Sequence record: OP172796.1 | Source of the DNA: Escherichia phage EF202P1 | Length of the DNA: 64,000 nt | Reading direction: 5' to 3' (one strand) | Part shown: positions 1 through 64,000 of the stretch, one piece after another | How the letters are laid out: every line of letters begins with the position of its first letter | Position numbering within the stretch: position 1 is the first letter of the stretch | The notes under the pieces: model-generated | What the model saw: only the letters and a program-made list of their open reading frames with translations | Told to the model about the DNA's origin: nothing | Database searches by the model: none | Program-made: the position numbers and the translations under genes

Positions 1-50
1 GGGAATGACCTTCCCCACTAAATAAAGTCCTTAAACTAGGAGATTCTAAA

Positions 51-299
51 ATGGCAACTATCCGCGCAACTGTCAATGCTTATGGCTGTTATACTCTGGA
101 CGTTAAATTTGATATTGGTGGAACTGATGAGTGTTTTTCATTAGTGAAGACAGTTATCAAGCAAGTTATCCCAGATTATAACCCTACTGATGACTTCTGG
201 AAAGACGCTGTAAAAGAGGCATTAAACGACGAGCATCACTATCATTACTGGGGTGACTTGATTATCTCACTGTACTACAATAAACAAGGTTACAACTAA
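51..299 (+). CDS. hypothetical protein (82 aa)
   Basis: ORF preceded by AGGAG-like RBS; followed by hairpin terminator at 339-360. Confidence 0.55.
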   Translation: MATIRATVNAYGCYTLDVKFDIGGTDECFSLVKTVIKQVIPDYNPTDDFWKDAVKEALNDEHHYHYWGDLIISLYYNKQGYN

Positions 300-338
300 T
301 CGACGCAACGGGGCTAAATAGCCCCAGATACCTTCACA

Positions 339-360
339 GCCCCATTTAAGGGGCTTTTTT
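339..360 (+). terminator. rho-independent terminator
   Basis: GCCCC-ATTTAA-GGGGC stem-loop followed by T6. Confidence 0.7.
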
Positions 361-809
361 ACGTCTATGTAATAGCCTCTATACAATCCCTTTCCTTTCC
401 TTTCCAGAATCTTACTAGACCTTAAAAGCAATAACTCTATAGCTTACTCTATAACCTTTTATCAAATCAACTTAAATATAAGCCCATAACCCGAAAGGGA
501 AGGGCAACCGTTTAAACGCTCTATAAAGCTCTATAACAGCCTTATCAACCTAACTTAAGGGATTGCATTAACTCACCCTTAAAAGCCCTTTATAAAGCTT
601 CCCAGAGCCTTAAAAGAATCTTATAAGGGTGTAAGCTTTATTATCTCGTTAGTATCTTGTGAACTACTAAAAAGGGGCTTGTTAGTGTCTTAAAAGTATG
701 TTATAGGGGCTATAAAGTTACTTCAAAGTTACGTAAAAGAGGCTATAAAGTTACGTAAATGCTAGCCCCCTTAACATCTTCTTAACAAATTCTTAACAAT
801 CCCTACATA

Positions 810-1720
810 GTTATGCTTGTTAGCAACTTGTTAGCCCCTTGTTAAATCTCTGTTAAAACCACGTAAAAGCCTTGTAAGAGTCTTTGACATAGCCTTTAAA
901 GCTCCTGTAAAGCCTTATAAATAGGTGTCTGTATAGTTGGGGTGTAATTACTAGGAAGAGGCTTAAAAGAGCTTACAAAGAGCTATAGAGAGCTTTTAAA
1001 AGGGCTATTTAAAAGGTCACTAAGAGGGAAAGGGAACGATAAGAAAAGAGATAGTGACCGTGTTAATAGCTTGTTAAAAAGATTAAATACTTGTTAGAGA
1101 CTTGTTAATTATCTTAACAAAATAACTCTTAAAAATTAACTTGTTAGCTCTTGTTAGTCATCTGTTAAGACTCTGTAAAGACCATGTATCGACTGTTAAG
1201 AACTTGTTACAGCCTTGTTAGTTCTGTTAAGAGTCTGTTAAGACCTCTGAAGAGATGTTAAGAGCTTGAGAGAGTTGTTAAGAGATTGTTAATGATATTT
1301 TAAAATTCTGCAAAGGGGATGTTACAGGGATGTTAAGGGCTACCAAGCAGATATACATCCTAATCAGATATTTTTGAGTTCCTTCAAAGACCCTAAAAAA
1401 TGACTTGATAGCTCTATTTTATAAAAATTTTAAAATTCTGAATAATCACCTAGACAGTCTTTTAAAAATACAGGCATAAACAGGCTTATAAGATACCTTG
1501 TTAATACCGTGTTAGACCTTGTGAGATAAGGTCTGTAAAGATATTCCTGTTAAGTTTGTTAAAACAGTCTATATAGAGGCTTAGTAATACCTAGTGAACA
1601 CCTATAGAGTGTCATCTATGTGACATAGAGATTAAGAGGTGTATAGGGGCTTCTAAGAGTGTGTAGAGAGATGGTTAAGGTGATTGTATAGGTTGTTAAG
1701 AAGGCTTGTTAGAAGAGTGT
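810..1720. repeat. array of about 28 degenerate (T)TGTTA(A/G) direct repeats, densest at 1061-1337; candidate iteron/protein-binding array
   Basis: Short motif recurs every 10-20 bp in an ORF-free region (for example ttgttaga, ttgttaat, ctgttaaga, gatgttaaga); also CTATAAAG/GGCTATAAAGTTAC direct repeats at 712-757. Confidence 0.6.
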
Positions 1721-1756
1721 TTAGAAGGGCTATACAGAGGGGCTATTAAGACCACT

Positions 1757-1802
1757 AGATAGATACTAAGATACTATATAGTACTATATAACTATATATA
1801 GA
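1757..1802. repeat. AT-rich ACTATATA/AGATACTA repeat tract (possible DNA unwinding element)
   Basis: agatactaagatactatatagtactatataactatatata lies directly after the repeat array. Confidence 0.45.
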
Positions 1803-1934
1803 GAGTAAGCTTAAGAAGGTTGTTAAGAAGGGTAGATATTTTATTCACATATGATGGTGACCCAGAGGTTGGGACAACCGATAAAATTTTATAAAAATTG
1901 AAAAGCCCCCAATTAAGGAGGCTCTTAAGATATT

Positions 1935-2485
1935 TTAAATCAGTGTTTCCAGAACTGTCTTCAGTGATGACTTGGTTGTTTGATAAAAATGAGTAAATCC
2001 GTTATTGTTATCGAATACCTGCATCATGATATCATCTCCCTTGATTGGATACACTCGGATATCATAGTGAAACCCATTAAATACAGCAGAACCATTACAG
2101 AATGCTCTAAAGTCATCCACTGAGATATACTCTTCATGACCTGTGATTTTTATACAAACACCTTTACTCGGTCTCTTAGGGTTGATATCTTCCATCACAG
2201 ACATACTCTGTCCACCAAGAGAGACCATAGTGACCATTTTACGGTTCTTCTGTCTGAAGTACATCTTAACTTTCTGTAAAGTATCTTCATAGAACGGATA
2301 AGACCTTTCTACAAAGATTCCTTCAAGTGGCTCTTTACCATTTTCAACTTCTCTGTTATGCCGTACTGCAAAGATAATTTGTTGGAACCAGTCAAAATTT
2401 TCTTCGGAGAGTCCTTCCCGAATATCATTCCAGTCAAGGACTAGATAGTTACCTTCAACTTCTTTTAAGTTATCTTTTTTTTCAT
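1935..2485 (-). CDS. hypothetical protein; reading frame interrupted at an A8 run near the start (frameshift or homopolymer length error)
   Basis: ATG at 2485-2483 opens a 6-codon frame (MKKKIT*); the -1 frame is open from there to 1935 with no in-frame ATG/GTG/TTG until 2264; slippery A AAA AAG at 2480-2474. Confidence 0.4.
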
Positions 2486-2498
2486 ATCTATCACACCG

Positions 2499-2963
2499 TT
2501 ATCGTAAAACTTGGTAAGCTGGTACTGCAAACTTGTTGCCGCTGTTCTTAATGAGGTCTTCTTCTGTTACTAAGAATGTAAGACCAAACAAATGTAAATA
2601 GATGCTGTCACACTCAAATATCTTAAATAGGTATTTACCGTCATGATAAACAGACTCTACTACACCTTTTGCAACAACCTCTCCAGTCTTGAAGTCTTTA
2701 AGGCGGTATACATTACCAACTTTAGGGACTGTTTTCATCTCAGGCTCTTTTAGCTTCTCACCAACCTCTACATCACCTAGTAAGTTAGAACTTTCAAAAG
2801 CTATATGGTTCATATAAGCTTCTGAGCATTCCAAGATAAAGCAATGCACAAGAGCCTTAGCAGCATGTCTTGAACAATTCAACTTATCACAAATCTCTTT
2901 GTACATTTTATCTTTAGTTGAATTGTTAAGCATTGCTTTTTGAACTACTACTTTAATTTTCAT
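2499..2963 (-). CDS. hypothetical protein (154 aa)
   Basis: ORF in minus-strand early block; no recognisable motif. Confidence 0.6.
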   Translation of the reverse strand: MKIKVVVQKAMLNNSTKDKMYKEICDKLNCSRHAAKALVHCFILECSEAYMNHIAFESSNLLGDVEVGEKLKEPEMKTVPKVGNVYRLKDFKTGEVVAKGVVESVYHDGKYLFKIFECDSIYLHLFGLTFLVTEEDLIKNSGNKFAVPAYQVLR

Positions 2964-3016
2964 TTCGCTACCTTCTAAGTTCCTACAAAGGGGCTATCAA
3001 GTAACCCCTCAAGTTA

Positions 3017-3241
3017 TTACTCAGACTTTTCAGTCTTCTTATCAGATTTCTTACTAGTCTTCTTCTCAGCTTTCTGCTCAGGTTCCTTCTCAGAAGTTGC
3101 CTTGATAACCATATCGAGAAGCTCTGATAAGTCACTTTTCAGCAAAGTAACAGGCTGCTCATTGTAGAAGTTTTTGTCAAGATAAACTTTGAACTCTTCA
3201 ATAGATGGAAATCCAAAAATTGGTACAGGTGTCTTAATCAT
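3017..3241 (-). CDS. hypothetical protein (74 aa), Lys/Glu-rich C-terminus
   Basis: ORF; C-terminal KAEKKTSKKSDKKTEKSE low-complexity tail. Confidence 0.5.
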   Translation of the reverse strand: MIKTPVPIFGFPSIEEFKVYLDKNFYNEQPVTLLKSDLSELLDMVIKATSEKEPEQKAEKKTSKKSDKKTEKSE

Positions 3242-3317
3242 TATTTAGTTTCTCCATAGGCATCTTTTAAGATTGCCTTGTTAATCATTTCAGCGATTGC
3301 AAAACGAACACATACAG

Positions 3318-3821
3318 CTATAATTGTAGGTTGCATTCTTTACTTACCTCTTCAAGTTTAACCTCAGAGTCCTTGAGTCGTTTCTTATGAACTCTGAATC
3401 TTAGTAGTGCGATGATGATACCAACTAAAGGGACAGCATACAAGTACCAAACATCATATACCTTTGCAGTAATCTGTGTAATGGTTAAGTCTTGAGCTAT
3501 GGAACTGATTGCTGATACTACCAGTAATGTTGCTAGGAAAAATGCCAGTACCATTACCGTACTTAAACAACCTCTGGCATGGTGTTCGTGCTTAATGCAC
3601 TTATTCTTTTCGTCAACAACCCTGTTGTAGTCGTTTGTAAAGTCTCTGTAGAAAGCTTTCAAGTATTCTTTATTGTAGCCTTCAAAGCAACCTGTACCGT
3701 ACCAATAATCACCACCAAAATGTGCTATGATACCGGTATCCCCGTTTGGTTTGGTTACTCTCAAAGAAGTATGATGACGAGTATCCTGATAATCTATCTT
3801 ATATCTTTCTTCGTAAATCAT
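3318..3821 (-). CDS. hypothetical membrane protein
   Basis: ORF with two hydrophobic helices (VMVLAFFLATLLVVSAISSIA; YLYAVPLVGIIIALL); start trimmed to the ATG overlapping the upstream stop (ATGA). Confidence 0.5.
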   Translation of the reverse strand: MIYEERYKIDYQDTRHHTSLRVTKPNGDTGIIAHFGGDYWYGTGCFEGYNKEYLKAFYRDFTNDYNRVVDEKNKCIKHEHHARGCLSTVMVLAFFLATLLVVSAISSIAQDLTITQITAKVYDVWYLYAVPLVGIIIALLRFRVHKKRLKDSEVKLEEVSKECNLQL

Positions 3822-4051
3822 TTTCCAACCCCTCTCAATCGTTTGTTCCACTCAAGGTCAACAAGTCTTTGCAGGACTTTCCCTCTAGGTGTTACACCTT
3901 TTAAATCTGCATCGTAGCAACGGTAAAAGTCACCTTCAGCATGTTTACCATAGCATTTTCTGATATTCTGACTTCTACGGTATTGTTCTAATAGAGACAG
4001 TCTGTAGTAATCTTCAACTGTAGTTAGTTTTTTCATTCTTTCACCACGCAT
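3818..4051 (-). CDS. hypothetical protein (77 aa)
   Basis: ORF, stop overlaps the next start. Confidence 0.5.
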   Translation of the reverse strand: MRGERMKKLTTVEDYYRLSLLEQYRRSQNIRKCYGKHAEGDFYRCYDADLKGVTPRGKVLQRLVDLEWNKRLRGVGK

Positions 4052-4119
4052 CTTCTTAAGAAACTAAAAAGGGAACTACCTCTCGATAGCTCCCATCATA
4101 GTTAGCCTTGTATATTCGG

Positions 4120-4701
4120 TCAAGAGTATTTTTTAGGCAGTAATGCACTACGTTTGTTACTCTCTTCACTCAATAGTGCGATGAAGTCATCACCTTTACC
4201 TTTCCACGGGCTGAATGAAGGGATATGTTCACGAATAGCCTCAATAACCGTCTTAAGTGCTGTATTTTTCATCCACCAATCAGAATCTGCTGATGCTACA
4301 ACATAGTACCCGCCATCATCAGTAAGGATTGGCTCTGAGATACATGGTGAAATCAGAGTGGTGATGATTGAACCATTATTCATGTAGTATGTGCGCTTCA
4401 TAACCTTTTCAAGAAGCTTGTGAAGGTCACCAAACAGTGTTACAAGCTCTTTGTGGTCAATGTCTTTTTCGAGATTTGCTCGATACTTCAAAAGTGCAGC
4501 ATCAACTTCTCTGTCATTAAACTTGAAGTACTGGACTTCCTCAACAAGACAAACACTGATGTTGTTGACATTCATAGTCAACTTGCAGACTTTTGCAGGA
4601 GAATTGATATTTGGTTGAAAAAGTGCAATACACCCTTCAATGTTTCCAAAATGTTGTACTAATGTCACTTGTGGAGTGATACTCTGTTGCTCTTCGGACA
4701 T
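4120..4701 (-). CDS. hypothetical protein (193 aa)
   Basis: ORF in coupled gene series. Confidence 0.6.
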   Translation of the reverse strand: MSEEQQSITPQVTLVQHFGNIEGCIALFQPNINSPAKVCKLTMNVNNISVCLVEEVQYFKFNDREVDAALLKYRANLEKDIDHKELVTLFGDLHKLLEKVMKRTYYMNNGSIITTLISPCISEPILTDDGGYYVVASADSDWWMKNTALKTVIEAIREHIPSFSPWKGKGDDFIALLSEESNKRSALLPKKYS

Positions 4702-5045
4702 TACAGTTTCCTCATTAAATACTTTTTAAGTTGTGTGTTAGGTTTCTCAAAAACTTCTATAGAAGATATCTTGACAGATTCACCACGCATACCTGTATGT
4801 TTGAATATATAGTACTCTAACATCCCTATATACTTTGCTGGTAAGTCATGTTTGACATACACCGTTACAGAATCTTCAAATTCAACAACCTTTGTACCAT
4901 CTTTGTAGTTAAACTCTTTAGGATGGTCGTAGTTGTCGATATCGTACATTAAAAAGAGTCTTTTCCGTTGCATATCAAGCTTATTGGTTAAAGACTCTTT
5001 GATATCTGAGAAGTTTTTGTACACTGTGACATGGAGCTTACTCAT
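4701..5045 (-). CDS. hypothetical protein (114 aa)
   Basis: ORF, start/stop coupled. Confidence 0.6.
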   Translation of the reverse strand: MSKLHVTVYKNFSDIKESLTNKLDMQRKRLFLMYDIDNYDHPKEFNYKDGTKVVEFEDSVTVYVKHDLPAKYIGMLEYYIFKHTGMRGESVKISSIEVFEKPNTQLKKYLMRKL

Positions 5046-5337
5046 CGTTAAACTCTCTGACGAAGAAATAATTGACTTTGTTATTACCTACCATAAGGTC
5101 AAAGCAGGTGTTCTCAAAAGGTTTGTTGTAGGCATCATATGAAGTGTACGTATCAGCTACTTGTTTAGTATTGAGCTTTTTACTTGATGGATTTAAGAGG
5201 CCACCATACAGTTTCTTGATAGCCTCTTCTACAACAGACCAGATGATTTCGTCAGTAATTTCTTCGTACAGGTCAAGTTCACGTTCTAGTGAGAAGTCAC
5301 AAATAGGGAAAATAACCTGTACTTTACTCATTAGCAA
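5038..5337 (-). CDS. hypothetical protein (99 aa)
   Basis: ORF, start/stop coupled. Confidence 0.55.
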   Translation of the reverse strand: MLMSKVQVIFPICDFSLERELDLYEEITDEIIWSVVEEAIKKLYGGLLNPSSKKLNTKQVADTYTSYDAYNKPFENTCFDLMVGNNKVNYFFVREFNDE

Positions 5338-5726
5338 ATGACCTGTGTTACCTGAATAGCTTCAGTTACTGACAAATCACCAACCGTTTCTTCTTTGACG
5401 AAGGTGAAGGTAAGCTCAACAGGCTCTTGTTCTTCCTGCTCAACCGGAATACCGTTAAGCTCATCAAAGATTGATTGAGTTGTCCAGTCTTCTCCACCAT
5501 CTGGATAGTGGATTGCGTAAAGTGGAAACTCTAAATTATACCAAGCAAAAACAGGGCAACCATCTGCATCATCTCGACATCTGTGGAGATATGTGTTTGT
5601 GCCTTCAAAATGCAAATGGAGATTACCATTCTTCTCAAAGAGAAGAGCATCTTGCAGGTCAAGTTCCTCATTTTCGCTGTAACGGCTGACATCAACTTTA
5701 ACGTGAATATGACTGTTATTATTCAT
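5331..5726 (-). CDS. hypothetical protein (131 aa)
   Basis: ORF, start/stop coupled. Confidence 0.6.
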   Translation of the reverse strand: MNNNSHIHVKVDVSRYSENEELDLQDALLFEKNGNLHLHFEGTNTYLHRCRDDADGCPVFAWYNLEFPLYAIHYPDGGEDWTTQSIFDELNGIPVEQEEQEPVELTFTFVKEETVGDLSVTEAIQVTQVIC

Positions 5727-6117
5727 AAAAACCTCTCTCTGCTTGTTCGATTTTCGCTTTTAGAACTTCACACCGTTCAATGTGATATCTGGCTTCATGT
5801 TCATGTGTCGCCAAAGTTCTTTCAAGAATGGTTTTATAGTAACCTGCAAGTTGCTCTCTTGTCAATGGGTTCTCTGAAATAATATCGAGACCACTTTCAC
5901 CAAGAGTATTAAACTGCCCATGTTCATTTACATGATAAGTCTCAAACTTGAATAAACCGTTATTAGCAGATTCAATAGGCGATAGTTCAACCAACTCAAC
6001 AGTGAACATTGTGTGCACCCTATCACCAACTGTAACAATGTTACTTCCAATGATGCGTACAAGCGAACCATTACGAGTGTACTTAAAAGTCCCAAAGTCA
6101 CTAGCCCAAAGCTTCAT
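5719..6117 (-). CDS. hypothetical protein (132 aa)
   Basis: ORF immediately downstream of a minus-strand terminator. Confidence 0.6.
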   Translation of the reverse strand: MKLWASDFGTFKYTRNGSLVRIIGSNIVTVGDRVHTMFTVELVELSPIESANNGLFKFETYHVNEHGQFNTLGESGLDIISENPLTREQLAGYYKTILERTLATHEHEARYHIERCEVLKAKIEQAERGFYE

Positions 6118-6131
6118 AGTTTTCTCCTTAG

Positions 6132-6158
6132 AAAATAAAAAAGGCTCCCGAAGGAGCC
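6132..6158 (-). terminator. rho-independent terminator (minus strand)
   Basis: GGCTCC-CGAA-GGAGCC hairpin with T-run on the minus strand, just after the lysozyme gene. Confidence 0.65.
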
Positions 6159-6168
6159 TATGAAGATA

Positions 6169-6633
6169 TTACTTTGGGTATACACTGTCAAGATAAATGT
6201 CAGCTTCCATTCTACGTCTGTTTTTCAGGCCGTTTGAAGTGACCTTCTTACCTTTGACTGTAACCTTGTTCCACCACTGCATAGCTTCTGCACAACCTAC
6301 CTTATTACCAGCATTGTGGCGCTTGATAAATGTAGAATCCTGCATAGCTGTGATACCGATGTTGTATGTTTCACTTACAAGTGCATCGAACTCGTTCTGA
6401 GAAGTTGGAACCTTGATAGCTTTATTCACTGCTGCAACGAACTTCTCAACATCTGCAAGAAGATACTGTTCAGCTTGTTCAGCAGTAATTTTCATACCCA
6501 TCTTAACAGGTTTTCCGTCAATACGGATTGTACCATACCCGATTGTTGGGATTCCGGCAGAGTCTTCGTAAGCCTCTAACTTCAGACCTTCAAAGAACTT
6601 AATAGCTTCTAAACCTTTTCTTGAGAGTTGCAT
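6169..6633 (-). CDS. phage lysozyme / endolysin (T4 e-type, GH24-like)
   Basis: LEAYEDSAGIPTIGYGT motif typical of T4-type lysozymes; 154 aa. Confidence 0.8.
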   Translation of the reverse strand: MQLSRKGLEAIKFFEGLKLEAYEDSAGIPTIGYGTIRIDGKPVKMGMKITAEQAEQYLLADVEKFVAAVNKAIKVPTSQNEFDALVSETYNIGITAMQDSTFIKRHNAGNKVGCAEAMQWWNKVTVKGKKVTSNGLKNRRRMEADIYLDSVYPK

Positions 6634-7517
6634 TATGCCTCCCCTGTTGGGTTAACTGTAACTGTTGCCGCATTAGATGTTACAGAGCCACCTGCACCAG
6701 TAACTACACAAGTGTAGCTTCCTGCATCAGCAGCAGTTGCACCTTCTTTGGTGTAAGTTGCAGCAGTTGCGTCTGGGATGACTTCCTCACCTTTCTTCCA
6801 CTGGTAACCTGTTGCACCTGTTGCAGTCACTGCTAAGTTGATGTTCCCACCTTCATTGATGGTCTGACTAGAAGGTTGTTTGGTAATCACTGGTAAGGCG
6901 TTCACAGTAACTGTTGCTGCATCTGAGGTAACACTTGTTCCAGCCTCTCCAGATACAACACAAGTGTATGAACCAGCGTCAGAAGGCGCTACAGACTGTT
7001 TTGTGTAAGTTGCAGAAGTGGCACTGGGGATGTCCTCACCATCCTTCTTCCACTGATAGCCAGTGGCGTTAGTTGCTAGAACACTTAGAGTGAGTGTACC
7101 GCCCTCATTGACTGTTTGGCCTGTTGGTTGCTGAGTAATTGCTGGTGGCTTAATAGCATCTTTCAGCTTAGCATTCAACATTGAGAAAGGCTTAACTCTT
7201 GCCAGCCATTCACAATAAACTGTATCAACGTCTTTACCATTGATAATTGCGTATTGTAAATCCATGAAGAAGTCAGAAGTTCTCATTTGAGCACCGATGC
7301 TGTAAAGCAAATCATCACTAAAAGGGACTTTGTAGTCTGGTTTGTAGTCAAACTTCTCAACTTCTGCGATATCAGCTTCAGGCCAATATGAACTATAGGT
7401 AAGTGGTAAAATAGCTTCTTGATATGTTCTAAAATCATACCTCTTACCAGCCTTTACATTTGCAACGAAACCCTTTACAAATTCTTTGAAGTCTGGGTAA
7501 GTCTTTGCTTTAATCAT
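6633..7517 (-). CDS. protein with N-terminal domain paralogous to the 7514-7885 product plus two tandem Ig-like domains
   Basis: Two ~85-aa repeats (YQWKKDGEDIPSATSATYTK...AGSYTCVV) with Ig I-set-like signature; N-terminal ~120 aa resemble the adjacent ORF. Confidence 0.7.
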   Translation of the reverse strand: MIKAKTYPDFKEFVKGFVANVKAGKRYDFRTYQEAILPLTYSSYWPEADIAEVEKFDYKPDYKVPFSDDLLYSIGAQMRTSDFFMDLQYAIINGKDVDTVYCEWLARVKPFSMLNAKLKDAIKPPAITQQPTGQTVNEGGTLTLSVLATNATGYQWKKDGEDIPSATSATYTKQSVAPSDAGSYTCVVSGEAGTSVTSDAATVTVNALPVITKQPSSQTINEGGNINLAVTATGATGYQWKKGEEVIPDATAATYTKEGATAADAGSYTCVVTGAGGSVTSNAATVTVNPTGEA

Positions 7518-7885
7518 TTCTTTTTAGCCTCTAAACGTGCGTTTAATCTAAAATAGCCTTTATGTTGTGGAGACACATCACTAACAACAATACCTTCAAC
7601 TTTATAACCCTTACCAATTACATACTGGATATCCATAAGAAACGTACCAAGCCCAACAATGTGGAACATTGGGTATAGCAACTTATCTGAATCTGGGAGT
7701 TTAATTTCTGGGTTATAGGTGGGTTGTTCGGCGGTTGGTGTAATATCCTCTTCAGGCCATTTACTCATTCTCCATGTTAAAGGTGATGCAACAACATCGT
7801 TAAGATTGTATCTTTCACCATTCTCCACGGAGTGGATATAGGATTGTAGGAAGCAATAAAAGTCTTTTGCACTCTTAGCCTTCAT
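7514..7885 (-). CDS. hypothetical protein, paralog of the N-terminal domain of the 6633-7517 product
   Basis: Shared order of motifs (KDF..F...V..G.RY; WPE(E/A)DI; LLY; FxMD(I/L)QY). Confidence 0.65.
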   Translation of the reverse strand: MKAKSAKDFYCFLQSYIHSVENGERYNLNDVVASPLTWRMSKWPEEDITPTAEQPTYNPEIKLPDSDKLLYPMFHIVGLGTFLMDIQYVIGKGYKVEGIVVSDVSPQHKGYFRLNARLEAKKK

Positions 7886-7899
7886 TAAATATCCTTATA

Positions 7900-7923
7900 A
7901 ACAGATAAAGGGGCATCAGCCCC
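7900..7923 (-). terminator. hairpin terminator (likely minus strand)
   Basis: GGGGC-ATCA-GCCCC hairpin flanked by T-rich sequence on the minus strand. Confidence 0.5.
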
Positions 7924-7932
7924 TGTTTATAC

Positions 7933-8523
7933 TTAAGCTTTGGTCTTAAGTAGGTTCTTAAGTTTTTTGAGATTCATGCTCTCGTCAAACTTAAAACCAA
8001 ATCCATTGACATAATCAATGAACTCGGATTTCTTACTAAGTGATAGTGCGTAACTCATATCAAAGTTATTACTTGTTTCTGCGTCTGGACTAGAGTTCAC
8101 ATCAAATGAAATTTCTGTAGGCTCTTGCTTGCTACTTCTCATATTATCAATCAATAGACAGGTGTAGTTCGCTGGATAGAAGTTAACACTCCCATCAACA
8201 TACCCATACTTATTATTGTGAATAAGGCTGGAAAATACCTTAAGAAATGTTTCTGAGTCGTGGCATACAAGTTTGAATTGACTGCATTCCCCAAGAGCCA
8301 CTAAAGAGTAAGGGCTTTCACTATCAATGTCATAGTTTGGATTTGATGTTGTAACCGTCACACGCATCAAGTTATTAGCAATAGTCTTCTGCTTGAAAGA
8401 ATTTGGGACATAGTGAAGACCTCTATCACACTGATTAACTAGCTCTTTCAATAGGTCATTTGCATATGGTGAATTAATTGATACAGAGCCATCACTATTA
8501 TAATTAAAACTTACTGTTAACAT
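7933..8523 (-). CDS. hypothetical protein (196 aa)
   Basis: ORF. Confidence 0.6.
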   Translation of the reverse strand: MLTVSFNYNSDGSVSINSPYANDLLKELVNQCDRGLHYVPNSFKQKTIANNLMRVTVTTSNPNYDIDSESPYSLVALGECSQFKLVCHDSETFLKVFSSLIHNNKYGYVDGSVNFYPANYTCLLIDNMRSSKQEPTEISFDVNSSPDAETSNNFDMSYALSLSKKSEFIDYVNGFGFKFDESMNLKKLKNLLKTKA

Positions 8524-8750
8524 TTTTCAGTTCTCCTGCGATTTATGATTTTGCTGCAATAGAGAAACGAAGTAAACTCACTGGAAGAAACCATTAAGTG
8601 TTGTTCACTAGATTGAGCCATTGCCCTGAAATACATTCCAGTCAAAGCATCGTAGTGACTATTCTTTCCAATTGAGGTTATATAGCCATGACTCTTTGCA
8701 GTTTTATATAAATCTATAATATCTGCGATTTCTAATTGGGAACTACACAT
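8517..8750 (-). CDS. hypothetical protein (77 aa)
   Basis: ORF overlapping the downstream start. Confidence 0.45.
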   Translation of the reverse strand: MCSSQLEIADIIDLYKTAKSHGYITSIGKNSHYDALTGMYFRAMAQSSEQHLMVSSSEFTSFLYCSKIINRRRTEKC

Positions 8751-8914
8751 AGATAATCCTCTTGTCTTCTGTAATTTTGAAAGAACAGGTACAGACCAAT
8801 TTCAGAGGATGAATAGTAGAGTAACTCTACCCTTTTTGATTCCTTACAGTGATTGGTATTTTTACCTTTCTTCGGGTTGTTTGATTTTCTCATTAAGTCT
8901 CCTTTGTAGAACAA
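8732..8914 (-). CDS. hypothetical small basic protein (60 aa)
   Basis: Short ORF at the head of the minus-strand block. Confidence 0.35.
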   Translation of the reverse strand: MFYKGDLMRKSNNPKKGKNTNHCKESKRVELLYYSSSEIGLYLFFQNYRRQEDYLCVVPN

Positions 8915-8991
8915 GGCAGACCTACAGCTTTAAGTAAGATGGTACAGTAATCCATACAACAAGTCAAGAACTATTGCAAGTTAAAAAAGTT

Positions 8992-9016
8992 GTTGACAAA
9001 GTACTTGACAAGGTGT
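8992..9016 (+). promoter_or_regulatory. conserved 25-bp tandem-TTGACA element (GTTGACAAAGTACTTGACAAGGTGT), candidate early promoter/operator
   Basis: Near-identical copy at 51497-51521; both sit in divergent intergenic regions upstream of the first plus-strand gene of a block. Confidence 0.5.
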
Positions 9017-14562: not shown

Positions 14563-15120
14563 ATGAGATATTTGAAGTATGCTTCATGGATTTTCTTAGC
14601 TTTGTTAGAGCCATTTGCAGCAATCTTAGCAGTTATCTTAGCACCTTTCGTAGTTCCATTCTACAGTGAGAAGAAAGGACATCTCCCTTTTGGATTCAGA
14701 TGGATGGAGACATATGATAACCCAATTGATGGTGATGAAGGCCACGTTAAAAGATGGGCTAAGATTAGAAAGATTGGTAAGCTTGGTGTCTATATGCAGA
14801 GAGTTGGTTGGCTCTGGAGAAACAAAGCTTATAACTTCTCTTACCATGTGTTAGGAAGAGATGTAAAAGATGTTACTAAGTGGAAAGGCAATATCAATGT
14901 AAGTTCTAACCCTGAAGATAATCAGACAGGTTATCTCCTAATGTGGAACAGTAATGCTTGGGGATTATTCGCTTTTGTACCATCAATTAAAATCTTTGGT
15001 AAACAATTCTACTGGAGAATTTATGTTGGGTGGAAACTTAAAAGTGTTGTCCCAGAAGAAAGAGCATTCTCAAGGGAAAGAGTTATGTTGGCATTCTTTA
15101 TTCATCCACTAAGAAAATAA
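14563..15120 (+). CDS. hypothetical membrane-anchored protein (185 aa) embedded in the tRNA cluster
   Basis: N-terminal hydrophobic stretch WIFLALLEPFAAILAVILAPFVVPF; Trp-rich; AGAGG RBS. Confidence 0.65.
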   Translation: MRYLKYASWIFLALLEPFAAILAVILAPFVVPFYSEKKGHLPFGFRWMETYDNPIDGDEGHVKRWAKIRKIGKLGVYMQRVGWLWRNKAYNFSYHVLGRDVKDVTKWKGNINVSSNPEDNQTGYLLMWNSNAWGLFAFVPSIKIFGKQFYWRIYVGWKLKSVVPEERAFSRERVMLAFFIHPLRK

Positions 15121-15128
15121 AGATTTAA

Positions 15129-15204
15129 AGGGGATTAGTTTACAAGGTTAAAACCTCGGTCTTTGAAATCGAAGAAGTTGGTTCAATTCCAACATCCCCC
15201 GCCA
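15129..15204 (+). tRNA. tRNA-Gln (anticodon TTG)
   Basis: Acceptor AGGGGAT/ATCCCCC, anticodon loop CTTTGAA, T-arm GTTGG-TTCAATT-CCAAC, G73, CCA. Confidence 0.6.
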
Positions 15205-15206
15205 AT

Positions 15207-15285
15207 GCTCCATTACTCCAATTGGCAGAGAGGCCAGACTTAAAATCTGTGTTATGTATCGGTTCGAATCCGATATGGAGTACCA
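15207..15285 (+). tRNA. tRNA with Leu-type anticodon (TAA) but short variable arm
   Basis: Acceptor GCTCCAT/ATGGAGT, anticodon loop CTTAAAA, T-arm ATCGG-TTCGAAT-CCGAT, A73, CCA. Confidence 0.5.
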
Positions 15286-15290
15286 AATTT

Positions 15291-15366
15291 AGCGGTATAG
15301 CATAACTGGCAATGCAGCAGTCTCTGAAGCTGTCTTATTAAGGTTCAAATCCTTATGCCGCTGCCA
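15291..15366 (+). tRNA. tRNA-Gln-like (anticodon CTG; register uncertain)
   Basis: Acceptor AGCGGTA/TGCCGCT, D-arm GCAT-AACTGGCA-ATGC, loop CTCTGAA with wobble-paired stem, T-arm TAAGG-TTCAAAT-CCTTA, G73, CCA. Confidence 0.45.
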
Positions 15367-15397
15367 CTTCTAAGGGTTCTTATGAGAGTCCTTAAAT

Positions 15398-15473
15398 GTG
15401 GCCTTATCATAAAAGGTAATGACCCATGCTGTGAACATGGTCTATACGGGTTCAAATCCCGTAGGTCACCCCA
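15398..15473 (+). tRNA. tRNA-His (anticodon GTG)
   Basis: Acceptor GTGGCCT/AGGTCAC, anticodon arm CCATG-CTGTGAA-CATGG, T-arm ACGGG-TTCAAAT-CCCGT, C73, CCA. Confidence 0.7.
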
Positions 15474-15479
15474 ATTTAT

Positions 15480-15555
15480 AGTCCAAGTAGCTTATATGGT
15501 TAAAGCGCGTGTCTGAAAAACATGAGAAGAGGGTTCAAATCCCACTGGACTACCA
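15480..15555 (+). tRNA. tRNA-Phe (anticodon GAA)
   Basis: Acceptor AGTCCAA/CTGGACT, anticodon loop CTGAAAA, T-loop TTCAAAT, A73, CCA. Confidence 0.6.
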
Positions 15556-15571
15556 ATTTCAAAGGTGCTTA

Positions 15572-16306
15572 ATGAAAGAGATGACAGAACAAGGTAAGGA
15601 GATTTTTAATCTCTTAAAAACCGGTAGAGGGTTTTCTAATCCCCTTATTACTGGTGCAGCAGTTCTAGGTGGAACCGTGGCTGCCTCTACATCACTTGTA
15701 AGCTCTATTAGCTCTGTAACAGACCCTACAATGAAGGATAAGCTCATTGCTGCTGGACTTACAACAGTTCTGCTTAATAGCTTTACAACGAGTCTGACAA
15801 GCACTACATCAACTACTAAGACATTGACAGATTATGGTCAAAAGTCTATTGATGAGTTTTCTTCACGTATGCAGGTAGCAAAAGGCTACTCCAATGTTAT
15901 GGGTGCAGCAGGAGAGCAAGTCGGTTGTACACCATTTAGTGGTATTATGGGTGTTGCTACAGAATATGGTCAAAAAGCTATTGACACAATTAACAGTGCA
16001 CTAGATGGTGTTAATGGTGTATTAAGCGACTTACAAGATGCTATTGACAAAGGTCTTGATACTATTTCTGATTTAGCTAACCAAGCTGTTAGCAAGATTA
16101 ATGAGGGTATCTCAAAGATTACAGCTTATGCAGATGAAGTTGTGCAGATGATTGAAGAAGAAGCTGCCCTTATTGCAGAGTACCTTAAAACGAATATCAA
16201 TGGGTTCTTAGCAGGTATCTTACCAGACTGGTTTGATGATGCTTGTAAAACTGGTGTGATTGACACTATTGCAACACCAGAAATGAAGAACGCATTACAG
16301 AAATAA
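15572..16306 (+). CDS. hypothetical protein (244 aa), Ser/Thr-rich N-terminal region
   Basis: ORF; start moved to ATG 15572 because the longer ORF would overlap tRNA-Phe. Confidence 0.6.
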   Translation: MKEMTEQGKEIFNLLKTGRGFSNPLITGAAVLGGTVAASTSLVSSISSVTDPTMKDKLIAAGLTTVLLNSFTTSLTSTTSTTKTLTDYGQKSIDEFSSRMQVAKGYSNVMGAAGEQVGCTPFSGIMGVATEYGQKAIDTINSALDGVNGVLSDLQDAIDKGLDTISDLANQAVSKINEGISKITAYADEVVQMIEEEAALIAEYLKTNINGFLAGILPDWFDDACKTGVIDTIATPEMKNALQK

Positions 16307-16307
16307 T

Positions 16308-16400
16308 GGAAGATTAACCCTAAAAGGTAAGGGAGCAGTTTGCTAAACTGCCAGTAGCTGAGAAATCGGTGTACCAGTTCAAGTCTGGTATCTTCCTCCA
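16308..16400 (+). tRNA. tRNA-Ser (anticodon GCT), long variable arm
   Basis: Acceptor GGAAGAT/ATCTTCC, anticodon arm GCAGT-TTGCTAA-ACTGC, long variable arm, T-arm ACCAG-TTCAAGT-CTGGT, CCA. Confidence 0.7.
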
Positions 16401-16404
16401 ATTT

Positions 16405-16480
16405 GAATCCGTGACAGAAATGGCTATGTGCCTGTCTGCAAAACAGGTTTATAAGGGTTCGAGTCCCTTCGGATTCTCCA
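16405..16480 (+). tRNA. tRNA-Cys (anticodon GCA)
   Basis: Acceptor GAATCCG/CGGATTC, anticodon arm CCTGT-CTGCAAA-ACAGG, T-loop TTCGAGT, U73, CCA. Confidence 0.7.
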
Positions 16481-16517
16481 AGTTATTTTACTCTCTCTCA
16501 ATTAAAATAATAATAAT

Positions 16518-16577
16518 GCCCTGCTATAAGTATTCTTCCTTTCGCTACTGAAGAGTATTTTTAGACAGGGCTTTTTT
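16518..16577 (+). terminator. terminator hairpin with T-run after the tRNA cluster
   Basis: GCCCTG...CAGGGC stem followed by TTTTTT. Confidence 0.55.
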
Positions 16578-16642
16578 ACAGAGTTATACTTTATAAGAAG
16601 CCTTATACAGTATGTCTCTGACGTACATTGTGGTTTCTCCTT

Positions 16643-16666
16643 GACGGTCTCTGCACCGTCTTTTTT
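16643..16666 (+). terminator. rho-independent terminator
   Basis: GACGGT-CTCTGC-ACCGTC followed by T6. Confidence 0.7.
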
Positions 16667-16702
16667 AAGGAGAAACATAATTAATTATTTGGAGAAAACA
16701 TA

Positions 16703-16903
16703 ATGAGCGAGACCGTTTATAAAGAACTTTATGAAGCTAACAAAAAGCTGGAATTTATGCAGAACACTATCATGGCAATTGCAGACAGATTATCTGTAGC
16801 AACAGGTATTGATATTAAAGAGGCATCTATGGATGCACTTCTTGATGCTGTTGATGCTAAATTCGAAGTTAAGAAAGAAGAGACTGCTACAGACTCTGAA
16901 TAA
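16703..16903 (+). CDS. hypothetical protein (66 aa) upstream of terminase; possible small terminase-associated protein
   Basis: ORF with GGAG RBS; position only. Confidence 0.45.
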   Translation: MSETVYKELYEANKKLEFMQNTIMAIADRLSVATGIDIKEASMDALLDAVDAKFEVKKEETATDSE

Positions 16904-16924
16904 TTCTATTTGCGGAGGTGCTTA

Positions 16925-18526
16925 ATGGATTTAAATGCTGTTAAGCAGAAGCGAGTGGAAGATGTTAGGAAAGTCCTAGCTGGAGAGTTGGGGCTTTCTG
17001 ATGAAGTAAAAGAAATTATCAAATCATTCGGTAAAGACCCCTCTAAATTCCTTCCAACTCAAATTCTGACTTTATTAAGATACACACCAGACCAAGTTAG
17101 ACTTATCTTCAAATTGATGACTGATAAGAACTATGTAGCCCCTCAGCCGGGTTCTCAAGAGGTGTTTTTAAATACTAATGCTGACTTGGTTCTATATGGT
17201 GGTGCTGCTGGTGCTGGTAAAACTGCTGCATTGTTAATGGACTCTTTAAGGTTTATTGAAGACCCTAACTATAATGCTGTATATTTCCGTAGAAATACAA
17301 CACAGTTACAAGGTGGTTTATGGCCTGCTGCAAAGAAACTATTTGGTAAGTTTGGCGGGGTTCCTCATGAGCAGAAGATGACTATCACATTCCCTTCTGG
17401 GGCAACTATCAAGTTCACCTACTTAGAACTTGAAAAGCACGCTGAAGGTCATCAGGGTATTGAATACTCAGCTATCTACTTTGACGAAGGTACACACTTC
17501 TCTGCTTCACAGATTTCATACCTACAGACCCGTCTACGTTCTGGTGCTGAAGGTGATTCATACATGAAAATTTCTATGAACCCAGATAGAGACCACTTCA
17601 TTTATGATTGGGTAGAGCCATTCTTAGATGAAGAAGGTTACCCAGACCCTGAGAAATGTGGTCGTATTCGTTGGTATGTTATGAATGATGGTGTGATGGT
17701 TTCTGATTGGGAGAGAGACAAGATTCTTGAAATGTTCCCTCTTGAGATTCCTCAGACATACACCTTCATCTCTGGTACGATTGATGATAACCCAATTCTT
17801 GACTTCTTGGAACCTAAGTATCGTGGTAAGTTGGAAAACAACACACCTGTAAACGTTGCAAGACTTCGTTTCGGTAACTGGAAGGCTCGTGCAGAAGGTT
17901 CAAACTATTGGCAAAGACAGTGGTGTGAGATTGTTGATTCACTCCCAGAAGATGTGTTTGATGTCAGAGCATGGGACTTAGCAGCAACTTTACCATCTGA
18001 AATTAACCCTAACCCAGACTGGACAGCGGGTGTTAAGATGGGTAAATCTAAAAAAGACGGTTGCTATTATATCATTGATGTAGTAAGATTTAGAGATAGA
18101 CCCTCTGGAGTCGAAACACAAATTAATTTGACTGCTGAAAGTGACGGTAAGCGAACTGGTATTTTTATCCCTCAAGACCCAGGCGCTGCTGGTAAATCCT
18201 ATGCAACATCCCTCATCAGGAAACTTGCCGAGAAAGGTTATCGAGCAAGAGCTAAACCAACAAATAAAGATAAAGTTACCCGCTTTGCGGGATTTTCTGC
18301 TGCTTCTGAAGCTGGACTTGTAAAAGTTTTGAGAGGCAGTTGGAACGAAGCTTACTTTCAAGAACTTGAAGGTTTTTGTGGTGATGGTAAAACTAAAGAT
18401 GACCAAGTGGATGCTACCAGTGATGCTTTCAACAGTCTTAACGAAGTTAAATTATTCAAGCCACCATCAATGGGTGCTCACACAGACTTAGTGAGAGGAA
18501 ACCCATATGAGGGGCTTAGACGTTGA
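16925..18526 (+). CDS. terminase large subunit
   Basis: Walker A (LYGGAAGAGKT) in the N-terminal ATPase region, acidic residues in the C-terminal nuclease-like region, located directly before the portal gene; ATG 16925 with GGAGG RBS preferred over TTG 16910. Confidence 0.8.
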   Translation: MDLNAVKQKRVEDVRKVLAGELGLSDEVKEIIKSFGKDPSKFLPTQILTLLRYTPDQVRLIFKLMTDKNYVAPQPGSQEVFLNTNADLVLYGGAAGAGKTAALLMDSLRFIEDPNYNAVYFRRNTTQLQGGLWPAAKKLFGKFGGVPHEQKMTITFPSGATIKFTYLELEKHAEGHQGIEYSAIYFDEGTHFSASQISYLQTRLRSGAEGDSYMKISMNPDRDHFIYDWVEPFLDEEGYPDPEKCGRIRWYVMNDGVMVSDWERDKILEMFPLEIPQTYTFISGTIDDNPILDFLEPKYRGKLENNTPVNVARLRFGNWKARAEGSNYWQRQWCEIVDSLPEDVFDVRAWDLAATLPSEINPNPDWTAGVKMGKSKKDGCYYIIDVVRFRDRPSGVETQINLTAESDGKRTGIFIPQDPGAAGKSYATSLIRKLAEKGYRARAKPTNKDKVTRFAGFSAASEAGLVKVLRGSWNEAYFQELEGFCGDGKTKDDQVDATSDAFNSLNEVKLFKPPSMGAHTDLVRGNPYEGLRR

Positions 18527-18533
18527 TAGCTAG

Positions 18534-20009
18534 GTGAGAAGAATGGCAGAAATTACAGAAACACAAGAAAGCTTACCACCATTTAGAATGGGTGAAGTAG
18601 GTTCTTTGGGTCTGAAGGTTAAGAATGGTAGAATCTATGAAGAACCTCGTCAGGCACTAAGGTTCCCTGAAAGTATTAAAACTTTCCAATTAATGATGCG
18701 TGACCCTGCTGTAGCAGCATCTGTAAATATTATTAAGATGTTTGTCAGAAAAGTCAACTGGAGATTCGTACCTCCAAAGGGAAAAGAGCAAGACCCTAAA
18801 ATGCTTGAAAGAGCAGACTTCTTTAATTCTTTAATGGATGACATGGAGCATGATTGGGCAGATTTTATTAACTCTGTAATGTCATTCTGCACTTATGGAT
18901 TCTGTGTTAACGAAAAGGTTTATAAGAAACGTCAGGGTAAAAAAGGAAAGTACCAGTCAAAATTTGATGATGGTCTAATTGGGTGGGCTAAATTACCAAT
19001 CAGAAACCAGTCAACACTTGATAAGTGGTATTTTGACGAAGACTTTAGAAAAGTTACTGGTGTAAGACAAAATCTAAGAAATGTTTCACATATTGCTGGA
19101 GCAATTAATCTTGGAGAAAGACCACTAACAAGAAAACTCCCACGAGCTAAATTCATGCTGTTTAAGTATGATGATGAGTATGGTAACCCAGAAGGTCGTT
19201 CACCATTGCTTAACGCTTATGTACCGTGGAAGTATAAAGTACAGATTGAAGAGTATGAAGCTGTTGGTGTTTCAAGAGACTTAGTAGGTATGCCAAAGAT
19301 TGGTTTACCACCAGACTATCTAGATGAAAATGCAGAACCTGAAAAGAAAGCTTTCGTACAATACTGCAAAACTGTTGTTAATGATATGATTGCTAATGAC
19401 AGAGCAGGTTTAATCTGGCCTAGATATATCGACCCAGATACTAAAGAGGATATTTTTGAGTTCTCATTAGTTTCTAGACAGGGTGCTAAAGCATATGACA
19501 CAGGCTCTATCATTGACAGATATTCCAAGCAGATTATGATGGCATTTATGTCAGATGTTCTTGCTATGGGTCAATCAAAATATGGTTCATTCTCTCTTGC
19601 AGATTCTAAGACAAGCTTATTAGCAATGTCAGTAGACATTCTGCTGAAGCAAATTAAGAACGTAATTAACCGTGACTTAGTTGCACAGACTTATGCTCTT
19701 AATATGTGGGATGATGAAGAACATGTGCAAATCACATATGATGATATTGAAACTCCAGACCTTGAAGCAATTGGTTCTTATATTCAGAAGACTGTTGCAG
19801 TAGGTGCTTTGGAAGTTGACAAAGAGCTATCTAACAAACTTAGAGAGCATATTGGTCTTCCTCCTGCTGATGAGTCTCAGCCAGTATCTGAAAAGCTTTC
19901 TCCGAATAGCCAAAGCCGTTCAGGAGATGGTTATAAGACCGCTGGAGAAGGTACTGCAAAGACACCTTCAGCGAAAGACCCAAGCACAGCAAATAAGGCA
20001 AATAAATAA
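18534..20009 (+). CDS. portal protein (putative)
   Basis: 491-aa ORF immediately after terminase; size and position typical of portal. Confidence 0.65.
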   Translation: MRRMAEITETQESLPPFRMGEVGSLGLKVKNGRIYEEPRQALRFPESIKTFQLMMRDPAVAASVNIIKMFVRKVNWRFVPPKGKEQDPKMLERADFFNSLMDDMEHDWADFINSVMSFCTYGFCVNEKVYKKRQGKKGKYQSKFDDGLIGWAKLPIRNQSTLDKWYFDEDFRKVTGVRQNLRNVSHIAGAINLGERPLTRKLPRAKFMLFKYDDEYGNPEGRSPLLNAYVPWKYKVQIEEYEAVGVSRDLVGMPKIGLPPDYLDENAEPEKKAFVQYCKTVVNDMIANDRAGLIWPRYIDPDTKEDIFEFSLVSRQGAKAYDTGSIIDRYSKQIMMAFMSDVLAMGQSKYGSFSLADSKTSLLAMSVDILLKQIKNVINRDLVAQTYALNMWDDEEHVQITYDDIETPDLEAIGSYIQKTVAVGALEVDKELSNKLREHIGLPPADESQPVSEKLSPNSQSRSGDGYKTAGEGTAKTPSAKDPSTANKANK

Positions 20010-20509
20010 TGGCTGAAGTTATCTCTATTTCAAATGCTACACGAGTGCATTCGTATAGAGGTGTCCTTATCATTACTGATAAGCTATCTGTAGAGGCTGG
20101 CTCAAGGGTCAGCCTTTCAGGTTATGTTAGTGATGGTGGAGTCTCTGACGTTTTCACTATTTGTAGGTTACTTGATGCACCAATGGGTGGAAAACCGTTT
20201 ATTTCAGGAAATTGTAGTGAAATTGTTAAAATTCCATTTGACAGTTCATGCCTTTTGGGTGTAAAGTTATATAACTGCGAGAATAAACGTATCAATGTTA
20301 ATAGCATTGAAGCCGCTTTCATTACCCTCGACACTGCATTTCAATCTCCAATGACAGTTAATAAAGAAACAAACAGACTTGAATACATTTTTTCACAAAA
20401 TGATTACAAAGTACTTGTCAAAGGTAAAGTATATGATATGATTGTAAATGTGGTAGATGAATCTGGTAACCATTCAACAGTCCTTAAACAAAAAGTAAGG
20501 TTTAATTAA
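20009..20509 (+). CDS. hypothetical head-module protein (166 aa)
   Basis: ORF, start/stop coupled. Confidence 0.55.
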   Translation: MAEVISISNATRVHSYRGVLIITDKLSVEAGSRVSLSGYVSDGGVSDVFTICRLLDAPMGGKPFISGNCSEIVKIPFDSSCLLGVKLYNCENKRINVNSIEAAFITLDTAFQSPMTVNKETNRLEYIFSQNDYKVLVKGKVYDMIVNVVDESGNHSTVLKQKVRFN

Positions 20510-20841
20510 TGGGAACATTAACTATTGATGGTAAGAATAAAATCCTCGCCACGCTAACCCCAACGACTATTATTTTACACAATGTAGACCCAACGGCAGA
20601 CCCTACAGCAAATAAGGTTACTCAGCCAGTGGCTATTTATTTTTCTGAACCGGATAATGGCTTAATTGCCTCAGAAGACACAGTTAATATTACTGTTCCA
20701 GCTTCTGCAACGGTCTCACACTATAGCTTGTGGGATGCTAACGATAAATGCGTGGCAACTGGTGCTCTTAGCAAACCTCAATTCTTTGCTGAAGAAGGTA
20801 TCTATGTTATCTCTTCAGTCTCTGTAGATTTAAACAAATAG
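20509..20841 (+). CDS. hypothetical head-module protein (110 aa)
   Basis: ORF, start/stop coupled. Confidence 0.55.
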   Translation: MGTLTIDGKNKILATLTPTTIILHNVDPTADPTANKVTQPVAIYFSEPDNGLIASEDTVNITVPASATVSHYSLWDANDKCVATGALSKPQFFAEEGIYVISSVSVDLNK

Positions 20842-20852
20842 GGTGAGTAAAA

Positions 20853-22199
20853 ATGAGTTCGAATATCTTCAGACTTGCTGATAGATTATTCAACCAACCT
20901 TTACTAGCCACTGAATCATTAGCTCACTCAGCAGCAACTTATGTGAATAACAGATTGCTGGGTGATGTCCAAGCAGCAGTAAACTTTGATAAACCCAAAG
21001 GTGAAGCAAGAAGTCTTTTAAAAGTAAAAGATGACATTGCTATTATCCCTATTATGGGTGGTTTAACTCATCGTATGACATTCATTGATGCAATGTGTAC
21101 AGGTGGTCTAAGCTCTTATGAAGGTTTACGTAGAGGCTTTGACGAAGCTTTAGCAGATGAGTCAATTAAGACTATTGTTCTGCATATTGATTCTGGTGGT
21201 GGTGAAGCTTCAGGTTGCTTTGAATTAGCACGTCACATTATGGCTTCAAGAGGCCAAAAGAAAATTATTGCTTATGTAGATGAGTTCGCTTGTTCCGCTG
21301 CATATGCTCTTGCATCTTCTGCTGAAGAAATTATTGCATCACCAGATGCAGATGTTGGTTCTATTGGTGTAATCATGGTTCATCAGGAATTAACTAAGGC
21401 ATTTGAAAAGAATGGCGTAACAATTAACGTCATCAAAGCTGGTGAGTTTAAAGGTATGGGTTCACCATTCCAAGCACTTTCAGAAGAAAGCAAAGAAAGA
21501 CTTCAAAAGAGAATTAATGATACCTACGCAACCTTTACAGGTTTTGTAGCCGAATCTCGTAATCTCTCTGAAGAAGCTGTAAAGAATACTGAGGCGAATG
21601 TTTATTCTGCTCAGGAAGCTCTTGAACTTGGTTTAATTAACTCAATCATGTCTCAAGATGATTTCTTAAATTACTTACAAGGTTCTGAAGAGGCTCCTGT
21701 AAGTTTAAACGTTAACAATTCAGGTGAAGAAATGACTGAACAAGAAAAGCAAGAACTAGAAGCTTTGCGTCTTCAGGTTGCTCAAATGAAAGCTAAAGAA
21801 CAGGAAGCTGCTTTGTCAGATTTGACTAATAAGATTTCTGCTTCTGCTGAAGCTTTTGGATTTGATGCAAAAGAAGCTGCAACGACTATTTTAGGTGCTG
21901 GTCTTGATAACCCTCTGAGTGTTCTGTTTATGAATGCTATGGAAGGTGCTAACCAGAAACTTAATGAAACTATCGCATCCCACGCTTCTGCAATGGAAGA
22001 AAAAGAATCAGAAATTACCAAGCTGAAAGAAACTGCTGGTGCTGTTCTTGAACATTCCAACGCTATGGAAGAAATGGGTAATGACGGCGAAGCTGATTTG
22101 GTTGAAGAAGAAAACGAACCAGCTAAGAATGCTTCCGAAGACACCGCTGAACAACGCAAACTGGCTCTCCAGAATGCTCTAAAATCTCTTATTAAATAA
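20853..22199 (+). CDS. prohead protease (S49/SppA-like) fused to scaffold-like C-terminal domain
   Basis: ClpP/S49-fold motifs (LHIDSGGGEASG...AYVDEFACSAAYALAS) followed by Ala/Glu/Lys-rich helical C-terminus. Confidence 0.75.
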   Translation: MSSNIFRLADRLFNQPLLATESLAHSAATYVNNRLLGDVQAAVNFDKPKGEARSLLKVKDDIAIIPIMGGLTHRMTFIDAMCTGGLSSYEGLRRGFDEALADESIKTIVLHIDSGGGEASGCFELARHIMASRGQKKIIAYVDEFACSAAYALASSAEEIIASPDADVGSIGVIMVHQELTKAFEKNGVTINVIKAGEFKGMGSPFQALSEESKERLQKRINDTYATFTGFVAESRNLSEEAVKNTEANVYSAQEALELGLINSIMSQDDFLNYLQGSEEAPVSLNVNNSGEEMTEQEKQELEALRLQVAQMKAKEQEAALSDLTNKISASAEAFGFDAKEAATTILGAGLDNPLSVLFMNAMEGANQKLNETIASHASAMEEKESEITKLKETAGAVLEHSNAMEEMGNDGEADLVEEENEPAKNASEDTAEQRKLALQNALKSLIK

Positions 22200-22210
22200 G
22201 GAACACAATA

Positions 22211-22588
22211 ATGGCATATGAAGGTTTTACTAAGCTAGGTAAAAGAGAACCTCTGAATGATATCATTCTTTGGGAACAGATTACCCCAACAGGCCACTCT
22301 CGTAAAGAGTACACTCCAGTTGCTTCAACAGAATACCGTGTAGGTGAAGTTCTGAAAGCAGATGGTACTAAAGTTGCAGCAGGGGAAGAAACTCAGGCTG
22401 ATTCTGTATGTATCGTTAACTTTTATGCAGACCTGCAACTGTCTTACCACGGTCAGTTGAAAGTTGTTGGTATTTACCGCGACGCAGAACTGAAAGACAT
22501 GCTTACTCTTGAGTCCGGTGTTAATGCTGAGAACGTCAAGAAAGCTCTGGCTGCTAAAGGTATTGATTTCGTACCAACTGGCCTGTAA
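22211..22588 (+). CDS. head decoration-like protein (putative)
   Basis: 125-aa ORF between protease and major capsid gene (lambda D-like position). Confidence 0.4.
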   Translation: MAYEGFTKLGKREPLNDIILWEQITPTGHSRKEYTPVASTEYRVGEVLKADGTKVAAGEETQADSVCIVNFYADLQLSYHGQLKVVGIYRDAELKDMLTLESGVNAENVKKALAAKGIDFVPTGL

Positions 22589-22621
22589 TAACAATAATAA
22601 GACATTCTGGAGAATTTTACA

Positions 22622-23725
22622 ATGTTGACTAATTCTGAAAAAAGCAGATTTTTCCTTGCTGACCTGACTGGTGAAGTCCAGTCTATCCCAAATACTTATG
22701 GGTATATTTCCAACTTAGGTCTGTTCCGTTCAGCACCAATCACCCAAACCACTTTCCTTATGGACTTGACTGATTGGGATGTTAGCTTGCTTGATGCGGT
22801 AGACCGTGATAGCCGTAAAGCAGAGACTAGCGCACCTGAGCGTGTTCGTCAAATCAGCTTCCCAATGATGTACTTCAAAGAAGTTGAAAGCATCACTCCT
22901 GATGAAATTCAGGGTGTACGTCAGCCAGGCACTGCAAACGAGCTTACTACTGAAGCTGTAGTACGTGCTAAGAAGCTGATGAAGATTCGTACCAAGTTCG
23001 ATATTACTCGTGAGTTCCTGTTTATGCAAGCTCTGAAGGGTAAAGTTGTCGATGCTCGTGGTACTCTGTACGCTGACCTGTACAAGCAGTTCGATGTTGA
23101 GAAGAAGACTGTTTACTTCGACCTTGACAACCCTAATGCTGATATCGACGCTTCTATTGAAGAACTGCGTATGCACATGGAAGATGAAGCTAAGACTGGC
23201 ACTGTAATCAACGGTGAAGAAATTCACGTAGTTGTTGACCGTGTGTTCTTCAGCAAGCTGACTAAACATCCTAAGATTCGTGATGCTTATCTTGCACAGC
23301 AGACTCCGCTGGCTTGGCAACAGATTACTGGTTCTCTGAGAACTGGTGGTACTGACGGCGTTCAGGCTCATATGAACACCTTCTACTACGGTGGTGTTAA
23401 GTTTGTCCAGTACAACGGTAAGTTCAAAGACAAGCGCGGTAAGGTTCACACTCTGGTGAGCATTGATGGTGCAGCAGCAACTGTTGGTGTTGGTCATGCC
23501 TTCCCTAACGTTTCTATGCTGGGTGAAGCAAACAACATCTTCGAAGTGGCTTATGGTCCATGTCCTAAGATGGGTTACGCAAATACACTTGGTCAGGAAC
23601 TGTACGTATTCGAATACGAAAAAGACCGTGACGAAGGTATTGACTTCGAAGCTCACTCTTACATGCTGCCATACTGTACTCGTCCTCAGTTGCTGGTAGA
23701 TGTTCGTGCTGACGCCAAAGACTAA
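22622..23725 (+). CDS. major capsid protein (putative)
   Basis: 367-aa ORF after protease/decoration genes; synonymous-codon bias typical of a highly expressed gene. Confidence 0.7.
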   Translation: MLTNSEKSRFFLADLTGEVQSIPNTYGYISNLGLFRSAPITQTTFLMDLTDWDVSLLDAVDRDSRKAETSAPERVRQISFPMMYFKEVESITPDEIQGVRQPGTANELTTEAVVRAKKLMKIRTKFDITREFLFMQALKGKVVDARGTLYADLYKQFDVEKKTVYFDLDNPNADIDASIEELRMHMEDEAKTGTVINGEEIHVVVDRVFFSKLTKHPKIRDAYLAQQTPLAWQQITGSLRTGGTDGVQAHMNTFYYGGVKFVQYNGKFKDKRGKVHTLVSIDGAAATVGVGHAFPNVSMLGEANNIFEVAYGPCPKMGYANTLGQELYVFEYEKDRDEGIDFEAHSYMLPYCTRPQLLVDVRADAKD

Positions 23726-23746
23726 TATTCTTAAGGAGGGTTATGA

Positions 23747-24196
23747 ATGTGTTATACAGGCGACCCAGCCAATAACCCTCTTGATAGAGTAAGAATCCTC
23801 TGCACAGACACCAATAATGATGAAATTCTTATTGAGCAGTCTGTGCTAGAGTGGTTCTATCTAGAATCTGGAAAGGATGAAAAGAAAGCAGCCATCAAAG
23901 CTCTTAAATATTTACTCTTTCAAGTAGCCAAGATGGGAGATGAGAAGGTTGGTGGTGTTTATTTACGTAACTCTTCCAGATTCAAATCTCTGAAAGCTGT
24001 TTATGATGACCTTGTTAAAAGCTCTGTTTCAGGACTACCCTATGCAGGTGGTATTAATCAGTGCGATATTGATATGCGTCGTCAGAATCCTTGCTCTGTC
24101 AAGAAATACACAGAATATGGTGATGCTGCCAGATACGAAGGCAGAGATTACTGCAACCGTGTTAATGGCGTATTTATTATCGAGCGAGATGAATAA
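23747..24196 (+). CDS. hypothetical head-tail connector region protein (149 aa)
   Basis: ORF. Confidence 0.5.
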   Translation: MCYTGDPANNPLDRVRILCTDTNNDEILIEQSVLEWFYLESGKDEKKAAIKALKYLLFQVAKMGDEKVGGVYLRNSSRFKSLKAVYDDLVKSSVSGLPYAGGINQCDIDMRRQNPCSVKKYTEYGDAARYEGRDYCNRVNGVFIIERDE

Positions 24197-24678
24197 TGGT
24201 TAAAAGGGTTATTCACCCCGCTAGAGCAAAATTAGTCGGGGCTATGAAGAACTTGCAAACGGCTAATGCTCAAGTTGGGTATTTTCAAGAACAAGGTCAA
24301 CATAGCTCTGGTTTTTCTTATCCTGCTTTAATGTATTTACAAGAAGTTATTGGGGTTCCTTCAGCTTCTGGTAAAGTATATCGTAGGTTGTTTGAAATCA
24401 CTATGATGCTAAACAGACAGGCCTTGTTAGAGCAGACTAAGAAGAATCTATATAAGCAACTTAGCAGTCTCAATACAGACCCTTCAAACACCTTAGAAGC
24501 ATTTGCAAAGAATGCTCAGAAGGCAATTAAAAGAGGTTTTGGTAATTCTGCTATCCTCCCTCCTAACGCACCTTCCACAGTCAAGAAAAAAGGCTTTAAT
24601 GCACCTCTTGTTGAGACAGGTGACTTAAGGGATAACCTTGCTTATAAAATTTCTACTAAGAAGGGTATTAAAAAATGA
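24196..24678 (+). CDS. hypothetical head-tail connector region protein (160 aa)
   Basis: ORF, coupled. Confidence 0.5.
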   Translation: MVKRVIHPARAKLVGAMKNLQTANAQVGYFQEQGQHSSGFSYPALMYLQEVIGVPSASGKVYRRLFEITMMLNRQALLEQTKKNLYKQLSSLNTDPSNTLEAFAKNAQKAIKRGFGNSAILPPNAPSTVKKKGFNAPLVETGDLRDNLAYKISTKKGIKK

Positions 24679-25076
24679 GGCTCTTAAACAGACACAGCTT
24701 TGTAGTAAAGCGTAAAGTCTCTGAAGACGGTTATTATAATGATGATGGTGATTGGGTAGCTTCACAAGATATTGTAGAGGTTAACTGCAAAGGTAATATC
24801 CAGCCATACATTAAAGGTTCTGTAAAGAACGGTACACAGATTGCTTTACCGGAAGGTATTAGGCTAACCGATACAAGAATCCTATATACCACATATAAAC
24901 TTAGAACTTCAGATGATGTAGAGTGGAATGAGTCTGATATTGTTATGATTGATGGTCATGAGTATGAAGTATTTATGACTATGGATTGGTCACAGCAATT
25001 AGCCCATACGTCCCATTATGAATATATCATTATTAGAAGGGATAAAATGAATGCAGTTAGAAACAGCAGAACTTGA
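24675..25076 (+). CDS. hypothetical head-tail connector region protein (133 aa)
   Basis: ORF, coupled. Confidence 0.5.
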   Translation: MRLLNRHSFVVKRKVSEDGYYNDDGDWVASQDIVEVNCKGNIQPYIKGSVKNGTQIALPEGIRLTDTRILYTTYKLRTSDDVEWNESDIVMIDGHEYEVFMTMDWSQQLAHTSHYEYIIIRRDKMNAVRNSRT

Positions 25077-25650
25077 AAAAGGTCTAGTTAGAACCTTAGT
25101 GGATGTTATTGGTCACAGACTAGCTCGTGATAAGAATAATAGACCAAATGTAATTAGAGCTTACCCTTCTGATAACTCAAATGACAAAGGTTTAAAACCT
25201 GACCAGCCATTTATTACCGTATATTGTCAAGATGCTGCAACACCTTATGGTTGGGTTCTTGATAAGTTTGTTGAGGATGATGTAGTTTGCTACAGAATTG
25301 CTTTTCAGATTCCAGTATTAATTACGGTGAATGGTAAAGGTGCTCACAGTATTATGCTTGAGCTTAAACAACGATTAGAGATGAGTTCAGTCAGAGATTT
25401 AATCCTTGAAGAAACAGGAGCTACAGTATTAGACACTGGAGCAATCCCTAATGATTACACTTATCTCAATACAGATTTCGAAAATTCTGCACCTCTTGTT
25501 GTAACTCTTGTAAAAAACTCAGTCCTGAAAGATGAACGTGGAAGTATTATCGAGCGTGTCATTGTTGATGGTGAGTTAGTTTATGAAGAAGGACAAGAGC
25601 CACCAGAATATATTATCCATCTAGATGTAGACTCCAAAGGGGTAAAATAA
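25051..25650 (+). CDS. hypothetical tail completion/neck protein (199 aa)
   Basis: ORF, coupled. Confidence 0.5.
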   Translation: MQLETAELEKGLVRTLVDVIGHRLARDKNNRPNVIRAYPSDNSNDKGLKPDQPFITVYCQDAATPYGWVLDKFVEDDVVCYRIAFQIPVLITVNGKGAHSIMLELKQRLEMSSVRDLILEETGATVLDTGAIPNDYTYLNTDFENSAPLVVTLVKNSVLKDERGSIIERVIVDGELVYEEGQEPPEYIIHLDVDSKGVK

Positions 25651-27003
25651 ATGTGGAATCCAATTGTTAATGTAGATATTACATTGAACACCGCAGGAAC
25701 TACAAGAGAAGGTTTTGGTTTACCACTATTCTTAGCTTCAACAGATAACTTTGAAGAAAGAGTACGTGGCTACACTTCCTTAACTGAAGTTGCTGAAGAT
25801 TTCGATGAGAATACTGCTGCATATAAGGCTGCTAAACAACTTTGGAGTCAGACTCCTAAAGTAACTCAGCTTTATATTGGTAGACGTGCTATGCAGTACA
25901 CTGTATCAATTCCTGATGCCGTTACCGAAAGTACAGACTACTCGATTACTGTAGCTGCTGGCGGTGGAATTTCTCAACCATACCAGTATACAGCGCAAGA
26001 CTCAGACACTGCTGAAGTAGTGTTGCAACAGTTTAAAACACAGATTGAAGCTGACCCAACAATCAAAGATAAGGTTTCTGTGAACGTAACTGGTAGCAAT
26101 GGTTCTGCCACAATGATTATCACTAAAGCTGGTGACAATGATTTTGTGAAGGTAACCACTACAGCACAGACTGTATCTATTGCAAGCACAACTGCCGATA
26201 CAGCATCAACTGCTCTGGCAGCCATTGAAGCTTATTCTACTGACTGGTATTTCATTGCAGCAGAAGATAGAACTCAACAGTTTGTCCTAGCAATGGCTTC
26301 TGAGATTCAGGCTCGTAAGAAAATCTTCTTCACTGCTAACTCTGATGTATCAGCACTACAAGGTACAGAATTAAACAGTGCAAACGATGTTCCAGCACAG
26401 CTTGCTAAGAGTATGTATACTCGCACAGTTTGCTTGTGGCATCACACAGCAGCAGAAGACTATCCAGAGATGGCATACATTGCTTATGGTGCTCCATACG
26501 ATGCAGGGTCAATTGCTTGGGGTAATGCTCAGTTGACTGGTGTAGCTGCTTCTCTACAGCCAGCTAATAAGAGACCTCTGACAAGTATTCAGAAGTCAGC
26601 TTTAGATGCACGTCACTGTAACTTTATTGACCTTGATGGTGGTGTTCCAGTGGTTCGTAGAGGGATTACTTCTGGTGGGGAATGGATTGATATCATCCGT
26701 GGCGTTGACTGGTTAGAATCAGACCTGAAAACTTCTCTGAGAGACTTGCTAATTAACCAGAAGGGTGGTAAGATTACTTATGATGATACTGGTATTACCC
26801 GTATTCGTCAAGTCATTGAAACCTCTCTACAAAGAGCAGTCAACAGAAACTTCCTGTCATCTTACACAGTTAATGTTCCTAAAGCCTCTCAAGTTGCTTT
26901 GGCAGACAAGAAAGCTCGTATCCTGAAAGACGTTACCTTCGCAGGTATCTTAGCAGGGGCTATCTTGGATGTTGACTTGAAAGGTACAGTGGCTTACGAA
27001 TAA
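25651..27003 (+). CDS. tail sheath protein (putative)
   Basis: 450-aa ORF followed by a ~150-aa ORF, chaperone pair and tape measure (sheath-tube-chaperone-TMP order). Confidence 0.5.
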   Translation: MWNPIVNVDITLNTAGTTREGFGLPLFLASTDNFEERVRGYTSLTEVAEDFDENTAAYKAAKQLWSQTPKVTQLYIGRRAMQYTVSIPDAVTESTDYSITVAAGGGISQPYQYTAQDSDTAEVVLQQFKTQIEADPTIKDKVSVNVTGSNGSATMIITKAGDNDFVKVTTTAQTVSIASTTADTASTALAAIEAYSTDWYFIAAEDRTQQFVLAMASEIQARKKIFFTANSDVSALQGTELNSANDVPAQLAKSMYTRTVCLWHHTAAEDYPEMAYIAYGAPYDAGSIAWGNAQLTGVAASLQPANKRPLTSIQKSALDARHCNFIDLDGGVPVVRRGITSGGEWIDIIRGVDWLESDLKTSLRDLLINQKGGKITYDDTGITRIRQVIETSLQRAVNRNFLSSYTVNVPKASQVALADKKARILKDVTFAGILAGAILDVDLKGTVAYE

Positions 27004-27018
27004 TAGAGGTAAATTGGA

Positions 27019-27465
27019 ATGGCTATGTATCAGCAATATTCCCCTAAAGACGTTGTGTGTAGCTGGAATGGTATTGCCATTGAAGGCTTTGCCCCAGACT
27101 CATTCTTACGTCTACAGAGAACATCACCACTTGTGACACCAGTTGTTGGTGCAGGTGGTCAAGTTGCTCTGACTAGAAATGCAGACAAGACAGGTACTAT
27201 TGAGATTGAGCTAATGCAGACTTCTCTCTCTAATCAGATGCTTTCTGCAATTCAAGCTAAACAAGACAATATGGAACTTGAAGAAGATATCTCTTCTAAC
27301 TTCGTAATCTACGACCCATCAGGCTCTGTTCTGGCAACTGGTATCAATGCTTGGTTGCAGGAACTACCACAGATTGAACTTGGTCGTGACCAGAACTCTA
27401 AAACTTGGATTTTTGGTTGTGAGAAGCTAGACTACACTTCTACAATTCCAGCGTCAAGTGTTTAA
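27019..27465 (+). CDS. tail tube protein (putative)
   Basis: 148-aa ORF between sheath-like gene and chaperones; followed by terminator. Confidence 0.5.
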   Translation: MAMYQQYSPKDVVCSWNGIAIEGFAPDSFLRLQRTSPLVTPVVGAGGQVALTRNADKTGTIEIELMQTSLSNQMLSAIQAKQDNMELEEDISSNFVIYDPSGSVLATGINAWLQELPQIELGRDQNSKTWIFGCEKLDYTSTIPASSV

Positions 27466-27477
27466 TAAATCCTATAA

Positions 27478-27509
27478 GGGGGAGACTTTAAAAGGTCTTC
27501 CCCTTTTTT
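27478..27509 (+). terminator. rho-independent terminator
   Basis: GGGGGAGAC...GTCTTCCCC hairpin plus T6. Confidence 0.65.
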
Positions 27510-27538
27510 GTTTCTTTTAAAAGTATTAAGGAATCACA

Positions 27539-27937
27539 ATGAAAACAGAATCTAGAGTAATTAATGGTAAGAAAGTAAATATTGTTCTGCTTGGGGCAAG
27601 AGATGGTATTAAGATGTCTATGAAGTTGGGTAAAATTGTTGTTCCAACTTTTGCACAGATGCTATCAAGTCTGACTGATAAAGATAAGAAAGAAGCTCCA
27701 ATGGTTCCATTTAAAGAACTTGTTGAAGCTTGTTTTGACAGAATTGAAGAAATTAACCTTGAAGAAATGGCTACCCTATTATTTCAAGGGGCAACTGTTG
27801 ATGACTTCCCACTTAATATTGATACATACTTCCAAGCAAACTATGGTGAATTTATTGATTACTTAGCATTTGCGCTGGAGGCAAATTTCGGAAGTTTTTT
27901 CGAAGCAAGCATTTTCAAAAGCCTAACTTCTCAGTAA
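27539..27937 (+). CDS. tail assembly chaperone (G-like)
   Basis: ORF immediately upstream of tape measure; slippery T_TTT_TTC at 27895-27901. Confidence 0.55.
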   Translation: MKTESRVINGKKVNIVLLGARDGIKMSMKLGKIVVPTFAQMLSSLTDKDKKEAPMVPFKELVEACFDRIEEINLEEMATLLFQGATVDDFPLNIDTYFQANYGEFIDYLAFALEANFGSFFEASIFKSLTSQ

Positions 27938-27939
27938 AC

Positions 27940-28178
27940 ATGGGTAACACTCTACAGACACCACTAACTGATGCTGCTGTAGAGGCAACCTATGAAGAAG
28001 CAGACGAGATGAAATTTGTGCTTGCTATTTATGGTATGGAAGGGTGTAAAGAAACACTTGACCAACTCTTTGCTATGACATTCTCTGATTTATTATCATT
28101 GAGACAATTTCTTGAAATTCAGAGGTCGTATAAAGAGGAAATTGCTTACAACGAACTTAGAAGAGCAGGAAAAATGTA

Positions 28179-28179
<1 letters not shown>
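27940..28179 (+). CDS. tail assembly chaperone frameshift extension (GT-like); probably expressed as a 27539-28179 fusion by -1 frameshift
   Basis: ORF lies in the -1 frame relative to 27539-27937 and is continuous with it after a slip at 27895-27901. Confidence 0.5.
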
Positions 28180-36198
<8,019 letters not shown>

Positions 36199-36200
36199 TA

Positions 36201-37388
36201 ATGGCAGTAGGTGAAATTCAAATTAGTGCCTTGCCTCAAGCAGCCTTACCAATTGACCTTAGTGATATCTTCCATCTTAAGCAGGGTATTGAGGATAAGA
36301 GGTGTACTCTTGAGCAATTACTTGCTCCACACTCAAGCCTAAAAAATAACCCTCATGGTGTTACTAAAACACAAATTGGTTTAGATAATGTTATTAATGC
36401 TCTTCAGTTAGTCGCTGCAAATAACTTATCAGATATTGTTAATGTAGCTGAGGCAAGAGCAAATCTACAGATTATGTCTTCAGAAGAGGTTAATAACCTT
36501 GTTCAGCAACATATCAAGGACAAGAGTAACCCACACAATACAACTAAGGCACAGGTTGGTTTAAGTAATGTTCAGAACTGGACAACATCTAACCTGTATA
36601 ATGAAGATGCAGATAAGTATGCTACAGCAAGAGCAGTAAATAATTTGTACAAGGCTGTTCAGGCTTCTTATCCAGTAGGTACTATCCATCTTTCTATGAA
36701 CTCTGCAAACCCTTCTACATACTTAATTTGTGGAGGTACTTGGGAGTTGGTTTCAAAAGGTAGGGCATTGGTTGGCTATGACTCTGATACAAGGCCAGCA
36801 GGTTCTGTATTTGGTGCTTCGACTGTCACTTTGTCAGTTAATAACATGCCTCAACACTCACACTCTGTATCTCTTAGTGGTGGTGGTCACACTCATAATG
36901 CAACTGTTTCAATTTCAGCTTTTGACTATGGAACAAAGACTACCAACTCTTTTGACTATGGAACAAAGACTACTAACACAACTGGTAACCACAATCACGT
37001 TGGTAGTGGGTCAACAAGTGCTGCTGGTGCTCACAACCACAGATTGACCTATGAAGCGGGTGGTGGCCTATCGGAGAGACCTGCAATGGTTTGGTCTACA
37101 AGAAATGACCAATCATGGTACTCAGCAGATGCTGTCTGTGAAGTCGCTGGTTCGCACACCCACTCTTTTAGCGTTACCACTAACACAACTGGTAACCATA
37201 ATCATACGGTGGGTATTGGTGCTCATAGCCATACAGTTGGTATTGGTTCACACACACACAATGGTACTGTGGCAGTTTCTTCTTCTGAGCATACACATAG
37301 TGGAAACACTAATAGTGTTGGTGGTGGACAAGCTTTCAACATTGAGCAGCCATCATTCGTGCTGTATGTATGGCAGAGAACAGCTTAA
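36201..37388 (+). CDS. tail fiber protein with His-rich HxH repeat tip
   Basis: Tandem FDYGTKTTN repeats and multiple HxH/HxHxH motifs (GNHNHV, AHNHRL, GSHTHSF, GAHSHTVGIGSHTHNG); C-terminus resembles that of the 37435-39819 product. Confidence 0.65.
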   Translation: MAVGEIQISALPQAALPIDLSDIFHLKQGIEDKRCTLEQLLAPHSSLKNNPHGVTKTQIGLDNVINALQLVAANNLSDIVNVAEARANLQIMSSEEVNNLVQQHIKDKSNPHNTTKAQVGLSNVQNWTTSNLYNEDADKYATARAVNNLYKAVQASYPVGTIHLSMNSANPSTYLICGGTWELVSKGRALVGYDSDTRPAGSVFGASTVTLSVNNMPQHSHSVSLSGGGHTHNATVSISAFDYGTKTTNSFDYGTKTTNTTGNHNHVGSGSTSAAGAHNHRLTYEAGGGLSERPAMVWSTRNDQSWYSADAVCEVAGSHTHSFSVTTNTTGNHNHTVGIGAHSHTVGIGSHTHNGTVAVSSSEHTHSGNTNSVGGGQAFNIEQPSFVLYVWQRTA

Positions 37389-37398
37389 TTTCTTTACA

Positions 37399-37418
37399 GG
37401 GGCTTTATAGCCCCTTTT
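37399..37418 (+). terminator. rho-independent terminator
   Basis: GGGGC-TTTATA-GCCCC plus TTTT. Confidence 0.65.
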
Positions 37419-37434
37419 AAGAGGAAAATTTATA

Positions 37435-39819
37435 ATGGCAGATTACAAATTGAGTGAATTAAACTCAATCGATACAATCCGTTCAGATGACCTTCTTCAT
37501 GTCAGAGTTAAAAAGAGACCTGAAATGCTGGGTGATGAAGACCGTCGAATGACCTATCAAGATTTCTTAGCATCTTTTAAGCTTGAGAGATTTGTTCAGA
37601 TTATTGGTAGTACCATGACGGGTGATTTAGGTATTGTTAAGTTACTTTATGGTGGTAAGACAGTATTTGACCCTACAGGCTCTTCTGAGATTAATATTGG
37701 GGATGTTTTAAAGACTTTTAAAATTAACGCAAACGGTCTTAAGCTAACTATTGCAGATGCTTCAAGGTCGGCAACTGTTTACCATACCCTGAATAAGCCA
37801 AGTCCTAATGAGCTTGGGATGAGAACTAATGAAGAGAATGATGCAAGATACTCAAGATTAGCTGCAAATAACATCTTTACCTTCCAACAGGTTATTCAAG
37901 CAAATGGCGAAGCTATTAGACTAAAAAATTCTTCTGAGAACTCACCGTTGTATATTAGAGGTCAGGACAGCACTGGTGCTAATAGGTGGTATGTAGGTAA
38001 TGGTTCAGGGAATGATGATGTTATTATCCACAACTACAAGACAGGTTGTGAAGTGAATCTGTCTAGTGTTGCTGCTATCAGTAAAACACTTAGAATCACT
38101 GGTCAAGTCCAACCTTCTGACTTCTCTAACTTAGATGCTAGATACTTCACACAGACAGTTGCTAATCAGAGATTTGCACAGTTAGCTGCTAATAACAATT
38201 TCACTGGCACTAACACGTTTAGCAGAAACCTACTTATTATTAGTGACAGTGCTGCTTTAAGGTTGAAAAATACTGTAGCAAATGCTGCACTATACGTTAA
38301 AGCCGAAGCTAATGATGGTTCTGGTAAGTGGTATGTAGGAAATGGTGATAATACACCTGCTGTATTCATCAGCAACTATGTGTATGGTTCTTATCTTAGA
38401 CTTGACAATGGTCATGTCGCAGTAAACAAGGACTTCAGAATCACTGGTCAAGTTCAACCTTCAGATTGGGCTAACATCGACTCTAGATACATCCCAGCAG
38501 CAACTTTGAGTAACCTACCTAAACTTAATGTTGCTAACACATTTGTGAATGTGCAAACTATTGTATCAAATAATGAAGGCGTAGTATTAAGAAACTTAAC
38601 ACAGGGACAGCCACAATATATCCGTGGTGTTGATACCCAGAATGTATCTAGGTGGTGGGTAGGTGTGGGTGGCACAAATTCTACTGATGTAGCATTAAAC
38701 AACAGCTACTCTGGGACTCAAATTACTCTTATGTCCTCAGCGATTAAGGCTAATAAGAATCTAACCATTACTGGTCAAGTACAACCTTCTGATTGGTCTA
38801 ACTTAGATGCTAGATATTTTGTTAAAACTCAGTTATTAAATCAATCCTTAATGACTGTCTCTGTAGATAACCTTGAAAACCCTTCAGCATTTAATCTTGG
38901 ATATTCAGGTTTTGTCAGAAACAACAGTGTGACTAGTGGTCTGAAAGAGTTGGCAATTCATGTTGCTCACTCTAGTAAGTCTGCTGCACATGCAAGGGGT
39001 ATCTCTTTTGTATACGGTTCAAACGGTTTGGCAACATTCACCTATGCCTATGACAAAGACGGCAGATATGCTGGGGAAGCACAGCTTTACACAACTGATT
39101 TTAAACCAACCCCTTCAGATATTGGTGCATACACTAAAGCTGAAACTGACCAGAAGATTGCACAGGCAGTAAGTGACTCTACAGACCTTAACAAAATCTA
39201 TCCAGTTGGTATTGTAACGTGGTTTAACAGTAATGTTGACCCTAATACAGCACTTCCTGGTCTAACTTGGACGTACCTGAACAATGGTGTTGGTAGAACT
39301 ATCAGAATCGCAGCAGCAAACGGTTCAGATGTTGCTACAACTGGTGGTTCAGACTCTGTAACTTTAGCTGTTGGTAACTTACCATCACACACTCACAGTT
39401 TCTCTGCTACCACTTCATCTTTTGATTATGGTACGAAGGGCACTAATAGTACTGGTGGTCATACTCACTCTGTAAGTGGTACAACAAGTGCTGCTGGTAA
39501 CCACGCTCACCACTTAGGTTTGTTATTAGTTAATGGTGGCGATGCTTTGTACGGTTATACAACAGTTGGTAACAATAAGACAAGGACTCTTGACTGGCTT
39601 GACAGAACTGATAACAAGTTCCCTAACACTAACACAACTGGTAACCATACACACACATGGTCTGGTACTACAAGCAACACTGGTGCTCACACCCACTCTG
39701 TAGGTATCGGTGCTCACACTCATACAGTTAGTGGTAACACTGGTGGTACAGGTTCTGGTTCAGCATTTAGTGTTACTAACCAGTTCTACAAGTTAATGGC
39801 TTGGGTAAGAACTGCTTAA
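37435..39819 (+). CDS. long tail fiber protein with three internal ~110-aa repeats and His-rich tip
   Basis: Repeats containing [10 protein letters not shown](F/W)(S/A)N(L/I)D(A/S)RY; C-terminal FDYGTKGTN plus HxH motifs shared with the 36201-37388 product. Confidence 0.7.
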
Positions 39820-39898
39820 TCCCTTGTTGACTGATTGTTAAGATGGTGTTAATATTCTTTATGGGTATTCTCACCATCTTGGCTGATGAGGTGATTAA

Positions 39899-40096
39899 AT
39901 GCCTACAATCCTAGCAATTCTTCTAAAAAATCTAGGTAGCTTCTTCTGGAAACTCATTTTATCCCTTCTAAGTGAATACATGATTGAGAAAGTGTTCTTT
40001 AGGCTTGCAAGATACCTTGCGAGTAAAACAGACACACCTATTGATGATGAGTTCGTAGATAACTTAGAAAAAGCTTTTAAGGGGGAGAATAAATGA
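39899..40096 (+). CDS. small membrane protein (65 aa)
   Basis: Single hydrophobic helix (ILAILLKNLGSFFWKLILSLL). Confidence 0.45.
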   Translation: MPTILAILLKNLGSFFWKLILSLLSEYMIEKVFFRLARYLASKTDTPIDDEFVDNLEKAFKGENK

Positions 40097-40464
40097 AGTG
40101 GCTAGAGGAAGCTTTTAAAAATAATATTGGTGCAATTGTAGTTGGTATTTTTAGTGTTATTGGGATGTATACCACCATGCAAGTTTCGGATGGTAAACAA
40201 GAAGTGTCTATCACAACAAAGTTACAGCAGTTGGATAATTATTCCAAAAGTAATTATTCAGCTATCCGTGATTTACAGTCTGATATGAGGTTGCTTCAGC
40301 TAGGGATGGAGAACCAGAAAGTCCAGTTAGAGAATGTTAAGGGTGAGAACGCAAAACTTACTAAGACTCTTGATAAATTCTCTGATAGTGTGAACAATCT
40401 GGCTCAATCAGTATCAGCCCTCCAAGCTATTACTGAAAAGAACACAAAGAATACTGAAAAGTAA
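40093..40464 (+). CDS. membrane-anchored coiled-coil protein (123 aa)
   Basis: N-terminal hydrophobic helix followed by Q/L-rich helical region. Confidence 0.5.
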   Translation: MKWLEEAFKNNIGAIVVGIFSVIGMYTTMQVSDGKQEVSITTKLQQLDNYSKSNYSAIRDLQSDMRLLQLGMENQKVQLENVKGENAKLTKTLDKFSDSVNNLAQSVSALQAITEKNTKNTEK

Positions 40465-40471
40465 AGTTTAA

Positions 40472-40497
40472 GGCTCCTTTTTACGGGAGCCTTTTTT
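40472..40497. terminator. terminator hairpin between convergent blocks
   Basis: GGCTCC-TTTTTAC-GGGAGCC followed by T6. Confidence 0.6.
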
Positions 40498-40500
40498 GTT

Positions 40501-41400
40501 TTATTTACCTACTGACAAAGGTGCTTCAATCTTTCCTGCATGTTGGTAATTGTTAATACCACCAATAAAGTCACTTGCAGTGAGATGTTTTAAGTCACTT
40601 AAAGTGTTAAGTGGGATACCAATCTCAAAAGTTGGTGCATGGAACTCTTCATTGTTCATCAGTTCATAAACCTGCTTCATATGGTTCTGATAAATCTGGG
40701 TATCTCCAAAAACACCTATCAAGTACCGTGGAGTGTATCCAGCCATCTTACAAAGAACTTCCAGAATAAAGCCATAAGATGCAATGTTAAAGGGAAGTCC
40801 TAAAAAGGTGTCTACAGAACGCTGATACCATTGTAAGTCAACTTCACCCTCGTTAGTGATATAAATCTGAAACAGAACATGACAAGGTGCTAAAGCCATT
40901 GAGTTAGCTGCAATATCTGCTGCATTCCAAGCATTAACAAGCATGTAACGGTCTGTGATATCACCCTTCATCTTCGTTACTAAGGTATCTAACTGGTCTA
41001 CAACACAACCATTATGACCTTCAAAGTTCCTCCACTGAACCCCATAAATCCTTCCACCTGCATCTTCTAACCAATCTTGTTCAGAAGAATAATTAGAGCT
41101 TAACCAGCGTTTGAAATCATCTGACCAGATTGTCCAACGTTCTCCGTCATTTTCACCCCAAGTACGGTAACGGAGTTCACCCAGTTTATTCTCACCGTTC
41201 AGGAACCATAAAGCTTCCCCAATAACTTGCCGTGTAAACACCTGTTTAGATGTTAAAAGTGGGAAACCAGTTCTCATATCAAAACGAAATTGTGGTGGAG
41301 CAAATGCAGAGATAACAGCTCCAGTTCGTGTAGTACGCAGTTCACCGACTGATAAAACATGGTTCAGGATATTTTTGTAACTTGTATCTGCTTGTGACAT
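40501..41400 (-). CDS. thyA: thymidylate synthase
   Basis: 299 aa; sequence resembles ThyA throughout, including the catalytic Cys region (ALAPCHVLFQIY) and C-terminal motifs. Confidence 0.85.
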   Translation of the reverse strand: MSQADTSYKNILNHVLSVGELRTTRTGAVISAFAPPQFRFDMRTGFPLLTSKQVFTRQVIGEALWFLNGENKLGELRYRTWGENDGERWTIWSDDFKRWLSSNYSSEQDWLEDAGGRIYGVQWRNFEGHNGCVVDQLDTLVTKMKGDITDRYMLVNAWNAADIAANSMALAPCHVLFQIYITNEGEVDLQWYQRSVDTFLGLPFNIASYGFILEVLCKMAGYTPRYLIGVFGDTQIYQNHMKQVYELMNNEEFHAPTFEIGIPLNTLSDLKHLTASDFIGGINNYQHAGKIEAPLSVGK

Positions 41401-41401
41401 A

Positions 41402-41947
41402 TCAAAAGTGTCCTTTTACTTGTGGAACATAAATTTCAAAAGTTGCTTTACCATCCTCTGATGGTTTTGACTGTACCTTTGTAAATACACGGTTATCATA
41501 CAGCTTCTCAAAGAAGTTTTCAAAAGGTAAATGCACAGTGGCCTCTTCAGTAACTTTATGGAAAACAGTATGGAACACCACACCAGCATACGGTAAAGCA
41601 TTGACAAGGATACCTGCACCACCAATTACAAAGACATCTTCATCAATAGAGCTATCAAGATACTTCAAAAATGCTCCAAATGAATCTTTACTGGCTTTAG
41701 CATACATTACATCATCTTTGCCAAAGTCTATGCCTAAGTATGGTACAGAATTTGTTAAGATGAGGTTTGCACGTTCTGGTAAAGGCTTACTCCCCAGAGT
41801 CTTGAAAGTCTCATTCCCCATCACTACTAAGTTATTTTTAGTGAGTCTCTTAAACTCTTGCATGTCCTGTTTATGTCGAGGCCACGGCATACCAGTTGGA
41901 GTACCAAACTCACCATTTTCACCACTTGCAAAGATTAATTTAATCAT
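41402..41947 (-). CDS. folA: dihydrofolate reductase
   Basis: 181 aa; N-terminal MIKLIFASGENGEFGT..MPW and VVMGNETFK..LP.R motifs; adjacent to thymidylate synthase. Confidence 0.8.
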   Translation of the reverse strand: MIKLIFASGENGEFGTPTGMPWPRHKQDMQEFKRLTKNNLVVMGNETFKTLGSKPLPERANLILTNSVPYLGIDFGKDDVMYAKASKDSFGAFLKYLDSSIDEDVFVIGGAGILVNALPYAGVVFHTVFHKVTEEATVHLPFENFFEKLYDNRVFTKVQSKPSEDGKATFEIYVPQVKGHF

Positions 41948-42204
41948 TTTGTAAACCCTCTCTTAATGAACCAGTTGATAACAGTCTTCACAGCTTTATT
42001 GCTATGGTAGATTAAGTGTGGTGTAGGTTGGTATGAACCATAAGCCCAGAATGATAGGTGCTCACCACAACCAACACATGTAGTACTCTCTTCAGCTATA
42101 TGACCATTAACAATCATATGAACTTCACCTTGCAAGTCTGTACATCCACAATGTGGACAACGAATGGGTGTTCCATCAGACTCATAACAGTGTTCAATTT
42201 TCAT
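41944..42204 (-). CDS. zinc-ribbon protein (86 aa)
   Basis: CPHCGC...CVGCGEH cysteine pairs. Confidence 0.55.
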   Translation of the reverse strand: MKIEHCYESDGTPIRCPHCGCTDLQGEVHMIVNGHIAEESTTCVGCGEHLSFWAYGSYQPTPHLIYHSNKAVKTVINWFIKRGFTK

Positions 42205-42720
42205 TTATTTAACCTCAAAAACTGGTTCAAGAACCAATATAAAGTCTACACAGTCATCTTCTTCATCCAGAATACCATCAAAGTTCTTAGGAACGAAGTC
42301 GAAGAGGCTCATAGAGTAGCGGTCAGAAGTAATCCTGATAGCCCCTCCGATATTCTCTACAGTTAATATTGTACGGCTTTCTGTTACCTCACTAAGAAGA
42401 TTACTTACAAAGTCATCCAAGAAGTACTTCATCAGTGACTTAAAACCTTTAGGATAATCTGTACCAGAGTATGTTTCAATCTGCGGAACAAGCTTAACAT
42501 TTATACTAGTCTTTGTTAAGAATGTGCTAGAGAACATACTATCAGGTAACTTACAAACAGTCTTTCCAGTACCTTCATGTTCAATCTCAACAAAACCAGC
42601 TTCGTCGCCACATGTAACTATTTTAAAAGATGCTTCATTCTCATACTGTGAAGCCATAAACTTTTTAAGCATCACTTTAAGAAAGTCTGCATGAGCATCT
42701 TGTAAGTAGATATCAATCAT
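42205..42720 (-). CDS. hypothetical protein (171 aa)
   Basis: ORF. Confidence 0.55.
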   Translation of the reverse strand: MIDIYLQDAHADFLKVMLKKFMASQYENEASFKIVTCGDEAGFVEIEHEGTGKTVCKLPDSMFSSTFLTKTSINVKLVPQIETYSGTDYPKGFKSLMKYFLDDFVSNLLSEVTESRTILTVENIGGAIRITSDRYSMSLFDFVPKNFDGILDEEDDCVDFILVLEPVFEVK

Positions 42721-42733
42721 AGTTAATCACCTA

Positions 42734-43093
42734 TTATGGGAACAGACACTTAATGTCATCATTTTTGAAAACGAAACTTGTGTAGTTGTGACCATCAACA
42801 TCCAGCCAAACAGCCTGAACATCTACACCATCAAGATTCTGGTAAAGCTCTTTGATGAAGTGGTCTTTTACAATCTGACTGCTAGTGGTTTCCAGCTTAA
42901 TGTTTGAGATTGCTGAACCTACAGCCATATAACCCATGACACGTTTCTTCTCAGTATGCTTAATCTTACCATCTTTGTAAGCCATAATGAGATTGGAAAG
43001 AATCTTCACACCGTAATACTTTTCAAGGTGTGTAGGTACACCATAAAAGCCTAATGCGAAGTTTTCAGAGTGGATAATGTTTTCACGTTTCAT
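42734..43093 (-). CDS. hypothetical protein (119 aa)
   Basis: ORF. Confidence 0.55.
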   Translation of the reverse strand: MKRENIIHSENFALGFYGVPTHLEKYYGVKILSNLIMAYKDGKIKHTEKKRVMGYMAVGSAISNIKLETTSSQIVKDHFIKELYQNLDGVDVQAVWLDVDGHNYTSFVFKNDDIKCLFP

Positions 43094-43094
43094 A

Positions 43095-43394
43095 TTAATC
43101 TGCCAACCTTAAATTAAAATTAACACCAAATTTTTCACATACTTCCAACATAAACTCAAGAGAGACATTACCAGTGAGATTGATTATGTTGGATACACGA
43201 GCCTGAGAGATACCACAAATTTTAGCAACTTGCTCTTGAGAAAGACCTCTGGATTTAATCTCTCTCTTAAAACGATGTGCAACGAAGTCTCGCATTTCGT
43301 CTACATCCATTGGACAAATATAACTCTCCATTTCAGCCTCTCTGTCAGCCTCCCAATCATCTTGTGGAGCATAAGGGTCAAAAACCTCATTCAT
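43095..43394 (-). CDS. XRE-family helix-turn-helix DNA-binding protein
   Basis: HTH motif LSQEQVAKICGISQARVSNIIN; start taken at the internal Met to limit overlap. Confidence 0.6.
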   Translation of the reverse strand: MNEVFDPYAPQDDWEADREAEMESYICPMDVDEMRDFVAHRFKREIKSRGLSQEQVAKICGISQARVSNIINLTGNVSLEFMLEVCEKFGVNFNLRLAD

Positions 43395-43599
43395 CTTTCT
43401 TCTTCCGTTTGCGTGAAGTGTCAATCAATGAATCTATGTTTGTAGCCCTAACCTTTTCACGTTCATCGTTAAGATAATCGTCGAGAGCCTTTTCAATCTG
43501 TGAATCATCTTGACAGATAACTGTAAAGACTGTAAAGCCGTCTGTATCATCAATTATCTTACCATAACCGCTTCTGGGATGTAACTTTTTAAGAGCCAT
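43387..43599 (-). CDS. hypothetical protein (70 aa)
   Basis: ORF. Confidence 0.45.
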   Translation of the reverse strand: MALKKLHPRSGYGKIIDDTDGFTVFTVICQDDSQIEKALDDYLNDEREKVRATNIDSLIDTSRKRKKKDE

Positions 43600-43600
43600 A

Positions 43601-43984
43601 TCAAATACCTGTGCAGCTTCTGTTTTCTAAGAAATACTCAACACCATACATAGCTTTTTGCATCAAATCTTCTTTAAACTGAATACGATGATTAAGCATA
43701 GCCTGTACATCAATATCATCATGGTGCTTCTCTTTAATATTTGCAGATTGCAGGAAATACTCTGCAAGAACACGATACTGATAGTCAGTTACCTTGTCAG
43801 TCATCTCTGTTAAAGACTCTTCAGAGATTGGTTTAAGTAACTCACCATTAGCCAAAGCAACACCTTTTACAATCTGGCAAGTGTCTTCTGGAACACCTGA
43901 TAAGTCCACATTTGGAAGTTCTGTTGCATTGACTGGTAAATTCATTGCCATAACCATTGCAGCAGCTAATAAAATCTTTTTCAT
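43601..43984 (-). CDS. secreted/periplasmic protein with signal peptide
   Basis: N-terminal MKKILLAAAMVMAMNLPVNA signal-peptide-like sequence. Confidence 0.6.
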   Translation of the reverse strand: MKKILLAAAMVMAMNLPVNATELPNVDLSGVPEDTCQIVKGVALANGELLKPISEESLTEMTDKVTDYQYRVLAEYFLQSANIKEKHHDDIDVQAMLNHRIQFKEDLMQKAMYGVEYFLENRSCTGI

Positions 43985-44513
43985 AATGACCTCAAAGTTA
44001 TATTAAATTTTGTATTACATTGAGTATAAAAATAAGCTATAACACCTGACTTGTCAACAGATTTTATAGCTTATTTGGCAGATTTTTTATAAGGCTACTG
44101 CCATCCTTCCATACCTTACTTTACCGTACCTGACAGTACAACACTTCAACTTACCCAACCACATAATACCCCACCTTATTAAAAGACCCTCTTAAAGACC
44201 TTTTAAAAAGGTAAGTCTCATTTTAATGTAGCTGAGACTAACTACCCATACTTTACCTCGCCTAACCGCACCCGAATCAACCGGACTAGACCAAGCCCCA
44301 CTGCACATCACCGAACCAAACATTACTTAAAAACCCTTTTAAAAGACTCTTAAGTGATGTAATCGAATTTTTATGTAGTTCCGATTAACTACCCTTACCA
44401 GACATTACCGTACCTGACCCTACATAACCACTCCTTACCAAGCTCAACCTCATTAAAAGACCCTGTTTAAAGACCTTTTAAAAAGGAGCCTCCGAAGAGG
44501 CTACCTAGTCAAC
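43985..44513. repeat. structured intergenic repeat region R1 (conserved-loop hairpins, C/A-rich spacers, terminator)
   Basis: Hairpins at 44077-44102, 44214-44239, 44360-44387 share loop ATTTT(T)ATGTAG; 35-nt motif TTAAAAGACCCTNTTAAAGACCTTTTAAAAAGG at 44178-44210 and 44454-44486; ~70-nt G-poor spacers. Confidence 0.6.
44476..44502 (-). terminator. rho-independent terminator (minus strand) after the two-gene cassette
   Basis: AGCCTC-TTCG-GAGGCT hairpin followed by T5 on the minus strand. Confidence 0.6.
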
Positions 44514-44954
44514 TTAGAAAGGCTTTCTACGTTGCTTGTTAATATTAGCTTTCATAGCAGCTAAGTGGTTTTGCTGTTCAATCAGTCGTGAACGTTCTTG
44601 ATGACTAAGTGCCATAGTGTTCACATTCTCAATCGCTTGAGTGGCTTGCTTTAAAGCACGACCAATCTTACCAGACATTTTGCGTTTTGCAATAGTTGCT
44701 TGATGCTTAGGTTCAACCACACGATAACCAACACCCATTGAAGCAACCAGATAAATCTTCTCTTCTTTAAGAAGCTTCTCAATAAACTTCTCAAGTCGGT
44801 TTAGACGTGTAAGTGCATAAGCCTTCATTTCATCTTCGTACTTAACAATGTCACCTTGATAAGTTGGCTTCACAATACCTAAGAAGGTATCCATCTCAGA
44901 ATGTGATACAGTGTCACCGTAACTAAACTTTGCTGCTAATGCTTTTGTATTCAT
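44514..44954 (-). CDS. hypothetical protein (146 aa)
   Basis: ORF flanked by repeat regions R1/R2. Confidence 0.6.
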   Translation of the reverse strand: MNTKALAAKFSYGDTVSHSEMDTFLGIVKPTYQGDIVKYEDEMKAYALTRLNRLEKFIEKLLKEEKIYLVASMGVGYRVVEPKHQATIAKRKMSGKIGRALKQATQAIENVNTMALSHQERSRLIEQQNHLAAMKANINKQRRKPF

Positions 44955-44956
44955 AA

Positions 44957-45953
<997 letters not shown>

Positions 45954-47090
45954 TTATTCATAATCTCGTATAACCAGCCCAACAGGGAACTGTAAAGACC
46001 CCTTACGAGTCATCTTCTGGAACTGTACCGTTAAAGGTTTCCCGATAAACTCTTCAGGATGCTCAGCAAGATACTGTTTCTTCTCATGAGTAGTCTTCCA
46101 TGAGACATCTACAAAGACATTAGGAAGAGTCTCTACAACGAACTTGCCATGACCACGTTTATCTGTCTTTACACCAGTCACTTTAAACTCTTCAGTGTGC
46201 ATCTTCTTGTGCTTAATCAAGAAGTATGAACGGTGACAACACTCATAGAAGGAGTCTTCAGAGATTGAACGGTACATTGCACCTTCAAACTTAGCTTCAA
46301 CCCACTTATCATGAGCTTCATCAAACTCTTCCCAAGAATTTACACGACGAGACTTAACAGGAACAACTTTACAGCTGTCTCTGAAGTCATTCAATGGTGA
46401 AGTCTCAATAATATCTCTACGCTCAGGCCACGTCATAGTACTGTCACAGATATCGTACCAGTAGAACTGGAGTAGATGTCGGTCTGGATTGTCAGCATTC
46501 TTAATCATAGACACAATATCTTCTAAGTCCCAACCATGAGCATAAATCTCACCATCAAAGTCTTCGACTTGTGGATGCAATTTAAGCAACAAAAGCAAAT
46601 CTGGGATTAGTTCTTCTGGGACGTTGTAAATAGTATTCTCACGAGAATAAGCCGTGAAGCTAACTAAATCAGCATCTCTTGAAATTCTACAACGAACACC
46701 ATCAAGTTTTGGTTGAGCATCAGCAGGGAATATCAAATACTTTGCATGACTAACCTTTGCAGCATCATGAGCAAGCTGCACACCTACCTTCTCAGTATTC
46801 TGTGCAGACTCTTTTGTGTAAGCATAACCTTTGCGGTCAACCTGCTTTTTATACTTTGCAGCAACTTCAAAGAGAGCTTGCTGTTCAGCGTTACGCTCAT
46901 TCTTTTTACCGATGTTTTTAGGTTCTGCTGTATACTCTTCAAACATCATCTTGCCATTTTCTTTACCGTAGGTTGTAATAACTTTGTCACCTACAGCAAC
47001 ACATGACCAGACGTTAAAAGAGCCGTCTTTATTTTGTTTGTACAGAATTGTCATTTTTAACCTCTGAGTGATACCAAGTATTGCAAGCAT
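45954..47090 (-). CDS. ATP-dependent DNA ligase
   Basis: Adenylation motif I KLDGVRC (KxDG); ~370 aa; true start may be the internal Met. Confidence 0.75.
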   Translation of the reverse strand: MLAILGITQRLKMTILYKQNKDGSFNVWSCVAVGDKVITTYGKENGKMMFEEYTAEPKNIGKKNERNAEQQALFEVAAKYKKQVDRKGYAYTKESAQNTEKVGVQLAHDAAKVSHAKYLIFPADAQPKLDGVRCRISRDADLVSFTAYSRENTIYNVPEELIPDLLLLLKLHPQVEDFDGEIYAHGWDLEDIVSMIKNADNPDRHLLQFYWYDICDSTMTWPERRDIIETSPLNDFRDSCKVVPVKSRRVNSWEEFDEAHDKWVEAKFEGAMYRSISEDSFYECCHRSYFLIKHKKMHTEEFKVTGVKTDKRGHGKFVVETLPNVFVDVSWKTTHEKKQYLAEHPEEFIGKPLTVQFQKMTRKGSLQFPVGLVIRDYE

Positions 47091-47247
47091 TACATGCGTA
47101 AAGTTCTAAGTCATTTTTATCTGGTTTATGAAAACAGTTTGCTCCACAGTGGCAACGAAACGGCTTTCCACCAACTGTCAGGATGAAGGATTGAACCTTT
47201 CCATCAGGAGTCCGTACAGCATTTTTATGCTTATCTTCTTTATTCAT
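47029..47247 (-). CDS. zinc-finger protein (72 aa)
   Basis: CHCGANC...CNAC cysteine cluster. Confidence 0.4.
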   Translation of the reverse strand: MNKEDKHKNAVRTPDGKVQSFILTVGGKPFRCHCGANCFHKPDKNDLELYACNACNTWYHSEVKNDNSVQTK

Positions 47248-47403
47248 TTGTGATATTGCCTTTGTCAGATTTCATATAGGACATGTTACTATGCCTTTTA
47301 ATAAAATGTACAACGCATTTTGGTGTATCTTTTGTGTCTTTGATGTGCAATCTATCGAAACTGTGTACTGTGAAGGTTGCATCTGTCATTGTCTGCTTAG
47401 ATT

Positions 47404-47709
47404 TCATTTTCTCTTACCACCAATCTCTACGTCAATGACTTGAACATCACCAGCAACATCAAACTTATGAATGATGCTTTCCACAGTGTAAGTCCAACCC
47501 TCGATTCGAACCAACTCACCTTCTCGTGGGACGATTGGGTTACGTTGAGCTACGGTTGTAGTGGAGTGAACAACATCATAACAGTAGATATAGTTTACTA
47601 GGACTTCCATCTTGAAAACCTCACTCAATAACAGTAGTGTGTGATTGACCATTTTTGCCATAGCTATAAGATGTTGTTGTTTGAGAGTTTGGACATCTGA
47701 CAACAACAA
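47404..47709 (-). CDS. hypothetical protein (start uncertain)
   Basis: ORF overlapping the upstream ORF in another frame. Confidence 0.4.
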   Translation of the reverse strand: MLLSDVQTLKQQHLIAMAKMVNHTLLLLSEVFKMEVLVNYIYCYDVVHSTTTVAQRNPIVPREGELVRIEGWTYTVESIIHKFDVAGDVQVIDVEIGGKRK

Positions 47710-47881
47710 TATCTCTGCTTATGGCATCACCATGTAACTTATAGACTTTGCAATCTTGCATCTCTGGTGGGAGGCTATAAGAAGCATTTTTGTCCTCGTA
47801 AGAGGGATTACAGCCAGATAGAAGGATAACACTAAGCACAATTACTGCTTTCCACATAATACTTCTCCTATTACTGTTCAC
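47621..47881 (-). CDS. putative lipoprotein
   Basis: Signal peptide with lipobox-like LSGC (MWKAVIVLSVILLSGC). Confidence 0.45.
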   Translation of the reverse strand: MNSNRRSIMWKAVIVLSVILLSGCNPSYEDKNASYSLPPEMQDCKVYKLHGDAISRDIVVVRCPNSQTTTSYSYGKNGQSHTTVIE

Positions 47882-48043
47882 GATGTTCTACTTCTCTGTA
47901 CGTTCGTCGATAGTTTATAATAAGCTGTGCTAACTCGTTGCTTTTAACATCTGAACGTAGAAGTTGCCAATCAAAACCTTTACCGACTCTTCCATACAAA
48001 CTAAAGAATTTTACTTTGCGTTTCATTTTGGTATCTCCAATAC

Positions 48044-48271
48044 TCAGATGTCAATGCTAATACGTTCACCCTTAAGGACTCCTGTACGGTCCCTTGCAAT
48101 CTTACCGTCAACAATAAGGATATGTGCAGACCTTAAAGATTCGCCATTAAAAGCTTTTACGAACTTACAAGGCATTACCACAATAGACATCTCCTGAATC
48201 AACTCTGGAGTATAGCAATTGTCGTGAAGTTGCTGAATAACGTCTGCAAGTGTCATTTTTGATGTCTCCAA
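48044..48271 (-). CDS. hypothetical protein (75 aa), paralog of the 48459-48677 product
   Basis: Shared C-terminal motif (I.DGKIARDRTGVLKGERISI vs IAGGKIAKDKTGYLKGERVNI). Confidence 0.5.
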   Translation of the reverse strand: METSKMTLADVIQQLHDNCYTPELIQEMSIVVMPCKFVKAFNGESLRSAHILIVDGKIARDRTGVLKGERISIDI

Positions 48272-48462
48272 TATTCAATGTCAATAAGTTCTTGTGCAAT
48301 GCTTTTCAGATTACCTTTCAAGAAAACCTTCTCAGAACCTGAAAGAGATGAATTGTCAATTAACCTGTTCATTCTCTCAAACAACTTCTGCTTACGGTTC
48401 TTGATAGTTTCCTTTGAAGCACCTTTCATCATCGCTGCATGGGTTCTTCCACGGTGGCTCAT
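48253..48462 (-). CDS. hypothetical basic protein (69 aa)
   Basis: ORF between the two paralogs. Confidence 0.45.
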   Translation of the reverse strand: MSHRGRTHAAMMKGASKETIKNRKQKLFERMNRLIDNSSLSGSEKVFLKGNLKSIAQELIDIEYWRHQK

Positions 48463-48677
48463 AGTAAACTCTCAATATTTACACGCTCACCTTTTAAGTA
48501 GCCTGTCTTATCTTTTGCGATTTTACCTCCAGCAATAAAGATATCTACTCTACGTAGAACTTCAGGGTTTACCTTCAAATTCCTACAGCTACTGCAAAGA
48601 ACAATAAACATCCCTTCAATCTCTTTTTGAGAATAACCTGCACATTGCAACTGAACTTCAATCTCTGAAAGTGTCAT
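48459..48677 (-). CDS. hypothetical protein (72 aa), paralog of the 48044-48271 product
   Basis: See 48044-48271. Confidence 0.5.
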   Translation of the reverse strand: MTLSEIEVQLQCAGYSQKEIEGMFIVLCSSCRNLKVNPEVLRRVDIFIAGGKIAKDKTGYLKGERVNIESLL

Positions 48678-48738
48678 GTGACCTCCTATACAAGATATAG
48701 TATAAGGTACTCTTCCATGAGCACCTTGTCAATACTAA

Positions 48739-51468
48739 TTAGTGTACTTCAAGCCAGCTTTTGCCAACCTTACCAGTGCCTGTAACAAGCGTTTCTTTCT
48801 TAAGACCTAAGTTTTTAGAAGCTTGTCCATAATACCAGTCAGTAACTGCTTTCACATCTGCCGTCATACTCTCTGGACATTCCCAACTCGTCTCGTCGTG
48901 ATATGCGCAGAGCAAACGAGCACCAATAGCTGGTTGACGACCATTCAACTTCATCAAACCTTCGTCAATCATACGACGACAAGCAAGGTTAATCGCCTCA
49001 TTTTGAATCTGAGCCTCTGAACCCATCAAAAGATAGTTCAACAGCTTGTGTGGAGATTTACACCACAACCAAGCTCCAGCAACCTTTACAAAACCCCCTT
49101 TAGAGATTGCAGCGGTCTTACCAAACACCTCTTCAAGTGCCTTCTTAGTCGCTTTGTAGTCAGCTTCCAAGTCATCTAGCAGCTTCTTAATTTTAGGCAA
49201 ACGAATAAAGTAAGTCTGTTTAGTCAGTGCACCTTCCTGAGTAGTTGCAGCTTTAATCGTCTTAGCAAACTTCTCGTCACCTGCACCGAACAGTAGTGCA
49301 TAGATACCATTCTTAGCTTTCTTACGACCCTTGCTAATCTCATGAAGAAGGTTCTCATCCTGAGTAGCTCGACAAGTCAAGATATCCTGCTCATCATTCA
49401 AGCTAAAGTAAATACTGTTCAGTGTGTGTGCATCAGTCCCTGAATAGACAACGTAAAGGTCGTTCTCAGAGTCATAGCGAAGGTACTTATCAATCTCTGG
49501 GTTGAGGTACTCATCAAAGTGTTTGCAGTAATAGCGTCCATCTTCTTGACGAATAAACTCAATCTCTTCTTTACCTTGCGTTACCGCTTTGGTGAAGTCT
49601 TTGTCACCCATAAAGTTACAAAGAAGAACTAGCTGGGCTGAGTTCATGTCTACAGATACAACGTTAGTACCTTCTTCACAAATCCACACTGCCCTCATTG
49701 GTTCCCCATAGACAGCAGCACCAGACGGTACGTTTACAATACCATATTGTGTCATACGTCCAGTTGAAGTACCAAACACCATTGCACCAGCACTAAGGCG
49801 ACCATCAGGACGAATCTGGTTCAACCAACCTTTTTCATCATCCTTTGAGTTCTCAATAGTTCTGCGTCGGTGCATCAAAGTATAGTATTTCGCAATCTTC
49901 TGTCCAAGCTCACCTTCAATCGTATCATAAGATGATTCAGTAAGTTTTGGTGAAGTACGGATTAAACAAGGTTCAAGCAAATCTGTGTACTTCTTCACAG
50001 ACCAGTTATGTTCAATGTACTGGACACCTTCATGTTCAACATAACTCAAACCGCACCGTTCAACCATCTCCTGCCATTTAGGATGCTTTGTAATCATCTT
50101 TTTGTTGTCTTTGAAGCGACAAACCTTAACAGGACGACCATCAGAGTCTTTCTTATAGTTCCAGTCATCTGGAATCCAACCAACTGATTTCAAGTAGTCT
50201 TTAACAACTGCTACCTGAGTCATACGAGAAACTTCGAACTCAATTGGTGTATATGGTGCATCAATCAAACCTGTGTAGCGACTTGACTCAAGTTCAAAGT
50301 GGTTAACAATATGACTGTTATAGTACTTCACAGTTTTAACTGTTTTTACTGGCTTCCAGTCTTTGCATTTCTTACCAATCTTTGCGTTCAACTCATTGCA
50401 AATTGCACGAGCATCCTTCATTGCTACAAAACCTTCTTTGTACTCTTCACCAGTTACAGAGTTGGTTGGTGTATAGCAATTCCGCTTTTCAATGTTAAAA
50501 ATCTTTGTAGTTGGCTTACCAAATGGCTTGATTTCGTATGTCTGCATCTCACCGTTACGTACCTGCTGACGATACTTCGTCTTAGGGTACTTGGTAATTC
50601 TCTTCAGTCCATCTGCATGACCGAATGCTTCAACATACTCATTCCAAGCTTTTGCAAATTCTTCTCCAGTGACTTTACCTTTAGTCTTAATAGTTGGAGG
50701 AAGATGTGGTTCAACTTCTGAAGCAAGCTCGTTAGTCAACTTGTCAAGTTCCTTTACATGAAACTCCATAAGCTCTTTATCAGCTTTCCAACCATTGATA
50801 GCTTGTTGACTCATCCAGAAAGATGTTTCTTTAGCTCGCATGTAGGTTTCATAGGTGTCTATGCCACACTTCTTTAGCTTCAGATATTCATTATCCAATG
50901 CACGTTTAGTTTTGGCGTTAATACGGATATCTTCCACAACACGAGTGAAGATTTCTGCATTCCACACACCCCAATGTTCAATCTCTGGTTTACGGACACC
51001 AACACGAGCACCCCATGCTGCCAAGCCATGAGCACCTTTATAGCCTTTTGGAGTTGGTCTATCCATCCACTGAACACGAGACTGGATAAGAGAATCCTGA
51101 AAGAAATTACTCCACGGCTTACACTTTGGATTATCAAAGTTCCACAAATCAGGTGCAATGTGATTGAAAACCCACCAGTCATACCCTAAACCATTATGGA
51201 TGCAAAGTCGTTTTGCCTTTAACGCAAACTCAATACCTTCACGCAAACCACCCTTAATGTACTTGGTATACTTGTGACCGAGGATAGGCTCATCTGTAAA
51301 GACCCATACAGGTGGCTCTTCATCGTCAGATTTATAGTCTGCGAAAGCCATTACGTGCACTTTAGTGAACTCAAGGAGTAAACCATCAGTTTCTGTATCA
51401 CCAACTAAATGTAAGTTTTTAAAATCTACGTTTTCCATTTTTACTCCCTCTAAAATCATTAACCTCAT
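48739..51468 (-). CDS. DNA polymerase, family A, with 3'-5' exonuclease domain
   Basis: Exo I motif VGDTETDGL near the N-terminus; motif C-like CAYHDE near the C-terminus; 909 aa. Confidence 0.85.
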   Translation of the reverse strand: MRLMILEGVKMENVDFKNLHLVGDTETDGLLLEFTKVHVMAFADYKSDDEEPPVWVFTDEPILGHKYTKYIKGGLREGIEFALKAKRLCIHNGLGYDWWVFNHIAPDLWNFDNPKCKPWSNFFQDSLIQSRVQWMDRPTPKGYKGAHGLAAWGARVGVRKPEIEHWGVWNAEIFTRVVEDIRINAKTKRALDNEYLKLKKCGIDTYETYMRAKETSFWMSQQAINGWKADKELMEFHVKELDKLTNELASEVEPHLPPTIKTKGKVTGEEFAKAWNEYVEAFGHADGLKRITKYPKTKYRQQVRNGEMQTYEIKPFGKPTTKIFNIEKRNCYTPTNSVTGEEYKEGFVAMKDARAICNELNAKIGKKCKDWKPVKTVKTVKYYNSHIVNHFELESSRYTGLIDAPYTPIEFEVSRMTQVAVVKDYLKSVGWIPDDWNYKKDSDGRPVKVCRFKDNKKMITKHPKWQEMVERCGLSYVEHEGVQYIEHNWSVKKYTDLLEPCLIRTSPKLTESSYDTIEGELGQKIAKYYTLMHRRRTIENSKDDEKGWLNQIRPDGRLSAGAMVFGTSTGRMTQYGIVNVPSGAAVYGEPMRAVWICEEGTNVVSVDMNSAQLVLLCNFMGDKDFTKAVTQGKEEIEFIRQEDGRYYCKHFDEYLNPEIDKYLRYDSENDLYVVYSGTDAHTLNSIYFSLNDEQDILTCRATQDENLLHEISKGRKKAKNGIYALLFGAGDEKFAKTIKAATTQEGALTKQTYFIRLPKIKKLLDDLEADYKATKKALEEVFGKTAAISKGGFVKVAGAWLWCKSPHKLLNYLLMGSEAQIQNEAINLACRRMIDEGLMKLNGRQPAIGARLLCAYHDETSWECPESMTADVKAVTDWYYGQASKNLGLKKETLVTGTGKVGKSWLEVH

Positions 51469-51496
51469 ACATTACTGCAAAAAATTATAAAAAGCA

Positions 51497-51521
51497 AGTT
51501 GACAATGTACTTGACAAGGTG
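51497..51521 (+). promoter_or_regulatory. conserved 25-bp tandem-TTGACA element (second copy)
   Basis: GTTGACAATGTACTTGACAAGGTGT, 24 of 25 identical to 8992-9016. Confidence 0.5.
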
Positions 51522-51695
51522 TTAATCTTTGCGAAGTGGGTTTTTACTTAAAAGGTTACTTAACAGTTTAACTATACAGATACTTTAAAACTCTTAAAAG
51601 ATTATTTAATAGCTTTTAAAAAGCTTTAAAGTATAACGTATAGAATACGTTAAGATAAAAGATTAAAACTTAATAGTTACTTAAAAGAGGCTTAC

Positions 51696-52118
51696 ATGCA
51701 GAAAATGTTTGTTCACCCAGACATAGCTGACTTTGTTAGAGCTTTGCAGAAGTTGGAAGAACTTGACATTGCTGCTCAACGGGAATATGCTCACCATCAC
51801 AGGAGAATGGTTGATATACAACATGAAATAGAGTTGTCTGAAAACTATGAAGATGACTTAAAATGCTCTGTATTTGAGCATATGAAAGATGTTGCTACAG
51901 CGAGACGTAAAGCTAAAGATACAGTTGCTTTACTAGATTCTCTTAAAAAGAGGTTGCAAAGTGGTACAGACCTGTGTAATCTAGCATCACTGATTAACGA
52001 TGTTGAAACTTCTTGGGATAGACATTACTATCCACGTTCTGAAAAGACACTTGACTTTTCTTCGTCAGAAAACTTAAAATGTTCTAGAAAGAAACTTAAC
52101 CAACTGAGAGAGAAATAA
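51696..52118 (+). CDS. hypothetical protein (140 aa)
   Basis: ORF. Confidence 0.55.
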   Translation: MQKMFVHPDIADFVRALQKLEELDIAAQREYAHHHRRMVDIQHEIELSENYEDDLKCSVFEHMKDVATARRKAKDTVALLDSLKKRLQSGTDLCNLASLINDVETSWDRHYYPRSEKTLDFSSSENLKCSRKKLNQLREK

Positions 52119-52119
52119 T

Positions 52120-52932
52120 ATGAATATCGATGTAGAAAAGATGCTTGAAGAAAAAGGTGTTGACGAAGCGTTCTTAATCAATGCCGTAGAAAGCATGGCT
52201 ATGATTCTTCGTGGCAACAACTACACAGAACAGTTTATGCCTGCAAGCTATAACTTGCCTGAAGACAAGTCTGATAACGGTGCTTTTGCAGAACAGGTTA
52301 ATATGATGCTGTGTGACAAAAAGCTTGCCTTAGCATCTATTGTTGTAGGTGTTGATGCTCTTGCAGAGTTCATTTTTTATGAGATGCAGAAAAATGACTA
52401 TATTGCCATGACACCTGAAGAAAAAGACTCACTACTACTCTTAGATAATAATGAGCTAGTTGACCTGTTAATTTCGTCAACGAGTGCTGTTATGGCTGCT
52501 CTTGAGAAGCGAATGGAAGAGAATCTGTCACGATATGAAAAACTTGATTGGGGTGTAGAAGAGTTAAACCCACGAATCAAAGAGATTATCCAGCAAACTA
52601 AAGACTCTTTAGCAGAAGCTGTGAAAGATGACTCTGTAGCTGATGTAGAACCACTACAGGTGAAGGTTGCTCTGATGATTCCCGCTATCTCTACAATGAT
52701 GAATATCGTTGCACTAATCCAACTTTCTCAGATGTTGGGTGTAACCATTGAGTTTGTTGAGGAGATGACTGGTGGTGTCAGTATGCAAGCAATCAATGAT
52801 GTTTTGGTAAACATTGGTGCTTCAATCATTGAAGAGAAGCTGCGTATTAACTTCGGTGATGATTTTGTGAAGCAAATCTCAGCTATGGCTGAAAAAGAGC
52901 ATTCACAGATTACCAGTGACCAACTGCACTAA
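52120..52932 (+). CDS. hypothetical acidic protein (270 aa)
   Basis: ORF followed by terminator. Confidence 0.55.
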   Translation: MNIDVEKMLEEKGVDEAFLINAVESMAMILRGNNYTEQFMPASYNLPEDKSDNGAFAEQVNMMLCDKKLALASIVVGVDALAEFIFYEMQKNDYIAMTPEEKDSLLLLDNNELVDLLISSTSAVMAALEKRMEENLSRYEKLDWGVEELNPRIKEIIQQTKDSLAEAVKDDSVADVEPLQVKVALMIPAISTMMNIVALIQLSQMLGVTIEFVEEMTGGVSMQAINDVLVNIGASIIEEKLRINFGDDFVKQISAMAEKEHSQITSDQLH

Positions 52933-52951
52933 GTCTTTATAAATCTTACAA

Positions 52952-52975
52952 GCCTCCTTAGTTGGGGGCTTTTTA
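52952..52975 (+). terminator. rho-independent terminator
   Basis: GCCTCC-TTAGTT-GGGGGC plus T-run. Confidence 0.6.
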
Positions 52976-52993
52976 GTAATTAAGGGAGACAAA

Positions 52994-53737
52994 ATGAGTA
53001 ATATTATTGCATTTACTGGAAAGGCACGTTCTGGAAAAGATACCTCATGCTCTATTGTTAAGAATATCCTAGAAGATGAGTATGGCTACAATGTTGCAGT
53101 AATGGCCTATGCAGACAATCTTAAGCTATCTGCATCAAAGATATTTGACTTGACATGGAATGACCTGTACGGCGAAACTAAAGAGACTCCACAGGTTTTT
53201 GATTTATCATACTCTGAACTTATGGGTAAAGTTACGGAAGCTATGGAGTTCACCTTCAGAGATGAACGTTACCATATGGACTTTAAGCTTATGTCGGAGT
53301 TAACCGGACGATTAATCATGGAACTTAAGAAGGTTGCCAAGCCAACTCTATTGACACGTCTGGGATTTAGTAAGAAGTATAAATTCTCATCAAGACAAAT
53401 TCAACAGATTTGGGGCACTGAAGTAATCCGTAAAGTTATGGGTGACAAATTCTGGGCTAAAGACCTTGAAAAACGAATGGCTCGCTTCTTTGAATCTTGT
53501 TCACTTATGAATCAAGAGGGTGTTGTTTTAATCAGTGACTTAAGGTTTGACTCTGAAGCTGAGTGGCTGAGTAGATTTGCACACCAGATTATTGAAGTAA
53601 AAAGAGACAATGTGGACAAGGTTTCATCACATGTTTCAGAAAATGGAATTTCTACCAAATATGCGCGTGACATTATCCATAATAATGGTACTCTTGCAGA
53701 CCTTGAAAGCAAGCTAAGAGCTATCCTGAAAATTTAA
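52994..53737 (+). CDS. deoxynucleoside monophosphate kinase-like P-loop protein
   Basis: N-terminal P-loop FTGKARSGKDT resembling phage dNMP kinases. Confidence 0.5.
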   Translation: MSNIIAFTGKARSGKDTSCSIVKNILEDEYGYNVAVMAYADNLKLSASKIFDLTWNDLYGETKETPQVFDLSYSELMGKVTEAMEFTFRDERYHMDFKLMSELTGRLIMELKKVAKPTLLTRLGFSKKYKFSSRQIQQIWGTEVIRKVMGDKFWAKDLEKRMARFFESCSLMNQEGVVLISDLRFDSEAEWLSRFAHQIIEVKRDNVDKVSSHVSENGISTKYARDIIHNNGTLADLESKLRAILKI

Positions 53738-53745
53738 AAGAGAGA

Positions 53746-53946
53746 ATGAAGATGAGAGTAAAAGATAATTTCAAAGTTATTGACCATCGTTTAGTGGAAC
53801 TCTCATCTCTTTCCAATGAGGTAATGATTGAACGTCTTAAGAGAGTTGAATCACGAAGGAAAGAGATTGCAGATGAGATTCATGAACTGGACAAGATTGA
53901 AAATGGATTGAAGGCAGAACTACAACGAAGAGGTGCTAATGTCTAA
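53746..53946 (+). CDS. hypothetical protein (66 aa)
   Basis: ORF. Confidence 0.45.
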   Translation: MKMRVKDNFKVIDHRLVELSSLSNEVMIERLKRVESRRKEIADEIHELDKIENGLKAELQRRGANV

Positions 53947-55924
53947 AGGTCGTAAATTGAAAGAGGCTGGTCAGTTTATTGGTCATTGTGCATGTCCACG
54001 TTGTGGTTCATCAGATGCTGGTTCAATCTACCATCATGACGATGATTCTTATTCGATGACTTGCTTTAGCTGTAACAAAGGTTTCCCAGAGTGGGATTTT
54101 GATAAAGGACAAATCGTGAGCACTTATTCTACTGGTTCAGATAATAAAAACCGTACTTTCCGTGGAATGGATTTAGATGATGTAAAAGAAAACCTAGAAG
54201 CAATGGACTTGAAAGATAGGAAGATTCCTGCAAAAGTCCTTGAACGTTTAGGTATCAAGGTTGACATTGATAGTGACGGTGAAATTGATGCACATTTCTA
54301 TCCGACTTACAAACGTAATGAAGATGGTAAGCTAGAACATGTTGGCTACCGTGTTCGTCACCGTTACCCAGAAGACCATCCAAAAGAACACCTACGTGGT
54401 AAGTTAAAAGACTTTTCAGGTGGTGTTGGAGACATTAAAGGTGAACTAGCAATGTTTGGTTCATGGATTGCTCCAGAAGGTGGGAATCGTCTGTTCATCT
54501 GGGAAGGTGAGATGGAATGTGCCACAGCAATCTACATGACTTCTTTGGCGATTAAAGATAAGTCTCGTCGTAAGAATTACTGTCACGTATCTGTTCCATC
54601 AGGCGCAAACATTAAATCTATCAAAGACAACTATCAGTACATCACATCATTTGATGAGATTTACTTGTGCTTTGATAACGATGAAGCTGGTGCTAAAGCT
54701 ACCAAAGAGGCTGCTGGTATCCTACCTATTGAGAAGGTTCGTTTATTCCAGTATCCAGAAGGTGTAAAAGACCTTAACGAATGGTGGACAAAGTTCTATA
54801 AAGAGAAAGATACAGTTCTGGAAGGATTTAAGCAGCGTATCTACAATGCACCTCGTTACTGCCCTGCTGGTATCAAGAACTTTGCAGATGGTTTTGAGGC
54901 AATGAAGAATCGTGGTCAGATTCCATTGATTCCTTTCCCAGAATCTTTCGGGGATTTGAACAGGTTGACTTATGGTGGTTACGGTTTAGGTGAGATTACA
55001 ACTCTGGCAGCACCATCTTCAGTAGGTAAATCAGCATATACCCGTGAAATGATTTACACTGCTTGGAAAGAAACTGATTATAATATCGGTGTAATTCCTG
55101 TAGAAGATACCTATGAAGAGTTGATGGAGATGCTCTGTGCAATCCATCTAAGCAAGCAGATTTCTGAGATTCCTTATGATGAACGAGATTGGGATGAACT
55201 AAAGGGAGCGCACGCCGAGCTTTCAAAAGGTCGTCGCATCCATATCGTTGACCATCAAGGGGCAATTGACCAAGATAACCTGCTGGAGTTTGTTGACTAT
55301 CTTGTTAATAGTTTAGACTGTAAGATTATCATTCTTGACCCTATTACGTTGGCTCTGTCACGTTCTGATACGGATGAAGAGGAAGTCTTGTCTGAACTGC
55401 TACGTCGTTGCAAACGCTACCAGTACGCACAGGTGAACGTCTGTCACGTTCGTAAGAGTGCAGGTGGTCAGAAAGCTAACTCTGAAGGTGGAGATATCTC
55501 TGAAGAGGACATTAAAGGTTCTGGTGCGTATTTCCAGATTTCCATGAACAACATTCTGTTAATGCGTAACAAGGTTGACCCAGACCCTGTTAAGAAAAAC
55601 TTGACAAAAATCAAGTTAACCAAGTGTCGTCGTCATGGTAAGTCAACAGGTATTGCTGGTCATACATGGTACAATCCAGACACAGGACGTCTTATCAAAG
55701 CTTCTGGATGTGGTGTTGACATTGATGGTGCAGCAGAAAATATTCGTCAACAGTTTGGTATTGGTGAAGCTGAAGACCATTATGACGACTCTTTACCTCA
55801 TTATGAGGATGAAGTGTTTGACCGTGAGACTGGTGAAGTCTATACTGAAGAGCAACGTCAAAGCTCAACAATTCCACCTGTATTAAGTGAGGATGCAGAT
55901 GACTGCCCGTTTGAAACTGAGTGA
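53933..55924 (+). CDS. DNA primase-helicase (T7 gp4-like)
   Basis: Zn-binding CPRCGS...CFSCNK, TOPRIM-like WEGEMECA / FDNDEAG, helicase Walker A AAPSSVGKS and Walker B IIILDP. Confidence 0.85.
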   Translation: MLMSKGRKLKEAGQFIGHCACPRCGSSDAGSIYHHDDDSYSMTCFSCNKGFPEWDFDKGQIVSTYSTGSDNKNRTFRGMDLDDVKENLEAMDLKDRKIPAKVLERLGIKVDIDSDGEIDAHFYPTYKRNEDGKLEHVGYRVRHRYPEDHPKEHLRGKLKDFSGGVGDIKGELAMFGSWIAPEGGNRLFIWEGEMECATAIYMTSLAIKDKSRRKNYCHVSVPSGANIKSIKDNYQYITSFDEIYLCFDNDEAGAKATKEAAGILPIEKVRLFQYPEGVKDLNEWWTKFYKEKDTVLEGFKQRIYNAPRYCPAGIKNFADGFEAMKNRGQIPLIPFPESFGDLNRLTYGGYGLGEITTLAAPSSVGKSAYTREMIYTAWKETDYNIGVIPVEDTYEELMEMLCAIHLSKQISEIPYDERDWDELKGAHAELSKGRRIHIVDHQGAIDQDNLLEFVDYLVNSLDCKIIILDPITLALSRSDTDEEEVLSELLRRCKRYQYAQVNVCHVRKSAGGQKANSEGGDISEEDIKGSGAYFQISMNNILLMRNKVDPDPVKKNLTKIKLTKCRRHGKSTGIAGHTWYNPDTGRLIKASGCGVDIDGAAENIRQQFGIGEAEDHYDDSLPHYEDEVFDRETGEVYTEEQRQSSTIPPVLSEDADDCPFETE

Positions 55925-55994
55925 TAGTTATAAAAGAGAGGGGTTCATACCCTTCTTTGAAGAAAAAAGTTTAAATGAATTTCAGGAAGAGTGT

Positions 55995-56023
55995 TTGACA
56001 AAGGTTGATAGGTTCTATAGAAT
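55995..56023 (+). promoter_or_regulatory. sigma70-like promoter
   Basis: TTGACA, 17 bp, TAGAAT. Confidence 0.55.
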
Positions 56024-56176
56024 GCTCTACATGAAATGCGATGGGGAGGTTGCCATAAAAGAAGATTCCTACCAAAGCACGATTACAGTCATCATTACAC
56101 TGCCTCAGCATAATATTAGTTGGCTGTTTATAATTAAAGAAAATGTGTTTGAATATCAAGTATATCGGAGAATATT

Positions 56177-56326
56177 ATGAAACACTCTAAAGCATTTGAA
56201 AAAGTTTTTGGGGATTCCTTAAAAGCCACTGCTGGTAAACCAGCAAAATACTATGAAGAGAAGCGTGTAAGAACTGGAAAAACTGCACGTAAAGCAGCTT
56301 CTAAAGATAAGCACAACTTCCAGTAA
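56177..56326 (+). CDS. small basic protein (49 aa), not in the ORF track
   Basis: ATG with GGAG RBS; MKHSKAFEKVF...KDKHNFQ. Confidence 0.3.
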   Translation: MKHSKAFEKVFGDSLKATAGKPAKYYEEKRVRTGKTARKAASKDKHNFQ

Positions 56327-56333
56327 TTAATGT

Positions 56334-56362
56334 TTGACAATAGAGTATCAACAAATTAGAAT
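56334..56362 (+). promoter_or_regulatory. sigma70-like promoter upstream of the SSB-like gene
   Basis: TTGACA, 17 bp, TAGAAT. Confidence 0.6.
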
Positions 56363-56398
56363 TGGTACTCTTCATAAATTGAGATAGAGGTTTAAATA

Positions 56399-57256
56399 AT
56401 GTCTAAAGTTGTTAAAATGAAAGCTCCGGTAGAGAAGTACAATGGTACTGAACGTCAAACTCTGCGTTACCTTCTGAAAGATGTTTGGTTTTATTACCTG
56501 AACACTTCACCACGTCCGGGAAAAGGTAAATCCATTGATAAGAAATTCCCAGGCAAAGACTGTAACTACAGTGTTTCAATTCTGGCAGAAGATGGTAACA
56601 AGCTGTTTAAAGAGTTTACTAAGTCTAAGAAAAACCCAGAAGGTTGGGATAAAGTTACTACTGAAGCAGTTGATGCAGATGACTTCGAAGAGAAGTTTGG
56701 TTGCAAACCACCATTTGAAGCAGACACTTACTACATCTTGAAAGTAAGTCGTGCAGCAGCTTATAAAGATGGTGCTGTGTGGACAGCTAAACAGTCATTC
56801 CCTGTAATGCTGATTGAAGAAGTAAATGGTAAGCGTGTAGCTGTTAAACAGCCGATGAAGAAAATCAAAGCTCAAGCATCTGACAAACATGAAGATGACA
56901 AGAACTATGATGTAATTCATCCAGATATTGCAGTTGGTAACGGTTCTTTTGGTAGTGTGATTCTTTCTACTCACTTCTACACTTTTGAGAACAATGTTCT
57001 GACAAAACCTATTCAGGAACAGTTTATCATTGATACCCTTGTACCTTACACTGGTGGTAACGGTGCTAACGGCGAACCTGAACTGGATGAAGATGAACTG
57101 GCTATGCTTGGTCTTGATGGTGTTGAAGATAACGGTGAAATCACTGAAGAAGATGCAAAAGACCACAAACCTTCGAATGATTCTGATGATGGTGACGATG
57201 AAGACTTGCCAGACCCAGATGACGAAGAAGATGAAGACTTCGATACAGAAGACTAA
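56399..57256 (+). CDS. single-stranded DNA-binding protein-like (acidic C-terminal tail)
   Basis: Highly acidic C-terminus DDGDDEDLPDPDDEEDEDFDTED as in T7 gp2.5-type SSBs; own promoter and terminator. Confidence 0.5.
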   Translation: MSKVVKMKAPVEKYNGTERQTLRYLLKDVWFYYLNTSPRPGKGKSIDKKFPGKDCNYSVSILAEDGNKLFKEFTKSKKNPEGWDKVTTEAVDADDFEEKFGCKPPFEADTYYILKVSRAAAYKDGAVWTAKQSFPVMLIEEVNGKRVAVKQPMKKIKAQASDKHEDDKNYDVIHPDIAVGNGSFGSVILSTHFYTFENNVLTKPIQEQFIIDTLVPYTGGNGANGEPELDEDELAMLGLDGVEDNGEITEEDAKDHKPSNDSDDGDDEDLPDPDDEEDEDFDTED

Positions 57257-57275
57257 TCTCTAAAAGTTAATTTAA

Positions 57276-57302
57276 AGCCCTGTACTTAGTATGGGGCTTT
57301 TT
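57276..57302 (+). terminator. rho-independent terminator
   Basis: AAGCCC...GGGGCTT hairpin plus T-run. Confidence 0.55.
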
Positions 57303-57318
57303 CATATGGAGAGCCACA

Positions 57319-58359
57319 ATGGAGAAGTATACGCTAACAAAACTTCCCGATTCAGTTACACATGTCTTTATTGACTCTGATAGTATTGCCTATAAAGGTG
57401 CTTGTGTAGTTGAGAAAGCAAAATATAAGTATGTCAATAAACTCACAGCAGAAGAATCTGAACCATTTGAGAATGCAAAAGATGCTGCAAGATGGTTAGC
57501 AGACCAGAGAATCCTTGTGGAAGAACTTGGCCTGACATTTGATGAAGATGAATGGGAAAGACAGACTTGGAAAGAAGCTAAGAGTGAAAAAGAAGCTATC
57601 ATGGCTACTCAGCAGGTTCTTCAGGAATGGCTTAAGGTTGTTGGTAAAGAAAGAACTTGGGTAGGTTACTTAACAGAGAAAGGTGTACATAAACATAAAG
57701 ATATTAAAGGTCTTGAGCACCAATATCAAGGTAACCGTAAAGAGGCTGTCACACCAACACACTTAGTTGCTTGTCGTGAATATCTTCTATCAAGACCAGA
57801 GTTCAAGCTCTTAAAGGGAGGCTTCGAAGCCGATTCCATCGTAATTGCTAAAGCTGAAAAGATGGGTAAGAAGGCTGCTCTTATGAGTATTGACAAAGAC
57901 CTTCGACAAGCTGAAGGGACTTATTGTATTGATATGACTTATGAAAAGTCACCACTAATTTTTATTGCTGATAATAATGTTGGTGATATCTGGGATTGTC
58001 CTATCAAATCAAAACCAAAAGCTGCAAAAACTGTTGGTGTAGGTTTTAAATTTTTGTGTTATCAGGCTGTTGCTGGAGATAATGCAGACAACTACTTCGG
58101 CCTTAAAGGTGCTGGCAAAGTAGCTGTGATGAATGCTTTAGATGGTAAAGAGACCTATAAAGAGTGTCTTGACGCTATCTATGAACTCTATGCTAAAAAA
58201 GAGTCTTACACCTATGTGTCATGGGATGGACAGACTGTCACAAAGACACCATTAGAACTAATGGAACAGCATTTCTGGATAGCATATCAAGAGAGAAATC
58301 CAAAAGATAATTTCTCTTTTAAGAAATATAATTGGGAGCCGTGTATGAATGAAGATTAA
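57319..58359 (+). CDS. 5'-3' exonuclease / flap endonuclease (FEN-like)
   Basis: N-terminal FIDSDSIAYKG, EADSIVIAKAE and H3TH-like GDNADNYFGLKGAGKV motifs. Confidence 0.6.
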   Translation: MEKYTLTKLPDSVTHVFIDSDSIAYKGACVVEKAKYKYVNKLTAEESEPFENAKDAARWLADQRILVEELGLTFDEDEWERQTWKEAKSEKEAIMATQQVLQEWLKVVGKERTWVGYLTEKGVHKHKDIKGLEHQYQGNRKEAVTPTHLVACREYLLSRPEFKLLKGGFEADSIVIAKAEKMGKKAALMSIDKDLRQAEGTYCIDMTYEKSPLIFIADNNVGDIWDCPIKSKPKAAKTVGVGFKFLCYQAVAGDNADNYFGLKGAGKVAVMNALDGKETYKECLDAIYELYAKKESYTYVSWDGQTVTKTPLELMEQHFWIAYQERNPKDNFSFKKYNWEPCMNED

Positions 58360-58846
58360 AGGATTTGGCAATTGTCCCACCTATGGTCATTGGGTATCTT
58401 TATGTGGGGAAGTTGACCCCACTAAACATTTTGGTTTTGTCTATTTAGTACACTGTAAGAAAACCGGACAATACTATATTGGAAAGAAACAGCTTAATAG
58501 TGTGACCAAAAGAAAAGTTGCTGGTAAGACTCGGAAGAAGGTAGTCACTAAGGAAAGTGATTGGATGACTTATGAGACTTCTTCTGAGTATATTAAAAAA
58601 GATATTGAGAGTTTTGGAAAAGAGTTTTTTGACTTTTACATTATTCAAACCTACTACACAAAAGGTGGTCTAGTTTATGGTGAAGCAAACCTTCAACATA
58701 AATTTGATGTAATGACAAAAAGGATTGACTCTAAGCTCAGACTCTTCTACAATGCCAATATTGCAGCAATTAAGTTTATTACTAAAGAAACTTATGAAGA
58801 TGCTGAAAAAAGAATCCATAAGGTAATGAAAGCAAACTGTGCTTGA
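58349..58846 (+). CDS. GIY-YIG endonuclease-like protein
   Basis: GFVYLVHCKKTGQYYIGKK matches the GIY...YIG signature. Confidence 0.5.
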   Translation: MKIKGFGNCPTYGHWVSLCGEVDPTKHFGFVYLVHCKKTGQYYIGKKQLNSVTKRKVAGKTRKKVVTKESDWMTYETSSEYIKKDIESFGKEFFDFYIIQTYYTKGGLVYGEANLQHKFDVMTKRIDSKLRLFYNANIAAIKFITKETYEDAEKRIHKVMKANCA

Positions 58847-58852
58847 TAACTA

Positions 58853-59098
58853 TTGAGAGAGAATAAAATGTTTAACAAAAGTAAAGCTGTGGGTCATGTA
58901 GCAAAGGTTGACAGCAAGATTGAAGAACTTGAGCGCATTCTTGCAAATGCCAGAGAGTCAATAATTAAAGAAGTTGAAGCTGTTGAGTCTCAAATGCAGC
59001 ACCTAATGCTTAAACGTCAAGAGTTACGTGAGCATCTGGAATATATTGAAACACGAGAGCTAAAAGTTAACAGATTTTTAAGGAGTCCAAATGTTTAA
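58853..59098 (+). CDS. hypothetical coiled-coil protein (81 aa)
   Basis: ORF. Confidence 0.45.
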   Translation: MRENKMFNKSKAVGHVAKVDSKIEELERILANARESIIKEVEAVESQMQHLMLKRQELREHLEYIETRELKVNRFLRSPNV

Positions 59099-59846
59099 CT
59101 CAAGAGAAGCAGTAAAAAACTGGAATCTTCGTTGTGGAAACACTCAAAAGCAACCTTACAGTGATGAGTATTGGGAATCTTTAAAATCCCAGTCTCTGTG
59201 TATGCTTGAAGAAGCAAAAGAGCTTGTAAAAGCAATTGAAGAGAAAGACCCCATTGAGACACTGGATGCTCAGGCAGATTTGCAATATGTTCTTGATGGT
59301 CTGATTTATCTGTCACAACATGACCATAATGGTGCTATGAAAGCTGTTTGCCATAATAATGACCTGAAGTACACAGATGACTATGAAGAAGCTTTAAAGC
59401 GTCTTGCAGATGTTGAGAAGCGTACTGGTCAAGAGTGTATCATCAGAATGTCAGTGGTTGATGGTAAAGAGTGGTATGCGATTGTCCGTGCAGCCGATGG
59501 GAAGATTATGAAGCAATCAAATCTCCCTAAAGTACAGCTTGGTGAATACATTGTAGAGCTTGAAAGCCAAGAACTTTTTGTGGTAGTATCTGAGACATGC
59601 GTTATCTGCAAAGGTATTGTAGATAGCTTAAAGGATTTGGGTGTAGATGGTTTTGTAGAAGTTAATCCAATTACCTCTAAAGCAGATAAAGATTTCTGTA
59701 AAGAGAATGGACTATGGATTGCAGATATTGTCTACTACGATGGTGAGCAGTTCCATGTAACCTCATACCCGAAACTGAATTATGATGCTAATAACCTGAA
59801 GTGCTGGTTAAAAGGGGTTGGTTATAATGGATTCACAGAACATTAA
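59091..59846 (+). CDS. MazG-like nucleotide pyrophosphohydrolase domain protein with extra C-terminal domain
   Basis: N-terminal EEAKELVKAIEEKDPIETLDAQADLQYVLDGL resembles the MazG/HisE EExxE...D helices. Confidence 0.45.
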   Translation: MFNSREAVKNWNLRCGNTQKQPYSDEYWESLKSQSLCMLEEAKELVKAIEEKDPIETLDAQADLQYVLDGLIYLSQHDHNGAMKAVCHNNDLKYTDDYEEALKRLADVEKRTGQECIIRMSVVDGKEWYAIVRAADGKIMKQSNLPKVQLGEYIVELESQELFVVVSETCVICKGIVDSLKDLGVDGFVEVNPITSKADKDFCKENGLWIADIVYYDGEQFHVTSYPKLNYDANNLKCWLKGVGYNGFTEH

Positions 59847-60150
59847 TAAAGAAGGTGTGGCTCAGAAGAGCCACTTCTCAAACTACAATATCTCTATGAC
59901 GGTGTTTATGAATGACCCGTTACTTGAGAAGTATGGTGAGACTCCAGATACACTTCTGGATAATGAACAAGTTTTAAAAGCAGTCCTGTATAAATACGGG
60001 ATTGATATTGAGAAAGAATATTCTTTTGAAATCTGCCAACACAGAAATACTTTTGGTAAAGTTGTGATGGCTCCACTCTTCATGGGTGTAGAAAGAACTG
60101 ACTATGGTTGGTTATATCTAAAAAGAAACTTGGAGAAATACCGTGTCTAA
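59818..60150 (+). CDS. hypothetical protein (110 aa)
   Basis: ORF. Confidence 0.45.
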   Translation: MVIMDSQNINKEGVAQKSHFSNYNISMTVFMNDPLLEKYGETPDTLLDNEQVLKAVLYKYGIDIEKEYSFEICQHRNTFGKVVMAPLFMGVERTDYGWLYLKRNLEKYRV

Positions 60151-60481
60151 AGCAAAAAAGCTATCTTATGATGACATTATCTCAGGTGCTAAGTTAGGTG
60201 TTGACAGTATCGGACAAGATGTTAAGCACGGAGACACAGTTATGTACTGTGATGACCGAAGAGGGAGAAGTGCAATCTTGTTTGGAAGAATTGTTTGCAA
60301 GATGCGAGGTAATTACGTTGTTGCAGACATGGATGTGAACGTTACACAAAAACTTGAAACAATTATAGATAATAATACATCATCATGGTTCTCCCTGAAT
60401 TGTATGCACACTTCTTCAGTCACAAAGGTAAGTGATAAGTTTTACGATATGTGGCAGAATGAGCAAATTTTCAAGATTTAA
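60143..60481 (+). CDS. hypothetical protein (112 aa)
   Basis: ORF followed by terminator. Confidence 0.45.
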   Translation: MSKAKKLSYDDIISGAKLGVDSIGQDVKHGDTVMYCDDRRGRSAILFGRIVCKMRGNYVVADMDVNVTQKLETIIDNNTSSWFSLNCMHTSSVTKVSDKFYDMWQNEQIFKI

Positions 60482-60486
60482 ACTAG

Positions 60487-60509
60487 GGAGCCTCTTCGGA
60501 GGCTCTTTT
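60487..60509 (+). terminator. rho-independent terminator
   Basis: GGAGCCTC-TTCG-GAGGCTC plus TTTT. Confidence 0.7.
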
Positions 60510-60527
60510 CATCTGTAGGACTTAAAA

Positions 60528-62762
60528 ATGATTAAGACAATTAAAAAATCAAACGGTACAGTAGTAAACTTTGACCCAGAAAGACTGAATAAGTGGGCAT
60601 CATGGGCAGATAAGCGTGGAATTATCTGGTCAGAAGTTACTATGGAAGCCATGAAACGTGTCTATGAGGGTTGCACTACAAAAGAGATGCACCAAGCCAT
60701 GATTGATGTTTGTGTTGATAAGCAAACTCAAGAGTACTCAGACATGGCTGGACGGCTACTTCTGGGGATTATCTACAAAGAAGCCTTTGGAGGCTTTACT
60801 AAGGTTCCTACGCTGGTTACCTTCGTTAAAAATATGGAGAGAGCAGGACTTTGGGAGAAGATGGACTATTCTCAGGAAGAGCTTGAATACCTGCAAGGGT
60901 ACATTGTGCACTCAAAAGATATCTCTTATGGTTATGCAGTCCTGAAACAGTTCAGAGACAAGTATGGTATCCGTGATATTAAAACGGGAAGACTTTTTGA
61001 GTCACCACAATTTATGTTTATGGGTATGGCTATGAAAGCCTTCGAGAAGCAACCAAAGCACCGTAGACTGCAAGATGTTATCAAGCTGTACACTTACCTA
61101 TCTGACCTGAAGATTAATGCTCCTACGCCTTATCTGAATGGTTTAAGAGCTACTAAATCAGGTTATGCGTCATGCTGTTTGATTAAGGCGAATGATACCG
61201 CTGAATCTCTCGGTATTGCTGCAAAGGTTGCTTATGATATGACTACAAAGCAAGCTGGCATTGGGATGCTGATGGAGACTCGTACTATTGGTGATGGTAT
61301 CCGTCAAAATACTATTGAGCACATGGGTAAACTGCCTTATTACAAGCTTGTACGTTCATCTGTAGAGGCAAACAAACAGAAGAGCCGTGGTGGTTCAGCT
61401 AACAACTTCTACACCGCTCTAGACCCGCAGATTGAAGATTTACTGCGTTTGAAGCACCCTACAACGGTTCCTTCGAAACGTATTAACGAGATGGACTACT
61501 CATTTGGTACAAATGATTATTTCTGGCAGTGTGTTCAATATGATACAGACTGGTTGCTATTCTCTTACAAGGATGCACCAAAGCTCTATGACATGTTCTA
61601 CACAGCATCTGCTGATGAGTTTGCTATGGCAGTTGGTCATGCAGTACATTCAGGTGTTAAGCACAGACGGGTGAAGGCTCGTGAAATTGCTAAACTGTTT
61701 ATCCAGCAGCGTTATGCAACAGGCCGTGTGTATCCATTCTTCACAAATAATGCAAACACACATACACCATTTAAAGAGCCTTTGAAGATGTCAAACCTTT
61801 GTATGGAAATTGTGTTGCCAGTGTACGGCTTTGAGAAAGAGACAGACCTTTACAGAGATGATGCTGTGAAAGAGGATGGTGAGGTAGCTCTTTGCTTCCT
61901 AGCTAGTTTGGTTGCAGGGAGAATTTCAGAAGATGAATACGCTGACGTTGCTTATTATGCTCTTGCAATGGTTGACTCCGTTATTGACCTTATGGATTAT
62001 CCGTATCCGTCGATGCGCAACCATGTTCAGAAGCGTCGTTCTGTTGGGATTGGCCTTACAAATGTGGCTCATTACCTTGCGAAAAACTACGTGAACTACT
62101 CTTCAAGAGCAGGCAAGACAAAGCTTCACGAACTTGCAGAGATGCACTCTTACTATCTGCATGAAGCTTCTCTAAGACTTGCTAAAGAGCGCGGTGTACC
62201 TGAATACATGAAGTTCACTAAGTATCCTGAAGGTTGGGTTCCTCCGAAGACAGCTAACAAGAAGATTGATGAGAAGCATGATGCAAAACTAAGATATGAT
62301 TGGGATGACTTAGCACAACGTATTAAAGAAAATGGTGGAATCCGTAACTCTGTATTAGAAGCTTACATGCCTAATGAGAGTTCTTCACTGGCAACTAATA
62401 CGACAAATGGCTTGTACCCAATTCGTGACTTTATTTTAACTAAAAAGTCTGCAACTGGTAACGTACTGTTTATTGTTCCAGATTACGAAGAGTTGAAGTA
62501 TGTCTATGAAATTGCTTGGGATATTGACACCTTTGACCTAATTGATTGCTATGCAATTGTTCAAAAGTTCACTGGTCAAGCTATCTCTTCAGATTTCTAT
62601 GTTGACTACGCAAAAGCTAAGAAGGTATCATTGGCTCAAGCTTTGAAGTACATGATTTATGCCAACTCAGTAGGTATGAAAACCATGTACTACCTTAACA
62701 GTCGCATTGGTGTAGGTAAATCTGCACTGCAAGATGCTTATTGCGAGGGTTGTGGTGTTTAG
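60528..62762 (+). CDS. nrdA: ribonucleoside-diphosphate reductase large subunit
   Basis: 744 aa; NLCMEIVLP active-site region and C-terminal Cys pair (CEGCG). Confidence 0.85.
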   Translation: MIKTIKKSNGTVVNFDPERLNKWASWADKRGIIWSEVTMEAMKRVYEGCTTKEMHQAMIDVCVDKQTQEYSDMAGRLLLGIIYKEAFGGFTKVPTLVTFVKNMERAGLWEKMDYSQEELEYLQGYIVHSKDISYGYAVLKQFRDKYGIRDIKTGRLFESPQFMFMGMAMKAFEKQPKHRRLQDVIKLYTYLSDLKINAPTPYLNGLRATKSGYASCCLIKANDTAESLGIAAKVAYDMTTKQAGIGMLMETRTIGDGIRQNTIEHMGKLPYYKLVRSSVEANKQKSRGGSANNFYTALDPQIEDLLRLKHPTTVPSKRINEMDYSFGTNDYFWQCVQYDTDWLLFSYKDAPKLYDMFYTASADEFAMAVGHAVHSGVKHRRVKAREIAKLFIQQRYATGRVYPFFTNNANTHTPFKEPLKMSNLCMEIVLPVYGFEKETDLYRDDAVKEDGEVALCFLASLVAGRISEDEYADVAYYALAMVDSVIDLMDYPYPSMRNHVQKRRSVGIGLTNVAHYLAKNYVNYSSRAGKTKLHELAEMHSYYLHEASLRLAKERGVPEYMKFTKYPEGWVPPKTANKKIDEKHDAKLRYDWDDLAQRIKENGGIRNSVLEAYMPNESSSLATNTTNGLYPIRDFILTKKSATGNVLFIVPDYEELKYVYEIAWDIDTFDLIDCYAIVQKFTGQAISSDFYVDYAKAKKVSLAQALKYMIYANSVGMKTMYYLNSRIGVGKSALQDAYCEGCGV

Positions 62763-62775
62763 TTTTAATAACTAT

Positions 62776-62800
62776 GAGGGTCGTAAAAGACCCTCTAAAA
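62776..62800 (+). terminator. weak hairpin terminator/attenuator
   Basis: GAGGGTC-GTAAAA-GACCCTC followed by A/T-rich sequence. Confidence 0.35.
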
Positions 62801-62817
62801 TTAACTTTGGAGAAACT

Positions 62818-63093
62818 ATGAAAGAACTCATTGAAGATGCAAAAAACAGGGAACCAAACTGTGCTTTGTATCTGTATTATACTCCAAGAGAGTCTTTATA
62901 TTATATTGCAGATTATCACCTGAAAGTTAAAATGCCAGATGGTTCTTGGAAAGAACATCTTCGTTACATTGATTGCTTTAATCCAAGCAATACTTATGCA
63001 AGGTCTCTTGACATGTTTAAAGTTGACCGCTGGCAAGTTTTAACAGCGTCAGAAGCCAGAGAATTTTACGAAACAGGAAAATTACCAGAATGA
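62818..63093 (+). CDS. hypothetical protein (91 aa) between nrdA and nrdB
   Basis: ATG 62818 with GGAG RBS; stop overlaps the nrdB start (ATGA). Confidence 0.5.
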   Translation: MKELIEDAKNREPNCALYLYYTPRESLYYIADYHLKVKMPDGSWKEHLRYIDCFNPSNTYARSLDMFKVDRWQVLTASEAREFYETGKLPE

Positions 63094-64000
63094 TTAACCA
63101 ACACCCAATCTTTTTAGGTGGTGAGAGAAAGACGTTTGACTCACTTAATAAACACTACCCAAAAATCTTTGAACTATATAAACAACAAAAAGCACAAGAC
63201 TGGTCAGAAGATGAGTTCCCTTTTGAACAATCACGTCTTGATTTTGAAAGTGTCCCAGCATCAATGTCAGGTGTAATGCTTGAGATTCTTAAGTGGCAGT
63301 GGGAAGCAGATACCCAAGTTGCTAAGAGTTTAGCGTTTGCCTTTGCACCATTCATCTCTGATGACATTTATGCAACTGCAATTATGAAGCAGTCTGAGAT
63401 TGAAAACCTACATGCTCTTACTTACTCGGAGATTGTAAGACAATGTATTAAAAATCCTGAAACAATCTTAGATGAGATTAACCAGAACATTGCTGTACAA
63501 GACCGATTAAAAACTGTGAATCGTGTTCTTGAAGAATTACTGGATGAAGGTATAAACTATCGGCTGAGTTATGTTCGTGACTCACTTCTGGACAAAGACC
63601 CTTTACACTTCCATAAAGTGATTCTAAAAGGTCTATTTGCAGTGACTGCACTTGAAGGTATCTCTTTTATGGCATCCTTTGCATGTACTTTTGCACTTGA
63701 TGCTCAAGATAAATTTCAAGGTATTGCTCAAGCTGTACAGAAAATTATGCTTGACGAAATCCTTCACACTAAAATTGATATTGAAGTTTTAAAAGAAACT
63801 TTAAGAGATGATGAGTGGCAAAAAGCTTTCCAACAAATTCTTCCAGAGATTAAAGTAATCTTAGATGAAGTAGTTGAAAGTGAAGAAAAATGGTCGTATT
63901 ATATCTTCTCCGAAGGACGTGCTGTAGTTGGTTTAAATACAAAGCTTCTTCATGAGTGGGTTTACTATAATGCTGCCCCACTGTATGATATGTTTGGCAT
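63090..64000 (+). CDS. nrdB: ribonucleotide reductase small subunit-like diiron protein (partial, runs off the window end)
   Basis: Frame open from ATG 63090 to the window end; ferritin-like E..H motifs (EIENLHALTYSE; DEILHTKI); not listed in the ORF track because no stop is reached. Confidence 0.65.
   Translation, partial: MINQHPIFLGGERKTFDSLNKHYPKIFELYKQQKAQDWSEDEFPFEQSRLDFESVPASMSGVMLEILKWQWEADTQVAKSLAFAFAPFISDDIYATAIMKQSEIENLHALTYSEIVRQCIKNPETILDEINQNIAVQDRLKTVNRVLEELLDEGINYRLSYVRDSLLDKDPLHFHKVILKGLFAVTALEGISFMASFACTFALDAQDKFQGIAQAVQKIMLDEILHTKIDIEVLKETLRDDEWQKAFQQILPEIKVILDEVVESEEKWSYYIFSEGRAVVGLNTKLLHEWVYYNAAPLYDMFG

What the first reader, a model, noticed from the sequence alone, without database searches (positions are those of the whole stretch)
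27895..27901. Canonical -1 programmed frameshift site (T_TTT_TTC) joining the two tail-chaperone ORFs
ORF 27940-28179 lies in the -1 frame relative to 27539-27937. The heptamer T TTT TTC at 27895-27901 is in the X_XXY_YYZ register of the upstream frame. A -1 slip there reads through into the downstream ORF to 28179, giving the G/GT-type fusion conserved upstream of tape-measure genes in tailed phages.
Basis: partly seen in the sequence, partly recalled or inferred. Interest (0 to 1): 0.4.

Follow-up and report, generated by a model that had tools for sequence, protein, structure and literature searches.

The report
Tail-chaperone frameshift site in Felix O1-like phage
The flagged T_TTT_TTC is very probably a real -1 ribosomal frameshift site that joins the two tail-assembly-chaperone reading frames of a Felix O1-like phage, but it is an ordinary example of a well-known phage device already annotated in sister phages.

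Summary
The window is a Felixounavirus (98.6% identical to Shigella phage Z31). ORF1 (27539-27937, Pfam Phage_TAC_15) and ORF2 (27940-28179) lie between the tail tube and tape-measure genes. ORF2 is in the -1 frame, which is open from 27859 to 28179. T_TTT_TTC (27895-27901) is in X_XXY_YYZ register.

Comparative evidence is strong. All 19 lineages (<70% identity, GC 35-65%) keep an in-register T_TTT_TTY at the S-F-F motif (chance about 2e-18 from local codon usage). In three lineages a -1-frame stop abuts the heptamer. The ORF2 ATG is not conserved. A Buttiauxella relative encodes the fusion as one separate ORF that aligns across the predicted junction, and there S-F-F is written non-slippery (TCA TTC TTC).

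No 3' hairpin follows the site. A GGAGG sits 13 nt upstream and is preferentially conserved.

This is the lambda G/GT-type frameshift. It was already stated for Felix O1-like phages Moogle and Mijalis. The deposited Mordin and Michonne fusion protein is exactly what a slip at the homologous heptamer predicts.

No experimental proof was found, and transcriptional slippage on T6 cannot be excluded from sequence alone. Verdict: supported, already known, low interest.

The parts
27476..27515 (+). Intrinsic terminator between the tail tube gene and the chaperone genes. This is context: it probably lowers transcription into the chaperone and tape-measure genes.
   Evidence: 13-pair stem followed by a T run. 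The same feature is annotated as a rho-independent terminator in phage AYO145A and Mordin.
27539..27937 (+). ORF1, the G-like tail assembly chaperone (132 aa). It is the zero-frame product.
   Evidence: Pfam PF21822 Phage_TAC_15, E = 1.2e-19. phrog_1613 tail assembly chaperone, E = 8e-49. An AAGGA Shine-Dalgarno sequence lies at 27528-27532.
27877..27881 (+). Internal Shine-Dalgarno-like GGAGG, 13 nt 5' of the heptamer. It is a candidate upstream frameshift stimulator.
   Evidence: Sequence. The Glu codon inside it is GAG in 16 of 19 lineages against 8.5 expected from local codon usage (P = 2e-4). GAGG is present in 14 of the 19 lineages. The review PMC5009743 gives 9-14 nt as the stimulatory spacing for -1 shifts. 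The function was not tested.
27883..27889 (+). Second in-register heptamer, A_AAT_TTC. It is not conserved and is at most a minor alternative shift site.
   Evidence: It reads AAACTTC in most Felixounavirus relatives.
27895..27901 (+). Slippery heptamer T_TTT_TTC, the proposed -1 shift site. tRNA-Phe would occupy both the P and A sites.
   Evidence: Register. Conserved in all 19 lineages below 70% identity (P about 2e-18) and in L109 and L110. U_UU.U_UU.C is shift-prone in E. coli without stimulators (PMC4066793).
27895..27937 (+). Stretch read in two frames: the G C-terminus (FFEASIFKSLTSQ*) and the GT linker (FFRSKHFQKPNFSV).
   Evidence: Bases 27892-27924 are almost invariant across Ounavirinae, including relatives with only 39-47% protein identity.
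27901..28179 (+). T segment, read in the -1 frame after the slip (92 aa). Together with 27539-27901 it gives the 213-aa GT fusion.
   Evidence: phrog_4963 tail assembly chaperone, E = 3e-55 for the ORF2 part. The T-like domain is conserved in all relatives. The single-ORF homologue in L108 aligns across the junction.
27940..27942 (+). ATG that the ORF list and most GenBank records use as the ORF2 start. It has no Shine-Dalgarno sequence and is not conserved.
   Evidence: no GGAG or AGGA upstream. It codes Ile in L012, a 99%-identical phage. There is no Met in L031-L033. No gene is called for this segment in L109 and L110.
27939..27994 (+). Local hairpin that pairs the ORF2 AUG. It is too far from the heptamer (37 nt) to be a canonical stimulator.
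   Evidence: -24.7 kcal/mol for 27895-27995, z = -2.76. It is not conserved across Ounavirinae and shows no covariation.
28179..30410 (+). Tape measure protein gene. Its ATG overlaps the GT stop codon (TAATG).
   Evidence: Pfam TMP_3, E = 2e-17. phrog_4036 over the full length.

Best explanation
This is a lambda G/GT-type programmed -1 ribosomal frameshift in the tail-assembly-chaperone gene of a Felix O1-like myovirus.

Most ribosomes translate ORF1 to its stop at 27937 and make the 132-aa chaperone. A minority slip back one base when AGU is in the E site, UUU in the P site and UUC in the A site. Both tRNA-Phe(GAA) molecules re-pair with UUU UUU. Translation then continues in the -1 frame through CGA to 28179, giving a 213-aa fusion that carries the T domain.

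By analogy with lambda, the G part binds the tape measure protein and the T part recruits the tube protein. The two products would be needed in a fixed, skewed ratio, and neither would end up in the virion.

The slippery heptamer is the main determinant. A GGAGG 13 nt upstream may stimulate the slip by pairing with 16S rRNA. There is no 3' structure at stimulatory distance.

Shown here: the frames, the register, the conservation and the single-ORF homologue. Inferred: that the slip occurs, its efficiency, and the roles of the two products.
For: Anatomy:
- Frames, register and the open -1 frame are as described.
- Gene order is sheath, tube, TAC, T, tape measure, with Pfam Phage_TAC_15 and TMP_3 hits.

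Conservation at synonymous sites:
- In 19 lineages below 70% identity (GC 35-65%), the Ser codon is AGT or TCT, two different codon families, but always ends in T.
- The first Phe codon is always TTT. The probability from each locus's own codon usage is about 2e-18.
- L109 and L110, which were found by protein search, also keep AGT TTT TTC.

The shift window is pinned:
- A -1-frame stop directly abuts the heptamer in L051, L065 and L109.
- In L055 the G stop lies only 36 nt downstream.

ORF2 has no conserved start:
- Ile replaces Met in the 99%-identical L012, and L031-L033 have no Met.
- High-GC relatives have overlaps of 126-141 nt.
- No gene was called for the T segment in L109 and L110.

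Natural control:
- In Buttiauxella noackiae (L108), a separate 201-aa ORF encodes a G-like domain plus a T-like domain.
- It aligns with the predicted window fusion straight across the junction (E = 5e-13).
- There the G gene writes S-F-F as TCA TTC TTC, and the -1 frame is closed at that point.

Supporting literature and records:
- U_UU.U_UU.C and U_UU.U_UU.U are shift-prone in E. coli even without stimulators, and are used by IS elements (PMC4066793).
- The fusion I predicted for Mordin from a slip at the homologous heptamer is identical to the deposited proteins ALA06885.1 and YP_009177317.1.
- The frameshift is stated for Moogle and Mijalis.
Against: - I found no experimental detection of the fusion protein in any Felix O1-like phage (literature searches).
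- No stable or conserved RNA structure lies 5-9 nt downstream of the heptamer, so efficiency may be low.
- Most of the distant loci were retrieved with amino-acid patterns, one of which contained S-F-F. Relatives with other shift sites could have been missed. In an unbiased set of 145 family representatives only about 80% have Phe at each position, and 59 have SFF.
- Lineages are not fully independent, so the P values are rough.
- An ATG 3 nt after the ORF1 stop could also allow some coupled re-initiation of a free 79-aa product in this particular phage.
Confidence: 0.88

Rival explanations
1. There is no recoding. ORF2 is translated on its own from ATG 27940 by termination-reinitiation after the ORF1 stop. 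G and a free 79-aa T protein then act as separate polypeptides.
For: - The ATG lies 3 nt after the TAA of ORF1.
- Nearly all Felixounavirus GenBank records annotate two separate CDS.
- A Met exists near this position in the Felixounavirus, Suspvirus and Mooglevirus relatives.
Against: - No Shine-Dalgarno sequence lies upstream of 27940, and a hairpin pairs the AUG.
- The Met is Ile in L012. It is absent in L031-L033, L037-L043, L109 and L110.
- The T domain begins well inside the G ORF in the high-GC relatives.
- This model does not explain the conserved heptamer at synonymous sites, or the -1 frame being kept open exactly from the heptamer.
- The single-ORF homologue also covers the linker that lies upstream of the ATG.
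Confidence: 0.04
2. The frame change is made by RNA polymerase, not by the ribosome. Slippage on the T6 run inserts one extra U in a fraction of transcripts, and normal translation of those transcripts gives the same GT protein.
For: - The site is a homopolymer, with a run of 6 T in most relatives and 7 or 8 in some.
- A genome record with 7 T (phage CL1) encodes exactly the fusion as one ORF.
- The protein product would be indistinguishable from that of ribosomal slippage.
Against: - Bacterial transcriptional slippage is documented for runs of about 9 A or T (review PMC5009743). Six is short.
- All 31 IMG/VR contigs have exactly 6 T. Of 254 GenBank records, only CL1 matched the 7-T query at 99% identity or more, and the next 11 listed all have 6 T.
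- The conserved upstream GAGG at 13 nt, and the hairpin 8 nt downstream in high-GC relatives, are ribosomal stimulators and would have no role in polymerase slippage.
Confidence: 0.06
3. The shift happens mainly at the other in-register heptamer, A_AAT_TTC (27883-27889), and the T_TTT_TTC is secondary.
For: - It is in register and inside the -1-open stretch.
- R_RR.U_UU.Y motifs are reported as shift-prone in E. coli (PMC4066793).
- Some high-GC relatives also have it.
Against: - It reads AAACTTC in most Felixounavirus relatives and is absent in most lineages.
- In L051, L065 and L109 the -1 frame is closed upstream of T_TTT_TTY.
- P-site tRNA-Asn would re-pair poorly on AAA (inference).
Confidence: 0.02

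Closest known systems
Tape-measure chaperone frameshift annotated in Mooglevirus phages (Citrobacter phages Moogle, Mordin, Michonne, Mijalis; subfamily Ounavirinae)
   Same: - These are orthologous genes with 74-81% protein identity.
- The nucleotide sequence around the site is the same: AAGTTTTTTCGA[A/G]GCAAGCATTTTCAAAAGCCT.
- A -1 slip at the heptamer reproduces the deposited 212-aa fusion proteins exactly.
- The frameshift is stated in the genome announcements.
   Different: - They belong to a different genus.
- In Felixounavirus records, including the Felix O1 reference, the two ORFs are deposited as separate CDS.
- The prediction is not experimentally verified in either genus, as far as I could find.
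Phage lambda G/GT -1 frameshift (Levin et al. 1993; Xu, Hendrix and Duda 2004, 2013, 2014, as summarised in PMC5009743)
   Same: - The position is the same, between the major tail gene and the tape measure gene.
[quoted passage not shown]
- No strong RNA structure is required (own knowledge for lambda).
   Different: - Lambda uses G_GGA_AAG (own knowledge); this phage uses T_TTT_TTC.
- The protein family is different (Phage_TAC_15).
- This is a contractile-tail phage.
- The ratio of the two products is unknown here, against 30:1 in lambda.
Phage P2 E / E+E' tail chaperone frameshift (Christie et al. 2002; own knowledge, not checked here)
   Same: It is a myovirus, the -1 frameshift lies on a T-rich heptamer (T_TTT_TTG), and the genes sit just upstream of the tape measure gene.
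   Different: The last base of the heptamer differs, and the protein family is different.
E. coli dnaX and IS-element -1 frameshift cassettes
   Same: - A heptamer plus an upstream Shine-Dalgarno-like element 9-14 nt away (PMC5009743). Here it is GGAGG at 13 nt.
- U_UU.U_UU.C is among the heptamers used by IS elements (PMC4066793).
   Different: - dnaX and most IS elements also use a 3' hairpin or pseudoknot, which is absent here.
- The efficiency is presumably much lower than the 50% seen in dnaX.
- The stimulatory role of the GGAGG is untested.

Membership tests
G/GT-type tail assembly chaperone frameshift (Xu, Hendrix and Duda 2004) | Two overlapping ORFs lie immediately between the major tail (tube) gene and the tape measure gene. 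| tested here: met
   The order is sheath 25651-27003, tube 27019-27465, ORF1, ORF2, tape measure 28179-30410.
G/GT-type tail assembly chaperone frameshift (Xu, Hendrix and Duda 2004) | The upstream ORF encodes a tail assembly chaperone. | tested here: met
   Pfam PF21822 Phage_TAC_15, E = 1.2e-19, 71.5 bits against a cut-off of 22. phrog_1613, E = 8e-49.
G/GT-type tail assembly chaperone frameshift (Xu, Hendrix and Duda 2004) | The downstream ORF is in a shifted frame that is open across the end of the upstream ORF. | tested here: met
   The -1 frame is open from 27859 to 28179. The +1 frame is open for only 6 codons.
G/GT-type tail assembly chaperone frameshift (Xu, Hendrix and Duda 2004) | A slippery sequence lies in the overlap, in the register of the upstream frame. 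| tested here: met
   T_TTT_TTC at 27895-27901.
G/GT-type tail assembly chaperone frameshift (Xu, Hendrix and Duda 2004) | The slippery site and the two-frame architecture are conserved among homologues beyond what the protein sequence requires. | tested here: met
   19 of 19 lineages, P about 2e-18. Also L109 and L110. The slippery codons are lost where GT is a separate gene (L108).
G/GT-type tail assembly chaperone frameshift (Xu, Hendrix and Duda 2004) | The downstream segment has no independent, conserved translation start. | tested here: met
   No Shine-Dalgarno sequence. The ATG is lost in L012 and absent in L031-L033, L037-L043, L109 and L110. This window itself does have an ATG.
G/GT-type tail assembly chaperone frameshift (Xu, Hendrix and Duda 2004) | The fusion protein is made at a low fixed ratio to G, both products are needed for tail assembly, and both are absent from virions. 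| not testable with these tools
   This needs protein analysis of infected cells and genetics. No such data were found in the literature searches.
Shine-Dalgarno- and hairpin-stimulated bacterial -1 frameshift (dnaX / IS type) | An SD-like sequence lies 9-14 nt 5' of the shift site. | tested here: inconclusive
   GGAGG at 27877-27881, with a 13-nt spacer. GAG is favoured in 16 of 19 lineages against 8.5 expected (P = 2e-4). It is absent in L031-L033 and L063, and its function is untested.
Shine-Dalgarno- and hairpin-stimulated bacterial -1 frameshift (dnaX / IS type) | A stable hairpin or pseudoknot lies 5-9 nt 3' of the shift site. | tested here: not met
   The 44 nt downstream fold at -2.5 kcal/mol, z = +1.13. 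The 55 nt downstream fold at -3.4 kcal/mol, z = +0.71. The consensus fold across Ounavirinae is -1.07 kcal/mol with no covariation. High-GC relatives do have such a hairpin.
Programmed transcriptional slippage | A homopolymer run long enough for RNA polymerase realignment, about 9 A or T in bacteria. | tested here: not met
   The run is 6 T here and in all 31 IMG/VR relatives. The threshold comes from the review PMC5009743.

The most novel reading that the evidence does not exclude
The most novel reading not excluded has three parts.
- Across the whole Phage_TAC_15 family, the shift cassette may be a conserved module: an internal Shine-Dalgarno-like GAGG 13 nt upstream plus T_TTT_TTY. Lineage-specific 3' elements would be added to it: a hairpin in high-GC phages, and an almost invariant 33-nt block (27892-27924) in Ounavirinae. 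That block might act as an unstructured 3' stimulator rather than merely being constrained by coding in two frames.
- The frameshift can be replaced in evolution by duplication into separate G and GT genes, as in the Buttiauxella element.
- The phage's own tRNA-Phe(GAA) could tune the shift.
Probability: 0.15. Interest if true: 0.4.

Novelty: already known. Interest (0 to 1): 0.15.

Why it matters
It matters mainly for annotation. Most Felixounavirus records, including the Felix O1 reference, list two separate chaperone genes. They should instead carry a joined CDS, join(27539..27901,27901..28179) in window coordinates.

Felix O1-like phages are used for Salmonella and E. coli typing, biocontrol, therapy and cell-free synthesis. 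Anyone recoding or refactoring these genomes must keep AGT TTT TTC, and probably the upstream GAG G, intact.

The Buttiauxella locus offers a ready-made design for separating G and GT into two genes. Biologically, the site is one more instance of a textbook mechanism.

Tried and rejected
- **3' stimulatory structure.** Folding the 44, 55 and 101 nt downstream, and a consensus fold of eight Ounavirinae sequences, found nothing at stimulatory distance. The only stable hairpin (27939-27994) starts 37 nt downstream and is not conserved.
- **Related loci in bacterial genomes.** The pattern scan found none. The Buttiauxella locus came from the protein look-up instead.
- **Solved structures.** The fusion protein has no sequence relative in the PDB.
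- **Experimental evidence.** Two literature searches found only genome-announcement statements and no experimental evidence of the fusion in Felix O1-like phages. PhageMaP on Bas63 says nothing about these genes.
- **Length variation of the T run.** There is none in 31 IMG/VR contigs. One GenBank record of 254, phage CL1, has 7 T. I treat it as a probable homopolymer sequencing or assembly error, not as evidence for a fused-gene variant.
- **A_AAT_TTC as the real site.** Rejected for lack of conservation.
- **Family-wide claim.** An unbiased HMMER search shows the FF dipeptide in most but not all family representatives. The DNA of those proteins could not be fetched, so I make no claim that every Phage_TAC_15 member uses this site.

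Full report
**What the window is.** The region 25000-31000 is 98.6% identical to Shigella phage Z31. It matches 297 phage records, nearly all of them Felix O1-like myoviruses (Ounavirinae, Felixounavirus). Around the finding the + strand carries:
- a tail sheath gene (25651-27003; DUF3383, phrog_205);
- a tube gene (27019-27465; KPP10_Orf10, phrog_280);
- a strong intrinsic terminator (27476-27515);
- ORF1 (27539-27937, 132 aa);
- ORF2 (27940-28179, 79 aa);
- the tape measure gene (28179-30410; TMP_3, phrog_4036).

ORF1 is a Pfam Phage_TAC_15 tail assembly chaperone (E = 1.2e-19). ORF2 matches phrog_4963, which is also labelled tail assembly chaperone.

**Checking the observation.** The sequence is as described.
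- ORF2 is in the -1 frame of ORF1.
- The -1 frame is open from 27859 to 28179.
- Bases 27895-27901 read TTTTTTC, with zero-frame codons AGT TTT TTC. That is the T_TTT_TTC register.
- A -1 slip gives a 213-aa protein, join(27539..27901,27901..28179), whose stop overlaps the tape-measure ATG (TAATG).

In-register X_XXY_YYZ heptamers occur at 0.0034 per codon in the window's long ORFs. TTTTTTC itself is depleted in the window, with 10 found against 27 expected. A second in-register heptamer, A_AAT_TTC (27883-27889), exists, but it is AAACTTC in most close relatives.

**Comparative evidence.** I collected 31 close and 37 distant relatives from IMG/VR and three more through protein look-ups. Clustered at 70% identity they form 19 lineages. 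Protein identity to the window goes down to 23%, and GC content ranges from 35 to 65%.
- Every lineage has an in-register T_TTT_TT[C/T] at an invariant Ser-Phe-Phe.
- The Ser codon is AGT in some lineages and TCT in others, but it always ends in T. The first Phe codon is always TTT.
- From each locus's own codon usage, the chance of this is about 2e-18. Because the lineages share ancestry, that figure is only rough.
- In L051, L065 and L109 a -1-frame stop codon directly abuts the heptamer. In L055 the zero-frame stop is only 36 nt downstream. The permitted shift window therefore collapses onto the heptamer.

The ORF2 ATG is not conserved.
- It is Ile in L012, a 99%-identical phage.
- There is no Met in L031-L033, L037-L043, L109 or L110.
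- High-GC relatives overlap by 126-141 nt.
- Gene callers left the T segment uncalled in L109 and L110.

**A natural control.** In the Buttiauxella noackiae chromosome (L108), the ORF1 homologue is followed by a separate 201-aa gene with its own ATG.
- That protein has a second TAC_15-like domain, 31% identical to its neighbour, followed by a T-like domain.
- It aligns with the fusion predicted for the window straight across the junction: ENFGVFLSFVVKPFVKPDF against ANFGSF--FRSKHFQKPNF (E = 5e-13).
- There the upstream gene writes Ser-Phe-Phe as TCA TTC TTC, and the -1 frame is closed at that point.

So where the fusion is encoded directly, the slippery codons are gone although the amino acids remain. 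This argues that the T run is kept for recoding and not for coding.

**How it most likely works.** Both slippery codons are read by tRNA-Phe(GAA). After a one-base backward slip, both tRNAs face UUU. Sharma et al. (PMC4066793) list U_UU.U_UU.C and U_UU.U_UU.U among heptamers that shift in E. coli even without stimulators. They place H_HH.U_UU.Y among the most efficient motifs, and IS elements use U_UU.U_UU.C.

I found no stimulatory RNA structure.
- The 44-55 nt after the heptamer fold no better than shuffled sequence.
- A consensus fold across Ounavirinae is essentially unstructured and shows no covariation.
- The one stable hairpin (27939-27994) begins 37 nt downstream. It pairs the ORF2 AUG and is not conserved.

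Upstream, GGAGG (27877-27881) lies 13 nt before the heptamer. That is inside the 9-14 nt range reported for Shine-Dalgarno stimulation of -1 shifts (PMC5009743). The Glu codon inside it is GAG in 16 of 19 lineages, against 8.5 expected (P = 2e-4). This is suggestive but untested.

High-GC relatives (L057, L062, L067) do carry a 9-bp hairpin starting 8 nt after the heptamer. Stimulators therefore seem to differ between lineages while the heptamer stays the same.

**Rivals.**
- *Independent initiation of ORF2* is possible in this phage, because an ATG lies 3 nt after the stop. It explains neither the conserved heptamer nor the loss of the ATG elsewhere.
- *Transcriptional slippage* would give the same protein and cannot be excluded from sequence alone. 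However, six T is short compared with the runs of about nine known to slip in bacteria, and the flanking ribosome-type stimulators would have no role.
- *The one record with seven T* (phage CL1) encodes the fusion as a single ORF. Of 254 GenBank records, only CL1 matched the 7-T query at 99% identity or more, and the next 11 listed all have 6 T. None of the 31 IMG/VR contigs has seven T. It is probably a homopolymer error.

**Comparison with what is known.** This is the G/GT-type frameshift described for lambda and generalised by Xu, Hendrix and Duda (2004), summarised in PMC5009743.

It has already been reported for Felix O1-like phages.
- The Moogle and Mijalis genome announcements state it.
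- Mordin carries a joined CDS.
- The fusion I built for Mordin from a slip at the homologous, sequence-identical heptamer is exactly the deposited protein ALA06885.1 / YP_009177317.1.

Felixounavirus records, including Felix O1 itself, name both ORFs as chaperones but deposit them as separate CDS. I found no experimental demonstration in this phage group.

**Limits.**
- Most distant loci were retrieved with amino-acid patterns, one of which included S-F-F. This does not bias codon choice, but it could hide relatives with other shift sites.
- An unbiased search of 1.84 billion representatives shows Phe at each of the two positions in about 80% of 145 family members. The motif is SFF in 59, DFF in 20 and SFL in 14. 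Their DNA could not be examined.

**Verdict.** The mechanism is a standard heptamer-driven -1 frameshift, possibly helped by an upstream Shine-Dalgarno-like element. Confidence is about 0.88. It is already known, and the value is mainly in correcting annotation. Interest is 0.15.

Noticed in passing
L108:4001-4986 (Buttiauxella noackiae JPRU01000001.1, 1021942-1030322): A chromosomal relative has two tandem chaperone genes instead of a frameshift: a 126-aa G homologue with non-slippery TCA TTC TTC, and a separate 201-aa gene encoding a diverged G-like domain fused to a T-like domain. The frameshift appears to have been replaced by duplication. No sheath-sized gene is called upstream of it in the locus.
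   Followed up: partly
window 27877-27881: An internal Shine-Dalgarno-like GGAGG lies 13 nt 5' of the heptamer. The GAG codon within it is preferred in 16 of 19 lineages against 8.5 expected (P = 2e-4). It is a possible upstream frameshift stimulator.
   Followed up: partly
window 27892-27924: A 33-nt block, AAGTTTTTTCGA[A/G]GCAAGCATTTTCAAAA[G/A]CCT, is almost invariant across Ounavirinae, including Erwinia-phage-like contigs with only 39-47% chaperone identity. Coding in two frames can explain it, but a role as a 3' element is not excluded.
   Followed up: partly
window 27883-27889: A second in-register heptamer, A_AAT_TTC, lies inside the -1-open stretch. It is a synonymous variant (AAT against AAC) present in only a minority of relatives.
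   Followed up: yes
window 27939-27994: A stable hairpin (z = -2.76) pairs the ORF2 AUG. In L012 the ATG-to-ATA change turns a G-U pair of this stem into A-U. The hairpin is not conserved outside the genus.
   Followed up: partly
window 27476-27515: A strong intrinsic terminator (13-pair stem plus T run) lies between the tube gene and the chaperone gene. It probably attenuates transcription into the chaperone and tape-measure genes.
   Followed up: no
window 11178-16480: A cluster of 25 tRNA genes. It includes tRNA-Phe(GAA) at 15480-15555, which reads both slippery codons, tRNA-Ser(GCU) at 16308-16400, which reads the AGU before them, and tRNA-Arg(ACG) at 14467-14542, which reads the first -1-frame codon CGA. 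Whether the phage tRNA-Phe affects slippage is unknown.
   Followed up: no
L035:715-721 (Escherichia phage CL1, OK040806.1): This record has seven T instead of six, so the chaperone is deposited as one 213-aa ORF identical to the predicted fusion. Of 254 GenBank records, only CL1 matched the 7-T query at 99% identity or more. It is probably a homopolymer sequencing or assembly error.
   Followed up: yes
L057:1882-1915, L062, L067 (high-GC ~42-kb phage contigs): Distant relatives have a 9-bp GC-rich hairpin (CCGCGAGCG...CGCUCGCGG) starting 8 nt after the heptamer. That is a canonical 3' stimulator, and it is absent from the Felix O1 group.
   Followed up: partly
GenBank records seen: Three annotation oddities. 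ORF1 or ORF2 is labelled 'head closure protein' in some records (C600M2, SUT_S920, SUT_S820). Near-identical Felix O1-type sequence is deposited as 'Campylobacter phage A132' (MG065664.1). A 132-aa copy is attributed to Staphylococcus hyicus (WP_252560994.1). These are probably mislabelling or contamination.
   Followed up: no

Follow-up and report, generated by a model that had tools for sequence, protein, structure and literature searches.

Two adjacent genes in the window (the whole 64,000-nt stretch of DNA that was analysed) had been described from the sequence alone as tail fibres with a common His-rich tip module, and the locus raises the question of what these tips are and whether their likeness reflects an exchange between the two genes. 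The source phage is a Felixounavirus (Felix O1-like myovirus), with vB_EcoM-LTH02 as the best megablast match of the query (96.4% nucleotide identity, 100% query coverage) and nearly all of the 247 matched phage records being of Felixounavirus type. We are highly confident that the two genes encode trimeric short and long tail fibres (STF and LTF) with gp37-type tips and, in the LTF, a gp17-related shaft, and that the two tips are old paralogues varied by cassette replacement.

The fibre locus

33567-35036, baseplate wedge ORF, 489 aa, Baseplate_J (ORF and domain search)
35033-35896, ORF of 287 aa upstream of the fibre pair
35896-36198, ORF of 100 aa directly before the STF gene
36201-37388, plus strand, STF gene, 395 aa (ORF; phrog_2097 tail fiber, E 2e-137)
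37435-39819, plus strand, LTF gene, 794 aa (ORF; phrog_4277, E 0, full length)

The limits given for the two adjacent plus-strand genes in the preliminary description are exact, and its reading of both as tail fibres agrees with their PHROG tail-fibre families and with a gene order shared with the fibre pairs of Bas63, Sf14 and Felix O1. The locus runs from baseplate wedge genes through the 100-aa protein, STF, LTF and two small ORFs to thyA on the opposite strand, in the order seen in relatives, and the part from the wedge genes to the LTF has an identical layout in six of them; the roles of the wedge proteins and the 100-aa fibre-platform protein are assigned from Bas63 (PMC12609058). The STF is 100% identical at the amino acid level to the tail fiber of vB_EcoM-LTH02. 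A scan for promoters and terminators across 35800-40600 gave counts not above those of shuffled sequence, a terminator-like hairpin at 40470-40493 being the sole standout.

Tips of the T4 gp37 type

In the T4 tip structure, three chains leave a collar, run up as a beta-stranded needle, form a head and return down to the collar. This tip (2XGF) is matched by STF aa 146-366 over its residues 18-227 (phmmer, E 7e-26) and by LTF aa 647-773 over residues 94-218 (E 1.7e-21), and because both tips match it, the analogy to T4 gp37 that had been proposed is one of homology, not mere resemblance. Each fibre ends in a receptor-binding tip of this type, and we infer that both fibres form trimers. The parts of the STF are as follows.

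36201-36335, plus strand, N-terminal region, aa 1-45, with the motif EDKRCT (near-invariant among relatives)
36636-36854, plus strand, collar of T4 gp10/gp37 type, about aa 146-218 (PF21939 Gp10_C, E 1.3e-18)
36855-37046, plus strand, ascending needle strand, aa 219-282 (HxH at 219, 230, 264 and 278; aligned to the gp37 needle)
36919-36978, plus strand, 30-bp in-frame tandem FDYGTKTTNS + FDYGTKTTNT, aa 241-260 (TRF period 30, 2.0 copies)
37047-37154, plus strand, hypervariable head, aa 283-318 (aligns to the T4 gp37 head)
37155-37385, plus strand, descending needle and C-terminal strand returning to the collar, ending in FVLYVWQRTA (HxH at 319, 333, 342, 351 and 364)

The C-termini are as previously described in both ORF translations, and so are the multiple HxH motifs near them, with nine in the STF and six in the LTF, counts that none of 5000 composition-preserving shuffles per whole protein reached. 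The HxH motifs of 2XGF coordinate iron in T4 gp37 (PMC12609058), and by homology to its seven we would predict nine metal sites in the STF and six in the LTF; both tips probably bind iron. The runs might also be read as compositional low complexity in a Gly/Ser/Thr/His-rich stretch with no metal role, and the region is indeed low-complexity enough for BLAST to mask it, which is why tblastn of the LTF tip matched T-even phages over the head only. This reading is very unlikely given how the histidines are placed and conserved: all those in the tips sit in HxH motifs except H693, the motifs align one-to-one with those of T4 (7/7 with STF motifs and 6/7 with LTF motifs, the two STF motifs beyond the T4 set lying near the collar at aa 230 and 364), and across 57 STF homologues, down to 27% identity, conservation reaches 90% or more for the pairs 219/221 and 278/280 and is complete for 351/353.

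The collar raises a different alternative, that the short protein is no fibre at all but belongs to the baseplate structure, as T4 gp10 does. No Pfam domain other than Gp10_C passes the threshold in it, and the C-terminal domain of T4 gp10 (2FKK) resembles these fibre collars not only in PF21939 but also by phmmer (E 2e-5) and Foldseek (probability 0.98; 30% identity over 95 columns in the STF). However, the gp10-like part is the collar only, where phmmer also matches 2XGF and AF2 pLDDT is 80-92; the best Pfam stretch covers aa 154-261, the gp10 matches in the PDB end at about aa 220, and the remainder of the protein corresponds in alignment to the needle and head of gp37. The gp10 version is a baseplate domain without a needle, whereas the collar in these fibres bears an HxH needle. 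The top PHROG family is tail fiber, and the STF homologue appears in cryoEM of Bas63 and Sf14 as a 430-Å short fibre on the wedge, beside a 630-Å long fibre (PMC12609058, PMC11821841). We give the baseplate-protein reading almost no weight and retain that of a short tail fibre.

The N-terminal region of the STF is presumed to be its baseplate-binding domain, in line with the report of its motif for Sf14 (PMC11821841) and with the structurally conserved N-terminal baseplate-binding domain of Bas63 (PMC12609058). The STF and LTF N-termini are weakly similar (BLASTP E 0.054; hhalign E 0.0018, probability 15%), which makes a common anchor plausible, and each fibre chain may open with a short baseplate-binding region bearing ED(K/R)R(C/M)T. 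At the other end, the sets of HxH motifs flank the variable head and are followed by a conserved C-terminal strand. The head, presumed to be the receptor-contact part, is only 46-51% identical to relatives at the nucleotide level, as against 90-98% in its flanks. An AF2 model of the STF, computed as a single-chain monomer from a 57-sequence alignment, has a mean pLDDT of 67.8 (below 50 in the head and 54-77 in the needle), with beta strands on either side of the head and the C-terminal strand, aa 389-393, in a block of pLDDT 92. Among PDB entries, Foldseek matched this monomer to the gp10 collar 2FKK and, through beta-hairpins that look alike by chance, to pore-forming toxins, but not to 2XGF, as is expected when an intertwined trimer is modelled as one chain; from such a model the needle gains no independent support in structure.

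Within the ascending strand, the 30-bp tandem of the first fibre exists, but it lies at 36919-36978, about 17 nt from the 36936-36995 originally assigned. Its units (36919-36948 and 36949-36978; TRF span 36919-36977, 96% match) share an exact 25-nt run and are identical at 27/30 nt, more than in any other genome compared, as might be expected if slippage had duplicated the unit recently, or if the assembly were at fault, in this phage alone. That origin is nonetheless very improbable: each of the seven relatives aligned (LTH02, REP8, RPN213, HY02, Alf5, Sf14 and SUSP2) has the two units in the same register and at the same codons, identical to each other at 17-24/30 nt there and at 17-27/30 nt over the whole set, T4 gp37 carries a related double unit in the alignment, and nine HxH with two FDYGTK-type units is the commonest form in 74 STF homologue clusters. 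On these alignments, the tandem is an old two-unit feature. FDYGTK repeats had been described for both fibres, which is true of the STF (two units, aa 241-260) but not of the LTF, where a single FDYGTKGTN occurs at aa 663.

The long fibre and its tip cassette

37819-38154, plus strand, LTF shaft repeat 1, aa 129-240 (self-HMM E 2e-61; PF20744 E 6e-24)
38155-38496, plus strand, LTF shaft repeat 2, aa 241-354 (self-HMM E 6e-57; PF20744 E 8e-18)
38497-38826, plus strand, LTF shaft repeat 3, aa 355-464 (self-HMM E 4e-58; PF20744 E 3e-27)
38827-39180, plus strand, LTF segment, aa 465-582 (PF12604 gp37_C at 21.9 bits, below cut-off, E 2e-4)
39181-39412, plus strand, LTF collar and first HxH, HTH at 652 (PF21939 E 1.2e-5 on the fragment)
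39413-39728, plus strand, LTF needle-head cassette, aa 661-765 (FDYGTKGTN; HxH at 676, 690, 738, 752 and 761; head)
39729-39816, plus strand, lineage-specific LTF C-terminal segment returning to the collar (alignment)

The three repeats of about 110 aa that the preliminary description had built around (R/T)ITGQVQPSD(F/W)(S/A)N(L/I)D(A/S)RY are all recovered as PF20744 (gp37_trimer) units, scoring 84.3, 64.8 and 94.9 bits against a Pfam gathering cut-off of 21.7. The repeats end at aa 240, 355 and 464 (motif spacings of 115 and 109 aa), the units are 30-43% identical, and searching the LTF with an HMM made from its own three repeats revealed no further copies. A 21-unit repeat profile searched against the PDB matched the T7 gp17 pyramid (4A0T/4A0U, E 3e-7 to 5e-7), over gp17 residues 368-437, and the Mu fibre 5YVQ (E 3e-3). 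The shaft between anchor and tip is made of three tandem gp17-pyramid-related domains of about 110 aa, each closed by a QPSD(W/F)xNLDxRY linker. The segment that follows, aa 465-582, falls below the PF12604 cut-off (22.5 bits), so its likeness to that family is only a hint.

The tips of the two fibres are related on alignment, as had been thought (36% identity over about 230 aa, E 5e-22), and recombination within the genome might have given one fibre a recent copy of the other's tip. The FDYGTK, GxHxH and GIGAHxHTV motifs common to both tips do give DNA matches of 15-81 nt, but even the longest of these is only 75% identical, and a protein identity of just 36% argues that no recent exchange between the STF and LTF tips took place. 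Moreover, the STF needle has extra segments in both strands that are absent from the LTF, the LTF cassette is far nearer to T-even gp37 (92% at the amino acid level) than to the STF, and the Ounavirinae relatives examined have retained the two fibre types, each of them with a collar and C-terminus of its own; in none of the eight genomes aligned do the STF and LTF tips exceed 90% DNA identity. We regard copying within the genome as highly improbable, and the two tips are, as judged by their sequences, old paralogues.

The exchange that can be traced is instead with other phages. The LTF cassette aligns ungapped over 316 nt to gp37 of AV122 and SHBML-50-1, with 87.7% and 86.1% nucleotide identity, and aa 661-765 are identical at 97/105 and 96/105 positions, respectively. 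Its edges are sharp, nucleotide identity dropping to 7-16/30 in the left flank and 7-8/30 in the right, and outside it AV122 gp37 is unrelated or distant (23/112 aa in the collar and 10/43 aa in the C-terminal segment). The LTF collar, unrelated to that of AV122, is lineage-specific and conserved among Felixounaviruses (91-95% nucleotide identity to relatives in the bin 39201-39400), and the C-terminal segment is identical at 30/30 positions in REP8. The REP8 LTF carries a T4-type cassette instead (92% nucleotide identity over 287 nt), and relatives in general hold other cassettes between conserved anchors: identity to them is 90-98% in the anchor segments but falls to 28-70% across the STF tip, the shaft of the LTF and its needle-head. 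The earlier suggestion that receptor-binding tips are exchanged is thus supported by the T4-like cassette of the LTF and the differing cassettes of relatives, but not by the STF/LTF likeness on which it had been based. Variation is best explained by replacement of cassettes between conserved anchor sequences, with the collar and FDYGTK before the cassette and GIGAHxHT and the C-terminal strand after it. The pattern suggests that gp37-type heads move between unrelated myovirus families.

Fibre tips determine which bacteria a phage can attack, and knowing the limits of an exchangeable cassette could for this reason aid host-range engineering and receptor prediction. The head, the most variable part of the tip, likely contacts the lipopolysaccharide (LPS) core. 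AV122 fails on waaC and waaR LPS-core mutants (PMC10844046), and because the cassette is nearly identical to gp37 of such LPS-core-dependent T4-like phages, the analogy suggests that the LTF of the present phage reads the outer LPS core, with homology to AV122 as the sole basis for the assignment.

The T4 gp37 tip type depends on the chaperones gp38 and gp57A, whereas we found a homologue of neither here: tblastn with the T4 and SHBML-50-1 gp38 gave a best E of 0.43 across the 64-kb window and the full LTH02 genome, and T4 gp57A gave no match at E up to 10 in the same sequences. This absence is at the level of sequence, leaving room for an unrelated chaperone. The same T-even cassette (92% amino acid identity) adjoins gp38 in Tequatroviruses and occurs here with no gp38 or gp57A homologue. 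We tentatively raise the possibility, which we think rather unlikely, that the LTF folds without chaperones of the gp38/gp57A type; if so, it would be the collar and C-terminal flanks, rather than the needle and head, that confer chaperone dependence. The LTF would in that case offer a naturally occurring scaffold, free of chaperones, onto which T4-type receptor-binding heads could be grafted, with the FDYGTK and GIGAHxHT motifs as natural splice points.

Comparison with known fibres

The architecture described here is already published for Felix O1 (2010), Sf14 and Bas63 (2025), and for that reason the finding is correct but ordinary; the sole modest addition is the exact boundary of the cassette, 39413-39728, and the finding that this cassette is nearly identical to gp37 in T4-like phages dependent on the LPS core. 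The Felix O1 genome paper noted C-termini similar to T4 gp37 in gp76 and gp77 (PMC3185647), the two fibres of Sf14 were described as having T7 gp17-like, Mu gp49-like and T4 gp37-like parts (PMC11821841), and cryoEM of Bas63 resolved an STF and an LTF with collar, HxH needle and head (PMC12609058). The STF is homologous to Bas63 gp26, Sf14 gp52 and Felix O1 gp76, and the LTF to Bas63 gp27, Sf14 gp53 and Felix O1 gp77. As here, these pairs have an N-terminal anchor and a gp37-like collar-needle-head in both fibres and a repeat-domain shaft in the long fibre only, and fibre lengths are nearly equal (395 and 794 aa here, 391 and 792 aa in Sf14). Differences from Bas63, which we know from the text of its paper only, lie in the HxH count of the STF, nine here against the seven counted there (PMC12609058) and the seven of the relatives Alf5 and SUSP2, so the length of the STF needle would differ from the published model. 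They also lie in the extra LTF histidine, which forms HAHH here (H690, H692, H693) and HHxH in Bas63 (H692, H693, H695), and in the five beta-helix domains described for the Bas63 LTF (PMC12609058), compared with three clear repeats by our sequence methods.

Each LTF shaft repeat corresponds to the T7 gp17 pyramid (4A0T/4A0U, 7BOZ), to PF20744 and to the Mu fibre 5YVQ. Relative to T7 gp17, this domain is tripled in tandem and placed mid-fibre, and a gp37-type tip then replaces the gp17 tip domain. With T4 gp37, both fibres share collar-needle-head homology, aligned HxH motifs, FDYGTK and a hydrophobic C-terminal strand ending in R-x-A, but the number of HxH motifs (nine and six against seven) and the head sequences differ, and T4 gp37 makes up the distal quarter of a fibre built from four proteins, whereas here each fibre is a single protein. 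The T-even gp37 proteins of AV122 and SHBML-50-1 have three GTK units where the LTF has one, and their descending strand is richer in HxH motifs (eight per tip against six in the LTF, counted from the alignment), and in these Tequatroviruses the gp37 gene is followed by that of gp38.

The fibre locus

Two adjoining fibre genes occupy exactly the limits that the preliminary description had given them, and we name their products STF (short tail fibre) and LTF (long tail fibre) after the Bas63 cryo-EM paper (PMC12609058).

Features of the two fibres (window coordinates unless marked aa)
36201-37388, + strand: STF ORF, 395 aa
37435-39819, + strand: LTF ORF, 794 aa, adjoining the STF ORF
36919-36948 and 36949-36978: the two units of the 30-bp tandem in STF
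LTF aa 129-240, 239-354 and 352-464: LTF repeat units, 30-43% identical pairwise

Baseplate genes for a Baseplate_J protein (489 aa) and for proteins of 287 and 100 aa precede the pair. Beyond it lie two small ORFs and a terminator-like hairpin, then the genes for thymidylate synthase and dihydrofolate reductase in convergent orientation. This gene order recurs in six relatives, which belong to three genera (Felixounavirus, Mooglevirus and Suspvirus). Megablast of 36201-39819 returned 247 phage records, nearly all Felix O1-like, led by Escherichia phage vB_EcoM-LTH02 (96.4% identity over 100% of the query), whose ‘tail fiber’ shares 100% amino acid identity with STF. The small ORFs (39899-40464, +) encode 65 and 123 aa, and the second is annotated as a putative holin in some relatives; here it gave only weak Rz-like and DivIC-like matches. 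The strong hairpin at 40470-40493 ends the plus-strand block ahead of thyA and DHFR (40501-41947, - strand). For the wedge protein of 287 aa, the longest reading frame begins at a GTG overlapping the upstream gene (35033-35038), and relatives are annotated as starting 6 nt downstream, a trivial start-codon ambiguity. Elsewhere in the window, 25 clustered tRNA genes occupy 11178-16480 (+), with tRNA-His (gtg) among them at 15398-15473; the corresponding cluster in the LTH02 annotation has fewer.

Relationship of both tips to T4 gp37

When all PDB chains were searched by sequence, gp37 of the T4 long tail fibre (tip structure 2XGF) ranked first for both STF (E 7e-26, aa 146-366) and LTF (E 1.7e-21, aa 647-773). 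The STF alignment extends from the collar and the ascending strand, which bears the FDYGTK motif, through the head to the descending strand. The collar by itself also matches T4 gp10 (Pfam PF21939; PDB 2FKK). HxH motifs, which in T4 coordinate iron ions along the needle of a collar-needle-head tip also present in both Bas63 fibres (PMC12609058), are found nine times in STF (aa 219, 230, 264, 278, 319, 333, 342, 351 and 364) and six times in LTF (aa 652, 676, 690, 738, 752 and 761), and every tip histidine lies within one except H693 of LTF. For neither fibre was the observed count reached in any of 5000 shuffles of the whole protein. All seven T4 motifs align with STF motifs and six of the seven with LTF motifs, while the two STF motifs beyond the T4 set (aa 230 and 364) lie near the collar, one per strand. 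The likeness to gp37 put forward in the preliminary description is therefore one of true homology, and its multiple HxH motifs and quoted C-termini were confirmed in the translated ORFs. The tips are also related to each other, as had been claimed (36% identity over about 230 residues, E 5e-22). We infer that every HxH would help to form one metal site in the trimer, so that STF would have nine sites and LTF six, versus seven in T4. The baseplate spike protein (32525-33148, +, 207 aa) is a third HxH-bearing tail protein in the window, with a single HTH at aa 188-190 (...NEHTHHYYW), positions equal to those reported for the iron-binding H188 and H190 of the Bas63 puncturing apparatus.

As a check proposed in the preliminary description, an AF2 monomer model of STF was built with 57 homologues (mean pLDDT 67.8; collar 80-92, needle blocks 54-77, head below 50). 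A Foldseek search of the PDB yielded the gp10 collar domain (probability 0.98) and otherwise mostly long-hairpin pore-forming toxins; 2XGF was absent from these matches. A six-His site in an intertwined trimer is beyond what a one-chain model can test. The case for a T4-type fold of the STF tip thus rests on sequence homology, the model being neutral either way.

The 30-bp tandem in STF exists but lies at 36919-36978 rather than 36936-36995. The FDYGTK repeats described for both fibres amount to two units in STF and one unit in LTF. We rejected a fresh duplication as the origin of the tandem because two units occur at matching codons in all seven relatives aligned; the units are identical at 17-24 of 30 nt in these relatives versus 27 of 30 here. 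T4 gp37 carries a related double-unit stretch of 18 residues. Across 74 STF homologue clusters the unit count varies between 0 and 4, and the combination of two units and nine HxH is seen most often.

Shaft, stalk and N-termini

The three internal LTF repeats are real, each unit exceeding the Pfam PF20744 cut-off. Repeat units from seven phages, 21 in all, were combined into a profile that matched the T7 fibre gp17 pyramid domain (4A0T/4A0U and 7BOZ, E 3e-7 to 5e-7) and a phage tail fibre protein S (5YVQ, E 3e-3). The Sf14 paper identified the latter as Mu gp49, and the matches agree with the T7 gp17-like and Mu gp49-like parts noted there (PMC11821841). LTF aa 465-582 scored 21.9 bits against Pfam PF12604, just under the 22.5-bit cut-off. 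Sequence methods found no LTF repeats beyond these three clear copies, whereas five beta-helix domains were counted in Bas63 LTF (PMC12609058). Both N-termini contain an ED(K/R)R(C/M)T motif, as noted for Sf14 (PMC11821841), and their possible homology has weak statistical support. The STF stalk holds two copies of NPHxxTKxQ(I/V)GLxNV (36348-36401 and 36528-36581; aa 50-67 and 110-127), and STF aa 23-156 drew tblastn matches to jumbo phages (Goslar, KpLz-2_45, Ralstonia FLC4-3B), Serratia phage Kodama and Bacillus SPbeta-like phages.

A T-even-type cassette in the LTF tip

In relatives, an identity of 90-98% across the baseplate genes, fibre N-termini and LTF collar drops to 28-70% in the STF tip (about 37001-37200), LTF shaft (37801-39200) and LTF needle-head (39401-39800). 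We saw no sign of recent exchange between the STF and LTF tips of this genome, since their DNA reaches at most 75% identity over 81 nt. The LTF tip reaches T4-like phages by tblastn, and 39413-39728 aligns ungapped with gp37 of the Tequatroviruses AV122 (87.7% nt, 97 of 105 residues) and SHBML-50-1 (86.1% nt, 96 of 105). Identity to these phages falls to 7-16 of 30 nt outside the left edge and 7-8 of 30 outside the right, and the collar and C-terminal strand on either side are specific to the lineage. Both edges sit in conserved sequences, SSFDYGTK and GIGAHTHTV, reminiscent of an older proposal that recombination in T-even fibre genes takes place at conserved ‘His box’ motifs. In contrast to this near-identity with T-even gp37, the STF tip occurs above 95% identity solely in roughly 31 Felixounavirus-type records; its T-even matches reach at most about 50%. 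Two VpaE1-named variant records, LR597663 (VpaE1_ev78) and LR699048 (VpaE1_ev035), have differing STF tips, 97% and 71% identical to that of the window. The LTF of the Felixounavirus REP8 carries a second, independent T-even-type cassette between equal flanks (about 6400-6686 of the REP8 locus), 92% identical to T4 gp37 over 287 nt.

The main cassette difference is at LTF aa 713-717 (39571-39585), NNKTR here and NSLPR in AV122 and SHBML-50-1, a stretch that may be a receptor-contact loop. By analogy, the outer LPS core would be the ligand of the LTF head, because that head is nearly identical to the head of AV122, which is unable to infect waaC and waaR LPS-core mutants and for which its authors suggested an LPS core receptor (PMC10844046). 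Neither gp38 nor gp57A has a detectable homologue in the window or the complete LTH02 genome, whereas in AV122 and SHBML-50-1 a gp38 gene lies directly 3′ of gp37.

The preliminary description read the fibres and their tips correctly and well, but the finding is already known. The present phage is 96% identical to an existing GenBank entry, and the only addition here, a small one, is where exactly the T-even-type cassette in LTF begins and ends (39413-39728). Similarity to T4 gp37 was noted for both Felix O1 fibres in 2010 (PMC3185647), the two-fibre architecture of collar, HxH needle and head was seen by cryo-EM of Sf14 and Bas63 in 2025 (PMC11821841, PMC12609058), and high variability of tips and shaft was reported for Bas63 (PMC12609058).
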